IMG/VR virus record: IMGVR_UViG_3300001765_000030
Span: 117,191-181,190 of that record
DNA: 64,000 nucleotides
DNA from: a virus
Direction: 5' to 3' (one strand)
The position numbers were made by a program, and so were the translations under genes. Position 1 is the stretch's first letter; every line of letters begins with the position of its first letter. A model generated the notes under the pieces. The model did no database searches and was not told the DNA's origin. It saw only the letters and a program-made list of their open reading frames with translations. Below are positions 1-64,000 of the stretch, piece after piece.

Positions 1-988
1 TAGAAGCTTTTGACAAATTATCTGATATAGCATTGTTATAATCCTTATAGATTATTCTACATTTGGAACCAGTCAATGATGGAGAATACAGCATATAAAT
101 ATTACCGTGTTCTTTCTCAATAGCTCTTCCACGAACTTCCAACATTGTAAGAAATGTTTGAAGCTCTACACCAGCATTAGTCTCTGTCATATACTTCTTA
201 TTGATAATAGAAGCATCTTTGAAATTTAGACCAAGTTGTGAATCATAAACAAACAAACCTCCGTTTACCATTGAATCACATCCGATTGATTGATTTATAC
301 GACATATAGAATCTGCCGCACTTGATTCAATCTCACCTCTAGGTCCAAACAACGTTTCGTTATCACTGATCATCATTGTATCACGTATAGTCCTGAAAGA
401 ATCCGGACTTTGTTGATAGATTTCAGTTATATCGTCGATGATGTCCATACCTATAAGGTTTATCGAAAAGTCTTCAATAATTGAATTTCCTTCGGGATAT
501 TCACCTGTTTCATAATACTCTTGTTCAAATGTGTAGTACTTCGGATTAGGCATCATTCTAGATTCGACATAGTCGCTTACAGAATAATTCTTAAAACATG
601 TACTATATACTTGAGCTGCATCACTTGAATAGGTTTCATTGCTATTGAAGTTTGTCTCTCTGTCCAATCGTTTCGCTGAAAGTACAGTTAGATTACCGTG
701 TTTAAATTGATCTACAAGAGTTTTATCAATCGTATTGAGTTTACAATCATAGACATATACTCCAACAAATGACAAATTTCCATTATCTTTACTGATAAAT
801 GTATTGTCAAACGTTACGGAACTGCCGACCGTTGTTGATATATTTATCTGAATGACTTTACAATTGAATGGTAAAGCGGGGTCATAAAATATATGGATAA
901 CTCTTCTACGATCAATTATACCAGCTTTATTGATGACAGAATTATCAAACTTCAAATCATCAATAAATTTACCAGTTGCGATATACAT
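1..988 (-). CDS. Hypothetical protein, 3'-truncated by window edge
   Basis: ATG at 988 (MYIATGKF...) with SD AGGAGAG and an AACA-N6-TG motif upstream. Frame open in the segments I translated (961-901, 60-1). Not in the ORF track because there is no stop in the window. Confidence 0.65.
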   Translation of the reverse strand, partial: MYIATGKFIDDLKFDNSVINKAGIIDRRRVIHIFYDPALPFNCKVIQINISTTVGSSVTFDNTFISKDNGNLSFVGVYVYDCKLNTIDKTLVDQFKHGNLTVLSAKRLDRETNFNSNETYSSDAAQVYSTCFKNYSVSDYVESRMMPNPKYYTFEQEYYETGEYPEGNSIIEDFSINLIGMDIIDDITEIYQQSPDSFRTIRDTMMISDNETLFGPRGEIESSAADSICRINQSIGCDSMVNGGLFVYDSQLGLNFKDASIINKKYMTETNAGVELQTFLTMLEVRGRAIEKEHGNIYMLYSPSLTGSKCRIIYKDYNNAISDNLSKAS

Positions 989-1010
989 AGTTCTCTCCTA
1001 CTATTGTTAT

Positions 1011-1022
1011 CATTAAATTGTT
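1011..1022 (-). promoter_or_regulatory. Late-type promoter AACA-N6-TG
   Basis: AACAATTTAATG, 23 nt before ATG 988. Confidence 0.55.
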
Positions 1023-1025
1023 CTA

Positions 1026-2123
1026 CTACATCCCAATATTGTTGACCCAATGACTAGCATGGTAATGCTGATCATTTCTAAAGTTTCCAATTTCAAAATT
1101 GAAATCTTTAGTTATAAATCCACCATTATGGACATCATACTTCAAAACACTCACTGTGACAGAACTGATTGTCGATTTAACCATTAGTCTAAATCTCCAA
1201 CCTACACTCTCTCTAATATATTCCATCGCAGATAGAAATGTAGATAGTTGGTTATCATGTATCTGTTGCATATAGATATTATTTGTTGGGAAAACATGAT
1301 CAGTTTTATACTGAACTCTAGATATCCCGTCAACACTATCGTATACGAAATTTGCAGAATTCACCAATAAACCTAATATGAAATCTGTCACAGGTCCTAC
1401 GATCAACATTGAGAGATTATTTAAATCCAAATACTCAATCATCTCGGCAGTAGAGTGTTCAGTCTCAAATACACCATGTGCATAATCTTCATCATAAGCA
1501 TTATAGTTGCTGTAGTTAGACGCTTTTGTAACAATGATTGTGGTATATGAATCAATCATATCCCTAAAAGGGACTAATTCCACATACTTTACAGTATCTT
1601 TATCTACCTTAGGGAGATACATCTTACCGATACTATACTCATTTCCAGAGATATCCTCATTAATAACGTGATGAGTTCTGTTATAGAATCTCACGTTTGG
1701 TAATGCGCTATATCTAGATGGTGATGAAAATAGATCATCATATGAAGTTGAAGTTTCGAGTTCACCAAACTTAGTTTTACGTAAATCATAGTTATGGATA
1801 CCGTATGAAACATCATCAACTGTTATCATTGAATCCAAATTGATAAGTTTCTTTGTTTCTTCCCAAGTATTCGTTTCAGGAAACTTTGAGAATACCATAC
1901 CTTTGCAATGATAAACGTTTGTATTTTGAAGTTTTTGTAGATCCTTCATAAATCCTAACGAATCTCTATCTGTGAAAGATGAGATATTCATGATGGTTAT
2001 ATCACATTCAAACATCATACTTTGTGGAATCTCGATGAGTATATACCGTTTACAATAATCGACATTTCCACATTCGAGTATATTGCCAGACGAACGATTT
2101 GATTTTCCAGTATTTATATACAT
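1026..2123 (-). CDS. Hypothetical protein
   Basis: ORF track 1026..2171. Preferred start ATG 2123 (MYINTGKS) after GAGAGG SD; the longer start lies inside a hairpin. Confidence 0.75.
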   Translation of the reverse strand: MYINTGKSNRSSGNILECGNVDYCKRYILIEIPQSMMFECDITIMNISSFTDRDSLGFMKDLQKLQNTNVYHCKGMVFSKFPETNTWEETKKLINLDSMITVDDVSYGIHNYDLRKTKFGELETSTSYDDLFSSPSRYSALPNVRFYNRTHHVINEDISGNEYSIGKMYLPKVDKDTVKYVELVPFRDMIDSYTTIIVTKASNYSNYNAYDEDYAHGVFETEHSTAEMIEYLDLNNLSMLIVGPVTDFILGLLVNSANFVYDSVDGISRVQYKTDHVFPTNNIYMQQIHDNQLSTFLSAMEYIRESVGWRFRLMVKSTISSVTVSVLKYDVHNGGFITKDFNFEIGNFRNDQHYHASHWVNNIGM

Positions 2124-2151
2124 TTTATCACCTCTCTTTGATAAAATATAA

Positions 2152-2174
2152 GGAGTGGTCAAATAGACCACTCC
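2152..2174. terminator. Intergenic hairpin
   Basis: GGAGTGGTC/GACCACTCC. Confidence 0.7.
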
Positions 2175-2183
2175 CCTATAATT

Positions 2184-3800
2184 TCACACAATAACTCTGA
2201 TATAATAATCAAGGACCGCATTGATAATCTCATCATCAGAATGTTTTATGGTCTCGCCAAAGCGGGGGTCCATAAATCCATTATATTTGAAGAGATTATT
2301 TGCCAAGAATACCGCATCATCACGGATAAAATTCTTACTCTCGAGTTTATCTCGAATGTATCGATATTTACCATTGATCAATTCAATATATCTTGGATCT
2401 TCGAACAATTTTCTATCAGAGACTTTTCCACCCCATCTGTTTTGGAATGAGTATCCAATACAATCTGAGGAAGTATAATCTGCAATAATGTTAAGTCCAA
2501 TACTCCGTAGATACTTATCCGTAAGTAAGAGGAGTCTTGAGTAATTATGCCGATTATTATCAAACATATTTTCATATCCTCCATATTCGTTATGGAAGCA
2601 CTGGAATATGATTCGATTTTGATACTCATGAAGATTCATGTTTTCAACAGTAAATCTCCATTCGTCAATTGAACTGATTCCAATATTGTATCGAATTGAT
2701 ATCTTATTAATTGTATCATCACAAGTATTTTTGCGAATAACTTTCAATAATTCATCAGGTCTTGCAATACGAGATTCAGCTCGTTCAGCTTCAGTTACAA
2801 CTGAATCATCCCCACCACTATGAACGTAGTCATCTGAGAAACCGTTCAATCCCCCATCATATCCATCATTTTCACGAGGTTTATACTGGGAAGACGAACG
2901 TTTAACTGTTTCGGCAATGAATGCAGGAACAGTTCCAGATGGTTCAAGTTTAGTGATAATTGTCGTCAGAATCTTAGAAAAGACATCTTCTACTTCAGAA
3001 TCTTTTGTTGTACCACTAATACTCATACGGTCATAGATCTTCTTATTTGATTTGAAAGATCCACTTACGATCATTGTAACGTATCTGTGAAGTTTGTCGA
3101 TACAATTCATTCCTTGAGAAACTACAGATACTCTGTTGAAGAGTTCTTTGTAAAGTTCAAGGAAGAACTCTTTTGGATCTACATCACGAGACATGATATT
3201 ACAATAATGAGTACACAGAGGCACAATGAGATTTCCAGCGAATTTCACATGACAAAGTTGTTTAATTTCACTGTCGTAGAATGTTGTATCTTTATCAAAC
3301 GATTTATTAATAACCTCATCCATTTCCATATCATATACGGAATCGACATAGTTTGAGATTATTTTGAGAATGTCATCGTCGAGAATATTCATCAGTTCCG
3401 TAATAAATACGATGTAATCGGTTCTTGTTAAGTCACCACCATCGTCAAGGTTCATTTTGAGACTGAAATAGTTTAAGATAAACTTCTCAGCAACTTCACC
3501 TTTTTTATTGTAGGATTTCACTCTAAGTTCATCAGTGTTTACATCGATGAGTTTTTCGTTAAAGTGATGATTTAGAACACGGTTATTATCATCTTCGATA
3601 GATAATATTGACCGATTGAAAGTTCGTTTAGAGCTCAATGACATTTTGAAACTCTCATAAACTTTACCGAAGTTGAAAGTTTTTCCGAATGATGGGATGT
3701 TCATCACACTTTCTTCTTTCACTCCAACGAAAAAGAATTTACCTTTAAAAGGTTTTTTCTTTTTCGCCATTTTGACTTCATCATCTTTTTCCTCAGCCAT
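2184..3800 (-). CDS. Probable sigma-like promoter-specificity subunit of non-virion RNAP (phiKZ gp68 / AR9 gp226-like)
   Basis: 538 aa helical protein. Segment 'EIKQLCHVKFAGNLIVPLCTHY...KEFFLELY...IDKLHRYVTMIV...FSKILTTII' resembles the gp68 family as I recall it. Early-type promoter upstream. Confidence 0.55.
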   Translation of the reverse strand: MAEEKDDEVKMAKKKKPFKGKFFFVGVKEESVMNIPSFGKTFNFGKVYESFKMSLSSKRTFNRSILSIEDDNNRVLNHHFNEKLIDVNTDELRVKSYNKKGEVAEKFILNYFSLKMNLDDGGDLTRTDYIVFITELMNILDDDILKIISNYVDSVYDMEMDEVINKSFDKDTTFYDSEIKQLCHVKFAGNLIVPLCTHYCNIMSRDVDPKEFFLELYKELFNRVSVVSQGMNCIDKLHRYVTMIVSGSFKSNKKIYDRMSISGTTKDSEVEDVFSKILTTIITKLEPSGTVPAFIAETVKRSSSQYKPRENDGYDGGLNGFSDDYVHSGGDDSVVTEAERAESRIARPDELLKVIRKNTCDDTINKISIRYNIGISSIDEWRFTVENMNLHEYQNRIIFQCFHNEYGGYENMFDNNRHNYSRLLLLTDKYLRSIGLNIIADYTSSDCIGYSFQNRWGGKVSDRKLFEDPRYIELINGKYRYIRDKLESKNFIRDDAVFLANNLFKYNGFMDPRFGETIKHSDDEIINAVLDYYIRVIV

Positions 3801-3838
3801 TTAAAACCTCTCGATAAATGGTTATATATTTGCTAAAG

Positions 3839-3852
3839 TTAGATATATACTC
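3839..3852 (-). promoter_or_regulatory. Early-type promoter
   Basis: GAGTATATATCTAA. Confidence 0.55.
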
Positions 3853-3872
3853 AACGATAGCTTTTGAAAGAT

Positions 3873-3899
3873 AGGATGGTGCAAACGATGCACCATCCT
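3873..3899. terminator. Intergenic hairpin after gyrB
   Basis: AGGATGGTGCA/TGCACCATCCT. Confidence 0.75.
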
Positions 3900-3905
3900 C
3901 TTGGA

Positions 3906-6263
3906 TTAGTCAGCACTATTATCTATAAACATCTGTTTCTTCTGGTCAGAATTCGTAAACAAATACCGAATCCAATCAGAAGTATGAACAGGGTCTGTAG
4001 CTACTAGTTTTATAAGGCATCTTGTTTTTGGATCCATTGATGTAATCTTAAGCTCCTCAGGAGTATTGGCTCCAAGTCCTTTACTACGTTTTACATCAGA
4101 ACCAGCTGAACTACTGAAGAAACTATTATTCACAAGCTTACCTTGATTATAATAAAACTCACTATATCTCAACTTAGTTCCACGACCAACAAGTCGAATT
4201 CTGCAAAGTTTGATAGTTTCAGTAATGTATTTAACGATTGGAGCTATGATATTAGTCATAAACTCTCTATCGATCTGAATATAATACTGTTCATATCCTC
4301 TACCGATATTCATTTTTCTATTACCATTTTTGAGAACTTCAAATGTTGAGCATACAAAACCATATGTTTCGAGACATTTGGTTTTACCTGCCATAATTTG
4401 TTTGAAATTCATCGCGATGGCTTCAAGAAGCAATGGATCGATAGATAATCTTTCTGCCATAGGTTCGAGAATCTGTTCAGAGTAGTACGGGAGATTTTTA
4501 ATATATTCTCTCGCAACGCCTTTTGGAAGAATTCTTCCATCTTTATCGATGATATCGAAAACTCTAATAGCTTTCTCACTCATGATTTTATACAGTTCTC
4601 TTTGAGATGATATAAATACATCACCTTGTTTTGTAGAAAGAGTATACAGTGGCGGTTTCGCAATAAATACGTTACCATTTGCAATCAATTCCGGATAGTG
4701 AGTGTGGAAGAATGCCACAAGTAAAGATGAAATATGATACCCGTCAACGTCCGCATCTGTAAGAATAATAATTCTTTTATACCGAAGTTTACGAATATCT
4801 TTATCTTTACCATATCCTATTCCGAGAATTTCAACAAGAGTAAATAACTCATCCGAAAACTCTTCACTTTTAATAACATTTTTAACTTTACCACGAAGTG
4901 CATACACTGCTTGGAAGTCACGATCACGGGCAGATCTCACTGTACCTGCTGCTGAATCTCCTTCGCAAAGGAATATTTCCCCACGTTCAGGATCAGTTTT
5001 GTTACAGTCTGAGAACTTCTTAACATCGATTTTACGGAAAAGATCTGTACGGCTTGAAGATCCTGCTTTAAGAATGTTATTCTTAATCTTAGACGCTTCA
5101 TATTTTGCAATCGCTAGTTTTGCACAATATTGTCCGATTTTATCAATTGATTCTTTATCAGATTCAATCCAACGCTTGATCTCTTCCTTAATGATAGGAA
5201 CTACCGTAGGTCGATATTCAAGAGAAGTAAACTCGGTTTTCTGTTGAGATCTATATTCAGCGTGTTGTTGTTCAGCAATCACGATAAAGAATAAACAATC
5301 TGAAATCTCATTTCCAGTAATTTTCACTTTACCGAGAAGAGATTTAGGAATGTAATTACATTTATTGAGATGGGATGTTAGAATTCCCATTGCTTCTGAC
5401 AAAGATTTGACGTGTTCTCCACCATCTTTTGTAAAGATACCATTCACATATGAAATGTTTCCGGCACCTTTTTGAGTAAACCCAAACATGATGTTATACC
5501 CTACAGTACGACGATCATTAATATATGAAATATTACAAGGTTTTCCGATAGGTTTGAGATCACGACGTTTGTGTTCTTTATTGTAATAATCTACAACTCC
5601 ATTTGGATGATAAAAGGTTTCAGCCTTTTCATCATTCCATTTGAAAGTAAGTTTTACTCCAGGAGTTACCATTGATGTAACTTCAATAAAGTTTCGATAT
5701 TCTGAACGTTTACTCGAGATATCGATTTCTCTCATAACTTCAATATCAGGGATCCAACTCACTATAGTTCCAGATGGCCCATTATATTTCTCAATGTGAA
5801 CAGGTTCTATTTGGACACCGGCATCAAATTTTGCAGTATGAGATTCGCCATCTCTTTTGGAAGTTGCTACAAAGTTTCTAGATACCGCTGTCACAAGAGT
5901 TATTCCTACACCATTAACGCCACCAGATATTTGATAACCTGAATTTTCTTGACCGGCAATATCTCCCATTTTACCAGAAGTATTCATTTTCGTAAGAATT
6001 CTTACAAGTTTACCTTGAGGAATTCCGCGCCCTCTGTCTCTAACAGTGAATACTGGACCAAGTGGGTTGATATTTGTATTTATTTCGATGTCGATCGTAT
6101 CGCCAAAGCCAACAATAAATTCGTCAATAGAGTTTGCAAAAACCTCTTGTAATAGGTGAAATACACCGTCAAGACCAATCTTACCATTCAGCATTGGACG
6201 TTTTCTTAGAGCTTCTAATTCTGAAAGCTCTACGATATGGTCGTCAGTATAATTTGAACTCAT
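3906..6263 (-). CDS. gyrB: DNA gyrase / type IIA topoisomerase subunit B
   Basis: GHKL motifs EVFANSIDE and DRGRGIP; TOPRIM motifs EGDSA, ALRGK, DADVDG. Start at 6263 follows AAGGAG. Confidence 0.95.
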   Translation of the reverse strand: MSSNYTDDHIVELSELEALRKRPMLNGKIGLDGVFHLLQEVFANSIDEFIVGFGDTIDIEINTNINPLGPVFTVRDRGRGIPQGKLVRILTKMNTSGKMGDIAGQENSGYQISGGVNGVGITLVTAVSRNFVATSKRDGESHTAKFDAGVQIEPVHIEKYNGPSGTIVSWIPDIEVMREIDISSKRSEYRNFIEVTSMVTPGVKLTFKWNDEKAETFYHPNGVVDYYNKEHKRRDLKPIGKPCNISYINDRRTVGYNIMFGFTQKGAGNISYVNGIFTKDGGEHVKSLSEAMGILTSHLNKCNYIPKSLLGKVKITGNEISDCLFFIVIAEQQHAEYRSQQKTEFTSLEYRPTVVPIIKEEIKRWIESDKESIDKIGQYCAKLAIAKYEASKIKNNILKAGSSSRTDLFRKIDVKKFSDCNKTDPERGEIFLCEGDSAAGTVRSARDRDFQAVYALRGKVKNVIKSEEFSDELFTLVEILGIGYGKDKDIRKLRYKRIIILTDADVDGYHISSLLVAFFHTHYPELIANGNVFIAKPPLYTLSTKQGDVFISSQRELYKIMSEKAIRVFDIIDKDGRILPKGVAREYIKNLPYYSEQILEPMAERLSIDPLLLEAIAMNFKQIMAGKTKCLETYGFVCSTFEVLKNGNRKMNIGRGYEQYYIQIDREFMTNIIAPIVKYITETIKLCRIRLVGRGTKLRYSEFYYNQGKLVNNSFFSSSAGSDVKRSKGLGANTPEELKITSMDPKTRCLIKLVATDPVHTSDWIRYLFTNSDQKKQMFIDNSAD

Positions 6264-6400
6264 TCTACTAAACTCCTTAAGTTTGTTACGTTTCAATGTT
6301 TAAGCCATTTTACATTTATATCCATTATCTTATATATAATCCAACCGCCATTTCAAGAAATAAAAAAAAAGATGAGAGAATTAACTCCCATCTTTTATAA

Positions 6401-6910
6401 TCATACACTCCGAAGAACTGTATGGAATTCTCCAAATCTACGATAACGGTATTTCATTTGGTTCAGAGTAATCACAAGTTTGTTCCCAAGAACGTTCAAT
6501 TCAATTGTATCGCCCTCAAGCTTTCCTTCGAAATATTCGCGAGGAAAATACGTATTCATCCGTTTACATGGGAAATCATCCTGCTCATACTGAGCACCAT
6601 TTCCAGGAAGAACTTCATCGGGAATGAAATGATCCTGCCAGTTCTCTGAACCAAGACCTGTGATCCAGCATTGGACAACGTCCTCTCCCGCGGAAATTTC
6701 GATTCGACCATCTTTGTCGAGATCCTTATCATAAACTTTCATATCCCACAAAGGATATTGACGTGTCGGACGGGTTTCATTTTCCGCTCTTATATGACTT
6801 TGTACATTAGGGATGATAAAGATATCAACCCCGGTAATGATTTCATAATTTTTAACATCACCATTTGAATTTGCGGTAGCAGGTTTTGTTGGGTCGTAAG
6901 TAAATTCCAT
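6401..6910 (-). CDS. Hypothetical protein
   Basis: ORF track; SD AAGGAG before ATG 6910. Confidence 0.75.
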   Translation of the reverse strand: MEFTYDPTKPATANSNGDVKNYEIITGVDIFIIPNVQSHIRAENETRPTRQYPLWDMKVYDKDLDKDGRIEISAGEDVVQCWITGLGSENWQDHFIPDEVLPGNGAQYEQDDFPCKRMNTYFPREYFEGKLEGDTIELNVLGNKLVITLNQMKYRYRRFGEFHTVLRSV

Positions 6911-6982
6911 AATAAGCTCCTTATTTTGTTTTATAATATAGGTGTAAAACATTCGATTTACACCTACGTGAATTGGTACTGG

Positions 6983-7252
6983 TTATGCACAATATCTTGT
7001 AAATTTAACACTTGATGTTGAAATTGAAATATTAGCAATTGTTTTAATATACAATATTTTCATCGCATCGACAATTTCATTCGACTTTGCGACTGATACA
7101 ATTAGAAGCATTGATTCTTTTGAGAGTTTATCCTCATACGTGTGAGCACCTTCATAATCATTTCTAAATGCACAATGCTTCACATTATTGTATAAGCCGC
7201 TCAGAATATCAATCTGATCATTGACCTCATCGACAGTTATAGATTTTTCCAT
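6983..7252 (-). CDS. Hypothetical protein
   Basis: ORF track 6983..7363; SD AAGGAG before ATG 7252. Confidence 0.65.
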   Translation of the reverse strand: MEKSITVDEVNDQIDILSGLYNNVKHCAFRNDYEGAHTYEDKLSKESMLLIVSVAKSNEIVDAMKILYIKTIANISISTSSVKFTRYCA

Positions 7253-7262
7253 AATAAACTCC

Positions 7263-8351
7263 TTAAATGTATTTTGAAACGGTTCCAGCAGATGCGAAGA
7301 TATACCCGTTATAAGGCTTAACATCATCTTCACGGATACGTCTGTAAACTGTAGACTTGTCAAAATCAGCAGTATCTAAAACAGCCACTCTCATAGCTTC
7401 TCTAAGAGATGGTTCATTCGCAATTACAACCGCACCTTCTCTTGTTACTTCGAGAATCACAACCCAATCTTCAAGTTTTGCGATTGATTTCACAACAAGT
7501 CCGACTTTAAGTTTATTCTTAATAATCTCGGGTTCCGGAGAATACAATCCTGAGAAATCAAAATCAATTGGCACATCTTTAGATTTCGGACCAGCAATGA
7601 ATGCTCCCGGAAATTTATCAATTTGTCGATTCTTTTCTTCAGGTGTAAGTGTTGAAAGCCCGTATTGTTTTTTACTTTGATCTATATGATCACCAATACG
7701 TAATCGTTCAGAATCGTCAATAATACGATTTTTCTTCTTAGTTGTCAAAGTTTTAATAATATCTTTTGGTTCAACTTTGAACATCTCCTCAAGAGTTGCA
7801 ACGTTCATAGATTCATTAAGTTTCACCTTTTTGAAACTCATCCAAACGGTATCATGACCTGTTCTTGATACATTCAACTGAGTGTCTATACAGTTCAAAA
7901 TCTTTGTAACAGGAATCTTTGTCACCTTAGATGCTTCAAAGATATTTGGAAATGAAGCTTTTGATACAGGGTTTATGCACCCATCTTTGTATGTAATAAC
8001 TTCAATTCGATCCATTTGTTCGATCGAAATTCCTTCTGTAAGAGTTTCTTCATCTCCGAAATGCATCGGAATGTTAAACCGTTTGAAGTAATCTCTCAAG
8101 TCTCCAGCTTCTGCATCAAACATTATGCACATATCTGAGAAGCTCATTTTAAGAGCATATGCATCTCTTACGTCTGCGTAAAACTTTGATCTTCCTCCCG
8201 AATAGTATCTTAACTCAATGCCTACAACTTTTTCAACAATTTCTTTCGAAGTTTTAAGTTGTACACAAACCTGTTTAACGGATTTCCCAGATTTTAAAAG
8301 ATCTAGAATAATCCCTTTGTCATTCTCGGTAACATTAGCTATACGACCCAT
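7263..8351 (-). CDS. Multi-HTH / NUMOD1-like DNA-binding protein
   Basis: N-terminal HTH-like 'ILDLLKSGKSVKQVCVQLKTSKEIVEKV'; NUMOD1-like 'FPNIFEASKVTKIP' and 'PSLREAMR...KSTVYRRI...YNGYIF'. SD GGAGG. Confidence 0.55.
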   Translation of the reverse strand: MGRIANVTENDKGIILDLLKSGKSVKQVCVQLKTSKEIVEKVVGIELRYYSGGRSKFYADVRDAYALKMSFSDMCIMFDAEAGDLRDYFKRFNIPMHFGDEETLTEGISIEQMDRIEVITYKDGCINPVSKASFPNIFEASKVTKIPVTKILNCIDTQLNVSRTGHDTVWMSFKKVKLNESMNVATLEEMFKVEPKDIIKTLTTKKKNRIIDDSERLRIGDHIDQSKKQYGLSTLTPEEKNRQIDKFPGAFIAGPKSKDVPIDFDFSGLYSPEPEIIKNKLKVGLVVKSIAKLEDWVVILEVTREGAVVIANEPSLREAMRVAVLDTADFDKSTVYRRIREDDVKPYNGYIFASAGTVSKYI

Positions 8352-8410
8352 ACACGCCTCCACGTTATTTGTTTATTTGTAGAACCATAGAAAAACTTAC
8401 TATATCTCTA

Positions 8411-8431
8411 CTCATAATTAAATATATACTC
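8411..8431 (-). promoter_or_regulatory. Early-type promoter
   Basis: GAGTATATATTTAATTATGAG. Confidence 0.7.
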
Positions 8432-8452
8432 AAAAATAAAATTGAAAAATCG

Positions 8453-8478
8453 ATAGTAGGGGATCTCTCCCCTACTAT
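8453..8478. terminator. Hairpin after endolysin
   Basis: ATAGTAGGGGA/TCCCCTACTAT. Confidence 0.8.
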
Positions 8479-8483
8479 ATAAT

Positions 8484-9119
8484 TTACGCAAGATTCTTTT
8501 TTACGATCGGGAGCAACTTTGTATAATTGGCAATACGCTTTTCAAGACCGTGATATCCGCCATTTATCGCTTTAGTCTGACCTTTGATGTCATTCTTATC
8601 AATATACGAATTACAATTTCCACGTTCATTCCAGAACCAAATAGCTGACCGGAAGATACCTTCAAGAGTCTCACAATATACTGTAGTTTCATCGAGAGTT
8701 TTACCCAAAGATTTTGCAAGAGCAGTATAGTTAGATTTACCAGTTATTTGAATTGCTCCACGACCACGGAACTTCCACCCGTCACCAGATGCTTCATTTC
8801 CATTACCAAGATTAGCACGCCCATATACTTTGTTCGCAATAGCCTGAGAATTGCGAGCATATTTAACCGCTTGTTCGGGAGTAAAATATTTTGGAAATAT
8901 TTCAAGAAGACGCGGTGCAGAATAGTTAAGATTTTCAACATATCTTGTAAAGTTACCGGATTCAACAGCAGTTTGCGCAATAAATGATGCAGCACGTTCA
9001 GGAGTATCAATACCATTTGCGATCAAAAGACTGTTGAATTGAGCTGTAGTATCGATTGGATCTTTACATGCCTTGAACAATGATTTGAATTGTTCAACAG
9101 TAATTACTTGTTTTGACAT
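8484..9119 (-). CDS. Glycoside hydrolase family 19 endolysin
   Basis: FIAQTAVESGNF, ENLNYSA, GDGWKFRGRGAIQITGKSNY, TKAINGGYHGL. Confidence 0.92.
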   Translation of the reverse strand: MSKQVITVEQFKSLFKACKDPIDTTAQFNSLLIANGIDTPERAASFIAQTAVESGNFTRYVENLNYSAPRLLEIFPKYFTPEQAVKYARNSQAIANKVYGRANLGNGNEASGDGWKFRGRGAIQITGKSNYTALAKSLGKTLDETTVYCETLEGIFRSAIWFWNERGNCNSYIDKNDIKGQTKAINGGYHGLEKRIANYTKLLPIVKKNLA

Positions 9120-9145
9120 AATATCCTTCTTTCTAAGAAAAAAAA

Positions 9146-9379
9146 TTAAAGTTTGAAAATAGAGAGTTCGCCATTTAGGACTTTGAATCTATTACCGAAA
9201 GTTATAAAATAACTTCCGGGATTAAGATTTGGTTCGAGCTCTCTGATTTTTCGAATTAAAACTGCGAGGAGCCCATCGTTATTCTCAACGATAGGCTCAT
9301 ATGAAACTTCTTTATTTGGATGTCCATTCTCTAGAACAAAGAATTTGTCACCCTCAAGCTTGATAATTTCCTGTTTCAT
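9146..9379 (-). CDS. Small hypothetical protein
   Basis: ORF track; fills the gap between neighbouring genes. Confidence 0.55.
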   Translation of the reverse strand: MKQEIIKLEGDKFFVLENGHPNKEVSYEPIVENNDGLLAVLIRKIRELEPNLNPGSYFITFGNRFKVLNGELSIFKL

Positions 9380-9686
9380 CGCATAACTCACCGGTTAAAT
9401 TGTTTATTCGTAACGTCTTCCAGTCTCCTGTTGAGATGTTTTCATCCGCATACTGAGATATTAAAGACTCACCTTTTTTGGTCAATTTGAATGATACAAT
9501 CTCGTCATTCACACTTTTAATATTTACGAGTTCACCCTCATTTGAGAACTCAACATTTGAAAAGATTTCAAGTTTCCCAGGAACAGTTGATTCTGGTCTG
9601 AACCATGTATCAGGGTTAGCTTCAGTTGACAAAGCTATACGGAGTCGCTCAGGGAATTTGGTAATTTTTAGATTAAAAATAGACAT
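9354..9686 (-). CDS. Hypothetical protein
   Basis: ORF track; SD GGAG; early-type promoter at 9722-9740. Confidence 0.7.
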   Translation of the reverse strand: MSIFNLKITKFPERLRIALSTEANPDTWFRPESTVPGKLEIFSNVEFSNEGELVNIKSVNDEIVSFKLTKKGESLISQYADENISTGDWKTLRINNLTGELCDETGNYQA

Positions 9687-9721
9687 ATATTTCTCCAATT
9701 GTTGTTTTATTGTTATACTAT

Positions 9722-9740
9722 CTCATAATTAAATATATAG
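9722..9740 (-). promoter_or_regulatory. Early-type promoter
   Basis: CTATATATTTAATTATGAG. Confidence 0.7.
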
Positions 9741-9792
9741 TTCAAAACGAAGTTCAAAAATGTAAAAAGATGAGGACGAATCCTCACCATAT

Positions 9793-10335
9793 TTATTGGA
9801 ATTTTGTATTCAAATATGATATAATGAAATCATATTCTTCTTTATCCATCTTCAATCCCCACTTATATTTGACAGTTACCCAATCAATTATATAGGAATC
9901 TTTGTTTATTTTAGGCATCCATTTAGATGGATCTTTGGCACCCTTAGACCTATTCGAAGCGATTGACACAGCATGTAAATGTTTTGTATCGCTAATATTA
10001 TTGAAGAAATTAATCTTTTTATTCTTATCCCAAAGATACCCGCCAGACATATTCGCTTCAGATACTGGAACAAAATGGTCAATGTCTATAAGACTTGCAC
10101 CTCTAATAGTATCTCCACTGTAGATATCTATCCACATTCCTTTAACAATCTTTCCATTGACATATGTAGTACTTTCCGAAGATGCAATATTATCTCGAAT
10201 CAAAACTTCTTGTCTTGTATTCTGACCATCTTTATCGGAATCTATCCAAGTTCCCCATGAAGATCTATCATACGTTGGCATCGTTTGACACAGTATACTT
10301 GAGAGTAATACTAAGATTGATAAAATAACTTTCAT
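9793..10335 (-). CDS. Secreted HNH-type nuclease (DUF1524-like)
   Basis: Signal peptide MKVILSILVLLSSILC; 'IDIDHFVPVSEA...HLHAVSIASNRSKGAKDPSKWMP'. Start 10335 after AAGGAG; the track's 10449 start crosses a terminator. Confidence 0.85.
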   Translation of the reverse strand: MKVILSILVLLSSILCQTMPTYDRSSWGTWIDSDKDGQNTRQEVLIRDNIASSESTTYVNGKIVKGMWIDIYSGDTIRGASLIDIDHFVPVSEANMSGGYLWDKNKKINFFNNISDTKHLHAVSIASNRSKGAKDPSKWMPKINKDSYIIDWVTVKYKWGLKMDKEEYDFIISYLNTKFQ

Positions 10336-10360
10336 AAATATCTCCTTGTTAAAAAAATAA

Positions 10361-10697
10361 GGAGGGTGAATAACCGCCCTCCTATCTCTCGCACCGTTCG
10401 ACCGTACGATGTTGCGAAAACCATCTTGGTACGGTAAGTGATGGTCCACTAAAAATGTCCGTCACCATAGGACTCATCTATGGATTTGGGTTGAGTAATT
10501 ATTATTTACGAATACTCAGACTAGACTCAACACATCTGATCGCACCCTGTCTAGGCGGGTTATAATGACCAACTTTATCCATTCACACGACTGGAATCGT
10601 AGAAGCTAGTTGGAACTCTACAGCAACATCAAATGTATCTAGACATACAATTGATTGATAAATGATTATTAATCAGCGAAAAAACTAATCATTTATC
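10361..10697 (-). ncRNA. Candidate ~340-nt structured non-coding RNA, family unknown
   Basis: No ORF; about 10 helices; AACA-N6-TG promoter motif ending at 10697 and a hairpin plus U-tract at 10361-10382. Confidence 0.6.
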
Positions 10698-10709
10698 AAT
10701 ACATTGTTT
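10697..10709 (-). promoter_or_regulatory. Late-type promoter
   Basis: AAACAATGTATTG at the 5' end of the ncRNA candidate. Confidence 0.55.
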
Positions 10710-10738
10710 AAGCAGATATACATATAAATATACATCTA

Positions 10739-10758
10739 CTCATAATTAAATATATAAC
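10739..10758 (-). promoter_or_regulatory. Early-type promoter
   Basis: GTTATATATTTAATTATGAG. Confidence 0.7.
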
Positions 10759-10801
10759 CATAAATTCGATTTAAATAATAAAAAAAATAGCCCGAAGGCT
10801 C

Positions 10802-10867
10802 TTATTTTAAATTAATGGCAAGAGATTTAATCTCTCTCATCATCGCTTCAAATAATTCTTTAATCAT
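10802..10867 (-). CDS. Candidate 21-aa small protein MIKELFEAMMREIKSLAINLK
   Basis: AAAGGTGGA SD-like sequence, upstream promoter-like box, downstream hairpin. Confidence 0.4.
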   Translation of the reverse strand: MIKELFEAMMREIKSLAINLK

Positions 10868-10933
10868 TTGATCCACCTTTATTAAGTTTATTATCATCAC
10901 TTAATATAGACATCAATAAAATGATATTACAGA

Positions 10934-10948
10934 AAACATAGTAATGTA
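10934..10948 (+). promoter_or_regulatory. Late-type promoter
   Basis: AAACATAGTAATGTA. Confidence 0.7.
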
Positions 10949-10981
10949 TAAATAAATCAACTCTCCAACAGTGAGGTTACA

Positions 10982-11449
10982 ATGACTCCTGCAGCGTATA
11001 TTAATACTATCTCAACTAAGAAGTTTAATACTCCAGCGTATAGTGGCGCTGGTTACGTATTTTCAAAAATTCCTGAAAATACTCCATTTGCTCGTCACCC
11101 AGCAGATGTTTCACGATACTGTGAGCATATTGAATCTGGAAAAGATAAAGCGTCTTTCGTCGATAAATATGAACGGTTTGAATTCAGAATGACAGATGGT
11201 AGAACATTTGGTGCAATTCTTAAAGGTACACTTGACGTGTCGGATGCAAATATTGCTATATTTAAAACAGATGCTGACTTGTACGATACTATCGCTGTTG
11301 CAGGTGCTCCTCAGCAGAATAAATATGAGTATATCGATAAAACTACCGGAAAAAGAATGCGTAGATATTATGAACGCACTGTAGTTGTTGATTATATCAA
11401 AATTGACGTTATCGAATTTGTAACAGTTGTTACAGAAGAAATTGTCTAA
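10982..11449 (+). CDS. Hypothetical protein, probably late/virion
   Basis: ORF track; GAGG SD; late-type promoter 10934-10948. Confidence 0.75.
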   Translation: MTPAAYINTISTKKFNTPAYSGAGYVFSKIPENTPFARHPADVSRYCEHIESGKDKASFVDKYERFEFRMTDGRTFGAILKGTLDVSDANIAIFKTDADLYDTIAVAGAPQQNKYEYIDKTTGKRMRRYYERTVVVDYIKIDVIEFVTVVTEEIV

Positions 11450-11456
11450 ATAAATA

Positions 11457-11483
11457 GTATAGTGGGGAATATCCCCACTATAC
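11457..11483. terminator. Bidirectional hairpin between convergent genes
   Basis: GTATAGTGGGGA/TCCCCACTATAC. Confidence 0.8.
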
Positions 11484-11489
11484 ATATTT

Positions 11490-14465
11490 TTATTGATAGT
11501 TTACAAATGCTGTATCCATATTTGTAATATCACCAACATCATTCCTAATCACAGGGATTCCATATTTACTATGTCCAACCCACATATATTCAAGTTTGAC
11601 AAAACCATCGCCATTAATCGCTTCATCTCTTACAGATTCTATAGTCTTTTTTGTAGGATTTGTCACGTCAAAATCATAGTAATCAGGATCAACATCTTTA
11701 AGTTTCTTATTTGCATCAACTAGATCTTTAAGTTCATCGATATAATCTTCAATATTTTCGACTCCCATTTCTTTGAGAACCTTAGTAATATCCGTTAAAT
11801 CAATTTTCTTATCCAATTCTTCTTGAATTTCATCAAGAATGTCGTTAATAGTTTTAATCTCTACAGAAATACCTTTATCAATTTTAGTGATAATATCATT
11901 AATCTTAATGGTCAATATGTTAAACATATCTTGCATTTTATTTGTGATAGTTTTACCATCATTGGTAAGGGCTTCCATCTCTTTTAATAACTGTTCAAAT
12001 GATTTTCCGCCAAGGAAATCTTTACCATCATATATGAAATTATTAATCTGATTAATAATATTCGTATTAACTATAGTAATTTGAGTTTTCGGCCATTCAA
12101 CATTGACATCCCCGCTATCAATACGATTGTTTATAATCGTAATATACTCGGTAAGGGTTTTAATGTCTTGAATTTTGATAGTTCCTGAAATAACACCATT
12201 GATTGTGGATTGCATCTCACTCATCATTAGTTTTAATTTCAACAAATCATCAGAATTATTTTGAACTTGTGTATATAGACCGGAAGCAATCAGTTCACTT
12301 TTAATAAGTTTCTGAAGATCCGCCAAAGAAGTTGTATTCAATACTTCTGTAGTATAGGTGTTGTTTTTGATATATTGTATCAGAGTAGAATAAATTAATT
12401 CGATATTTAGATCTATATAGTTATAAATATCTCCTTTTATTTTATCTATTATCATTTCTTCAACAATCTTTGGATCAAAATCAGGATCTTTACTATCGTC
12501 CGCAATTTCACCTATAACGGTTGATGTATCGGTACCTGATACCACAGGATCGATAAGTTCATCAAGTTCAGAGACTTTTGTAGGATAATTTCCGGTAATA
12601 GAGTTTTCAGTTATAATCTTGTATTTCAACAACAACTTTAACATATCTTTAATTATATCTATCGCGCTCTTAATTTTTGTTGTAGGTGTAGATGGAACAT
12701 AATCTCTTGGGTCAGTAATTACATCTGTATCCGCAAGTTTAATTGCCATCCATGTAGCAGGGTTTACTAAGAAAGGTTCAACTTCTTTAGTATAAGCATA
12801 TGCTGCATTCCACCAACCTTCTGCAAAATCTGTAACTTGCTTAGGCAATAATCCTGCAAGACCTTCATCCAAAGCTTCCATCCACACTGTAGTAATTTTG
12901 TGCTTCAATCGATTTGCAAGATTCTTATGAATAAGAGAGTCCTTGGTTCCGTAAGTTCCTTCATCTGCAAGTAGCAAATATAAACGTTTTATTTGTTTAT
13001 TTCTAGGATCAATAAACCATGAATCCGATTCAGAATCTTGATTCCGTTTAGTTCTTTCCTTGCGAAATCTTGATGAAATTTTAGATATTGTCGCAATAGT
13101 TGCTAGAGCACCTTTATTCACAGGTCTATAGAATGGAGCTATGATATCAATATCGCCTTCTGAAATACGATATCTTTTGCGATATGTTTCATCATTATCG
13201 CCAAACCAACAAGGTTTTATATTATAGGCATCCATCAACTTTTTAAGTTCTTTTACAGTAAACCCGCTAAATCCACAAACTATTGTATTTTTCATAACAG
13301 TCAGTATGTAATTGTATATCTGATTTGCAGGATCAAGATACTTTATAGTTTCAAGTTCATACTTATCTTTAGCAGTTTCTAGAACTGTTTTGTATACTTT
13401 AAATTTCTCGTTTATAGTATCATACTGAGTTATATATGAATCAACCGTTCTAAAGAACCCGGTCACCGCATTTCCTGTAGACATAGTTGAATATGTAGCA
13501 TCAGTATAGTAGACTTTCATTCCTATGAATCCAAGATTCAAAGATTTTAGATCTTCAATGAATGCGATTCCTCTAGAATCCATATATCCTACGATGTATT
13601 CAGGCTTAGATGCATCAGCACCTTTTAACTCTTCAATGATTTTATTTACATTATCTTCGGCTGTGCGAATTTCAGTCGTATCGACAGCTTTATAAAGAGT
13701 CATCAGTTCATTATAATTTGAATACATTTCGTCTAAAATGAGTTTAACGTTTTTAAATGCGCCAGATCTTGCGGAAATCATAGGATCTGAGTAGAATGCA
13801 TCATCTGATAACCCAGAATATGTTATATCCCACTCCTTATTCCACCACTCTAATGCACACGTTATATCACGCTTAAGAATAACTTTTCGGATATACCAAT
13901 CGTTTGCTTCTAAATCCGAACCAGCTTTATCCAATGCGATAAGTGTTGCAAGATACACTTGGTCAGGGATTACTAAGAAACTTAATAAGAATCCTCCAAA
14001 TTTACTTAGAAGAGCACCTCCTACAGCTTCTAATCCTCCAAGAGTATCCATAAGAGCGCCAAGTCCTAAATTACGAACTTTAGAACCGGATGTGAGATCA
14101 ACATCTTTAAATAGTCCTGTAATCTTACCTTTCGTGAGAGCTTTCATACTATCAACACTAGATACTGCGTCTAGGAACCCTTTTAGATTCTTACCACTAA
14201 GTTTACCAAGTTTAATACCGCGTTTCTTAAAGAAATTACCATTGTTTACAGTTTCAGTAACTTCTTTAACTTTACTTTTAAACTTACTTTGAGAAGCTAC
14301 CGCATCTCCAGATTTAGAACCCGAATCTTTAGAGTAGTCTTCAGTATATGTATCCATAACTGTCGAGAAGTATGAATTTTTATCAGTTTTAACTTCACCA
14401 ACTGTTAGTGGTTTATATTCTCTAGTTGGAACACTTGTCGTATTCTCACCGCTAGTTTCAGCCAT
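11490..14465 (-). CDS. Large probable virion structural protein
   Basis: 991 aa ORF with late-type promoter; coiled-coil-rich C-terminal third; function not recognised. Confidence 0.6.
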   Translation of the reverse strand: MAETSGENTTSVPTREYKPLTVGEVKTDKNSYFSTVMDTYTEDYSKDSGSKSGDAVASQSKFKSKVKEVTETVNNGNFFKKRGIKLGKLSGKNLKGFLDAVSSVDSMKALTKGKITGLFKDVDLTSGSKVRNLGLGALMDTLGGLEAVGGALLSKFGGFLLSFLVIPDQVYLATLIALDKAGSDLEANDWYIRKVILKRDITCALEWWNKEWDITYSGLSDDAFYSDPMISARSGAFKNVKLILDEMYSNYNELMTLYKAVDTTEIRTAEDNVNKIIEELKGADASKPEYIVGYMDSRGIAFIEDLKSLNLGFIGMKVYYTDATYSTMSTGNAVTGFFRTVDSYITQYDTINEKFKVYKTVLETAKDKYELETIKYLDPANQIYNYILTVMKNTIVCGFSGFTVKELKKLMDAYNIKPCWFGDNDETYRKRYRISEGDIDIIAPFYRPVNKGALATIATISKISSRFRKERTKRNQDSESDSWFIDPRNKQIKRLYLLLADEGTYGTKDSLIHKNLANRLKHKITTVWMEALDEGLAGLLPKQVTDFAEGWWNAAYAYTKEVEPFLVNPATWMAIKLADTDVITDPRDYVPSTPTTKIKSAIDIIKDMLKLLLKYKIITENSITGNYPTKVSELDELIDPVVSGTDTSTVIGEIADDSKDPDFDPKIVEEMIIDKIKGDIYNYIDLNIELIYSTLIQYIKNNTYTTEVLNTTSLADLQKLIKSELIASGLYTQVQNNSDDLLKLKLMMSEMQSTINGVISGTIKIQDIKTLTEYITIINNRIDSGDVNVEWPKTQITIVNTNIINQINNFIYDGKDFLGGKSFEQLLKEMEALTNDGKTITNKMQDMFNILTIKINDIITKIDKGISVEIKTINDILDEIQEELDKKIDLTDITKVLKEMGVENIEDYIDELKDLVDANKKLKDVDPDYYDFDVTNPTKKTIESVRDEAINGDGFVKLEYMWVGHSKYGIPVIRNDVGDITNMDTAFVNYQ

Positions 14466-14487
14466 GTTGCCTCCGTTTTATAATACC

Positions 14488-14502
14488 TATATTAGTATGT
14501 TT
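14488..14502 (-). promoter_or_regulatory. Late-type promoter
   Basis: AAACATACTAATATA. Confidence 0.65.
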
Positions 14503-14523
14503 AACTCAGAACTATAGAAAAAA

Positions 14524-14547
14524 AAGAGTGGGAATAACCCCACTCTT
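14524..14547 (-). terminator. Intrinsic terminator
   Basis: AAGAGTGGG/CCCACTCTT plus U-tract on -. Confidence 0.8.
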
Positions 14548-14552
14548 CAATT

Positions 14553-15326
14553 TTAGAATTCGATCTCATCGTAAACACTTGAATCGTCGAACGAAGATTT
14601 AGGAGAACTTTTGATCTCCATAGTTGTATCAAGATCTTCTTCAACTTCTTCATACTCAACAATTTCAAATCCATCATTAGCTTCGCCGCCAAGATCGATA
14701 TTCGTATTATTGGATGAGAATTGATTACGAGCAAGTTCAATCTCTTCTTCTTTGTTGAGTTCAACCTTCTCAATATAACGGAAGATCTTATCATAGTTCG
14801 GATTTTTGTCAACCAAATGTGAATATTTTGAAAGAACCATTATCATAGCCATTACAATAGCTTTGATATCATTTCCATCATGATCAATTCCTGTACCTAA
14901 GACATCTGTATCATCTCTACACCAGATTTCATAGATCACTCCATGAAACATTGCAGGGAGTTTATCACTATCTTTGGGATTTCGTTTGACAAGTTTCACA
15001 ATATCAATCATTTCGCCGTTGCTATTGTATTCAATAACATCTTCTTCATCGCGGAACTTATTACTAAGAGCACGACAAAGGAATTGTGATAGAATGATTG
15101 TATGCTCACGAATTTTGAAAGGAGCGAATATTGTGACAAGTTTCGAATCCTTTGTTGCAAAGTGATCGAATCCATCAGAAGGAACGTAGAAATGTTTACC
15201 GTTGTAGGTAATACCCTGAGTTCCACCGATCTGTTGGAGGATACCATCGTTATTCATATGGAATCCAAAATAGTTCAACACTGGTCCGATAACCGTGTTA
15301 AACATTGTTCTGTAATCTAAATTCAT
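14553..15326 (-). CDS. Hypothetical protein with acidic C-terminus
   Basis: ORF track; overlaps stop of upstream gene (ATGA). Confidence 0.75.
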   Translation of the reverse strand: MNLDYRTMFNTVIGPVLNYFGFHMNNDGILQQIGGTQGITYNGKHFYVPSDGFDHFATKDSKLVTIFAPFKIREHTIILSQFLCRALSNKFRDEEDVIEYNSNGEMIDIVKLVKRNPKDSDKLPAMFHGVIYEIWCRDDTDVLGTGIDHDGNDIKAIVMAMIMVLSKYSHLVDKNPNYDKIFRYIEKVELNKEEEIELARNQFSSNNTNIDLGGEANDGFEIVEYEEVEEDLDTTMEIKSSPKSSFDDSSVYDEIEF

Positions 15327-15880
15327 TGTTTATCCTCATCCTTCTCATAGATGTCAAGGGCGAACTCATGACCGAGTAAATGTAGTAGATATGAAAACTT
15401 ATTCCACGATAGAGTATTCTTGTTTTCAAGTCTACTTTTATCGTTATTCATATCAGTTTTTCTCTCTTCACCATATAGAGATTTAAACTCTCCAACGGTG
15501 ACATTTTTCTTCATTAACAATGTTTTCATGAGTACCATAAGGTAATCATCATCGTTATTGATAGAAAGTTTCAATATCGTATCATCGCCAGTAAGTCTGC
15601 CTTCGGGCATCTTTATCTTACTAGCTTTCGACTCTTGAGGAATATTTGCTCTATAAACGGTATTGAAAATCAGTTGCTCGTTATAAATATACGCGCAGTT
15701 TACACTTGGAACTTCACTCTCATCGGTGAATTCCCCCATAAAGATATAGTATATTCCTCTTAATACTATCTTATGATATCGTTTCATGATTATTCTACGA
15801 GTTTGAGTCTCAAAACTATAAGCTTTAAGAACTCCTCCATCGCCGAATATTCGTGTAACTTTTATTGGTACATGGTGCAT
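15323..15880 (-). CDS. Hypothetical protein with C-terminal Cro/XRE-like HTH
   Basis: 'LLMKKNVTVGEFKSL...KSRLENKNTLSWNKFSYLLHLLG'; SD GGAGAGAGG; early-type promoter. Confidence 0.6.
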   Translation of the reverse strand: MHHVPIKVTRIFGDGGVLKAYSFETQTRRIIMKRYHKIVLRGIYYIFMGEFTDESEVPSVNCAYIYNEQLIFNTVYRANIPQESKASKIKMPEGRLTGDDTILKLSINNDDDYLMVLMKTLLMKKNVTVGEFKSLYGEERKTDMNNDKSRLENKNTLSWNKFSYLLHLLGHEFALDIYEKDEDKQ

Positions 15881-15916
15881 AATAAACCTCTCTCCAAGTT
15901 AATCACCACTCGCTAT

Positions 15917-15935
15917 CAATATTGTATATATACTC
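15917..15935 (-). promoter_or_regulatory. Early-type promoter
   Basis: GAGTATATATACAATATTG. Confidence 0.6.
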
Positions 15936-16585
15936 TAAACATTAGGTTTATTTTTCAATTGATTTAACAATACGCCTAATGTAAGCAAATTCAAATTGCT
16001 AGCATATGAATTGTCCAAGTAAGTCTTTAATGATTTATAAAAAACCATAAAATCCATATTGGTTAGCTGAGTTAGATATCCTTTCTGAGTCCTTATTGCG
16101 ACACCTTCATAACTCAATCCATCATAGTCTTTAACTACAGCTGGATAGAATCTTATGTACTCATTTTGATTTTTGAATACTGAAGGATTATAAGGTGCAG
16201 GATGTCCTAAACTTTTAACAATGCCTGTTTCAGGATCTGTATTGAATAGGTGTTTATACTTCTTAGAAGTCAACCATTCATTGCAAATTCGCATTGCTTC
16301 AAGTAATTCATGATAAGATCTCTGAGAAATATGAAATTGCTCAGAAACCTTATTCTCTTTATCTAATGCATAAAGGCCGATAATTCCACGACTAAACGTG
16401 TCAAAATATAATGAATTTCCATCAAGGTTATTAGCAGGTTTAGAAATTGTTACTAATTTCCTAGATTTAAATTTATCATCTTTCTTTTCGGGACCATCGT
16501 CTCCAAATATAGATAATGATACTTTAAATCTATAATTCCTGTACAACACGTCATTTACGCTTTTTATCATTTCCAACCTCTCCAA
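15935..16585 (-). CDS. Hypothetical protein
   Basis: ORF track. Confidence 0.75.
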   Translation of the reverse strand: MERLEMIKSVNDVLYRNYRFKVSLSIFGDDGPEKKDDKFKSRKLVTISKPANNLDGNSLYFDTFSRGIIGLYALDKENKVSEQFHISQRSYHELLEAMRICNEWLTSKKYKHLFNTDPETGIVKSLGHPAPYNPSVFKNQNEYIRFYPAVVKDYDGLSYEGVAIRTQKGYLTQLTNMDFMVFYKSLKTYLDNSYASNLNLLTLGVLLNQLKNKPNV

Positions 16586-16596
16586 AGGAAATTATA

Positions 16597-18099
16597 TCAA
16601 GCATTTGCTTTGATTATTTTACCGTTTACATATTCATAATAAACTAAAGATCTAGTATTCTTGATATGATTAACAAGACGTTTATCACGCTGTCTAACAA
16701 TTCCGTCAAATCCTTCATCACACATATCTACATACCATCCTTCAGGATCTCTTACACGACCGCGAATCTGTTTAAGGAGTTGATCAGAACTTAATGGTAT
16801 AAAATTAATAACCATTATAAGTCCCTTAACGTCAAGTCCCATATTATTCGCGATTGTTGTAAACACGACATTCTTTTCAAGTTCTTGATGTCGATCCTTC
16901 TTGTTTTCGCCAGTATAATAACCTATAGATGGTTTAAATCCGTCAGGAAATGTAGTTCCTTCCAAAGCTTTCTTTAGCATTTTAATACCATCTAAGCTTT
17001 GAACGAATATTATAACCTTTTTGGATTTATCATATCCATGTATACGGAATATTTTACTAACAAAGAATGTTATATAGTCGTAGATTATACGCGTTCTGGA
17101 CTCATATCTAAACATGTATTTGAAGTAATTAGAACTATGAACTCCTCGTCTTGGTTGAATCTTCCACATATCACCTACTCCAGGTTTAGTGGAATATCTA
17201 GCCATGATTACATTGAACTTTGAAACCTCATGAGTTTTATGTCCATACTGTTGAACATTATCTCTAAAGATCTTTCTATACAATGCATCTTGAGCTTTAT
17301 CACTACGTTCAGGAGTTGCAGATAAAAACATTACACGTTCAACAGATGTGTTTACAAGAACTTGTAATATCTTCAAGAAATGAGCATGAACTTCATCAAA
17401 AATTTGAATTCCGATTCCAAACTTTTCATAGAACTTGTGCAACATATCACTATCTCTACGTAATCCTGCAACCATTGCATCAAGTCCAATGACGTAAAAC
17501 ATCGCCATTGGAGGATGTTTCATTGTCATAAGTTTATCAAGATCATTCCAAGTCTTAAGATAGATTAGATCTTCTCCAAGTTTAGCATTTGTAAAACTTT
17601 GAATTCGATCAACCCATTGATTTGATAAACTAACCGATGTTATAATTGACGGCATTTGTAGTTTATGACATGCCATAATTGCACAAACTGTCTTACCGAA
17701 TCCTGTGTCAAGGGTTAGTAATCTATGCGCTTTATGACTATCACTTGAATCTTTTGCAACCAAGAAATCTACAGATTCTTTTTGATACCTATCTCTTGGT
17801 ACAGCATTACATGTAACACTCAAAGTTCGACGATTGCTAACGTATTCATTACTCTTATCGGTAACATTTGTTATAACAATACCATCTGAACAAAATTTAT
17901 CAAGTATGAATTGAATGTCGATAGTAGATGGAATCTTGAGAATTTTATTCTCTTCATCATAAACGAATCCAAAATGAGTATATTTCTTTGAGATATAATC
18001 GTATACTGCAAGAGATCTCTCAAGAATTCTAGCAGTTCCAAGCTCATACCCATAGATATAATAGGCAGATCTTTTAATCTCAAGACGAAGATCTTCCAT
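16597..18099 (-). CDS. Superfamily 2 DExH helicase (UvsW-like)
   Basis: Walker A TLDTGFGKT, DEVH, SATP, QIRGRVR. Confidence 0.9.
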   Translation of the reverse strand: MEDLRLEIKRSAYYIYGYELGTARILERSLAVYDYISKKYTHFGFVYDEENKILKIPSTIDIQFILDKFCSDGIVITNVTDKSNEYVSNRRTLSVTCNAVPRDRYQKESVDFLVAKDSSDSHKAHRLLTLDTGFGKTVCAIMACHKLQMPSIITSVSLSNQWVDRIQSFTNAKLGEDLIYLKTWNDLDKLMTMKHPPMAMFYVIGLDAMVAGLRRDSDMLHKFYEKFGIGIQIFDEVHAHFLKILQVLVNTSVERVMFLSATPERSDKAQDALYRKIFRDNVQQYGHKTHEVSKFNVIMARYSTKPGVGDMWKIQPRRGVHSSNYFKYMFRYESRTRIIYDYITFFVSKIFRIHGYDKSKKVIIFVQSLDGIKMLKKALEGTTFPDGFKPSIGYYTGENKKDRHQELEKNVVFTTIANNMGLDVKGLIMVINFIPLSSDQLLKQIRGRVRDPEGWYVDMCDEGFDGIVRQRDKRLVNHIKNTRSLVYYEYVNGKIIKANA

Positions 18100-18120
18100 C
18101 AGAGCTCCTTAATAAATAAT

Positions 18121-18135
18121 TACATTAGTGTGTTT
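18121..18135 (-). promoter_or_regulatory. Late-type promoter
   Basis: AAACACACTAATGTA. Confidence 0.7.
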
Positions 18136-18208
18136 TCGATAGGATATTTTATGAAACAATAGATTATTCATGTATATATCTTATTATGACATTAACAAAA
18201 GAGGTGTT

Positions 18209-18430
18209 ATGAAAAAGATACTACTATTACTTGCGATTATTTCAGTCGCTGTAGCAGCGGATCAGAAGAAATCTTATTCTCATAAGAAAGAATCTGAGAA
18301 TACAAACAAGACTATAACAATTATCAAGCTCGACTCATTATCGAGTGTTAAGATAATTGACACAGATTCGTCATCTACCATGGAATATTTTGACGAAGAT
18401 GTATATTGGTTCAAGAGAACCAAGAAGTAA
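18209..18430 (+). CDS. Small exported protein
   Basis: Signal peptide MKKILLLLAIISVAVAA; SD GAGG. Confidence 0.7.
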   Translation: MKKILLLLAIISVAVAADQKKSYSHKKESENTNKTITIIKLDSLSSVKIIDTDSSSTMEYFDEDVYWFKRTKK

Positions 18431-18462
18431 GTATGGGGGATTTCTCCCCCTACTTATTTTTT

Positions 18463-19149
18463 TTATTTCTCTATGCTCACATAAGCATAAAACTTATAAG
18501 GATTGTTTGCACTATCCTTGCCGTTTTTATCATGCTCAGGTAAACGTCTTAAATTACAATTAGGACACATCGTTGTACTCTTTAAACTCATACTTTTAAG
18601 TTGCTTATTATCACCACTTTGTATAAGTTTTAATACGACAATACTCCTTGTTTCAGGAGATTCATGCGTTTCCCAAGTTAAAGGATCTCTTGAGAATACA
18701 ATAGTTCCTGGAAGAATTTTGTAGTTGCTAGGCTTCTGGTCTACAGGGTCAGGTTTCTGACAATTTTTCATAAACCCTGACATTTTATCCGCGAAATCTT
18801 TACCGACATACTTGTCAAAATCTGGCAGGATATCATCAGCTTCGACAATCTCATGAACTATCAGAACCATAGGAAACATTCCAAATACTATATCAATTCT
18901 GGAATCGGGCCCAGTTTTTGGAACCAATTTAAAGTTCTTAGGAACAGTTATTGTTACAGGAACTTGCGAACGTACATACAGTCCAATTTCCCAATTCCAA
19001 GGATATACAATTTCATCTCTTGAAAAGAGTCTTCCGTCTATGGTAACTTCTGTGTCAAGTATGATCGTATTTCCAGGCGCCATCCACACCTTATTTGAAA
19101 ACATGTTACGTGAAAATGAATTTTGTCCAAAATTTTGATTTCCGAACAT
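18463..19149 (-). CDS. Hypothetical protein
   Basis: ORF track; SD GGAGG. Confidence 0.75.
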   Translation of the reverse strand: MFGNQNFGQNSFSRNMFSNKVWMAPGNTIILDTEVTIDGRLFSRDEIVYPWNWEIGLYVRSQVPVTITVPKNFKLVPKTGPDSRIDIVFGMFPMVLIVHEIVEADDILPDFDKYVGKDFADKMSGFMKNCQKPDPVDQKPSNYKILPGTIVFSRDPLTWETHESPETRSIVVLKLIQSGDNKQLKSMSLKSTTMCPNCNLRRLPEHDKNGKDSANNPYKFYAYVSIEK

Positions 19150-19175
19150 TTATAAAACCTCCGTAATTAAAGAAA

Positions 19176-19198
19176 GTAGGGAGGATTGCCCTCCCTAC
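19176..19198. terminator. Hairpin after beta'-C gene
   Basis: GTAGGGAGG/CCTCCCTAC. Confidence 0.75.
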
Positions 19199-19205
19199 AA
19201 TATCA

Positions 19206-21383
19206 TTATTTCTTGCGTTTCTTGTTTACAATCAGAGACTGATCTTCGAGTTTATAATTTCTCTTAAGATACGGTCTAGTTCTTGCAAACTCTTCACCAT
19301 TCTTCAAGAATTCTTTATTCTTGAAGAAGATATCGAATATTCCTGGAGTATTTTTCTTCAATGTATCCGCAACTTCAAATTGTCTACGGAGATCTTGGAA
19401 TACAACTCCGCTCAAGAAATCAGATCGTTGAATAGCTTGGGTAAGCTTAACAAACTGAATTTCAGGTTCGATAAGAGTACTGTAATCGGGTTTTGTAATT
19501 ACATCATCGATTACACGAGTAAGATTCATCACAAGTGTTTCCATGTGGATAAACATACCATGACTCTTGATTTCAGCTTTATGGAGAACGTCGTAAATAT
19601 CATAGATCATTTCTTCAGCTTTAGTATACGTTGGAGTTTTAATTCCATCGATAGTAGCTTTGATCATACGAAGATATTTAGAAACTTCTTCTGTAAGTAG
19701 TTTTACATTAAAAACGCTTTCAGCAGGTTCCATATCATTGAAATTTATAGCGAAGAATTCTTGATCCTGAAGCTCGAGATCCCAGTTCGCAGTATCATTC
19801 ATAGTTTCGATATTGACGATACTATTGACAACATCTTCAGTTCTAACTATAGTACCGCGTTTATCAGATATCAATGAAATCAAATTATCACTGATATTTA
19901 CAAAGAATCCTTTATCATCAAGATCCATACCACGCAGATTTCCATTCTCTACAACATAGATCATCTCTATTTCTTTTGAGAAATTAAGACCTTCTTCAAC
20001 ACTTCCGTTATCAATAACGTTGTCTGAAGAAAGGATATCATTCGCAATATCCATTGGAATGAGAAGAACTACATCTTTTCGGGAACATATATCTTTTCTT
20101 GGATAAATATTAGAGTTAGATTCAGTAAAGTATCTTTCAATAATATCTCCAACGATCTCTTCAGATTTAGTCTTAGAAGCATGTTTTGCCGATAGACCAA
20201 GCTGTGTAACAGGGTTGATCAGTTTAATTGAAACCAATCCTCCTACACGAGCATCTGACAATGGAACATGTTTATTTCCAAAACATGTACAACACACTTT
20301 TCTCAACTTATGACCCGTAATACATTTAGTATGGGATCTGATCTGAATAGTTGTTCCAATCAAGTGTTTATCATCTGTAGTAATTTCACGGAGTTTTGAT
20401 CCATCACTACTCATAACCATATACTTACCTTCAATAAGTTTAAGATAATCATAATCTTCAACATAAAGGTTTAAGTAATGTTTAGTTCCACAATCGAAGA
20501 TATTCGAATCCAGAATAGTATTCAGACATGCAATATTTACTTTACGTGAAATATAGCCTGAATCTGGAACTGCATCTTTCTTAACGATGATACTGTTACG
20601 TGTAGATACTGCTTCTGCGAAGAATTCACTCACAGTTTGCATACCATGCATCCAACCCTTTTCAATAAGTCTTGGAAGAATAGTTTTATCTATATCGTAA
20701 CGACCTCCAACTGCAATAAACATCTGACTCATCTGAAGTTCTTTTACAATTCCAGTTGAGATAAATGGATACAAATTACTACGACGGTCTTCAATAATCA
20801 AATTGTAGAGTCGTTTGGTTGCGAAATCTAAAAATTTCTCAATCTCTGAGATACTCATAGTTTCAAGATTCAACTGAGTATTAAATAACTCTGCGAACTT
20901 TGGATTTCGAGATTCAAATGCCATCACGTCATACAGACTGAAAGTATTTGATACCACATCACCATAGAATCTTGCGATTTTAATGATACGCTCTTTAACA
21001 GTTCCAACAATATTTACACTGTTGAGATTGTATCCGAGTTTCATAAACTTCGAGATTATTTTATCCATTGTGGATATGAAATTCCCTTTAGTCGCAGATG
21101 TAAGATCGTGAAGATCTTCGGAAATTATCTTCTCGCTATAGTTAATATTGAACAACCACAAAATCAAATTGATGTAGAATGTTGAATAATTCACCTTATA
21201 GAGAGTTCCATCGTCCAACTCAACAATCACAGACTTGTGAACTATCGTTGGATCTTCCATAATTCTCATTTCAATCTTATTTAAAAGTTGAAAATAAGTT
21301 TTAACTCTCCCACTCTTTTGCACTATGCCAGTAAGCGCTGAAGTTGAGAATTTAGCAGAATCAGTTTTTACAACACTGGACAT
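19206..21383 (-). CDS. rpoC: Phage RNA polymerase beta' C-terminal subunit (probably virion RNAP)
   Basis: DSGYISRK, DCGT, RSHTKC...VCCTCFG Zn site, trigger-loop-like NPVTQLGLSAKH; no DFDGD. Confidence 0.88.
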   Translation of the reverse strand: MSSVVKTDSAKFSTSALTGIVQKSGRVKTYFQLLNKIEMRIMEDPTIVHKSVIVELDDGTLYKVNYSTFYINLILWLFNINYSEKIISEDLHDLTSATKGNFISTMDKIISKFMKLGYNLNSVNIVGTVKERIIKIARFYGDVVSNTFSLYDVMAFESRNPKFAELFNTQLNLETMSISEIEKFLDFATKRLYNLIIEDRRSNLYPFISTGIVKELQMSQMFIAVGGRYDIDKTILPRLIEKGWMHGMQTVSEFFAEAVSTRNSIIVKKDAVPDSGYISRKVNIACLNTILDSNIFDCGTKHYLNLYVEDYDYLKLIEGKYMVMSSDGSKLREITTDDKHLIGTTIQIRSHTKCITGHKLRKVCCTCFGNKHVPLSDARVGGLVSIKLINPVTQLGLSAKHASKTKSEEIVGDIIERYFTESNSNIYPRKDICSRKDVVLLIPMDIANDILSSDNVIDNGSVEEGLNFSKEIEMIYVVENGNLRGMDLDDKGFFVNISDNLISLISDKRGTIVRTEDVVNSIVNIETMNDTANWDLELQDQEFFAINFNDMEPAESVFNVKLLTEEVSKYLRMIKATIDGIKTPTYTKAEEMIYDIYDVLHKAEIKSHGMFIHMETLVMNLTRVIDDVITKPDYSTLIEPEIQFVKLTQAIQRSDFLSGVVFQDLRRQFEVADTLKKNTPGIFDIFFKNKEFLKNGEEFARTRPYLKRNYKLEDQSLIVNKKRKK

Positions 21384-21411
21384 ACACCCTCCGAATTATA
21401 AGTCCTAAATT

Positions 21412-21426
21412 TACATTAGATTGTTT
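21412..21426 (-). promoter_or_regulatory. Late-type promoter
   Basis: AAACAATCTAATGTA. Confidence 0.7.
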
Positions 21427-21475
21427 ACCCTTAAATTAATATATAATCAAGATAGCTCTTTGGGAATTTATAGAA

Positions 21476-21500
21476 AAGTGGTGGGACGAACCCACCACTT
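21476..21500. terminator. Intergenic hairpin
   Basis: AAGTGGTGGG/CCCACCACTT. Confidence 0.75.
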
Positions 21501-21505
21501 CAATA

Positions 21506-21946
21506 TTATTTAACGACGTTTTTGCACGTATCTTCCAAAGGACATGTTGAACAAAATCTCTCAAGCTCAGGAATCTCTGAACCTTCAAAATTATAACATA
21601 TCGGAACATCACGTCTCATGTCACAAGTGTCTTTAAATGCACAACCTTTGCACATTTTAGAACTTACATTTTCTTTAGGGATGTTTTCATTGCAATAACA
21701 CGGTTGTAATCCCATAAGAGTCTGAGATCTTCTAATCTTGTTAAGTCTTATAAGGATTTCAAGTTCTTTAAAATGCAAACTATCTTCCATTTTACAATAT
21801 TTGTTTCCACATATTGTCGTAGATTTATCATTCATATGACTAGCCGTATTATGTTCTCCTGTGAGAATATGAACTGCTGAATTAATAAGTCTGTTCACTA
21901 TAACGTTGAACTTTTCCGATACACTTTTTACAAATTTAAAAAGCAC
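21506..21946 (-). CDS. Cys-rich hypothetical protein
   Basis: GTG start with GGAG SD; multiple CxxC/CxC clusters. Confidence 0.7.
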   Translation of the reverse strand: MLFKFVKSVSEKFNVIVNRLINSAVHILTGEHNTASHMNDKSTTICGNKYCKMEDSLHFKELEILIRLNKIRRSQTLMGLQPCYCNENIPKENVSSKMCKGCAFKDTCDMRRDVPICYNFEGSEIPELERFCSTCPLEDTCKNVVK

Positions 21947-21973
21947 TTTCTACTCCTTTTATAAGATTTTCTA

Positions 21974-22010
21974 TCCAATTATATGTTTTATACTTAAACA
22001 TTAGAATGTA
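21974..22010. promoter_or_regulatory. Divergent pair of late-type promoters
   Basis: AAACATATAATTGGA (-, 21974-21988) and AAACATTAGAATGTA (+, 21996-22010). Confidence 0.7.
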
Positions 22011-22036
22011 TAGAAATTATTTAACGGAGATTCATT

Positions 22037-22729
22037 ATGGCGACTATCAAGAAGAGTCCTGAAAGAATTCAAGCGGAAAAAGAAATATGTGCATTAATGG
22101 ATGCATTTGATAAAAGCGGGTACAATAGTAGTACATATAAAGAACTGTTTGAAACTATGAGCGATGGCGAATTCAAACGATATATGAAAGATATTGTTGA
22201 AGAAGAAACATATATTCAATTTGAAGTTGACACATTTGGCGATAAAATTACACTCGATAAAATATTCGACGTGTGCGAATCTATAGGATTTAGAACTCAC
22301 AAATATGTAATGTATCGTGAGAATGAATCTGCTGATGGATCTATATGCTCGATTACACCTCATCCTGCACTTATACTTTACTTGCCTGTAAAACGTCTTC
22401 AACAGATGGTTTCTAAAAAGAATGCTGCGTCTGGAAATATTGATAAAATAAACCCTATGACAGGTACAGTGACTAGCGATAGTAAATCTGCTGGTATAAA
22501 TGATACTCAAACTTTCGGATTAATTACAACAGGTCAGAAGAATACAATTAAAGAATTATTGGGACCTAGAGCTGATGATGAAGTATCTAAGAAACAGATG
22601 CTTCATTTAATTGAAGAACGCGGAGATGTATCTCTTAAAGATCTTCATATAGTTCCTAAAAACAAACAAGCTTTACAAACGATGAGCGTTTTCTTACGTG
22701 GAGTTGGAATTGAAGTAGATGTAAAATAA
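22037..22729 (+). CDS. Small RNA polymerase beta C-terminal subunit (fifth-subunit type of virion RNAP)
   Basis: 'LYLPVKRLQQMV...ELLGPRADD...FLRGVGIEV' aligns by eye to the beta C-terminus 'YILKLHHLV...EMLTVKSDD...EIRSLGINI'; late-type promoter. Confidence 0.75.
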   Translation: MATIKKSPERIQAEKEICALMDAFDKSGYNSSTYKELFETMSDGEFKRYMKDIVEEETYIQFEVDTFGDKITLDKIFDVCESIGFRTHKYVMYRENESADGSICSITPHPALILYLPVKRLQQMVSKKNAASGNIDKINPMTGTVTSDSKSAGINDTQTFGLITTGQKNTIKELLGPRADDEVSKKQMLHLIEERGDVSLKDLHIVPKNKQALQTMSVFLRGVGIEVDVK

Positions 22730-22730
22730 A

Positions 22731-22752
22731 TAGTGGGGAGTGATCCCCACTA
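22731..22752. terminator. Bidirectional hairpin between convergent genes
   Basis: TAGTGGGGA/TCCCCACTA. Confidence 0.8.
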
Positions 22753-22762
22753 TTTAAATTTA

Positions 22763-24817
22763 TTATGGTACGCTGTCGTATTCAGTGGAAGCCACGTTCT
22801 TCTGAAACCCAGCAACGGTACCTCGTAAACCAAGTGCAGAAAGTATATTAGTTCCGAAGTTATGCTGACCATCAGGATTACCACCATTTGCAGAACTTAG
22901 AAAACGTCCGCCCGCTTTAAATGTATCTTCGAGATTTTTAAACCATCTGCCGGCACGTTTTAAAATATTGCGTTGATCCGTAAGGCTTAACCCTCCAAGT
23001 AAGCTAAGATATTGACTATATGAATCATTTCCCATAAATAATGAGAAAAATAACCCACGGTTCATCGACATCATCATTACAGGAGAAATATCTTTAATAG
23101 AAACGTTACATTTTATAGTTCTAGGTTTATTATCAATGGTCCAGTTATTTTTATCTTCACCTCTTTCAATTGAAAGAGATTCAATAATTCCCATAGGAAC
23201 GTTGAACAAACCATTCGATGAAACTCTTACAACAAATGGATTTGTATAAGTTTTAGAACCAATCTGTCTAGGCATTGTCATTGCGAATAATAATAAAAAT
23301 GGGATGTATGTATTTTCAAATATTGAAAGATTATCCCCATAAGGAGATGTGAATTTGAAAGACATACTTACACTTCTACTGAAAGAAGAATCTGTCCATA
23401 CTTCCGGAAGAGAAATACGACCTTCACCCGAAAGAACTGTTCCAGAATCTCCTCGCAATAACGTTTTACCAACACGATCTACACGTGCTTTTACAGAATC
23501 CAAAAATGATTGAGCAGCATTTGCCCCGGCATCATTACTATAATTATTTATAGCTTCATTCTGAGCAGTTGCAGCTTCACCATTAAGGGATGATTGTAAA
23601 GGGTTCTGAGATGTACTATTATTGATACTTTCAGATATAGAAACATCTTTATTTATCATATAAGGTATAAATTCAGAACCATACGCGGAATCATCATAAA
23701 GGATACTTGCAAGTCTTAAACTTATCAAACGTCCAACATAACCATCCAATGCATTTTCAACCTTATTATCAACTTTAGTTGTCCAATCATTACCAAAGCT
23801 TTCATTATCCCTAAATTTCTCTCCAATTTGATTTAGAAGAGTTTCATCCATAGCGGTACCTTCATCGCCATAGTATTTAACTTCTCCTCCAGCATCATCA
23901 ACAGATCCATTTAAAAGGCCCATCATAGTTGCAACTTGTCGGAGTATATCATTTACATATTTATGGAAAAGATTGTATTGTGGAACAAAGATTGCATATT
24001 TTCTCAATCCAAGAACCCATTTTAATCCTTCAGTACCAAGTCGTAACGGAAATGTTGCAACATTCCAAGACGTAACTAATACTGTCTTTACTGCAATAAA
24101 TCCTTTCTCAACAAGATTTCCTCCACCATCACGGATGTAATTTAATATAGTCTTATCATCCCCACCTTCAAATGCAGTATTGGTAAATAAATTTGTATTG
24201 TATTTTATTTTTCCAACTTCAAAATATGCAATTGGATAATTCGATACGATTTTCTCATTATAAACTCTTCCCAAATGTGGAAAATATAAGTCACTTCTTA
24301 CATCATCGTGAGGATTGAACTGAAATGGAGGATTGATAACTTTACTTCTACCAATACCTGTGCCCATTTTATTTGTCTTATATTTTTTACCATCCTCTGT
24401 GATAGATGAATCAAAGAAGTTAAAATTTGAATCTCTATTAACCGAACCTTCTTCTCCATCGCCACCTTGAGATGCTGGACCTGTACCATCGTCTGCATCA
24501 GTATCAAGTATTGCTGAAATAGAATCTTTAGCGGCCAATTTAGATGAAGATACGATAGGAGTATAGAAATTTGATCCAGCATCGATCATTTTAAGACCAA
24601 TACCAGTACCATTACTAGATGTGGTGAGAGAGCTCTTTAAACTCTGACTCATTCTAGTAGATATACTTTTTCCAATATCATTGATAGTATCAATCTTTGA
24701 AAGGCCTGTAATATTATAATCACGCTTTATAGCAACTTTTGAAGTATCTGAAACGAACTGTGATAGATCGAGTTTCTCTTCTCTACTTTGACCAGGCACA
24801 TTTAATGGATCTGCCAT
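22763..24817 (-). CDS. Tail tube initiator / baseplate hub-type protein
   Basis: 'LPEVWTDSSFSRSVSMSFKFTSPYG...GIIESLSIERG...PRTIKCNVSIKDI' is typical of tube-fold baseplate proteins; follows the tape measure gene. Confidence 0.65.
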   Translation of the reverse strand: MADPLNVPGQSREEKLDLSQFVSDTSKVAIKRDYNITGLSKIDTINDIGKSISTRMSQSLKSSLTTSSNGTGIGLKMIDAGSNFYTPIVSSSKLAAKDSISAILDTDADDGTGPASQGGDGEEGSVNRDSNFNFFDSSITEDGKKYKTNKMGTGIGRSKVINPPFQFNPHDDVRSDLYFPHLGRVYNEKIVSNYPIAYFEVGKIKYNTNLFTNTAFEGGDDKTILNYIRDGGGNLVEKGFIAVKTVLVTSWNVATFPLRLGTEGLKWVLGLRKYAIFVPQYNLFHKYVNDILRQVATMMGLLNGSVDDAGGEVKYYGDEGTAMDETLLNQIGEKFRDNESFGNDWTTKVDNKVENALDGYVGRLISLRLASILYDDSAYGSEFIPYMINKDVSISESINNSTSQNPLQSSLNGEAATAQNEAINNYSNDAGANAAQSFLDSVKARVDRVGKTLLRGDSGTVLSGEGRISLPEVWTDSSFSRSVSMSFKFTSPYGDNLSIFENTYIPFLLLFAMTMPRQIGSKTYTNPFVVRVSSNGLFNVPMGIIESLSIERGEDKNNWTIDNKPRTIKCNVSIKDISPVMMMSMNRGLFFSLFMGNDSYSQYLSLLGGLSLTDQRNILKRAGRWFKNLEDTFKAGGRFLSSANGGNPDGQHNFGTNILSALGLRGTVAGFQKNVASTEYDSVP

Positions 24818-24833
24818 ATTTTCTCCTTAAAAT

Positions 24834-24867
24834 AAGTATACCCTATAAAATGTTATAGGGTATACTT
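24834..24867. terminator. Hairpin after tape-measure gene
   Basis: AAGTATACCCTATAA/TTATAGGGTATACTT. Confidence 0.75.
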
Positions 24868-24871
24868 ATTA

Positions 24872-27800
24872 TTATTTAGACTTACCTGTAGCAACGCTTT
24901 TATCTAAAGCTTCCTTAGTAGGAGTATTCTTACTACCAGTGGCCACTGGAGCAGCTTTCGCAGTTCCAGATTTCTTAGTGTTATCGCTATAATTCTCTCT
25001 AAGAACTGCAGTTTTGACATCTTTTCCAAATATTCTACCTTCGGCAGAAATACGGAATGCGTCAGCCTGACTATTATCGATTCCATATTCGACATCGCCA
25101 TTTAAGAATTTACGCATAGTGATAATATCACCCTTTTTATTCTTAGGCGTGTAATATGTAACATCTCCAATTTTAGTTCCCTCAAAATTCATAGCAACTG
25201 TGCCGGCTTTCTCGTGAGTAGCTCCCCATCCAGATATAGATTTCTGTATCCAGTCTGACAATTTCTTAGGATCTTCAACAATTGCATTACCCTTAAATGT
25301 GGTAACTTTATTTTGTTGCTTATACTTGTCTATTGCCGCTTGAGATTTAAGATCTCCTATCTGACCACCACCAGTTCCAGTAGGCGCATTCTGTTCTGCA
25401 GTTTTGCCATCGTCAAGAGACCCATCCCCTAATAGTTTTTGATCACCATTGGCAAGATCTATAACCTGGCCAGACGAATCCGTCATCCCAGTTCCTTCGC
25501 CAGTTTCTTGAAACGACATGCTTCCAGTATCACCGCCGCCGCCTCCGAAAGCTGATTTAAACTTCTCACCGAATGTATCAGACTTTCCATCCTGATTCAA
25601 GTCAGAATCTCCAAACAATCCTTTAAATTTCTCCATTAAACTAGGAGCTTTATTAGCTTTCTTTTGTTCATCAAGTAAACGTTTTCTAGACTTAGGATCT
25701 ACCTCAGCAAGAAGTTGTTTAGCAAGAATCTCATTTCTACTAATATCGCTATCGTATGTAGCTTTACTATTGTCCACAAGTATCGTTAACAATTCAACAA
25801 GTTTTGAAGTCATCGATTCATCAATTATATTGTGTCTAGATTGTTCAGCATAGATAGCCTTAAGCGCTCCAAGTTCAGTGTTAATAGCATTGCTCATGTT
25901 CATCATATTGTCAGCTACAGGAGAATTCTCAACCTTTTTCTCAGTTGTAGAAGTAATATTCCCAACATCCTTAGGTTCAGATTTCTTACTCTGCGAAGCT
26001 TTATCAATACTTTTAGAAACTATCCCAACGCTCGCGACTTTAGCTACATCACCTTTAGAAGGTTTAATATCTTTAGCCTTATCAACACCGACAGATTCGT
26101 TTATCTCATCGATCTTTTTACGACCTTTGTCATTAGCTTTAGGATCTACAGCAGCCTTCTTAGGACCAGTAGGTGCTGCAACTGGGGATGCTCCAGGTTT
26201 CTTAGCAACATTTGGAGGAGTTGGAGTATCAACCGCAGCTGATGCAGCAACAGATGCTGTTGTAACCGCAGGAGTTACAGATGCAACAGGAGTTGTAGGT
26301 TTAATAGCCTTTTCATCAATTGCATCGACAGGTTCCTTGCTAGTCATAGCTTTTTCATCTTCAGGAGTCTTAACTGAAGCTGCAACTAATTTAACACCTT
26401 TGACAAGAGATTCTGCCGCCTTTAAGAATTCACTACGGAAATTATTAATCTTAGCTTCATGATTTTCGTTTTTAGGAATAGCATTTACAACGTCGTCTCC
26501 ACCATAAGGTTTAGCGATCTTCTTACGAAGGTCTTCAACAGGTTTGTAAATCTTTTCAAGCCATTCTTCAAAATCGCCAATAGTTTTAAAATTCAATAGT
26601 TTAGAGTTGGATTTCTTACTACCGAATATTCTTTCCCAGAAGTTCTTAGTTTCGTATTCCATAAGACGTTTATGTTCTACTCTAAGTATAGTAGCTTTCT
26701 TGCCCATGAATACTTGGAAGTCGGCTGCAAATTCCTTCTCGCCGGCATTACCAAGTAATCCAAATATCATCTTCGCAATCTTAGCTGACGGAATAAATCC
26801 AAACAGAAGACAGCTCAACATATTTGCCACACCAGCAGTAAGTCTCATACCAAATGATACTTTAGCACCTCTTCCGAGTTCAAAATATCTATTAGCACTA
26901 TCCATACCTGTAATGAAGTCATTCACAAGTAATGCAATACCTACAGGACCGCCAGCATATTTTGCAAGAGATTTAAGAATTCCTTTACTAGCCGCCGGAG
27001 ATGCTAACACTTTAGGATTGATAATACTCTTAACAGCTTGAAGAACTGCAGTTCCAAATTTACCTTTAGTTATTTTCATAACTTGCTTAGATTTGAGAAC
27101 CTTTTGAACAAGATCTTCTAACTTTGATATAATATTCTTGACTACAGGAATCTTCTTACCAGCATCAATACCACGTTTAGCGATATTTACACCAGCTTTA
27201 CCGACATCCCCTAAACCACTGAACAGTTTCTTATATCCAAACCCAAGAGCCATTAACATAGGAGCTCTAGCTTTAAATACACTAGTAGATCTTGCAGATT
27301 TTTCAGATTCCGACATTTCTCTACCTGAGGAAGAGAAACTTGAAGATCCTGAAGTTCCTGTTTGGTGACTTATGCGGTCTCCAACGGTTCCATCTTCAAA
27401 TACTTCTTTAGAACTCTGACTGTTAGACTTCTCGTACAGTTTCTTACCAGCATATGCGGTTACACCTACAGCTGCAGCTCCTAGTCCAATTTTACCAGCA
27501 ATTTTAGCACCCTTAGCAAATTTACTAAATTTACCGCCAATACCACCTCCGCCAAGTAAGCCTCCAGCTCCACTGATAAGAACGTTACGTTCTATATCTT
27601 CAAGATTCTTTCCGATCTCACTCTTTTCAAAACCTTTAATAAGATCTTCTTGATCTTTCTTACGAGATTTTCTTTGTTCTTTAAGATTATCACGGATTTC
27701 AACAAGAGTGTCAGCCATCTTCTTCTCAGAAGCAGCTTTATCCTCTTCTTTCTGATCACGTTCTTGATCTTGAGAACTACCTTCCCGATTAAGGCCAGTT

Positions 27801-30800
27801 TTATTAGAATCTTCAGGTACAGACTTCTTAGTTGACCCAGTAATTTTCGAAAGTACATCTCCGATAGCTCCTAGACCACCCTTAGCACCTTCTTGAACTG
27901 CCCCAAGGATGTTTCCAAGTGGTCCATCAAAAGTTCTCTGAGCCCAGTTCTTCTGTTTACCTAAAAGTTTTGAACGTATAGCTTGAACTTCTCCGACGAG
28001 AATATTCAATGCTTCCTTCTGAGTATATTCTTTTCCACCATTAAGTGCATCTTCAGGACTATCAAACTTTTCAAGACCAGCTTCAGGATCTTTGCCAGCT
28101 ATCATTTTCTTAAGACGTTGACCAATTCCTGATGTTACATCTCCTGCAAATCCTGGAATTGAACTGAACCATTTAGCAATATTTCCACCAGCTACACCTA
28201 AACCAGGAGCAGCTTTTCCGAAAGCTGTCGTAATTGCTCCACCGGCATCGGCAATACCGCCTGCAACACGTTGGATCAATCCGCCTTTAATATTACCAAT
28301 TAATTCCCAAGCTTCAGGAGTATTCTTAGGATTGAGACCAATATTCTTACCTTTAGGAAGAAGGTTCTTATAAGCTTTACCTTTATAAGAAACTATTCGT
28401 CCTTTTTTATAAGATTCGGTTTCATCCCATGGAATATGTTTACCAGTTCCACTACCTTTAAGTGCATCACCGGCTCCACTCAAAATACTTCCATAAAACC
28501 CTGCAGTGGCTGAAAATGCTTTACCAAATCCATCACCAATACCGCGAATCAATCCGCCAGTTTTACTGAGTTTTCCAACACATTCCCAAGCTTCAGGAGT
28601 ATCTTTAGGTTTAAGACCAATATTCTTACCTTTAGGAAGAAGACTCTTATAAGCTTTACCTTTATAAGAAACACCTTGACCTTTTTTATAAGACTCGGTT
28701 TCATTCCAATTTGGATATTTGGTTTTATCGCCACTTCCCCCAAGGAAGTCGCCTACTGCAGTTCCTGCAGCTCCTAATACTCCGCCAAGACCTACGAGAC
28801 CACCTTTAACAACCCCTGTATATCCGGTACCTATATCGCCAAATCTTGACACAGTCCATTTTGCAAAACGTCTTCCACGCTGAATCCACTTAGAAGTTCC
28901 CTTATTGATCTCGACACTAGTTCTCCCAAACAGCCCCTTACCTTTAATTTTGATATTAAGTCCAGCCTTTTTCATCTTTTCTATAATATCTTCGGGTAAA
29001 CCTGGTAATTGGAGAGACATCAATATCTTTCCAAGACCTTCAAGATTATTCTGAAAACCGCTATTAAGATCATTTACCGCATCTACAACTCTCTGGAAAT
29101 CTTTTTCATTCGATTTCTGAAGAGATTCCAATGCAGTAATCAATGATTTCTGATCAAAACCAATATCTTTATTTTTAGTAGTTCCGCGTTTAGACGTTCC
29201 TTTCTTCATAAGATCAAATATACTTGAAACTTTTGAATCTATTGATCCAAGAAGCTTATGTACAGTTTTATCTTCAGAATTGATAGTCTGATTAACGGTA
29301 GTTGAAGAAGGTTTAGGAGTTGAACCAGTATTGAATCCTCCAAGATAATCCGCTTCAGAAGCACCATGGCCAGGATTTGCAACAGGTGCATTAGGATCAA
29401 CATATCTTGAAACAAACACCCAGAAATCAGTTTCATTTTCAGGATCTCTACCTAAATTTCTACCCTTTTTACTCTTACGAGTGTCAAGAGCTTTATAGAT
29501 AGCACCATTCCGAATAACCTGTCTACCTGAAAAGTATTCGGTTTTAGGATCCCAAGGCACTGGTTTATTTCTAGCTTGAGTATTTAATTCATTTTCAAGA
29601 AGATTTGTATCTACAGATCTTCCATGAATATCTTCTCCAAGTTGACCAAGTCCACGTTTAGCACGTTTGCCCAATCTCTCGCCAAGTCTTAAACCCTTAA
29701 TACTTTCATCAAACTCGTTATTCCCTTCATGTCGACTTTTCTTAAGAACTTTGGAATCGGAGTTCGTATTTTCATGCGCCCCCACCATTCCTTTGAATCC
29801 CATTTCGGTAAAATTATCAAGTTGTCTTTGAATATCAGCATTCTGTTTATCAACGATAGACTCTGCAGATTCCGAGAAATCCATATCATCGCCAAAGAGA
29901 AGTTTATGAATCATCTTCTCAACAGAATCAGTTCCTTTAAGAACTCCTCTACTAACCTTACCTTTAAGACCTTTGTCGCCACCTTTTTTATCCAGCTGAG
30001 ACAACAATGCTTTTGAAGATAATCCGCTGGTGTATTGATATAACTGAGCTTCGAGTTTTTGTTTCATCAACTCATCAAGTTTATCTTGAATCTCAGCATC
30101 ACGAATTGCGGAATCTTCTTTAGATTTTCTAGCAGCTTCTTTATGGGAAACCTTTTTAGTTTCAGCAAATTCCGCAACGCCTTTTTTAGGATATACTATA
30201 ATCCCTTCAAGCATCAACTCATAGATATTTGATAAAACGTTTAAAGGACTCGCACCAGATCTACCATCTGCGGCTTCTTGACCAACATCAGTAGTCTGGA
30301 AATCTTCCATTACCTTTGAACGTCCGCCATATTTAAGGGCGTGTTCTTCTTCCATTTTACGACGTTTAATCTTATTCTGATTATACGCAAACTGGTTGGT
30401 AATATTTCCATCTTTATCGATATACTTATAACTAAGGTCCAAAGTATCAATATTTCGAACTGCAGCTTCTTCTTGTTCACGATATGCTTTATCTGCAAGG
30501 AATGATCCTCCAGCAGCATTATCGTACATTTCAGGAACTTCTTCTTTATAAAATTTCTTAACCTTAGTTTGTACATCTCCAAGACTTAACGCAAAGTAAT
30601 TCTGGTCGACCTGGGCCATACCATTCTTACCTTTATCCTGGAATGCAAATTGGAAGATTTTTAATGATCTTTCATCTTGAACGCCAGTAAGGAGAGCCTT
30701 CTTATATCCCTCATCTTTTTCAACACGACCAGGAGTAAATTCGCCAGTACCAGTTGCAATATTGTTAAATATTGTTTCAAAATCGAGACTTAAAGTATTA

Positions 30801-32314
30801 CGATCAATTTTAAACTTTTCAGCTAGCTCTGGAACTCTTACTAAGAATTTCTCCTTAACTTTATTCCATTTATTCGAACTACTGAATGCAGTTTTCTTAC
30901 GGTTGTCAAACTCTAATTCCGCATGTTTAGCAGATTTAAATATACCGGTTTTATGATCGAAATATTCCTCACCCTTACCACCTACAGCAGACAATATCTT
31001 TCCAAGGAATCCTGGAATAGCTTTAGTAACTGTACTGTAGAATTTCTGGTCAAATGTAGCTTTAGCATTAAGATCTTTAACGCCGAGATCTACATTTACA
31101 GCAGAAGATTCTCGTATACCAAGAGTAGATCCAATCATATTCAAAATAGGATTTTCACTATTCATCGCCATTGTAACAAATTTGTTATTCATGGCCCCCA
31201 TTAATCCACCGAATGAATCATTCAATGTATCTAATGAGGTTTTAGCTTGCTGATTGAGGAATAGACCTGGAATCATAGGCAAAAGAGTGCTCATAACCTG
31301 CTCACCAGCAGATTTCTTAGGACCCATTCCGTCTAACATCGACATAGTTCCTAAAGAACTCATTATCATCCCTATAGGAGATGACATGATCATATCGCCA
31401 ATGTTTTTTCCTACACCCTTACCATATTCTCCACCATCAAACCCACCGCCGAATATCTGACCAAGAACAGATCTTTCCCTATCAACTCGTTCGTTTGATG
31501 GAGTGAAAGTTTGCTCTTTGATTATATTCAATAATGACACTGTATCCTGTTGCATAGCGAGAGATTTCTCACTATACTCCATTTGAGCAGCAGCAGATTT
31601 TACTCCAATATCTCCAATGAATGCGGTAATTTTCGCAACGTTGGAATCAATACTAGCCAAGTAACCGACACTCTGCATATGTCTCGCAGTATCTCGATTC
31701 TCTTTGCCAGCATACATCTTCGTAGTCTGTTTAGTATTTGCTCTAAATATATTGAGATTTACATCAGTAAGAGCATTGGTTGAAGCAACTGTAGCATTGA
31801 CCATTTTCTTGGCACTAGCATTATTTGCATCTACAAATGCGCCTTCATCTGAACCAGATGAATCATCGTCAAAGTCTTCCATTCCCATATCGAACGAAAA
31901 CCCTTTGTTAGCTCCAAATGTCAAATCTCCACTGGTGATAGCCTTCTTCATATCTGTAAAGAATTCTTTTTGGAATTGTTTTACACTATCTTTAAAAGTC
32001 TTATCGCCCATCTTATCTTTAGCAAACTTTGTTGCAACATCAAGTTTAGCCGCAGCTTGTTCCTTGAGTTCATCCTTAGCAACTCCAAGTTCTCTAACAA
32101 TTCCCGTCATTTCTGGCAGGAACATGTCAACCGTTCCAGTTACAGCTTTTTTAGCAGATCCAAGAAGGTTTTTGGCATAGCTTTTGAATGTAACTTTCCC
32201 ATCGGAATCAGTTTGCGGATCGGAACCGAAATCATCCCCCATGGGGAAAAATTCGTCCATCCCGAGATCAAAATCATCTCCAAGATCATCGAATTCGTCG
32301 TCTACCTTACCCAT
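24872..32314 (-). CDS. Tape-measure-like large virion protein
   Basis: 2480 aa, Gly/Ala/Lys-rich helical composition with hydrophobic GxxG stretches; within the tail gene cluster. Confidence 0.7.
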   Translation of the reverse strand: MGKVDDEFDDLGDDFDLGMDEFFPMGDDFGSDPQTDSDGKVTFKSYAKNLLGSAKKAVTGTVDMFLPEMTGIVRELGVAKDELKEQAAAKLDVATKFAKDKMGDKTFKDSVKQFQKEFFTDMKKAITSGDLTFGANKGFSFDMGMEDFDDDSSGSDEGAFVDANNASAKKMVNATVASTNALTDVNLNIFRANTKQTTKMYAGKENRDTARHMQSVGYLASIDSNVAKITAFIGDIGVKSAAAQMEYSEKSLAMQQDTVSLLNIIKEQTFTPSNERVDRERSVLGQIFGGGFDGGEYGKGVGKNIGDMIMSSPIGMIMSSLGTMSMLDGMGPKKSAGEQVMSTLLPMIPGLFLNQQAKTSLDTLNDSFGGLMGAMNNKFVTMAMNSENPILNMIGSTLGIRESSAVNVDLGVKDLNAKATFDQKFYSTVTKAIPGFLGKILSAVGGKGEEYFDHKTGIFKSAKHAELEFDNRKKTAFSSSNKWNKVKEKFLVRVPELAEKFKIDRNTLSLDFETIFNNIATGTGEFTPGRVEKDEGYKKALLTGVQDERSLKIFQFAFQDKGKNGMAQVDQNYFALSLGDVQTKVKKFYKEEVPEMYDNAAGGSFLADKAYREQEEAAVRNIDTLDLSYKYIDKDGNITNQFAYNQNKIKRRKMEEEHALKYGGRSKVMEDFQTTDVGQEAADGRSGASPLNVLSNIYELMLEGIIVYPKKGVAEFAETKKVSHKEAARKSKEDSAIRDAEIQDKLDELMKQKLEAQLYQYTSGLSSKALLSQLDKKGGDKGLKGKVSRGVLKGTDSVEKMIHKLLFGDDMDFSESAESIVDKQNADIQRQLDNFTEMGFKGMVGAHENTNSDSKVLKKSRHEGNNEFDESIKGLRLGERLGKRAKRGLGQLGEDIHGRSVDTNLLENELNTQARNKPVPWDPKTEYFSGRQVIRNGAIYKALDTRKSKKGRNLGRDPENETDFWVFVSRYVDPNAPVANPGHGASEADYLGGFNTGSTPKPSSTTVNQTINSEDKTVHKLLGSIDSKVSSIFDLMKKGTSKRGTTKNKDIGFDQKSLITALESLQKSNEKDFQRVVDAVNDLNSGFQNNLEGLGKILMSLQLPGLPEDIIEKMKKAGLNIKIKGKGLFGRTSVEINKGTSKWIQRGRRFAKWTVSRFGDIGTGYTGVVKGGLVGLGGVLGAAGTAVGDFLGGSGDKTKYPNWNETESYKKGQGVSYKGKAYKSLLPKGKNIGLKPKDTPEAWECVGKLSKTGGLIRGIGDGFGKAFSATAGFYGSILSGAGDALKGSGTGKHIPWDETESYKKGRIVSYKGKAYKNLLPKGKNIGLNPKNTPEAWELIGNIKGGLIQRVAGGIADAGGAITTAFGKAAPGLGVAGGNIAKWFSSIPGFAGDVTSGIGQRLKKMIAGKDPEAGLEKFDSPEDALNGGKEYTQKEALNILVGEVQAIRSKLLGKQKNWAQRTFDGPLGNILGAVQEGAKGGLGAIGDVLSKITGSTKKSVPEDSNKTGLNREGSSQDQERDQKEEDKAASEKKMADTLVEIRDNLKEQRKSRKKDQEDLIKGFEKSEIGKNLEDIERNVLISGAGGLLGGGGIGGKFSKFAKGAKIAGKIGLGAAAVGVTAYAGKKLYEKSNSQSSKEVFEDGTVGDRISHQTGTSGSSSFSSSGREMSESEKSARSTSVFKARAPMLMALGFGYKKLFSGLGDVGKAGVNIAKRGIDAGKKIPVVKNIISKLEDLVQKVLKSKQVMKITKGKFGTAVLQAVKSIINPKVLASPAASKGILKSLAKYAGGPVGIALLVNDFITGMDSANRYFELGRGAKVSFGMRLTAGVANMLSCLLFGFIPSAKIAKMIFGLLGNAGEKEFAADFQVFMGKKATILRVEHKRLMEYETKNFWERIFGSKKSNSKLLNFKTIGDFEEWLEKIYKPVEDLRKKIAKPYGGDDVVNAIPKNENHEAKINNFRSEFLKAAESLVKGVKLVAASVKTPEDEKAMTSKEPVDAIDEKAIKPTTPVASVTPAVTTASVAASAAVDTPTPPNVAKKPGASPVAAPTGPKKAAVDPKANDKGRKKIDEINESVGVDKAKDIKPSKGDVAKVASVGIVSKSIDKASQSKKSEPKDVGNITSTTEKKVENSPVADNMMNMSNAINTELGALKAIYAEQSRHNIIDESMTSKLVELLTILVDNSKATYDSDISRNEILAKQLLAEVDPKSRKRLLDEQKKANKAPSLMEKFKGLFGDSDLNQDGKSDTFGEKFKSAFGGGGGDTGSMSFQETGEGTGMTDSSGQVIDLANGDQKLLGDGSLDDGKTAEQNAPTGTGGGQIGDLKSQAAIDKYKQQNKVTTFKGNAIVEDPKKLSDWIQKSISGWGATHEKAGTVAMNFEGTKIGDVTYYTPKNKKGDIITMRKFLNGDVEYGIDNSQADAFRISAEGRIFGKDVKTAVLRENYSDNTKKSGTAKAAPVATGSKNTPTKEALDKSVATGKSK
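28304..28709 (-). repeat. Intragenic direct repeat (~125 bp, 279-bp period) encoding a CBM5/12-like module
   Basis: 28304-28430 vs 28583-28709; WNETESYKKGQGVSYKGKAYK / WDETESYKKGRIVSYKGKAYK. Confidence 0.9.
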
Positions 32315-32326
32315 ACTATACCTTTA

Positions 32327-33025
32327 TTATTTCTGATTTATCATGAAACGTTCCTTAAGTTTCTCAACTATAAGTTCCTGTAAATTGATATCTCCTAAAG
32401 ATTTTATCTTCAGATTAGATATAAGTACTGGAGTATATTTGACAAGCTCAGGAACCTTATCAGGATCTGTTTTTCCGAATACTACAAACTCTTCTATTTT
32501 ACCACGAACTTCGTCATCAACCCATTCAGCGTATTCTGTCATGAATCGTCTCCAATTTCCTTCAACCATTCGAGCATGTACTCTAAGTTCTCCGGAATGA
32601 ATAAGCTGATGCGCTGTAGGGTTAACTGGTACTAATCCTACAAGAAATTCGTAATGTAATAGATTTACTTCTTCTTCAACTCTCCAAGGTTCGATATGAG
32701 GATCTTCAGTATCCATAGCATAGAATTTTCTAGCTACAGCGTATGTTATATCAAAGAGAGTTAAAGGAGCATGATGCAATTCAATTGTAAAACCATTTTC
32801 CATAGAGTAATCTTTATAGAATGAACAATGACTAATATTCATAGTCTTTTTCATATAATCAATAAGATTGCGATATTCAATAGTTTTACGTACACGATTA
32901 GTTATATACTTGACAAGAGGTTCATCAAGTACACGATATTTACCATCATATGAAGGACATGGTAAATCTTCGTAACTATACACTTTTGGCACAATTACAG
33001 GTTTATTTTCGTTTTCACTACTCAT
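32327..33025 (-). CDS. HNH-like protein
   Basis: 'IELHHAP...LVPVNPTAHQLIH' beta-beta-alpha-metal-like pattern. Confidence 0.55.
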   Translation of the reverse strand: MSSENENKPVIVPKVYSYEDLPCPSYDGKYRVLDEPLVKYITNRVRKTIEYRNLIDYMKKTMNISHCSFYKDYSMENGFTIELHHAPLTLFDITYAVARKFYAMDTEDPHIEPWRVEEEVNLLHYEFLVGLVPVNPTAHQLIHSGELRVHARMVEGNWRRFMTEYAEWVDDEVRGKIEEFVVFGKTDPDKVPELVKYTPVLISNLKIKSLGDINLQELIVEKLKERFMINQK

Positions 33026-33045
33026 AATATTTCCTTTTATTATTT

Positions 33046-33060
33046 TACATTATTATGTCT
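33046..33060 (-). promoter_or_regulatory. Late-type promoter variant
   Basis: AGACATAATAATGTA upstream of the tail operon. Confidence 0.5.
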
Positions 33061-33153
33061 CTTGCATATTCTTATCATTTAATATTTTAAAAATTTTATC
33101 ATGTCTATATTAAGTAATGATATAAACTAATTTCATTTATCTTGGGGGATAAC

Positions 33154-33468
33154 ATGATGAATTACATTGATGTCGAGGATTTGAAAACTCAAATTCATGA
33201 GACGTTTCAGATTAATGTTGACGAAGAATCTTTTATAAGATTCTACAACCACATTGCGCACATGTGGAAATCTGTGCAAGAGTTTCGCGATACACACATT
33301 AGAAACATCCATGGCGAAGATGCTTCTATATATGTTGTGGACGACATATGTGTAAGTATTGAAGAATATGTTAGACAATGCGATATAAATCGCATTGTTA
33401 ACAGTCTCGCGACGTATGAGATTGAGCACAAAACTTCAATGCGTGAAGCATATGAAGAGTGTGCATAA
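33154..33468 (+). CDS. Hypothetical protein
   Basis: ORF track; GGGGGA SD; upstream promoter-like box. Confidence 0.7.
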   Translation: MMNYIDVEDLKTQIHETFQINVDEESFIRFYNHIAHMWKSVQEFRDTHIRNIHGEDASIYVVDDICVSIEEYVRQCDINRIVNSLATYEIEHKTSMREAYEECA

Positions 33469-33495
33469 AGATATGGGGATCTCTCCCCATATCTT
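33468..33495. terminator. Bidirectional terminator
   Basis: AAGATATGGGGA/TCCCCATATCTT plus T-run on +. Confidence 0.8.
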
Positions 33496-33504
33496 TTTTT
33501 GTCT

Positions 33505-35382
33505 TTAGCGACTACGGGCAGCATTATAAATGGTACTATCACCAGGCATAACACTAAGGAATTGGTTAGAAGCCACAAGGTTTCCAACAGTTCCAAATAC
33601 AGCAGACATCAGCTCAAGATCAGTATTTCCAGGAACGATAGGTGTTGGAACATCATCGCTCAAAGAAGAGATCTTTCCAGATACAAGGTTAAATACCGCA
33701 GGAGCTTCCTCGACAGAATCTTCATATACAGATTTAACGATTGCATTGTACACAGATGTATCTTTTCCAACCATGTTACCGACTGCAGTAAGGTATGCTG
33801 TAGAGAATGCGTCATCAACAAATTCAAGAATATCAGAAATGATACGCTTCAAATTTTCAGGATCATTTCCGACGATAACGTGTTTATCTTTAGCAATAAG
33901 TGCAGTTACAACTTCATTGATGATCTCATCCTTATGGAATTTGATCGCATGAGAAACAGATACGTTACCACCGAGAGAGAACCCGTAAGTAGTTGCAGAT
34001 TCACATGCCGCTTTCACGTCATCATAAATAAGCTTCTTAGCACGACGTTCTTTATCGCTTACGCCACCAACTTTAATCATATTCATGTCGCTATTAAGCA
34101 TAGCAATACGGCGTTTGTGAGATTCTACGCTAGAGAAAGCAAGAATGCCTTCATTAGATTCGATCTCTTTGATACGCTCTTCGATATGTTTAATACGTTC
34201 ATGGATAACAGTCTGATCACCTGCACCACGACGGATACGGGTACTAAGCTGCGTACCTTTAAACTCTGCGGCAGAACCAAGGAATTTTTCAATGAATTCA
34301 ACGTTGTTTTTGAATTCAAGAACTTTACCTTTACGAGTATCCGCAACGTTACAACCAAGGATAATACGAAGATCTTCAAGACGATCTTTTGATTTTTCAC
34401 TACCAGTGTCAATCATAAGTGCCGCAAGAGGTTCTTTCGCATGCTGATACTGAACGTTATTGTTACCAGTGAATGGATAATCGATACAACGTTTCTGAAT
34501 CTCCATACGCACAGGCTGATCATAGTCTTTTGCAACAATAACAAGAGGTTTTTTCTTGTCATAGATTACATAGTCAATGATCTTATTGAGGTTAGGAAGA
34601 TCGTTTTCTGTCAGTGGACCGTTTACAAGGAAGAAGTGAGGATTTTCAAGTCGACATGTAATACGGTCAACGTGGTTTGCCATGACCGGATCAATGAATC
34701 CTGCACCAAATTCGAAGCCCATTTCTTCTTCAACAATAGTTTCATCACCAGTTCCCTGTTCAACTGTGATATAAACGTGGTTTGTTGCACGTTTAATATA
34801 CAAATCCGCAACACGGTTTGCAATTTCAAGATTGTTATTTGAAGATGTTTTCGCAACATGACGGATAAGATCGTTTTCTCTTTCACGAGTCATATTCTTA
34901 AGGATGTAAAGACCTTCTTTTGTAAGAAGAACTTTCTCAAGAACGATACGAATCTCTTCAAGGATAGAGATGAAAGAAATCGGAGGAAGGATACAACCGA
35001 TACTTGGATGAGCCTGACGAATGTCATAGTTTTTAAGAAGCTCATACAGTCTGTAACCGATAATGATACCGGAAGTCGTACTGTCACCAAGTTCATTATT
35101 CATACGTTTTGAGATATCCATAATGATAAGAGAGATGAAGAATTTCAACTGGTCATTGAATTTGTATTCACTAACCACAGTAAATCCATCTTTCGTAGGG
35201 TATACAGGAACTGCGGCATCGATGTTTGATACCATAGTATATCCGCCGCCAGGCCCAAGAGTGTTTGCAATACTTTCAGCCATATGTTTGAAAGTAAAGT
35301 CTACAACTTCATGGAATTTTTCACTACCTACGATATTTTTATCGTTAAGAACTTCTGAGATTTCACGCATTGGTTTTGACAT
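33505..35382 (-). CDS. groEL: Phage GroEL-like chaperonin
   Basis: ESIANTLGPGG, TKDGFTV, LGDSTTSG (GDGTTT variant), GFIDP; 625 aa. Confidence 0.92.
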   Translation of the reverse strand: MSKPMREISEVLNDKNIVGSEKFHEVVDFTFKHMAESIANTLGPGGGYTMVSNIDAAVPVYPTKDGFTVVSEYKFNDQLKFFISLIIMDISKRMNNELGDSTTSGIIIGYRLYELLKNYDIRQAHPSIGCILPPISFISILEEIRIVLEKVLLTKEGLYILKNMTRERENDLIRHVAKTSSNNNLEIANRVADLYIKRATNHVYITVEQGTGDETIVEEEMGFEFGAGFIDPVMANHVDRITCRLENPHFFLVNGPLTENDLPNLNKIIDYVIYDKKKPLVIVAKDYDQPVRMEIQKRCIDYPFTGNNNVQYQHAKEPLAALMIDTGSEKSKDRLEDLRIILGCNVADTRKGKVLEFKNNVEFIEKFLGSAAEFKGTQLSTRIRRGAGDQTVIHERIKHIEERIKEIESNEGILAFSSVESHKRRIAMLNSDMNMIKVGGVSDKERRAKKLIYDDVKAACESATTYGFSLGGNVSVSHAIKFHKDEIINEVVTALIAKDKHVIVGNDPENLKRIISDILEFVDDAFSTAYLTAVGNMVGKDTSVYNAIVKSVYEDSVEEAPAVFNLVSGKISSLSDDVPTPIVPGNTDLELMSAVFGTVGNLVASNQFLSVMPGDSTIYNAARSR

Positions 35383-35735
35383 TATTTCTTTTCCTTTGGA
35401 GTTGTTTCTTCATGTTTAAATCCTACAACGATTGTTTTATTCGTTGTAGTAATGTGAGGATCTTTACAGTTATCCGTGATAAGTTCTCTAAACTTATTCG
35501 CGTCAGTAATAGATTCCCCAGGTATTTCGAATGAAATATTGTGCTTTTCATCCACTACAGCTTTAGGAACGATTATATTCGCAGCATCTGTTGCCTTCTG
35601 AAAATGAGAAAGCCCATTAAACATTCCGGTAACATCTCCTACACATTTTCTGTGAAGGATCTCTTTATTTCCTCCACTACCATTCACGACATCCTGCGCA
35701 AATTGAGTTAATGTTGGTTTTTGTTCTTTATTCAT
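35382..35735 (-). CDS. Hypothetical protein, translationally coupled to groEL
   Basis: TAATG stop/start overlap at 35382. Confidence 0.75.
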   Translation of the reverse strand: MNKEQKPTLTQFAQDVVNGSGGNKEILHRKCVGDVTGMFNGLSHFQKATDAANIIVPKAVVDEKHNISFEIPGESITDANKFRELITDNCKDPHITTTNKTIVVGFKHEETTPKEKK

Positions 35736-35743
35736 GTTATCCT

Positions 35744-35968
35744 CTAGGGAGCGAATGCTCCTATCAATTTATCGAAACCGTCGGTATTAAGGGTCTTACG
35801 CTCTATATTTTGGAGTCTAGCTTTGACCATAGCTCTCATCATCGGCACGTCCATATACAAGATATCGTTAAAAGAGAGTCGTCCACTGAACAACTCTCCT
35901 ACTGAATCTAACATAGATGCGAAAGATAGCCTTACATCAGTATTGGCTTCTTTCATTTCATCTGTCAT
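35744..35968 (-). CDS. Tail-assembly chaperone, downstream (GT/gp51-like) segment
   Basis: 'LSFNDILYMDVPMMRAMVKARLQ'; in the -1 frame of the upstream gene and open back to a T6 run. Confidence 0.65.
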   Translation of the reverse strand: MTDEMKEANTDVRLSFASMLDSVGELFSGRLSFNDILYMDVPMMRAMVKARLQNIERKTLNTDGFDKLIGAFAP

Positions 35969-37659
35969 GTAGTCATTACGAAATCTTCCAGACCTGCGGC
36001 CCTCGAAAAAAGTATCTCTCTCATGTCAAGAGCAGTTTCACGTTGTGTAGAACCACACTTAGGACACTTACTGTTTCTTACACGGAACTGAATACCTTCT
36101 TTGATCATATACTTGCGAATCTCTGTACCAGACGAGAGTACTTTGAAATCGTCAACTGTAAGATCATTGATAAGTCCTGGAATAAATCTAGGATCCGCAT
36201 CACCATAACGAGCAATAATTTTTGCACTATTACCGTCAGGGTTCTTAACTTCTTTAAAGATAGGAACGTGAATCTTACGCACATACATACCATATTTGTA
36301 GATAAGGACGCGAGCGGCTTCTTTTTTAGAAAGACCTTCAACTGCCATATCGGAGATAGGATACAATACGCTACGAAGAGTACTATCCGGGACATCGTTT
36401 TCCTGTTTAAGGTATTTAAGATATGCCAACACTTCATCCATGTTAGGAATACCTTGGAATACACGCATTTTGGAATCAGGAAGGAAATTACGAAGATCAT
36501 CAGTTTCAGGAAGATTTCCGTTTACAACTTGAATAAGCTTTTCAGCTACTTCATAAGCTTTGATATTTTCTCTAGGATAACCATTACGGATATCAGAAAT
36601 CGTTGCACCAGAGATATCATCAGCAGATGGATCAGCTACGAATGTAATTGCAGTGTTTTCGCGCTTTTCACGTACAAGGTGATTACATTTCGCATTGTCA
36701 CATGTTGCAGAATATGAATTGATACCAGGATAGTTTACATTGTACATTCCCCAGTATATACACCATATATCAGGAAGTTTAATGTTTTTCAACCATTCAT
36801 TGAAAGTAAGATTCTTCTTGAACGAGTTATTCACAGTGTGTTTAAATGCACTGTAAAGTTCCATTTCAATCTGTTCAACGAAACTTACTTCATGACCTTC
36901 ACGGTTGAGATCAAGGAAGTCTTTATTTGTATAGGTAGAGATATCATAGAAGATACCAGAATATGGCATTACTACGCGACTAATACCTCTTGGACCAACG
37001 ATAGATGACGGACCTGCAGCAGTTTTATTGAAATATTGTTCAATAATATCCTGTTGAGATTCCGAGTCATCAATTGCGAAAACTTTAACATTTGAAGATG
37101 GTTTAAACGCGGACAATGCACGAGCACCTTTACGTTCACCGATTGTACCGATTTTAAGAGGTTCCTGAATGATTTCAGTTTCCATTTCGATTGGAACTAA
37201 TTCACCTTCAACTTCAACGCTGAGTTCGTGAGAATCGTCCTGATCACCATCATCTTTGAAAACATCATCGATAACGTCATCTTCAGAAAGAACTTCAAAG
37301 TCTTCATCATCACCGAAATCATCCTCTACAGGTACTACTGTAGGTTTTGCTTCATCGATGATTACCGTGTTTTCGAGTTCCGCGGAAATTTCTTGGACCG
37401 CAGCAGACGGCTTCTTTTTCTCCGCAGTCGCTCGCCCTCTCGTACTACTTGCTTTGACGACAGGGCTCTTAGCGACGACTTCCACACTTCCGCCAACGTC
37501 GCCAAGAATACTTTGACCTCCGGAAAGATCAATCTCGCCAATAGCAATAGGAGTGTTATCAGGATTAGTATCTGCAGGCATTGACGAATTTCCATTATCT
37601 GTCTCCTGTTTTCTTTGCGCAGCTTTAAATGCTGCTAGATCCGGTTTCTTTGTATTCAC
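35965..37659 (-). CDS. Tail-assembly / baseplate-hub assembly chaperone (T4 gp26/gp51-like)
   Basis: CDNAKC and CPKCG Zn-type motifs, acidic disordered N-terminus, upstream of tape measure. Confidence 0.6.
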   Translation of the reverse strand: MNTKKPDLAAFKAAQRKQETDNGNSSMPADTNPDNTPIAIGEIDLSGGQSILGDVGGSVEVVAKSPVVKASSTRGRATAEKKKPSAAVQEISAELENTVIIDEAKPTVVPVEDDFGDDEDFEVLSEDDVIDDVFKDDGDQDDSHELSVEVEGELVPIEMETEIIQEPLKIGTIGERKGARALSAFKPSSNVKVFAIDDSESQQDIIEQYFNKTAAGPSSIVGPRGISRVVMPYSGIFYDISTYTNKDFLDLNREGHEVSFVEQIEMELYSAFKHTVNNSFKKNLTFNEWLKNIKLPDIWCIYWGMYNVNYPGINSYSATCDNAKCNHLVREKRENTAITFVADPSADDISGATISDIRNGYPRENIKAYEVAEKLIQVVNGNLPETDDLRNFLPDSKMRVFQGIPNMDEVLAYLKYLKQENDVPDSTLRSVLYPISDMAVEGLSKKEAARVLIYKYGMYVRKIHVPIFKEVKNPDGNSAKIIARYGDADPRFIPGLINDLTVDDFKVLSSGTEIRKYMIKEGIQFRVRNSKCPKCGSTQRETALDMREILFSRAAGLEDFVMTT

Positions 37660-37735
37660 GCATAACTCCTGCTTATAGGGGTAATTTAACTCAGTAGCTT
37701 GTTCAACGCGTAATAAATAATAAAATATATAGTAA

Positions 37736-37760
37736 TATAGTGGGGAATATCCCCACTATA
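37736..37760. terminator. Hairpin after portal gene
   Basis: Identical 25-mer to 11458-11482. Confidence 0.8.
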
Positions 37761-37779
37761 TACTTAATATCACATGTGG

Positions 37780-40700
37780 TTAGAAATATTCTCCATCCTT
37801 AGGTTTGGAGTCAGGATCATCTCCTCCAGAGTTATCTCCTCCGGAAGATTCATCTCCTCCAAAGTCGTCACCGTTATCAGAGTCACCACCACTATCGCCG
37901 CCACCAAAGTCAAAATCCCCACCACTATCATCGTCGCCACCATCATCGTCGCTACCATAATCACTATCTCCACTTCCAGAATCGTCTTCGCCATCAATAG
38001 TTGGCTGGTTAAATTTCTCAAATTCTGCAGTAACTTTAGGAGTAAGTGCTCTAGCTTCATCAATGATTCTGTCAATACGTTCCCAGTCAGTAGAAGATGA
38101 AAGATCTTTCATAAGAAGTTTACGAGTTACCATCATCAGGATAGGCCACTCTTTATTCTCATGGGAATCATCACCATAATACATCTTGATAATATCGTCA
38201 ACAAGAGCTGAAGTAGATGAAATCTCTTCAGAAATCTTATTAACTGTAAGATCTTTAGGAGGCGTAAACGCAAAGTTAATCTTTTTGATATCAATATTGA
38301 TCTCATTTTGATTAACTTTTTTGTCAACAGTATCTGAAGCAGCTCCATCTAATGAAGGGAACTTGATATCAGAATAGTTTACAAGAAGCTTAATAGCCTT
38401 TGTAACAAATTTAGAATAATTGACACCTCTATCTACGATAAGATTTCGGAAGTCAATTCGATGCTGCGTCATAGATGCTACATATTCATCTTGACTCAAC
38501 ATATCCAAACTTGATGGAGGAACACCAATCTTCATTACAGCAGATTTAAGTCTATCTCCAGTATATTCATCATCAATCTCAACATCATTGACTTTTTCAA
38601 CATTCGTGATATCGAACAATTTTTCACCATCGACTACAGGAATTGTAATCGTCTTAAAGTTACCAACAGATCTTACAATACTATCGGTTCCACCGAACAA
38701 GGTTCTTGCAGAGATATTACGCGTTGAAGAGTTTCGAATGATACTACCGATAGTAGTTCCAATCTCTTTACTCTTACCGACATTAATCTCCATAACTTCA
38801 ACATTACTAGACTTCATAACCTTCATCATAAGAGATGAAACGAGAGATGAAATATAGCTATAACAAGTAAAAAGCGTACCATTGAATACACTAACAGGAT
38901 AACCATCAGCATCCAATTCTCTACTCATATATACCATATGAGATTCAGGAATGAATGTAAATCTAATGTTATTTCTGAAGAGTACATCGTCTCTTATAAG
39001 ATTCATAAGAGCGCTTTGGAATGTGCCATTATCGATAAGACTATCGTCCCCAAGTCGTTTTGTAATAGTTTTGATAAGAACGGATTTGAGCAGTTCAACC
39101 TTTTTATTACTTTGACCTGTAGTACCATAGATATTTCCATTCGCATTACCGTTAAGAACGGGAGATACTACTGAAGATGGGGAGAATACTCCAGAAGAGA
39201 AAGGATTTCCTCCATCTGCTCCACCTACACCACCACCTCTAGTTGCAGCAGCATCGTCACCATATCCCAAACGTTTAACGATATCAAGGAAAGAACCACG
39301 ATCTTTCTTCATACCAGTGAAACCATCCATTGACGTTCTAAGATATTCTACAACGTAATACCCGTAATGTGTTCCACCATTAGCGATTGGAATAACATGC
39401 TCTGGTTCATACTCAGTAAGAATAGCTCTTCGGTTATGGATAGCTTTCGCATATTCATCAGGTTTAATTGGATCGATATCAAGTTCGATTTCAAACCCAT
39501 TAATATTTATGGCACGCTTAGAATCAGCAACATTTCCAGCAGCTTTTATACTATCGTTTTGACGATAGAAATCCTCAATGATACCCTTATCAATTTCATG
39601 AGCTTTATTGGCATAGAAAGTATTTTTAATGGTTTTAGCACCTTGGTAAAGGTGTCCTTTTTTAGGATCCATAACTTCAACACTTCTATCGAAAGCAACT
39701 ACCAATTCACGAAGTTGTTTCTTAAGCTCAGTAGATCTAGTTTTTCTATTAGCAGGTTTAGATATAGCTTCATTAAATGATTCCATACTAGTTGCCATTT
39801 TAGAAATTGAAGCTCTATCATGCATTTTATTGATTTTAGATTCAATAAAGTTTTCACGAATTTCTTCAAGACAAACAGATTCATACTCATCCAAGAGATC
39901 ATCAGTGATAATGGAATCCACATATGGATCGATTTCACTCTCAACAGACCGAGTAGTTTCAGATTTATCAATATCACTTGAGAAGCTTTCTGTAGAGAAC
40001 TTATCATAGCTATCGTAAGCATGCGATATTGGAGATTTGATTTTGAATGATTCAATACTAATAAGATTAGTGACGTCATATGGAATCAAATTCTCTCTAG
40101 TATACGCTCCACCTTCTTTACGTTTCTTAATCTCATGATTCAGTAAGAATAATACGTCGTCTTGAGGAAGTACACTGAAAGGTTTAACTCCACTAATTTC
40201 AGATACCATCAACCATCTACGAATTTTAGATTCAAAATCGTATTCATCGAGGAGATCTTTAATCTTACCCTCGATAGCAGTTTTGCGCTGATCATCATCA
40301 TCTTCATAGAAATTTGTAATAAATCTATGACTAAATTCGTCACGGTTTATCACATCTTTAACAATGATCTCGACAGCTTTACCAAGTTCAGGAATAATAT
40401 CTGCAATTTTACCATATTCTGGCATGAGAGCGAATTTATTGGCACTCTCAGCCATCAACTCTTCTACAGAAGAATGGTCGTTAAGTCTGTCAAGTGTATT
40501 ATCGCTCAATTCCTGATCATAAATACTATGAGAACCGGAAGGATTGGTCATTACATTAGACTGTTTAACACCCTTTAACAGGTTAACCTTTTCTTCATCG
40601 CGTAATGCACTTGTGATAATCTTAACGTATTCTATTACTTGAGAACCTTTCCCAACTCCAATAGAATCGTTATGTCTAGAACTAGCCAACTTATCAGCTA

Positions 40701-40845
40701 GAACTTGACGAGTATTATCGACAATCTTTTCATTTCGTCGTATAAAATCCGGAGATAACCCTGTTAGTGCGGAGTTAACAATGTTAACTGCCTCTAACAA
40801 TTCATCCCCTTTTTGAGTAACGTCGGTGCTTTTAGTCTCAGCCAT
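37780..40845 (-). CDS. Probable portal protein
   Basis: 1021 aa; 'IIPELGKAVEIIVKDVI', 'HVIPI...HYGYYVVE', acidic Gly/Asp tail; jumbo-phage portal pattern. Confidence 0.7.
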   Translation of the reverse strand: MAETKSTDVTQKGDELLEAVNIVNSALTGLSPDFIRRNEKIVDNTRQVLADKLASSRHNDSIGVGKGSQVIEYVKIITSALRDEEKVNLLKGVKQSNVMTNPSGSHSIYDQELSDNTLDRLNDHSSVEELMAESANKFALMPEYGKIADIIPELGKAVEIIVKDVINRDEFSHRFITNFYEDDDDQRKTAIEGKIKDLLDEYDFESKIRRWLMVSEISGVKPFSVLPQDDVLFLLNHEIKKRKEGGAYTRENLIPYDVTNLISIESFKIKSPISHAYDSYDKFSTESFSSDIDKSETTRSVESEIDPYVDSIITDDLLDEYESVCLEEIRENFIESKINKMHDRASISKMATSMESFNEAISKPANRKTRSTELKKQLRELVVAFDRSVEVMDPKKGHLYQGAKTIKNTFYANKAHEIDKGIIEDFYRQNDSIKAAGNVADSKRAININGFEIELDIDPIKPDEYAKAIHNRRAILTEYEPEHVIPIANGGTHYGYYVVEYLRTSMDGFTGMKKDRGSFLDIVKRLGYGDDAAATRGGGVGGADGGNPFSSGVFSPSSVVSPVLNGNANGNIYGTTGQSNKKVELLKSVLIKTITKRLGDDSLIDNGTFQSALMNLIRDDVLFRNNIRFTFIPESHMVYMSRELDADGYPVSVFNGTLFTCYSYISSLVSSLMMKVMKSSNVEVMEINVGKSKEIGTTIGSIIRNSSTRNISARTLFGGTDSIVRSVGNFKTITIPVVDGEKLFDITNVEKVNDVEIDDEYTGDRLKSAVMKIGVPPSSLDMLSQDEYVASMTQHRIDFRNLIVDRGVNYSKFVTKAIKLLVNYSDIKFPSLDGAASDTVDKKVNQNEINIDIKKINFAFTPPKDLTVNKISEEISSTSALVDDIIKMYYGDDSHENKEWPILMMVTRKLLMKDLSSSTDWERIDRIIDEARALTPKVTAEFEKFNQPTIDGEDDSGSGDSDYGSDDDGGDDDSGGDFDFGGGDSGGDSDNGDDFGGDESSGGDNSGGDDPDSKPKDGEYF

Positions 40846-40854
40846 TTATATCTC

Positions 40855-42543
40855 CTAATATGTCATAGCATGTATAACATGTTGGGCTAATGTACCTAAT
40901 TTTCGAGTTGTTCCACCATCAATAGCAGTCATATTTCCGACATTGAAAATTTGAGTATTTGCATCAGCGTTAGCTTCTTTTGTAAATACTCCAATCATGG
41001 ATACCATATCTCCATCGAAGTCTCCTCCAAGAGCTGAAAGGAATGCTGGAAATATAACCAATGAGTCTGTAAACATTGATGTTACAACTTCAAAATCTTT
41101 TTTAGTATCGATGATTGGGAAGTTTGGATAAACTGTATCACCGATCATAATGGATCCAACTCTATTGTATGGAACAATATTCAATCCAGAAGGATATGTA
41201 TTGTTATGGTCTTCAATCGGATAACGCGTAATATACACATGTTTATTACGAACCTTATCGTATGCCGCCATATAAAAGAGATGGATAAGTCTCATTGTAA
41301 CAAGTTTAGTTTTCGCTTTAGCGATATCTTGTTCAATGTCAATATCCGCACCATCATTCACATAGAATTGGACAGTAACTTCTCCACCATCTTCCAATGG
41401 AAGTTTGAATGGATCAAGTCGATGTTCAGGAGCATCATGATACAATTCGATAAGATTGTATATGTATTGAGATGTAAGGACAACTTTCCAGTCGCTGGCA
41501 AGTTTAACTCGTTCAATTTTAAGACCAGAATTTACAGAATCTAATTTTTCAGTATCCATATCAGATACATCACGATTATGCATTTTCCCAAAATTTAAAA
41601 TTGAAGAATTTGTATCCTTATTTACAAATACATACTCTCCACCACTCATGTATTCTTCGATGATTTCTCGAATTCCGTTTACAATAAATGGTGCAAAACA
41701 TTTGATTACCGCGAATAATGGTACCATAGATTTATTGAAAGTTGCATCCATAAGATTTGGAGAATCAGCTTTCGATATATCTAAACATGAAATAACGAGA
41801 CGTGCAGAGTAGTCGATAGCTTTTCCCATAATATACTTATGGATAAACCCTTTTCTACCACCATACATCTTAATCATCATCTCATGAAAATCTACAAGTA
41901 TAGTATTCATTGTCCGATATGTATCTGAAACGTTATCAAATGTACCAAGAATATTTTCTGTAGATTTAATAGTTGATGCGAGATTCATCAAACTTATATA
42001 AATCGTATTGATTTCATTCTTCTTATCCCCGCTCATATCTACATCACGGTAGAATGGAGGAATTACAAGGATTTTATTCATGAATATCTGGGACTTGTCA
42101 AGAGACTTAATAAATCTCAAACGGTTAAATCTTACCCCAGAAGTTTGTCCAAGGTCATCAAATTTAAGTTTCTCCCAGTTATCAAACAAGAACCGAGCTC
42201 CAGTACCAGTTACAGCCCCAGCAGGAACAGCACCTTCAACCTTAACAAGGTCTCCATTCTTTATATAGTATTCGCCAACACCATTTATAAGATCCATAAA
42301 CTGACGTTTAATAGATTTTAATTCGAATTGACAATGAGGGTGTACAAATACATCATTAAGTTCAATGTATGCGAAATGTTTCTTTCGCTCAGCAGTTCCA
42401 GGATAACCGAATATCTCGTAGGAAGCTAGTCCTTCCGGATCTGGTTCACCTTCCCGTATAAAGATTTTAGATGATGTAACTTCAGTTAAGTTTTCACCTT
42501 TAATCATCTCTTCCGATACGGAGAATAAATCGTATGTTAACAT
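40855..42543 (-). CDS. rpoC: Phage RNA polymerase beta' N-terminal catalytic subunit (probably virion RNAP)
   Basis: AYIEL...VHP, VIPPFYRD, MGKAIDYSARLVI, ITRYP, GGDFDGD near the C-terminus. Confidence 0.92.
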   Translation of the reverse strand: MLTYDLFSVSEEMIKGENLTEVTSSKIFIREGEPDPEGLASYEIFGYPGTAERKKHFAYIELNDVFVHPHCQFELKSIKRQFMDLINGVGEYYIKNGDLVKVEGAVPAGAVTGTGARFLFDNWEKLKFDDLGQTSGVRFNRLRFIKSLDKSQIFMNKILVIPPFYRDVDMSGDKKNEINTIYISLMNLASTIKSTENILGTFDNVSDTYRTMNTILVDFHEMMIKMYGGRKGFIHKYIMGKAIDYSARLVISCLDISKADSPNLMDATFNKSMVPLFAVIKCFAPFIVNGIREIIEEYMSGGEYVFVNKDTNSSILNFGKMHNRDVSDMDTEKLDSVNSGLKIERVKLASDWKVVLTSQYIYNLIELYHDAPEHRLDPFKLPLEDGGEVTVQFYVNDGADIDIEQDIAKAKTKLVTMRLIHLFYMAAYDKVRNKHVYITRYPIEDHNNTYPSGLNIVPYNRVGSIMIGDTVYPNFPIIDTKKDFEVVTSMFTDSLVIFPAFLSALGGDFDGDMVSMIGVFTKEANADANTQIFNVGNMTAIDGGTTRKLGTLAQHVIHAMTY

Positions 42544-43361
42544 ACTGAAATTCCTTCATTAAATAATGTAACTTCAGAATTATGAGGACCTCGTCTATGC
42601 GAACCTAAGAAAAAAAGGACATTGTTGAAATAATTTGGATCAACCCCATTGTGTATATTGGGAGAAACAAGTGACAAGCCTTTTATTTTAGTATTTTCGA
42701 CATATTCGAAAGCCTTAATTAAATACTGAATCATTATAATGTCGTGATCTGTATTCGAGTTTAGTAGGTATTCGCACTCATCATTGTTAAATCTCTCAAG
42801 ATGATCGCAAGTTATAGTACCTTTAAATATCGTAAAGTGATCATTTTTAAGAGCATCTCCCCATTTTTCAATACCTTCAAAATTGTGTCTAAATACAATT
42901 TTTATAGTATGATACAGAGATTCGCATTTAACTATGACTTGAAACATTGTTGTTGCAGGCGAGTTTAAAAGTGTTTCAGCGTAATGCTCTTTATGGAATT
43001 CTCTAATAAATTCCTCAGTGAGATCTTTATCATAATAGACTTTAAAGTAGTTCTGTATAAACGTGATATAATGACTATTTTTAAATCCTCTGTAGAAGAA
43101 CTCTTCCACATTGTAGTCTTTATTTTCTATGTCATCGAAGTGATCTATAAGAAGTTCTAATAGACCAAGAGTTGTGAATTGAACGATATCATCATAAAAG
43201 ATGGTCAGGTTATTACTCATTTTTTCAGTAGGCTTAAAATTCTTTTCATATTCTCTAACTTGTTTCATGGTTATTGAATCATTATGGAATGTAACCTTAT
43301 CTTCATCATGTAAGTAATTTTCAAATAGGTCTATACCTTTAACACGTTTTCCGCCAAACAT
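42537..43361 (-). CDS. Hypothetical protein (possible HAD-like fold)
   Basis: ORF track; weak 'IFYDDIV' motif. Confidence 0.65.
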   Translation of the reverse strand: MFGGKRVKGIDLFENYLHDEDKVTFHNDSITMKQVREYEKNFKPTEKMSNNLTIFYDDIVQFTTLGLLELLIDHFDDIENKDYNVEEFFYRGFKNSHYITFIQNYFKVYYDKDLTEEFIREFHKEHYAETLLNSPATTMFQVIVKCESLYHTIKIVFRHNFEGIEKWGDALKNDHFTIFKGTITCDHLERFNNDECEYLLNSNTDHDIIMIQYLIKAFEYVENTKIKGLSLVSPNIHNGVDPNYFNNVLFFLGSHRRGPHNSEVTLFNEGISVC

Positions 43362-43384
43362 AATTCACTCCAATAAAAAAAGAA

Positions 43385-43408
43385 GATAGGAGGTTTAAAC
43401 CTCCTATC
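43385..43408 (-). terminator. Intrinsic terminator
   Basis: GATAGGAGG/CCTCCTATC plus U-tract on -. Confidence 0.75.
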
Positions 43409-43418
43409 CACAACTTAA

Positions 43419-44147
43419 TTAAAAGTCTTCATCATCAAATATCGGGGAATTCAAAAATGCATCATCATCATTTTTAGGAGCAGAAGGTCTATGAGACTGA
43501 CCACCACCTGAATTTCCACCGCGGTTATATGAAGAAGATTGTCCTTTTGAGCCGCCACCATTACTGTTTCCAACGACTGCATTGAAAAGTTTATTGAATG
43601 CGCCCTGAGTCCATGAGAAGTTTGTCCAGTTATTAATATCTGTACAGAATCTCAGGAAGTTCGTGTCACCAAGATCAAAGTCAACGGTCCCGCCAGTGAT
43701 TGCATTTGCAAGATTTTTGTCGTAGAATGTAACGTAGTTTGTAGTCTCATTACGAGTTACAGTCATACGAACACGACGAACGCCATCAATTTCAACAGTG
43801 TCAAATTTGATAATTGCAAATACCATATACTGATTGTTAACGAATCCGTCAACAGTAATTCCAAGATTACTAATTTCAGGATAAGCTGCAACGCCGCCTG
43901 AACGGAATGCTGCAACACGTGCTTGGAGAATTCCGCCAACCACACGGTTAAGAACTGATACATGAGCGATATTCAGTGAAACACTGTTGTCGCGATTTTC
44001 GCCAGATTTCTGACCTTTTTGCCAGAACTTCATATTCAAACGTCCAGCATACGCTGACATATTGAATCCAGTGGATCCATCCTCCGAGAAGAATCCGTTT
44101 TCAAGATTAACACCCATTGTAAGGGGTTTGTCGAATTGCTGAGCCAT
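43419..44147 (-). CDS. Probable single-stranded DNA-binding protein
   Basis: Beta-rich N-terminus, Gly/Ser linker, acidic-aromatic tail DDDAFLNSPIFDDEDF; next to DNA polymerase. Confidence 0.6.
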   Translation of the reverse strand: MAQQFDKPLTMGVNLENGFFSEDGSTGFNMSAYAGRLNMKFWQKGQKSGENRDNSVSLNIAHVSVLNRVVGGILQARVAAFRSGGVAAYPEISNLGITVDGFVNNQYMVFAIIKFDTVEIDGVRRVRMTVTRNETTNYVTFYDKNLANAITGGTVDFDLGDTNFLRFCTDINNWTNFSWTQGAFNKLFNAVVGNSNGGGSKGQSSSYNRGGNSGGGQSHRPSAPKNDDDAFLNSPIFDDEDF

Positions 44148-44162
44148 GTCAACCTCTCTCTT

Positions 44163-45407
44163 TTAAAGCATTGTTATTGGTTCTTTAACACTCGTACTAA
44201 ACGTTGTCAGTGAGTTAAGTATATCGAATACAGATGAACTATATTTGATAGTCTTTAATTTCTCCAACATTCTATGATTTTCTTTGAAACTGATAACTAA
44301 ATCATACTTGAGATCTGTAATTCTACCTACAATGATAGATTCTCCATGATAATCGGATATTTCATCTAATGCATTGAGTAGTATCGATTCTTCAATAAAC
44401 TCATGTATAAAATTCTTAGCAAAATCTTTCGGAGCAGGACTCCATGAAAAAGTTAACGATGGTACCGTTATAATTTTCCTATCAGAATCATATATAAAAT
44501 CCATAGAGCTAACTTGATATAAGTTAAACAATCTAAAGATCTTAGAGAATAATTCATCAACCATGGATCTCAATGTTCCACATGCTGCAAACAATGGTAC
44601 TTTTTCATCTATCTTCAGATGATTATAATCTTCTCCATTAGGTCCATAATACAACACTCTAGCATTACCATCTCCATCATAAAGGTAATCTCTAGCATGC
44701 TGCGGATCTCTAACTTTGAACTTCAAAACACTAACTTTAGTATACTCATCACAAATATCTTCAACTTGAAGTCTTTTGTTATAGGTGATTATCGGATTGT
44801 CCCCGTTAACCTCGCTATGCAATCTAGAGTAATACTGTGGGAAAGGGAGTGGTAGAACTGTAGTATAGTTCGAACCATCGAAACTTACCTCAACTTTTGA
44901 TAATAATTCGCCATGCTCAATATTAACATGGTGTCTGGAGTTCATAATTGCAAATTGTAGATCTTGCATATTCATGACGCTCGCGCCAAATGGAGAATGA
45001 TGATCAAACTCTGAATGAGCCGACCACAAACCCATATGACTAGTATATGCATTTATGAGTTTTATCTTAGCCTTAGAGATAAGAGATGGTGAGATTTTAA
45101 GCTCACCATCTTTAATATCTTCATAAGGAATGATTATATACCCATTATACACAGTTTTCGCAAGAACCTCTTCAGGATTATACGACGTATCTTGGTGATA
45201 TCTACCATCAAGATATGCAAGATTTATAATCGTGCATTTAATCGTATGCAAACCTTCATATGCGCTACGTTTAAAATCGAGATCCCCATGTATCAATATA
45301 TTCCGTTTACACGAAATAATATCTGGAGCATTTCTAAACTTGGACTTGTACAGATCTACAAGAACCTCGTCATAGATATACTCATCTTTGACTATTGGAA
45401 TATACAC
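44163..45407 (-). CDS. Hypothetical protein
   Basis: GTG start, SD GGAGG, early-type promoter. Confidence 0.75.
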   Translation of the reverse strand: MYIPIVKDEYIYDEVLVDLYKSKFRNAPDIISCKRNILIHGDLDFKRSAYEGLHTIKCTIINLAYLDGRYHQDTSYNPEEVLAKTVYNGYIIIPYEDIKDGELKISPSLISKAKIKLINAYTSHMGLWSAHSEFDHHSPFGASVMNMQDLQFAIMNSRHHVNIEHGELLSKVEVSFDGSNYTTVLPLPFPQYYSRLHSEVNGDNPIITYNKRLQVEDICDEYTKVSVLKFKVRDPQHARDYLYDGDGNARVLYYGPNGEDYNHLKIDEKVPLFAACGTLRSMVDELFSKIFRLFNLYQVSSMDFIYDSDRKIITVPSLTFSWSPAPKDFAKNFIHEFIEESILLNALDEISDYHGESIIVGRITDLKYDLVISFKENHRMLEKLKTIKYSSSVFDILNSLTTFSTSVKEPITML

Positions 45408-45444
45408 GAAACTACCTCCGATGGTTTCTTTAAATAGTCTATTT

Positions 45445-45464
45445 CCTAATCTAATATATAGTTT
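45445..45464 (-). promoter_or_regulatory. Early-type promoter variant
   Basis: AAACTATATATTAGATTAGG. Confidence 0.5.
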
Positions 45465-45467
45465 AAA

Positions 45468-47522
45468 CTACAATTTGATTAAAGGAGATATATGATCACG
45501 GTTAGATTTTATACGATTAGCGAATACTCCAATACTTGGCAGAAGAGCTGTCATTGAGTTTACATGTTTCTCAACGAGCTTATTAACGTCAACGATAGGA
45601 GTTAACCATTCAGGATACTTCAAATCTCCGTCAGGAATAGCAATAGTTCTCAAACCATATCTAGAAATATTAGCATCTCTAGGTTTAAGAAAGATCGATT
45701 GTCTAATCTTTTCTCTCATAACAGGATCTTTGATCAAAAAGAGTTTATCTTCACTTTCAAGTATAGTATTGTATACATACACTTTATTGTAATTCTCAAT
45801 CTTCTTATCAGGATACAGTGAGTTCCATACTTCAACTCCACGAATAACCGCATCAGACATCGCATCTTCTCGGTTAAAACTATTCTTGAAAGAACTGAAT
45901 GAACCGAATGTCGCATTTCTATCAACCAATACTTTATGTCGTATATCAGCTTCAAGTTGATATACTCGTTTCATAATACCAGTGATAGAAACATCTTTAA
46001 CCTTATGGATCTCGTCAGAGATTATAGATTTAAGAGTTTTCGCAACAAATGGATTAATGTTAGATCCAGTGAGAGCCAAACCTGTATTAGAGATTTTGTT
46101 TACAATCGCACCTTCTCTTAAACGAACCCATGCAGAGTAATTCTTCTTGATATTTGGATAAAGAAGAAGACTCTTAAAGAAGAATTCATTTTTGATATCG
46201 ATTCGACTACGATATTCAATAGGCACGTAACAATGACGAGCCATATTTCTACCCATATAGTTAAGAACTTCCGTAAGTACGTAACTCATAAGGTTTGTTG
46301 ATCTAAATATCGCATCTTCGTCATAGAATGTATCGAATTGTACAGTTCCAAATGAACTAACAAACTCATTCCATTCATCCAATCTAACCATTACAGAGTC
46401 TGTATCAGAGATTGGGATGATATATCTTCCACGAGTTTGATACTTATCTACACGATCGTATGTTGGTATAGGAGCAACCAGGAATTGTACAAATATCTTA
46501 ATCATCTCATCGAGAGGTTCGATATACACAGATGATTCACCATCTCTCATCTTCTTGAGATCAGGAGTATTGAATTCCTTCTTAGATTCCATAATCCAGT
46601 TAATGATACCCATAACTTTAGGATTGTGTCTAAAGAACTCATAGATATTGTATTTGTAATAGAAGTTGATCGATTTAATAGGATCTTTAGAGATATTTTT
46701 CAACATCAAGAATAAAGATTTATTGTTATCAACATCGCTCTTCTCTACTTCTGGAACGTGTTCGAGCATCTGTTTAAGGCGTGTGGTAAGCATTTTAAAA
46801 GTAGGAACTTTTATATTATACTTCCGAACCATAGACATATTTAGATTAATGTTTGTAATTTCATTCACAAACGAATAGAATTCATTAAGATTCTTGAAAC
46901 AAAGGTTACTTCCAAGAAGTTTCTCGAGAGACCATAACATTTCTGAAATGAGTTCTCTAGCTTGAGAAGTAATCATAGATGCTGAGTCTGGAGAGTATAA
47001 AATATAACCTTTCATCACACTTACACCATAAGATGAGTTGATGAATTCTTTCTTTGTATTCTGAAAGTTGTCATATTTCATAGCATCAGCCATGTTACCG
47101 GCTTCTTCAAACCCAATTGCCATGTGTTTTAGTTTCTTACGGTCAGCAAGCCATTTAATAAGAAGTTCTGACATCTCAGAAATCTTAACAGACTGATTAA
47201 CCGTATAAGTACCATTTGCTCCGATAATAAGCTTATTATCTTGAACCATGATTGGAATGTTGTTTAGAGGAATCGTCCATTGACGTTCTTCATAAATGTT
47301 TCGCATTCGTGCAATAGGATTATGAGATTTAGCTATAACATTATCGAGAAAATCTGAGAGTTTGTCGAGATTTACACCATCTTGACCATATGTGGTGATA
47401 ACAGTCTGCATCATCTTAAGTTTCCAGAAATCTTTCAATGTCATACCTGCTGATTGAGGTAAAACATTTTCGATATCTCGAATGTTAAATTCTTCATCTG
47501 TGGTCGGAATTAAACCTATCAT
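45468..47522 (-). CDS. Family B DNA polymerase, catalytic part (split jumbo-phage type)
   Basis: KEFINSSYGV (motif B), ISDTDSVM (motif C); no exonuclease domain evident. Confidence 0.85.
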   Translation of the reverse strand: MIGLIPTTDEEFNIRDIENVLPQSAGMTLKDFWKLKMMQTVITTYGQDGVNLDKLSDFLDNVIAKSHNPIARMRNIYEERQWTIPLNNIPIMVQDNKLIIGANGTYTVNQSVKISEMSELLIKWLADRKKLKHMAIGFEEAGNMADAMKYDNFQNTKKEFINSSYGVSVMKGYILYSPDSASMITSQARELISEMLWSLEKLLGSNLCFKNLNEFYSFVNEITNINLNMSMVRKYNIKVPTFKMLTTRLKQMLEHVPEVEKSDVDNNKSLFLMLKNISKDPIKSINFYYKYNIYEFFRHNPKVMGIINWIMESKKEFNTPDLKKMRDGESSVYIEPLDEMIKIFVQFLVAPIPTYDRVDKYQTRGRYIIPISDTDSVMVRLDEWNEFVSSFGTVQFDTFYDEDAIFRSTNLMSYVLTEVLNYMGRNMARHCYVPIEYRSRIDIKNEFFFKSLLLYPNIKKNYSAWVRLREGAIVNKISNTGLALTGSNINPFVAKTLKSIISDEIHKVKDVSITGIMKRVYQLEADIRHKVLVDRNATFGSFSSFKNSFNREDAMSDAVIRGVEVWNSLYPDKKIENYNKVYVYNTILESEDKLFLIKDPVMREKIRQSIFLKPRDANISRYGLRTIAIPDGDLKYPEWLTPIVDVNKLVEKHVNSMTALLPSIGVFANRIKSNRDHISPLIKL

Positions 47523-47542
47523 CTTTTCTTCTCCCCATTAAT

Positions 47543-47557
47543 TACATTATAGTGTTT
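47543..47557 (-). promoter_or_regulatory. Late-type promoter
   Basis: AAACACTATAATGTA. Confidence 0.7.
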
Positions 47558-47588
47558 GAGCGAATATGATATTATAAAAGCCTAAATA

Positions 47589-47608
47589 GAATATATATTT
47601 AATTATGG
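47589..47608 (+). promoter_or_regulatory. Early-type promoter
   Basis: GAATATATATTTAATTATGG. Confidence 0.7.
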
Positions 47609-47666
47609 TAATAGAGATATTATACGAGTGTATGATATCTAAAAAAATAAATTAAAGGAGCTATGT

Positions 47667-48188
47667 ATGGCACTTAAAGCTTTCACAAAAACGTATTCTA
47701 GAAAAGGAATTTACTTCCAGAGCCTATTTGTAGAATTTGACAGAATAATGTATTATCCCGATGAAGATAACTCTAAACTTAACAGACGCTTCAATTTCAT
47801 TGAAAAATGGATGCCATCATTGAACAAACTAATCTGTCCTTGGTATGAAAGGTCTAAGAAATCATTCACGGATGGAGAATGTGATGGTTATTATGTGAGA
47901 ACTGTACGGTTTCCTATCACATTCAAAAGAACTTACCGGGAACTTGAAGGATATGATACTGATGCGAACTTCAAAATTCACTCAATTGGTTATGAAGATA
48001 ACTATAATGAGTGTAGCGGAAAATGTGTAAGGGAAGTTACAAATATTAAAATTGATCACAAGAAATATAAAATCTCTACAAATGGTAGTTTTAAATATAC
48101 ATATTCTCACAAAATTGAAGAAACCTTTTACAGAAATATTGATGGAATTGTAAAATTTAAAAATGCAATTAATGTTTCGGAGCTATAA
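47667..48188 (+). CDS. Hypothetical early protein
   Basis: AAGGAG SD; consensus early-type promoter at 47589-47608. Confidence 0.75.
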   Translation: MALKAFTKTYSRKGIYFQSLFVEFDRIMYYPDEDNSKLNRRFNFIEKWMPSLNKLICPWYERSKKSFTDGECDGYYVRTVRFPITFKRTYRELEGYDTDANFKIHSIGYEDNYNECSGKCVREVTNIKIDHKKYKISTNGSFKYTYSHKIEETFYRNIDGIVKFKNAINVSEL

Positions 48189-48518
48189 ATGAAACTTGAA
48201 GTATTTGAAAACACTGGACTTTATGGGAATCAGTATAAAATTGGAGGTGTATTATATAATAACACCGATATAATTCTTCCTGAAATATTCTCTGAAGGTC
48301 CTGATAAGCCGCATTGGGTAAAACCTTTTACACAGCCATGGCAGAATGATCCAGAATATGTTGAAGCAGTATGTCGTGGAAATGGATGGAGTGCTGCAGT
48401 ATTTGTTGAGATTGCAGTTATCAAAGAAGAACTTGATAAAGCTGGTTATAAGCTTGTGGATCGTCTTGAAGGGGATGAATGGTGGGACCATCCATGGTGG
48501 ATGGCTATTAAGAAATAA
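48189..48518 (+). CDS. Hypothetical protein
   Basis: Abuts upstream stop; followed by terminator. Confidence 0.75.
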   Translation: MKLEVFENTGLYGNQYKIGGVLYNNTDIILPEIFSEGPDKPHWVKPFTQPWQNDPEYVEAVCRGNGWSAAVFVEIAVIKEELDKAGYKLVDRLEGDEWWDHPWWMAIKK

Positions 48519-48521
48519 ATT

Positions 48522-48548
48522 AAGAGAGGGAGTGATCCCTCTTTTTTT
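48522..48548 (+). terminator. Intrinsic terminator
   Basis: AGAGGGA/TCCCTCT plus T-run. Confidence 0.75.
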
Positions 48549-48624
48549 CTATGGTTCTGTAATAACGATTTATTCTTGTATATATTAAGTACTGGTAAAC
48601 AGGAATATATCGAAAGGATTTCAA

Positions 48625-49221
48625 ATGAAAGAAGTAATTATTCTAGACCCACTACGCATCAAACGCGTGCGGTCAAAAGTTATCGCCAGAGAAAGTTCAA
48701 ACGCTTTCACTGGAGGTTTAGCATCAACGACCATCGCGATGATGGTCGGACTTATGAATCCCGAAGTAATCGGGATGATATCAAGTATGGGAAGAGTGTT
48801 CCCATTATTTGACGGTCTGGCCATCATGATACCTGCACGTACATCTGAAAAGGTCGGGATAACATTTCACATTATATCAATAATGTGGATGTTCTTGGGA
48901 GATGCGGACCCAAGAGTATTTGGATTAATTTCTGCGATACTCTCGGGAATAAATTCCCTTACAAGACTCTCTTACGACGAATTTGTAAGAGACCTGTTAG
49001 TAAGAAACTCAACTCCGAAAGAGTCGAAGAAACACAAAGCGGTAAGGAACTCAACTAAAGCATTATGCGCTTTAGTCGGAATCGGACTGTCAGTGATTCT
49101 GGCTGGTAAACTCGATTGGAAAAATGCATTTTATGTTATAGGATGTGTTGAAATTATACATCTAGCAATAAAGCTACAACTCAACATTGAACTTCGAGAT
49201 GTTGAAGTTCATAACGGGTAA
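48625..49221 (+). CDS. Multi-pass membrane protein
   Basis: Several hydrophobic segments. Confidence 0.65.
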   Translation: MKEVIILDPLRIKRVRSKVIARESSNAFTGGLASTTIAMMVGLMNPEVIGMISSMGRVFPLFDGLAIMIPARTSEKVGITFHIISIMWMFLGDADPRVFGLISAILSGINSLTRLSYDEFVRDLLVRNSTPKESKKHKAVRNSTKALCALVGIGLSVILAGKLDWKNAFYVIGCVEIIHLAIKLQLNIELRDVEVHNG

Positions 49222-49273
49222 AAAAGAGTGGTTTATACCGCTCTTTTTTTTCTATGATTCTACAAATTTTCCA

Positions 49274-49288
49274 AAACATATTAATGTG
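49274..49288 (+). promoter_or_regulatory. Late-type promoter
   Basis: AAACATATTAATGTG. Confidence 0.65.
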
Positions 49289-49322
49289 TAATTATAATAA
49301 TTCATCTCTTAAGGAGAATTTC

Positions 49323-49823
49323 ATGACTAAACAGATGGAAATGACAGCGGTTCTTTTGAAGCTCGCTCCAACAATGCTCTCTACCGAATCTGACGTTCAA
49401 GCTCTTGTAATGGCGGATGCTATCGATTTTGAAACTGGAATGCAGCTTCAGGATTCTATTGCGAATAGAAAATCTAACGAAAATGAAGATCTTGACGTTA
49501 ATGCTCCTGAAAAAGAAGTTGTTCCTGCAAAAGCTGCTGGTGCTGTACTTTTTGAAGGATCTGAAACTTTCAAAGCTCCAGATGCTGCAACCGCAGTTGT
49601 AATTAAAGCAACTCTCAATGCTGCTGGTAAAGAACAGGCTGATGCGATTCTTAATCTTATCGACAAACTCAATGTTGAATTCCAAGGTGCATACAACAAA
49701 AATCGTGCGGAAATCTTCCGTTCTATTAAACAAGTTGTTGAAATTACTGGACCAGACAATGCTGTTGCGAAAGATATCGCGGATGTATTGAAAAAAGAAA
49801 ATCTTCTTTTTATCAACAAATAA
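49323..49823 (+). CDS. Hypothetical protein
   Basis: AAGGAG SD; late-type promoter 49274-49288. Confidence 0.75.
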   Translation: MTKQMEMTAVLLKLAPTMLSTESDVQALVMADAIDFETGMQLQDSIANRKSNENEDLDVNAPEKEVVPAKAAGAVLFEGSETFKAPDAATAVVIKATLNAAGKEQADAILNLIDKLNVEFQGAYNKNRAEIFRSIKQVVEITGPDNAVAKDIADVLKKENLLFINK

Positions 49824-49830
49824 AAGATAA

Positions 49831-49853
49831 GTAGTGGGGTTATTCCCCACTAC
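49831..49853. terminator. Bidirectional hairpin between convergent genes
   Basis: GTAGTGGGG/CCCCACTAC. Confidence 0.8.
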
Positions 49854-49863
49854 TTTCTTTACC

Positions 49864-50724
49864 TTAAAAGGAATTCGTGAATCGTTCTATTTCGGATTTA
49901 AGAGATAAATACTCAGTAGAACCAACCACTAACGTGCCGTTCTCAATTCCGGTAAGGAGTTGTGTAAGCTTTCCACGCATAGTTACAATCTGTTCGACAC
50001 CATCTTCATACTTACCTTTAACGATATCAATCTGTTCAAGATGCGATTCGATAAGATAATTATTATCTTCGAGTTCTTTCTTAGTTACAGCAATTTGATT
50101 TCTCAAGCTGACAGTATCCTTAAGCTCTCGGTTATGTCTAGATCTATTGTATATAGCAGCTTTCTTAGCAAGTTCAAATGAACTACGACGATTCTCATCA
50201 TAAGCTTTGTAATCAGTTAAAAGCATAAGCTTTTTAACTTCTTTCACTCCAACGCTTACATTTGCATCACCAAACTCTTCAATCTCTTTCAAACTGAAAG
50301 ATAAATGATCTGCAAGATTCTCTTGAAACTTTCCACGGTTATAAGCATTCTCATCAAAGAATACTAAACCGTTAATTGTCACACCGAGATCATCACATTC
50401 AAGAAGTTCTTCAGTCGCAGAAAAGTCTACAATAGCCTTAGGTATAAGTACAAATCCTGTAGAAACTTCAACAGGATCGCGATATTTTACAATTTCGCAT
50501 ACATATATTTCAGGCTGCTGATTCATCATACTAACGTATGTAGATATTCCCATATTGTATGCTGCAAAGAATTCGGAATAGATTGAATCTACCCCGAATT
50601 TACTAGCCTCAGAATATGTTGTAACAGATGTTACACGAATATCTTTAATATCATGATCAGTCCAAGGCATATTATACTTTACAGAATAATATTTACCTAT
50701 TCTAAATGATTTGTTCTGGACCAT
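49864..50724 (-). CDS. Probable virion protein with C-terminal coiled coil
   Basis: Third gene of a late-promoter operon. Confidence 0.6.
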   Translation of the reverse strand: MVQNKSFRIGKYYSVKYNMPWTDHDIKDIRVTSVTTYSEASKFGVDSIYSEFFAAYNMGISTYVSMMNQQPEIYVCEIVKYRDPVEVSTGFVLIPKAIVDFSATEELLECDDLGVTINGLVFFDENAYNRGKFQENLADHLSFSLKEIEEFGDANVSVGVKEVKKLMLLTDYKAYDENRRSSFELAKKAAIYNRSRHNRELKDTVSLRNQIAVTKKELEDNNYLIESHLEQIDIVKGKYEDGVEQIVTMRGKLTQLLTGIENGTLVVGSTEYLSLKSEIERFTNSF

Positions 50725-52258
50725 GTATTACCTCATAGTTGTATCCATAAATTCGATATCTATTACCGTGGAATCCAAATGAAATAGACTTGAGATATGA
50801 AATATTAAACAATCTATATCGTTCTGTTACAAGATCAAAATTTGATGGAATATTTAACATTTCAATTATCTGACTATCAGTCATATTGTGAAAGTTCTCA
50901 TTAGGAATCATATGTAAAACTATCTTTGAGAATAATTTTATATAGAAATGAAGAACTTCCCAATCATCACCAGTATTGATCATTCCAGTTGAACGTATTC
51001 CAAATCTCGGATATTTATCAGCGATAGGACCTTTAATAGCAGTTGGACTCTTGTCTATAGCTATCAACGGAATTCTAAACTGATTATTCGCAGCAACTCC
51101 CATATTTACATTATCATATTTTCCGCAACCTTCCAATATGACAAGTTCTACATTAGAGTTATTATCCTCAATAGAAAGAGGAATTCCACGTTTATCAAGT
51201 TCTTCAACGATAGTTGTAATAGTTGTTGGAAGAATTACAAGACCATTCTGAACGTTATTTAACAGAGGATATATGTCAATATTCGTATCTGTAAATAGTT
51301 CAGGATATTCCCGTTTAAGTCTTTCAAAATCTCTATCGTAAAGTATCTCGAGATACTTCTTCACATTGATAATCTGTTTGTATAAAGCTGGAATACAACC
51401 TGTATACAAGTGGTTATATATGAAGAATTGTCTACGATATTCGCCAGTCTTTACACCATTTGCGTCAAACATAACATGTAGAGTTTTAAAGAATGTGACA
51501 TTTTGATAATCATTATCTACTTCAACTTTGAAAGGTACACTATTGAGCACTTCCATTATCGAATTATTTGAGTTTGATTTCAAATACTCATCATGCTTAA
51601 CTGTACAGTTTTCATAGTTCATCGCATACTTATCAAAATAATCATCCGGAGTTATATAGAACTCGCAAGTTTTACGAGATTCGTCCGCAAGTTTAATTTC
51701 AAATGTAACACTTCCGATACGATCTGATATAAATTTGCTAGGATATACAGTTATAGATCCTCTAACATATACATCCCCAACAAGCAATGTTGTAACCAAC
51801 AACTCGTCAAATTTATTTGTATATATTGTAGGATTGGTAGATGCTTTTAACAATTCTTCCATCTTATACAATGCTGCAAATTCTAAAACTCTATACGCTT
51901 GAATTAAACCAAGAGCTTCAAGTTCTACAATACTTGTTCCAACATTGACAAAATCAGGATTAACCGACGAATCAAGTATTGAAGAAAATATAAACTTGTT
52001 TTTACCCAAAGATGATTCTGTCCCATCAATATGGGAAACTGGAATCTCTACAGATGTCTTGATAAAATTGCGAATATCGTTTATAGAATATTTTGAAGAA
52101 GGTGTAGGATTTACAGGCCAATTATAATACAATAATGCCGGTTTAGTCCCTACAGTAGGAGGCAGATATTCATGTCCGAAATTGTTATTATCATTATAAG
52201 AGAACGGTCGATCTTTATGACCTATAAGGTAGAAAAATCCTCTAATCGAAGAAGACAT
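50702..52258 (-). CDS. Probable virion structural protein (paralog of 52266..53681)
   Basis: Shared motif YPELFT-x2-I-x2-YP; late operon. Confidence 0.65.
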   Translation of the reverse strand: MSSSIRGFFYLIGHKDRPFSYNDNNNFGHEYLPPTVGTKPALLYYNWPVNPTPSSKYSINDIRNFIKTSVEIPVSHIDGTESSLGKNKFIFSSILDSSVNPDFVNVGTSIVELEALGLIQAYRVLEFAALYKMEELLKASTNPTIYTNKFDELLVTTLLVGDVYVRGSITVYPSKFISDRIGSVTFEIKLADESRKTCEFYITPDDYFDKYAMNYENCTVKHDEYLKSNSNNSIMEVLNSVPFKVEVDNDYQNVTFFKTLHVMFDANGVKTGEYRRQFFIYNHLYTGCIPALYKQIINVKKYLEILYDRDFERLKREYPELFTDTNIDIYPLLNNVQNGLVILPTTITTIVEELDKRGIPLSIEDNNSNVELVILEGCGKYDNVNMGVAANNQFRIPLIAIDKSPTAIKGPIADKYPRFGIRSTGMINTGDDWEVLHFYIKLFSKIVLHMIPNENFHNMTDSQIIEMLNIPSNFDLVTERYRLFNISYLKSISFGFHGNRYRIYGYNYEVIHGPEQII

Positions 52259-52265
52259 AAATACC

Positions 52266-53681
52266 TCACTTCATTGGGTTTACGATGTACTCTGTAGAAT
52301 CGAGTGTAAATTTGATATAATTTATAGTCGATCCATTCATAGTAACAAAGAAGCTGAAACTGCTAGGGATAGATGTAACAATAGCATTTTCTTTACCAAG
52401 ATTATTTGTAATAATCATTGTTGCAATGTAAAGAAGTCTATGGAAGATCTCATGACCTCTTGCAGTCGTATATCCTGGGAATGGTTTGTATAGTGGACCA
52501 TACTCTGGGAATACCGTTCCGATTGGTCTGAGAGAATCAGATTTATTGGAACTTGCTGCAATAATTGGGAATGGTACAACATTCGTAGAATTGATAGTTT
52601 CATTACCAACGTAAATAACTTCAGCATTCTTAAAGTTGTTGTCTTTAAGTTCAAGACCCCATTTAATTGCGAGAGTATCAGACATGATCTGCATAGTTAC
52701 TGGCGACATATATCTCTGAGTAGCATCGACGTTGTGTACAGGATACAAATTGATCGTACGCTCAGTAAAGAGTTCAGGGTAGTGATATACACATTCCTGG
52801 TAAGTATACGGTCTATTAAGACTAGGTCTTATAGATGTAAGGAGATAATCCTTAATCTTTAAGATAACCTCTTCTGTAGTAAACACGTTGGAGATCAAGT
52901 ATACGATAAACAGATGTTGAGTAAACTTGTCACCAGTACCATCATTGTAAACGTATTTTGTAGATTTATACTCATAAGTCTTATAATGACCAGTATTGAA
53001 GATTTGAAGATGTTTTTCAACGATCTGAGCTCTCCACTCATTTTCCGAGATAAGGTTATCAGGGACAGGAGTCGTTTGATCTTCATACAGATATACTTGA
53101 TATCTATTTTTTGTTTCTTTTTCAATCAATTTATCTGGATTGAAATAGATTTTGAAAGGTACATCATCATTCGCCGAACCGAAGTTCATTGTAAATGATA
53201 CATCCTGAATACGCCATCCATTACGATCTCCAATAGTGAGCGAGTTGTTCACATAAGGAAGAGGTGTAACGCCTAAAAGCGAAACAACGTTATTATGGAA
53301 TGTGGCAAAGAGATTCGGATCAGCCTGATTAATGTAAAGATATTCGATGATCTTAAATACAGATATCCATACATCTGATGGTAAATCTGATCCAACAAGA
53401 GTGCTATCGAATTCATCCGATGGTTTTTGAATAGTAAGACTTGAAAGATAATTGAGAGTGTTATTTGATACAAATTTCTTTGTAGTGGTAATAGGTGTAT
53501 CAAATACATTCATTACGTCCGAAAAACTTGCTCCATACACTGGAACCATCTTTCCAGATACTGGATCAGGCTGCTGATTTGGATCAAATCCAAATGGCAT
53601 ATTAGGACCCCACGATCCAGGATAGTCATAACTACCAACTGGTACGTAGAAACCCGTGACTTCTGTAAAATTCGCGGCCAT
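52266..53681 (-). CDS. Probable virion structural protein (paralog of 50702..52258)
   Basis: Late-type promoter 53713-53727; shared motifs. Confidence 0.65.
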   Translation of the reverse strand: MAANFTEVTGFYVPVGSYDYPGSWGPNMPFGFDPNQQPDPVSGKMVPVYGASFSDVMNVFDTPITTTKKFVSNNTLNYLSSLTIQKPSDEFDSTLVGSDLPSDVWISVFKIIEYLYINQADPNLFATFHNNVVSLLGVTPLPYVNNSLTIGDRNGWRIQDVSFTMNFGSANDDVPFKIYFNPDKLIEKETKNRYQVYLYEDQTTPVPDNLISENEWRAQIVEKHLQIFNTGHYKTYEYKSTKYVYNDGTGDKFTQHLFIVYLISNVFTTEEVILKIKDYLLTSIRPSLNRPYTYQECVYHYPELFTERTINLYPVHNVDATQRYMSPVTMQIMSDTLAIKWGLELKDNNFKNAEVIYVGNETINSTNVVPFPIIAASSNKSDSLRPIGTVFPEYGPLYKPFPGYTTARGHEIFHRLLYIATMIITNNLGKENAIVTSIPSSFSFFVTMNGSTINYIKFTLDSTEYIVNPMK

Positions 53682-53712
53682 AGTTTTCTCCTAAAAAGAT
53701 TTATTTTATGCT

Positions 53713-53727
53713 CACATTAGGATGTTT
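53713..53727 (-). promoter_or_regulatory. Late-type promoter
   Basis: AAACATCCTAATGTG. Confidence 0.7.
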
Positions 53728-53768
53728 TGAAGAAAAAAAGAGGGGGATTTACCCACCCTCTTCTTAAA

Positions 53769-54905
53769 TTACTCTTCAAATTTTGAGAGAGAATTTAAAA
53801 TAGATACATAATCCTGATCAGGAGCAGCTTCACTTTCCGAAGCAACTTCATGATTGGACTTAGACTTAACAACGTCATAATTGAATACGGAAGATTTCAA
53901 TCCTGTAAGAGCGAGATCTCCTGTATCAATTTCATCGTCGTTATCCGCGATTTTCAAATCTTCAAAACGTTTACGGTAATTAACTGTATCTTTTTCGAGA
54001 GATGAATATCCATGGTATGCAACAATCCCTTCTGCGGAAATTGTATACCCATATTTGGAATCAAGAGCCAGACTATTATGTACAGCAGACTCATAATTAT
54101 CCGCACAGTCTTCAGGGATTTCAGCCATGATATGTTTTACATGACTTGTTCCAGGAAGAATCATAGTTGAAGGAACTACTTCATACTCTTTCAACCGTGC
54201 AAATCCATGAAGTCCTGAATAAGACATTCCAAGACGTCGATCATTCATGTCCAGAACGCCAAGGCGTGAAACTTTGGAATGATTACCAATAAGATAATCT
54301 GCGATAAGATTTGCAGAATAGTTATTGATAAAGTTTCTACGTTCGATAAATGATCCGCCACCAGGGATATTACGATAGTTGTTTTCAACTACAGTATATC
54401 GACACCCCTTCTTGATTGTACGTTTGATATCATTGATACACAGAAGTGTATTTCTGAATACGCCAATTCCTTCAGAGAATGCAGGCAACAGCGCAATACC
54501 GATAACACGTACAGTTTCAATCGCATTTTCGACAAGATCGTGTAGAATGTTAACCAATGCTGGCCCAATACCCGAGCCAGATCCGCCACCAGTTGAGAAC
54601 GACACTGTAATGACGTCGACACCTTCACGTTTAGCGGTGCTTCCGACGGTATGAACGAAACCTTTAATATCAAATCCTGTTAAGGCTTCGATAGCGGTTT
54701 CACGGTTCTTTCCGGCGCCGCCATCAAGATCCCCGATAAGATATTTTTGAGCATGAACCTTTGTAGTTGTCGAATCAAGTTCTTCTTTTGATACATTCAT
54801 TACTACAAGGTTTACCCCTTTAGGATTTGAAACCTTAGTATGCTCAGCGAGAGCACTTGCAAATTTTGTTCCAGCGAGACCGATACCAATGTTAAGTACC
54901 TTCAT
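53769..54905 (-). CDS. phuZ: Tubulin/FtsZ-family GTPase (PhuZ/TubZ-like)
   Basis: GIGLAG, GGAGKN, signature GGGSGSG; short C-terminal tail; SD GGAGG before ATG 54905. Confidence 0.88.
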   Translation of the reverse strand: MKVLNIGIGLAGTKFASALAEHTKVSNPKGVNLVVMNVSKEELDSTTTKVHAQKYLIGDLDGGAGKNRETAIEALTGFDIKGFVHTVGSTAKREGVDVITVSFSTGGGSGSGIGPALVNILHDLVENAIETVRVIGIALLPAFSEGIGVFRNTLLCINDIKRTIKKGCRYTVVENNYRNIPGGGSFIERRNFINNYSANLIADYLIGNHSKVSRLGVLDMNDRRLGMSYSGLHGFARLKEYEVVPSTMILPGTSHVKHIMAEIPEDCADNYESAVHNSLALDSKYGYTISAEGIVAYHGYSSLEKDTVNYRKRFEDLKIADNDDEIDTGDLALTGLKSSVFNYDVVKSKSNHEVASESEAAPDQDYVSILNSLSKFEE

Positions 54906-54967
54906 GAAATCCTCCAAATTGTTGTTTATATATCGAGTTAGTATACACACGTATTGTGTAACTCTAC

Positions 54968-54986
54968 CAATATTAAATATATAGTC
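54968..54986 (-). promoter_or_regulatory. Early-type promoter
   Basis: GACTATATATTTAATATTG. Confidence 0.7.
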
Positions 54987-55003
54987 AGAACACAAGTTTA
55001 AAA

Positions 55004-55028
55004 TATAGGAGGGAGTATCCCTCCTATA
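55004..55028. terminator. Intergenic hairpin
   Basis: TATAGGAGGGA/TCCCTCCTATA. Confidence 0.75.
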
Positions 55029-55805
55029 TTATTTTTCGTTTGACTCGAACCTTGCATTGAAAATCTCCCAACGCATTGTATAGATCTGATTGTTTCCAAC
55101 AAATCTAAATATCACTATAGGATCATTAGGGATATTACATATACGAGATGGACTCTGATTAGTTGCGATTCCATACAATACTACATCCGGAATTCCTCCA
55201 GGAACGTTACATTTATATGAATTCTTAACAACTTTATCAAGATTTTCAATTTCACTCTTCATTTTACTATCAGAGTAGTCGCGCAAAATATTTGTAACTT
55301 TAGCAGATGATCCAGAGATTTTACCAAATCTTTCGTAAAACTCAACCTCTTCTCTGACATACAACATCTTTATTTTATGACCACTATATATGACATCTCT
55401 AAGAATCCAATCCTTAGGTTTATCAATATCGCTGATATTTATTAGTTCAAACTCTGTATCAGATATCTGACTAAATGTCAATCTTTCAGCAGTATCAACT
55501 ACGTCATACAGACTTCCAGTTTTGAGATGCTTGTAAACAGTATACTTCCATCTCATGGATTTATATATGAGATCAAAATCAGGATCTTCAGCAGTATCAT
55601 AATCAAACTGATCAGGAACATCATCGTCTTCATGAGCTGTCATGAAATCTTTGATTATATCACTGTTATATTCGTTCAAAGCGAAATTGTCAGGTTTGGA
55701 CAATCCAAATCGTTTTACATAATACTTGGCATACAGTTTGGTTATAGCAAACATAATTCCAAATATAGCTGCTAAGATCAGAAAGTTAGTTACATATGTC
55801 AGCAT
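55029..55805 (-). CDS. Membrane-anchored protein with DUF1653-like domain(s)
   Basis: N-terminal TM helix; 'YKHLKTGSLYDVV...YVREEVEFYERF' and a second similar C-terminal unit. Confidence 0.55.
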   Translation of the reverse strand: MLTYVTNFLILAAIFGIMFAITKLYAKYYVKRFGLSKPDNFALNEYNSDIIKDFMTAHEDDDVPDQFDYDTAEDPDFDLIYKSMRWKYTVYKHLKTGSLYDVVDTAERLTFSQISDTEFELINISDIDKPKDWILRDVIYSGHKIKMLYVREEVEFYERFGKISGSSAKVTNILRDYSDSKMKSEIENLDKVVKNSYKCNVPGGIPDVVLYGIATNQSPSRICNIPNDPIVIFRFVGNNQIYTMRWEIFNARFESNEK

Positions 55806-55806
55806 A

Positions 55807-56322
55807 CTATTTACACCCACAATTCTCACAAGGAGTTGAACAGTCACAAGACTCTTCTTCAACCTTCAATCCATTTTTAGCCCATTTAAGAACGAAAGCA
55901 AGATGTTTGATAATGCGATCCTTTATCCGACGCATACATGCGTCAACGCCAAACTCGTGTACATACTTTGCAGGATCCACACAAGGAGACAGATCATATT
56001 CAGTCCAACCTGTACGAGTATCGATCTTTACAAACGTTGTATGATCATCGATAATTTTGGAATCCATTGTTCCCAAGAAGTTTATGACATCTTCTTCATC
56101 AAGACAGCTATCATTTTCGATAGGGAAGTATGCTTCTTCAAAAGCTTTCTTAGGACTCCATGAAATGTATCCATCAGGATATTTTACAACATACCCTTCT
56201 TTTTCAGTAGAGTTGACAATTCTTCCAAATGTGCTAACGAAATCGTCAACATTCATTGGTTCAAATTTTACAAGCTTAACACCGATTGCAGTCTGATTGA
56301 TGTCGATTGAACTTAAAACCAT
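55807..56322 (-). CDS. Two-domain phage protein with N4 gp49/Sf6 gp66-like C-terminal domain
   Basis: 'GYVVKYPDGYISWSPKKAFEEAY' plus 'SPCVDPAKYVHEFGVDAC'. Confidence 0.65.
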   Translation of the reverse strand: MVLSSIDINQTAIGVKLVKFEPMNVDDFVSTFGRIVNSTEKEGYVVKYPDGYISWSPKKAFEEAYFPIENDSCLDEEDVINFLGTMDSKIIDDHTTFVKIDTRTGWTEYDLSPCVDPAKYVHEFGVDACMRRIKDRIIKHLAFVLKWAKNGLKVEEESCDCSTPCENCGCK

Positions 56323-56413
56323 AATAACCCTCCGAGATAATTAATAATTAATACAATACAATGTCGCAAAACTAATCAAAATGTATGACGGGAATTAACC
56401 CGCCATACAATGA

Positions 56414-57004
56414 TTATCTAAAGAAGAAACCGAAATATCCACCAACCCTTGGTATAGACAGATCGCTATTCACCGCAATTCCTAAACTCGGTCCAAAGTA
56501 AAATTTATTAACCGAGAATATAGGATTCAATGTTAAACCGTGAACTTTATTTTTATCCAAATCCATAGTATACATTACACTTCCACCGAAGTTAAACAAC
56601 GGCCTAGGATTAGTGTTTTCGAGTTTACGATCAATAACATCTATCTTCTTACCAATATCTGTTTCAAGTTTTTCATTCTTTTCAAGAATAACATTATTCA
56701 AACTATCAACACGATTTGTTAACTCGTTTATGGTCTTCATAAGACCTTCAACTTTATAAGAAGAAGTATCTATAATTGAATCTACAATATAAATACCTTC
56801 CCTTAAATCTCCAATAGATTCTGCAAGTTGGTTTGAAATTCTTTCAAGACTTCGAATTAATTCAACAGCTTTAACATAGTCATCAGGAATAGGTCTATTA
56901 TAAACCTTTCCATTGAACTTTATAGTAACATTCATATCTTCAGCGTGAGCAGTTACTCCACAACCAAAAATCATAAACATTATGAGAATTATAAACTTAT
57001 TCAT
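56414..57004 (-). CDS. Exported coiled-coil protein with C-terminal amphipathic beta-strands
   Basis: Signal peptide with FGC; coiled coil; ends GGYFGFFFR. Confidence 0.65.
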   Translation of the reverse strand: MNKFIILIMFMIFGCGVTAHAEDMNVTIKFNGKVYNRPIPDDYVKAVELIRSLERISNQLAESIGDLREGIYIVDSIIDTSSYKVEGLMKTINELTNRVDSLNNVILEKNEKLETDIGKKIDVIDRKLENTNPRPLFNFGGSVMYTMDLDKNKVHGLTLNPIFSVNKFYFGPSLGIAVNSDLSIPRVGGYFGFFFR

Positions 57005-57005
57005 C

Positions 57006-57437
57006 TTACCCTCTTGATACAGCTTCTTCAAATTCTTCACGTATTAGCATTTTTTCAATATCTTTAGTAATCTCATCAGAAGTTTTCTTCAGACCATCAC
57101 TACGATCTTTGATATATTTGATGATAGTTTTAACACTATCAGTGTGCTCATCGATAGTATCGAGAGCTTTACCTGCAGTATCAATAACATCTTTAATTTC
57201 TTTATTGTTTTTACGAATCTCTTCGTTAATGCTATCCAATTTGTGTTGAATTTTAGTAACTTTATGTTTCTCTGTGAAGTATCCGACTGTCGAAAATATT
57301 GATATTAATGCGAAAATGCTAATCAATAGTATTGACATAAATTTAACCCAACCATTCTTGTTTTCTGAAATAAGAATTCTAAAACCATCTACAACACTTG
57401 TTATATAGCTTAGAATTCCACCTTCTTTAATATCCAT
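57006..57437 (-). CDS. Inner-membrane-anchored coiled-coil protein (i-spanin-like topology)
   Basis: Single TM 'FMSILLISIFALISIFSTVGYF' followed by coiled coil. Confidence 0.6.
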   Translation of the reverse strand: MDIKEGGILSYITSVVDGFRILISENKNGWVKFMSILLISIFALISIFSTVGYFTEKHKVTKIQHKLDSINEEIRKNNKEIKDVIDTAGKALDTIDEHTDSVKTIIKYIKDRSDGLKKTSDEITKDIEKMLIREEFEEAVSRG

Positions 57438-57491
57438 GACATTTCCTTTTTAAAGAAAACTGAGGGTCTTTCGACCCACAGTTCAACTCTT

Positions 57492-57677
57492 TTATTCGAG
57501 AGATATTGAATTTTTATCAGGTACAGAGTTGAGAGCCTCTTCACTGATATCCATTATCCCCTGAACTTTTTTCAATTCGCCACTTTTGAGCGCACCATTC
57601 ATCCCGTCAAACCCACTTGAGAATGCGGGATTTCCTCCACCTTGATTAGGCAGCATAGATACTGTAGGATTATTCAT
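57492..57677 (-). CDS. Small hypothetical protein
   Basis: GGGGAG SD; downstream hairpin. Confidence 0.6.
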   Translation of the reverse strand: MNNPTVSMLPNQGGGNPAFSSGFDGMNGALKSGELKKVQGIMDISEEALNSVPDKNSISLE

Positions 57678-57695
57678 TTTAGACTCCCCTAAAAA

Positions 57696-58118
57696 TTAAA
57701 ATAATTTACTAAATAAAACCCGTTTAATCATGTTGATAATAGACTCTTTCTTAGTAGAATAAGTCTTACCAACTATATGGTGAAGAATCTTATCAATCAA
57801 AACCTCTGCAGATTTCTCGAGATGCTCATTTACATTCTGACCATTTTCGATCAATGCAAGATTGAAATCGTTAACAGCTTCGCGAAGTTCCGCATTAAAC
57901 AGTTTTTCAACGGCCAATTTATCCAGAATCTTTTGATTTTGTTTATAGAGATTCCGGCTAGTTTTCCCTAGCCAGTAAATCCTATCAACATCTATAGATT
58001 CAGCTTGTCCGATTCTACACAGTTCAGCAAGAGTTTCAACGTGACCGGGTTCAGTTATAAACCATAACCCGGTATTCTGATTTTCATCAGAATGTCTAGT
58101 GTTTTCCAAATCACTCAT
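57696..58118 (-). CDS. Hypothetical protein
   Basis: SD GGAGGG before ATG 58118. Confidence 0.7.
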   Translation of the reverse strand: MSDLENTRHSDENQNTGLWFITEPGHVETLAELCRIGQAESIDVDRIYWLGKTSRNLYKQNQKILDKLAVEKLFNAELREAVNDFNLALIENGQNVNEHLEKSAEVLIDKILHHIVGKTYSTKKESIINMIKRVLFSKLF

Positions 58119-58134
58119 AAACCCTCCTACCCCT

Positions 58135-60531
58135 TTAGGATAATTCGATACTAATAAAGTCAAAAGCCTTTGTACAGTTAATCTTTCTTGGGGAATTCAG
58201 ATTCTTAAGATTTGATACTTTCAAACTTGTAGTACTATTGTCAGATATAAATATCCCCAACTGATCTTTGACAGCCATATCTACAACACTAACTCCAAGG
58301 CATTCGAATTCATAGAAATCGAATATCTTTTTGAGTTTATTAGTTCTAGACATAACTTTAATCTCAGATATCGGCTGAATATAAACATACGCATCCTTGA
58401 GTTTTGTATTCTCAAGCAACAGTACAAAATGTGAATTAGACCCTGAATATTCGAGTTTAACTCCTTTACCAGAAGTAAAACTACTCATAACCCCTTGAGA
58501 TGTTCTGCCTTTAGACGGAATGTCTCCAACTTTGATATGAAGAGATTCGCCATTCTTGTTAACCAAGAGTATAGTTTTATCTTCATTACCATCAGGGATG
58601 AATACACAATCCTCGACAACCGTAGTAATATTTACAATTCTACTAGTGATCGAATCCAATTCGAATCGTTTGAGAGAACCATCATCCGTTATACAAGCCA
58701 CTGTACCTTTTATACCTTTGTATATTGGACAAATTGATTTGATGTACCCATTCTCTTCAGTATTCTGAACGCCAATCCAACAGTTTATATTCCCATTAGG
58801 ACTAATAGAACTTATACTTCCGTTTGAATAGAATACAAGTATCGATTCAATATTGTTTTCGATACGATGTGAGGATACAATTTCTTTAACCCAAACACCA
58901 TTTATCTTAACACCTTTGAATCCATTCGTAATCTTCTTACCCGAAATGACATTAGAAGAATCGAAAATACCTACAGAATTTCGTGTAGCAAGAATTGCTC
59001 CATTTGAAATAATGACATCATTGCGTTCTTTAAGTTTTCCGATAATCTTGGTACGTCTATTACGACCATATTTCTTTCCAACTTCAAGAGCTTCATCAAC
59101 CATAATTTCATCGATTCTGAGAAGGTTATTCTCATTCTCTATGATCAATTCTTTGGTTTTAGCAATGTTATCAATATAATCAGATTTAGACTTTCTTGAC
59201 AGACTACCAACGTTCATTTCATGAATAGCTTTAGCCTGTATAGGTGTAAGTTTGAACTTACTACACATACTCTGAATAACTTCATCCTTTGTACCATTCG
59301 AACTCGTGATCAATTTAATAACGTCATCTACAACGTCATATATTTGAACAAGTCCTTCAAGGATATGGATTTTGTTACTTAAAGTATTTATAGAGTGAAC
59401 AAGCTTTCTTCGACGAATGTCATAGTTCGCATGATACCAATTCTTAATCATATCTTTAATCGTTGAACGATTAATTCTACCATCAGAATTTGTAGTCAAT
59501 TGTACTCTATTAGAATATTCTAAATTCGTATTCTTATAAAGACTTTCGAGTAGTTCAAGAAGGTTTGTACCATTCTTACAAACAATGAAGAACTGAGGAT
59601 TTTCACCTTTATTCTTTATCTCACCATGGTCTTTGATGTTTGCAAAAATCGTATTCTTCGGATTACCATTCTTATCTTTGTCATTCATCAGTTCGATAAC
59701 TTTAGTCTTAACAGAGTCTAAGTCAAAGAGATGAGGCATAGATTTTATGATAATACGATTGTTGACATTATCGATTTCCACATCACCGCGAACTTTGATA
59801 GTTCGACCAGATTCTTCTGAAGAATCATAGTAATATTTATGGACATCGTCGCCATTGATGATAGTTCCACCACTTACATAGTCTGGATATATCCCAAGAG
59901 TAATATCATACGGTGAGATATTCTTGTTACGAATAAACTTCACAACCATTGAAACTACATCACGGAGATTATGTTGAGGGATATTACTAACAAATGATTC
60001 TGCAATAGATGTTGCACCATTTATAAGTACCAGTGGAACTTTTGATGGAAGGTACTTAGGTTCTTTCAAACCAGATCCGATGTCTGCTTCAGCATCCATC
60101 ATTTCCATAACCTTGGTATCCATCATAGAACCGACAACATCCCATCCAAAAGGAGACCATCTTACTGCGATATATCGAGGACTTGCGGTATCTAAATCTC
60201 CGAAGCTTCCAAAGTTACCATCTCCTTCAAGGAGTGGGTGATTTTGAATTGCATCTTGAGCCATAGCGATAATAGTTTCATTAATACTACTATCTCCATG
60301 TGGATGATACTGCGCGACCAGTCCTCCAAGTTTAACGATTTTTGTAAATTTCTCTTTGAGAACTTTGTTTTCCCAACAGGTGTATAAAATACGTCTGTTA
60401 ATGAACTTAAAACCGTCATACGCAGATGGAATTGCTCGACTAAATGTAGCTAAACCGTAAAGAAATATATCTTCCTTTACTCGAGTTACAACTTCTTCCT
60501 CGCCAGGAAGGTTATTGATATCGATTAACAT
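58135..60531 (-). CDS. gyrA: DNA gyrase / type IIA topoisomerase subunit A
   Basis: DGFKFINRRILY, YHPHGDSS, GNFGS, catalytic SPRY; C-terminal pinwheel-like GRTSQGV. Confidence 0.95.
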   Translation of the reverse strand: MLIDINNLPGEEEVVTRVKEDIFLYGLATFSRAIPSAYDGFKFINRRILYTCWENKVLKEKFTKIVKLGGLVAQYHPHGDSSINETIIAMAQDAIQNHPLLEGDGNFGSFGDLDTASPRYIAVRWSPFGWDVVGSMMDTKVMEMMDAEADIGSGLKEPKYLPSKVPLVLINGATSIAESFVSNIPQHNLRDVVSMVVKFIRNKNISPYDITLGIYPDYVSGGTIINGDDVHKYYYDSSEESGRTIKVRGDVEIDNVNNRIIIKSMPHLFDLDSVKTKVIELMNDKDKNGNPKNTIFANIKDHGEIKNKGENPQFFIVCKNGTNLLELLESLYKNTNLEYSNRVQLTTNSDGRINRSTIKDMIKNWYHANYDIRRRKLVHSINTLSNKIHILEGLVQIYDVVDDVIKLITSSNGTKDEVIQSMCSKFKLTPIQAKAIHEMNVGSLSRKSKSDYIDNIAKTKELIIENENNLLRIDEIMVDEALEVGKKYGRNRRTKIIGKLKERNDVIISNGAILATRNSVGIFDSSNVISGKKITNGFKGVKINGVWVKEIVSSHRIENNIESILVFYSNGSISSISPNGNINCWIGVQNTEENGYIKSICPIYKGIKGTVACITDDGSLKRFELDSITSRIVNITTVVEDCVFIPDGNEDKTILLVNKNGESLHIKVGDIPSKGRTSQGVMSSFTSGKGVKLEYSGSNSHFVLLLENTKLKDAYVYIQPISEIKVMSRTNKLKKIFDFYEFECLGVSVVDMAVKDQLGIFISDNSTTSLKVSNLKNLNSPRKINCTKAFDFISIELS

Positions 60532-60554
60532 GTATTGCACTCCCACTTACAGTC

Positions 60555-60730
60555 AAAAAATAAAGATAGATGTGGGGAACGTCCCCCACATCCATTAAAT
60601 TGCCGGTCTAAGAGATAGTATCGTCGGGACAACGAGAGAGGTTTAATCTCTAAATACCGGCATTACTAGAAGAAGAGCAACCAATCTTCTAGTGGTGAAG
60701 AGCTAAATCGGAGGTTTAGCTCATTCTCTC
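60555..60730 (-). ncRNA. Candidate ~175-nt small RNA
   Basis: AACA-TATCAG-TG promoter motif at 60741-60730, three hairpins, terminator 60568-60592 plus U-tract; no plausible ORF. Confidence 0.55.
60568..60592 (-). terminator. Intrinsic terminator closing the small-RNA candidate
   Basis: GATGTGGGG/CCCCACATC plus U-rich tail on -. Confidence 0.75.
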
Positions 60731-60767
60731 ACTGATATGTTCCGGATAAGAAATTAATATTTATTAA

Positions 60768-61364
60768 TTACTTACCAAACATTTTCAGAATTGCGGCTTT
60801 TCGAATCGCATCAATTTCATCTTCAGGCACACCAATGATAGAAATAATTGCTCTATCAAATGATGGAAGGTTCTGAACTTCAGCAAAGATGAAGAAATCG
60901 GTCTTTTCTGAATCGAGAATCTTCTTAGGGAAGTCTCTCAAATAGAAGCGATTATTATCATCTTCAGTGAGAGACTCGTCACCTTGGTAAGTTCCCATTT
61001 CTTTAATGAAATCGAAAATCGAAGCTTTGTAACCAGATGTCGGTTTACCTTCTTTAAATGCCGCGATATAAATATCTGCCAAACATTCACCAGTTTCAGG
61101 ATTCCCATATGATTTGACATTTTCAATAGCACGTTTTGTAAACGCTTTAAGCGCCTGAGACGTGTATTTCAAACTATCCAAGGACTGTACGGACACGATT
61201 ACATCTCTGTCACCGAGATTGCCAGTACGTTTATTGCGGGTGTTTTCCAAAGTTTTAACAAACTTTTTCAACGAGATTGCACGAATGTCGCCAGATTCGA
61301 TAACTTCTTCAAAGAGATCATCGATTTCAATGGAAAGGAATTCGTTAGTTTCACTGATAGCCAT
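60768..61364 (-). CDS. Hypothetical protein
   Basis: SD GGAGGG before ATG 61364; early-type promoter. Confidence 0.75.
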   Translation of the reverse strand: MAISETNEFLSIEIDDLFEEVIESGDIRAISLKKFVKTLENTRNKRTGNLGDRDVIVSVQSLDSLKYTSQALKAFTKRAIENVKSYGNPETGECLADIYIAAFKEGKPTSGYKASIFDFIKEMGTYQGDESLTEDDNNRFYLRDFPKKILDSEKTDFFIFAEVQNLPSFDRAIISIIGVPEDEIDAIRKAAILKMFGK

Positions 61365-61406
61365 ACAGCCCTCCAAAATAATTTTAGTAGAATTTAGCTT
61401 CCTATA

Positions 61407-61424
61407 CAATATTAAATATATACG
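61407..61424 (-). promoter_or_regulatory. Early-type promoter
   Basis: CGTATATATTTAATATTG. Confidence 0.7.
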
Positions 61425-61447
61425 TTTAGGAAGCTTTTAAAAGATCG

Positions 61448-63505
61448 TTATTTCTTAATACCGATCTCGACAGTTTCTGATACTTGGTCGGAATATACTG
61501 AGTATCCGAGTTGAGTCATGATTGCAACAAATGCATCAGATGCAATACTATCCATGATATCTTCACTTTTAATATTTACATCATGATATTCAAGAGGATC
61601 TTCTTCAAGGAGCATCTTAGAAACCTTATCTCTATGAGCAAGGTTAGATCCTCCAGCAGCAAGAAGTCTGTTCACAATCAGTGGATCTGTTCGGTTAATT
61701 GCAATATTAACTTCCATTTCACCAAGTTTAATAGGGGTAGCTCTATATGGCAATCTCTTACTGTTAGAGGTGTTTTTGTGAGGAAGACCTAAAGTATTCA
61801 CATCACTAACACTTACAGAAGAGAATTTACTTTCGGTAGTGTGCTTAAGAACCATAATGTATTCTTTACCTACAATAACCGGACATATAGATTTATAGTA
61901 TTGGATTTTCTCACCCTCAGGAGTCATAACTTTGACACCAGTGGTAATCTTTGAAGGTTTAACTCCAAATTCCATATAAAGCTTTTTCATGTTTTCAAAT
62001 GTAATATTCGTGAAAGGATGTTGTCTAACATAGATTCCATTCTTCACTACATTCGCAAAGTATTCATGCTTTTGCTTAGTTGTAAGGGATTTGTAATATT
62101 TTTCAAAGTATTGAGAACTTTCAGCATCAGCAATCTTATAGAACGTGTGAAGCTTCTTGTATTTAGAAGCAAGATCTTCACATTTATCGATCTGAATTGC
62201 GACGTGATCTCCAATGAAGTTCAATTCGTGTTCATAGTGTTGACCACTGTTAGATCGACCAATTGTACCAGTTGGGTTAAGTATTACATCAATATGATTT
62301 CCATACTCATCAAATGGCATCAATTCCTTAGGCAGAACTGCACACACAACACCTTTACCACCGAATCTATTGGTTAGTTTAGAACCAAGAGATAGTGGAA
62401 CAGTTCGACCAATTGTAAACTTAAGGTACGCGAATTCGAATGAACCACTACCGTTACTGAATTTAATACCGTCTGTACTAAGCATGTTACACGCATCTAC
62501 GTAATTTTTATATGTAGCATAGCGAGTATTCGCTTCAACAGTGATATTAGCACTCTTATCCTTGATATGGACTTCAAGAGCTTTATACACATTGGTCTTA
62601 TAATCTTTGACGATGTTGTAATAGTTGATGATTTGTTGACGATGCAGGTTATCTTTATACAATTCAGCATTAGAATTGATAAAGATTTCTACATCGAGAA
62701 CTTTACCATCACCATGGTACAACTCATCATTTGTATCGATCTTGGAAAGAGCTGCAGCAGTTGTATTGCAACCAGTATTAAAATGGTCAATACTACGTTT
62801 TGCGCAGAATATTCCATCTTTAACATCACTAAATACGTCAGGGAATGATTTATAAATAAGATCATCTCCGTAAATATTTAGAAGGATATCGTTAAATCCA
62901 AGAGTAATTTCTACAGTTTTAATTGTAGCATATGTCACACGTTGTGCAAATTCTTCAGAAATGATGATACCATCTTCGATATTATCTTTCTTCGAAATGT
63001 ATGCAACGTTCGCATTTACCCCATACTTGTAGTTCAAGTTCTCATCATGAGAACTCGCTCTTGATATAACTTCCCCTTGAGCAATAGTAGTGCCAATATG
63101 CTTATTGTCTACAGCACACCCAGGTTTAAAATATCCATGCTCTTCAGCCAAGGATTCATAATGTTTATTTTCAATGATACCGATAACACCTGTCATAAGA
63201 TCTCTTACAACTAATGTATAGTGGTATCCTGGACGGGATGGGAATTTTTCAATTCTATTAAGGATTACGTAGTTTGTTTTAGCAACACGCAACGAATCAT
63301 TGTAAGAACCGAATTGTTTCTCAAACCCTGTAAACATTCGTGGAACTTCTGAATTATTCAGAATGAGCGATTGCTCATAGTAGCTTCCAGTAAGATGTAA
63401 TCTTGGACCAGAAGCCTTATTAGGAGTTGTAAGATTATACACTCCTAGAACATCGACTGGATCGGTGTTCAAGTCCAGATTTAAAAATTCTTCTTGTAAA
63501 CCCAC
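61448..63505 (-). CDS. rpoB: Phage RNA polymerase beta C-terminal subunit (probably non-virion RNAP)
   Basis: NIEDGIIISE, GSKLTNRFGGKGVV, MPFDEYGNHIDVILNP, YIMVLKH, KLGEMEV; GTG start with GGAGG. Confidence 0.92.
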   Translation of the reverse strand: MGLQEEFLNLDLNTDPVDVLGVYNLTTPNKASGPRLHLTGSYYEQSLILNNSEVPRMFTGFEKQFGSYNDSLRVAKTNYVILNRIEKFPSRPGYHYTLVVRDLMTGVIGIIENKHYESLAEEHGYFKPGCAVDNKHIGTTIAQGEVISRASSHDENLNYKYGVNANVAYISKKDNIEDGIIISEEFAQRVTYATIKTVEITLGFNDILLNIYGDDLIYKSFPDVFSDVKDGIFCAKRSIDHFNTGCNTTAAALSKIDTNDELYHGDGKVLDVEIFINSNAELYKDNLHRQQIINYYNIVKDYKTNVYKALEVHIKDKSANITVEANTRYATYKNYVDACNMLSTDGIKFSNGSGSFEFAYLKFTIGRTVPLSLGSKLTNRFGGKGVVCAVLPKELMPFDEYGNHIDVILNPTGTIGRSNSGQHYEHELNFIGDHVAIQIDKCEDLASKYKKLHTFYKIADAESSQYFEKYYKSLTTKQKHEYFANVVKNGIYVRQHPFTNITFENMKKLYMEFGVKPSKITTGVKVMTPEGEKIQYYKSICPVIVGKEYIMVLKHTTESKFSSVSVSDVNTLGLPHKNTSNSKRLPYRATPIKLGEMEVNIAINRTDPLIVNRLLAAGGSNLAHRDKVSKMLLEEDPLEYHDVNIKSEDIMDSIASDAFVAIMTQLGYSVYSDQVSETVEIGIKK

Positions 63506-63551
63506 GTTACCTCCGAGTTATGGATTTTATATTATATACTAGGTATATCTC

Positions 63552-63570
63552 TCAATACCTAATATATAAT
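63552..63570 (-). promoter_or_regulatory. Early-type promoter variant
   Basis: ATTATATATTAGGTATTGA. Confidence 0.55.
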
Positions 63571-63586
63571 TAATGAACCTCTTCAA

Positions 63587-64000
63587 TTATTTCACTTTTC
63601 TACCGGGACATGGATCATATACAGATCCTTTAACGCCACGCATAGTTCCTTGTTCATGATTATGCATAATCTCTTGAAGAATATTTACGTTACAAGGACT
63701 AACATAGCCATTTCCGAGACCAGTAAACATGTTACCATACCATGCATCCATCTGAGTACCAACCATTTCATCATTACCAAATTCTCTCAAATTGTAATGA
63801 GGATAAGGAATAGTCATACTCACAATGACTGACGTTCTGATATAGAATGGAAGTTCTGCAAATTTCTTGAGATTAATCTCGCCAAATCTCTTCTTAACAA
63901 TCATGTGATTACCCATATGGTACTTAGCAGTGAAGCTGATAGCTCGGCTAAGAATTGGATATTCATGACATTTCGCGATCAGATTACGACGTGTAACTTT
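63587..64000 (-). CDS. Hypothetical protein, 5'-truncated by window edge
   Basis: Frame of 63587..63916 stays open to 64000. Confidence 0.7.
   Translation of the reverse strand, partial: KVTRRNLIAKCHEYPILSRAISFTAKYHMGNHMIVKKRFGEINLKKFAELPFYIRTSVIVSMTIPYPHYNLREFGNDEMVGTQMDAWYGNMFTGLGNGYVSPCNVNILQEIMHNHEQGTMRGVKGSVYDPCPGRKVK

Follow-up and report, generated by a model that had tools for sequence, protein, structure and literature searches.

A candidate stand-alone non-coding transcription unit with predicted early and late promoters in an AR9-like jumbo phage

The signals around an ORF-free, GC-enriched block in the genome of an AR9-like jumbo phage make its transcription into a non-coding RNA very probable. 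The block lies within a window of 64,000 nucleotides, the whole stretch of DNA analysed here, which is the final 64 kb of a 181-kb IMG/VR record of 35% GC and an estimated completeness of 69%. Its signals support a discrete minus-strand unit between two promoters of kinds typical of this genome and an intrinsic terminator. The reading preferred here, to which we give a probability of roughly 0.45, is that of a stand-alone, continuously expressed orphan ncRNA gene in which read-through of the terminator (T1) feeds a nuclease gene. Several features tell against that reading and are weighed below, among them the failure to find any homologue, a core that folds like shuffled sequence, the absence of a counterpart in the closest relative (G001), and the reliance of the nuclease on the promoters of the block, which could make the block the long 5' UTR of that gene.

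Sequence comparison identifies the source as an AR9-like jumbo phage. Its type II topoisomerase subunit has its best matches, at ~28% identity, in AR9, PBS1, Staphylococcus phage S6 and Yersinia phage phiR1-37, all of them jumbo phages that encode their own multisubunit RNA polymerases. No close relative was found among GenBank phages by blastn, by megablast or by tblastn with the 991-aa protein encoded next to the block, and protein-word searches for relatives found none. The nearest metagenomic relatives are only 52-64% identical in the topoisomerase subunit.

Signals and composition of the unit

Across window positions 1-22,000 the genes all stand on the minus strand, except for a few small antisense cassettes, and the block takes its place among them as set out in Table 1. 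Its downstream edge depends on where the nuclease gene begins. The frame as listed opens at GTG 10449, but the real start is ATG 10335, since a good ribosome-binding site precedes that codon, and the ORF-free gap consequently extends from 10336 to 10981, the longest in the 181-kb record. The block had been described in the initial annotation as ORF-free, and no ORF of more than 36 aa is present within it. Stop codons occur in all six frames at the density expected of random sequence, and tblastx, against relatives and against the phage's own genome, detected no decayed coding gene. On the far side, the terminator that follows the 21-codon micro-ORF is predicted to insulate the RNA unit from it. 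Beyond the gap, a listed 124-aa ORF (11111-11485, minus strand) is probably spurious, because the conserved 155-aa gene of the plus strand and the bidirectional terminator both overlap it. The reported elevation in GC is equally clear: the core (10383-10654) has a GC content of 41.9%, which places it among the top 5% of genome windows, against 16-27% in the flanking spacers, and the stretch 10700-10780 falls to ~17%.

Table 1. Features of the block and its surroundings (window positions unless a locus is named; promoters, terminators and hairpins are predictions)
Feature	Position	Strand	Remarks
991-aa gene	ends at bidirectional terminator 11457-11483	-	
155-aa gene	10982-11449	+	opposite to its neighbours; own promoter
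Micro-ORF, 21 codons	10802-10867	-	ribosome-binding site; own terminator
Upstream terminator	10780-10801	-	UUCG hairpin + U8
Early-type promoter motif (AR9 virion-RNAP-like)	10736-10756	-	predicted start G/A/G 10741-10739
Hairpin A, 12 bp	10712-10739	-	predicted 5' end of early transcript
Late-type promoter motif, AACA-N6-TG	10697-10708	-	predicted start G10697
Hairpin B, perfect 14-bp inverted repeat with 17-nt loop	10655-10699	-	unique in genome
GC-rich core body	10408-10630	-	~42% GC; closable by 8-bp helix 10630-10623 / 10415-10408
Intrinsic terminator T1	10351-10383	-	7+2-bp GC-rich hairpin 10360-10383 + U-tract 10351-10359
Signal-peptide HNH / GmrSD_C-type nuclease gene	9793-10335	-	promoterless
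Terminator T2	9769-9788	-	closes RNA + nuclease unit
Next early promoter after T2	9739	-	
226-nt RNA of L030	L030:4713-4938	+	at orthologous slot, behind homologous promoter

The two promoters, which are predicted from motifs alone, were recognised with motifs derived from the phage genome itself and only then compared with the AR9 consensus sequences. The early-type motif consists of an extended AT-rich TATATATT, seven unspecified nucleotides and a conserved G, and has ~25 genomic copies before genes; the copy in the block is identical over ~23 nt to the copy at 8428, and its flank is homologous to the promoter of a 226-nt RNA in a related locus, L030. The late-type motif in its strict form, AACA-N3-TAWTG, has 29 genomic copies, 22 of them intergenic and 21 situated 2-43 nt before an ORF, and the copy in the block is the sole intergenic one without an ORF within 100 nt. 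In AR9 both promoter classes have been mapped experimentally, the early consensus being AAATATATATTAT-(6N)-G+1 and the late consensus AACA-(6N)-T-A/G, with the last base as the start (Lavysh et al. 2017, PMC5312081). Given that both motifs of the block fit these consensus sequences, and are enriched before genes of their own genome, the labels early and late in the initial annotation were well founded. AR9 genes with both an early and a late promoter are continuously expressed (PMC5312081), and an early and a late promoter in tandem would, in AR9 terms, make the block a continuously expressed unit.

Each of the two predicted transcripts would begin with a hairpin. Hairpin A, at the early start, has a folding energy of -11.8 kcal/mol (z -4.5). 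Stem-loops of 11-12 bp, read by eye, also lie directly after the early promoters at 8428 (8384-8428) and 47592 (47592-47650), so that hairpin A may be a part of the promoter cassette and not a feature peculiar to this RNA. Hairpin B (-12.5 kcal/mol, z -4.85) is bound up with the late start, as had been pointed out: G10697 lies within the inverted repeat, 12 bp of which form the 5' end of the predicted late transcript. T1 (-13.8 kcal/mol, z -3.9) has a U-tract on the minus strand alone, where it makes a strong terminator, and it ends ~20 nt before the start codon of the nuclease. From these signals predicted RNAs of ~390 nt (early start) and ~346 nt (late start) follow. The promoters, the terminator and the lower folding energy favour the minus strand. 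The argument for the plus strand had been drawn from G-U wobbles: two such pairs form on the plus strand only, and three form on the minus strand only, all of them in hairpin A, which had been overlooked.

Folding, family tests and homologue searches

The initial description of a highly structured RNA is not borne out for the core. Folding of the whole region exceeds that of shuffled sequence (z -3.8 on the minus strand, -4.4 on the plus strand), but the 14-bp inverted repeat and the terminator account for this excess; the core, without the 5' hairpins and terminator, gives z -1.44 (minus) and -0.42 (plus) and so behaves like shuffled sequence. Every helix that had been proposed is complementary as described, yet the helices are of the size that chance provides, and in the minus-strand ensemble several of the local ones pair with a probability no higher than 0.04. 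Likewise, the 8-bp long-range pairing interpreted as a pseudoknot is of a kind of which, by an arithmetic estimate, about one perfect example is expected by chance in 350 nt. As a closing helix of the core body the same pairing reaches a probability of 0.65-0.85, and the domain cut at this helix gives z -2.1, a value for a cut that was picked post hoc. In the 3' part, three helices are mutually exclusive (10390-10394/10404-10408, 10401-10407/10429-10435 and 10408-10415/10623-10630).

Much stronger folding is seen in other ORF-free parts of this genome, where z runs from -4.5 to -6.8, terminator hairpins included. Within the window, the minus-strand segment 60555-60767 lies between two minus-strand genes and folds into four to five successive hairpins, with a terminator as the end of the series (z -6.2); Rfam gives no match for this segment, which could represent either a small RNA or a structured 3' UTR. 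Outside the window, three further GC-elevated, ORF-free segments of the same phage (G000:C1) are candidate structured RNAs or, equally as candidates, composite promoter/terminator cassettes: 62569-62904 (z -6.8 plus, -6.0 minus), 23384-23567 (-4.9, -4.5) and 78897-79093 (-4.2, -3.4).

Searches for a known RNA family were uniformly negative. At the Rfam gathering score, and with E up to 10, only chance-level sRNA and miRNA models appeared, placed on the terminators and the palindrome, while the same tool detected a group I intron and a tmRNA in related loci. ARAGORN (default and relaxed) and Rfam RF00005 found no tRNA or tRNA-like cloverleaf and no T-arm; RF00023 and the permuted forms, with relaxed ARAGORN and E up to 10, gave no tmRNA; no T-loop or CCA-ended acceptor stem could be seen in the block by eye. 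No Rfam covariance model matched for group I or II introns, GOLLD, ROOL, OLE, HEARO, RNase P, SRP or 6S, and riboswitches, T-boxes and other cis-regulatory leader families produced no credible Rfam match. The statement that tRNA, tmRNA, RNase P, SRP and intron signatures are missing is thus upheld, and the Rfam search that had been proposed returned no known family. Three specific candidates were dropped along the way: a retron msr-msd RNA, as no RVT_1 domain occurs anywhere in the record; a permuted or two-piece tmRNA, as there was no Rfam match and the record, 69% complete, contains no SmpB gene, although the host might supply that protein; and a T-box, for lack of an Rfam match.

Homologues proved just as elusive. 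None was found among GenBank phages (blastn, megablast), elsewhere in the phage's own genome, or in four related phage loci (nhmmer, blastn), and none of the loci L031-L038, collected by a profile search with the 155-aa neighbour, has a similar RNA. In G001, the closest relative (200 kb, topoisomerase 64% identical), no counterpart was found by blastn, by nhmmer or by scanning for gaps with elevated GC, and a block of 47% GC at the end of a G001 contig was rejected, being coding sequence. When four segments of the core were run as exact-word queries through viral, metagenome and genome collections, they gave seed-length chance matches only, which fell in high-GC contigs and in a rhomboid-protease gene. 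What the proposed homologue search in phage metagenomes did recover is two contigs (L003 and L004, assemblies from two other samples) that are 100% identical over the RNA region and carry an identical nuclease; being identical, they yield no variation to analyse, and no divergent homologue accompanies them. Sequencing runs SRR931349 and SRR21758068 are the source of the DNA assemblies from samples that contain this phage. A class needs members, and as the phage, viral-contig, metagenome and genome collections and the four related loci contained no further one, the earlier proposal of a new phage ncRNA class is unsupported. A search for antisense targets in the phage genome gave nothing beyond chance, the one 16-nt match being a similar terminator.

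The slot in related phages and the nuclease behind T1

The locus L030 shows what the same position can hold in a related phage. Its 1088-, 146- and 111-aa genes are orthologues of the local 991-, 155- and 110-aa genes (36%, 52% and 32% identity, respectively), and the two loci are also similar in DNA sequence from the antisense promoter, across the micro-ORF with its terminator, as far as the early promoter. A micro-ORF of 19-21 codons lies upstream of the slot in both phages (L030:4581-4640, plus strand, in the relative); its position is conserved, its peptide sequence is not. Where the similarity ends, L030 carries the 226-nt RNA. A terminal helix of 15 bp, whose third acceptor pair is a G:U, closes this RNA, and a discriminator A + CCA forms its 3' end (...GC-A-CCA); it also has a T-loop-like hairpin, GUGG-UUCGAUU-CCAC, and its own terminator, after which a fresh promoter serves the next gene. 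At 40.9% GC, against 24-26% in its flanks, it has the same compositional signature as the window core. Neither ARAGORN nor Rfam calls it; by its sequence features it could be a minimal phage RNA that resembles a tmRNA or an alanine minihelix. Elsewhere in L030, a group I intron (L030:9686-9962; Rfam 92 bits), with an HNH_3 gene just upstream, splits a topoisomerase/gyrase B-like gene whose counterpart in the window (3906-6296) is uninterrupted.

Other relatives carry other RNAs nearby. In the same gene neighbourhood, L028 has a full tmRNA (L028:4822-5222; Rfam 162 bits; tag ANNFAVKFATAFAENVQLGMATSIAA), followed at L028:5223-6038 by a further ~700-800 nt of ORF-free sequence without a family match. 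L034 has 2.5 kb of ORF-free minus-strand sequence (L034:892-3397) beside a homologue of the 155-aa protein, in which a tRNA-Asn (2549-2624) is the sole recognisable element. The gap is missing from more distant relatives. The non-coding inserts of the four related phages are mutually unrelated, which points to a hypervariable cargo site that has repeatedly held RNA genes. The block thus shares with the L030 RNA its slot, an upstream promoter cassette, the GC signature and possession of a terminator, and with the L028 tmRNA its gene neighbourhood, but it differs from both in having no T-loop, no acceptor/CCA end, no tag ORF and no significant sequence similarity to either. Aligned globally, the window core and the L030 RNA give a score that ranks in the top 0.5% of genome windows and is reached by one in 300 shuffles; MAFFT aligns the 5' half differently, the helix registers disagree, and the comparison is a weak hint only of remote homology.

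Being promoterless and starting ~20 nt after T1, the nuclease gene must be expressed by read-through of that terminator. Its homologues at 45-54% identity have no such leader upstream, and no comparable non-coding block precedes those in L005, L006, L007 and G001. The G001 homologue (G001:C1:188379-188843, minus strand) is likewise promoterless and begins ~20 nt downstream of the terminator that closes an ordinary 86-aa gene, so the succession of terminator and nuclease is a property of the nuclease cassette, not of the RNA block; a tRNA-Met, an HNH-like gene and a tRNA-Arg come next in that genome. The nuclease is absent from the orthologous L030 locus, which implies either an insertion in the present phage or a loss in L030.

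Competing readings and significance

In the preferred reading, that of a stand-alone ncRNA gene, the early-type promoter would start a minus-strand RNA at about 10741-10739 and the late-type promoter a second, shorter form at G10697. The terminal 5' hairpin on each form, together with the end at T1, would favour a stable, accumulating RNA whose body would be the GC-enriched domain of ~220-270 nt. A fraction of the polymerases would pass T1 and supply low-level mRNA for the exported nuclease. The RNA itself may act in trans, by binding a protein or the translation or RNA-processing machinery, a role we infer from the RNA with a tRNA-like end that occupies the slot in one sister phage and from the tRNA and the tmRNA in the same neighbourhood of two others. 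A bolder version would make it the founding member of an undescribed type of jumbo-phage ncRNA, expressed throughout infection from both phage RNA polymerases and filling the slot, and perhaps the niche (manipulation of translation or RNA processing), of the tmRNA- and tRNA-like RNAs of the sisters; this we regard as decidedly improbable.

In light of the shuffle-like core and the failure to find homologues, the block might instead be a transcribed but functionless spacer, foreign or decayed sequence between the conserved promoter cassette and the inserted nuclease, for instance what is left of an earlier RNA gene, or DNA brought in along with the nuclease cassette. The hypervariability of the slot, with its mutually unrelated inserts, and the missing nuclease in L030 fit such an origin. 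It is nevertheless unlikely, if with a real share of the weight, given that a GC content of 42% has been kept in a genome whose spacers have 16-27%, that independent assemblies from two further samples show no difference in sequence, that a dedicated late promoter lies inside the unit and both transcript forms begin with a hairpin, and that tblastx shows no former coding sequence. The dependence of the nuclease on the block raises a different prospect, a cis-regulatory 5' leader of the nuclease mRNA in which T1 would be a conditional attenuator set by alternative pairings within 10390-10435. The mutually exclusive helices of the 3' part would suit such a switch, the 5' half of T1 does pair with 10428-10435 when the 3' half is withheld, and 5' UTRs of up to 491 nt are known from AR9 (PMC5312081). 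However, the terminator form is favoured over the alternative by ~15 kcal/mol, the block matches no family of riboswitches, T-boxes or leaders, the homologous nucleases are leaderless (in G001 with the same layout after an ordinary protein gene), and the orthologous L030 slot holds an RNA gene that has a terminator to itself, with a new promoter beyond it. An attenuated leader is accordingly a quite unlikely account of the block.

Descent from the L030 RNA, by strong divergence with loss of the T-loop and CCA end and gain of a 5' extension, draws on the shared slot behind a homologous promoter, on bodies of similar size (223 and 226 nt), each closed by a terminal helix, and on the global alignment. 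Against it, the local alignment is not significant and nhmmer and blastn are empty; the 5' half aligns differently in MAFFT, the 3' helix registers do not match, and no T-loop, CCA end or tRNA/tmRNA signal emerges even at relaxed thresholds. The p of ~0.005 is itself weak, since several comparisons were tried, and such descent appears highly improbable. A role of the DNA itself, as replication origin, packaging site or operator, had also been raised in the form of an ssDNA or origin function, for which no positive evidence was found. A perfect 14-bp palindrome does adjoin the ~17% GC stretch 10700-10780, and folding of the whole region is about equally good on the two strands. Yet there are no iterons or other repeats, no GC-skew inflection and no switch in gene orientation; the AT-rich stretch is fully explained by the promoter motifs and hairpin A, and the palindrome begins exactly at the predicted late transcription start. 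A DNA-level element is thus hard to credit.

Set beside known systems, the stand-alone ncRNA gene favoured here finds partial parallels only. The continuously expressed units of AR9 have, like the block, tandem early (virion-RNAP) and late (non-virion-RNAP) promoters (PMC5312081), and the likeness extends to the motifs themselves, an AT-rich TATATATT with a G at a fixed downstream distance and AACA-N6-T-G(+1); the block differs in having no ORF before its terminator and promoters known as motifs, and its phage is very distant. Another comparison is offered by GOLLD and ROOL, which are large stand-alone phage ncRNAs whose function is structural or unknown. The block resembles them as an ORF-free, GC-enriched, predicted independently transcribed unit in a jumbo phage, but is shorter, has no Rfam match, and is without the support of covariation or of a multi-copy family. 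Finally, the PeSL (promoter-early stem-loop) cassettes of T4-type phages consist of an early promoter followed by a stem-loop. They are echoed here by the stem-loops directly after several early promoters and by an adjoining hypervariable cargo slot, in another phage lineage and with another type of promoter.

The block is therefore best filed as an orphan "stand-alone jumbo-phage ncRNA cassette". Its appeal lies in the clean architecture of its signals (an early and a late promoter, a 5' hairpin for each transcript form, a terminator), in its position in the slot where related phages place translation-related RNAs, and in the promoterless exported nuclease parked directly behind the terminator, a layout that recurs in a relative. 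Should the RNA prove not to be functional, the case would show that a block rich in GC, free of ORFs and equipped with good promoters can be mere filler of a cargo slot. Should it be abundant and functional, it would offer a tractable piece of phage RNA biology that is independent of host transcription. More broadly, stand-alone non-coding transcription units are coming to light in jumbo phages that carry their own multisubunit RNA polymerases, and the case adds one predicted example.
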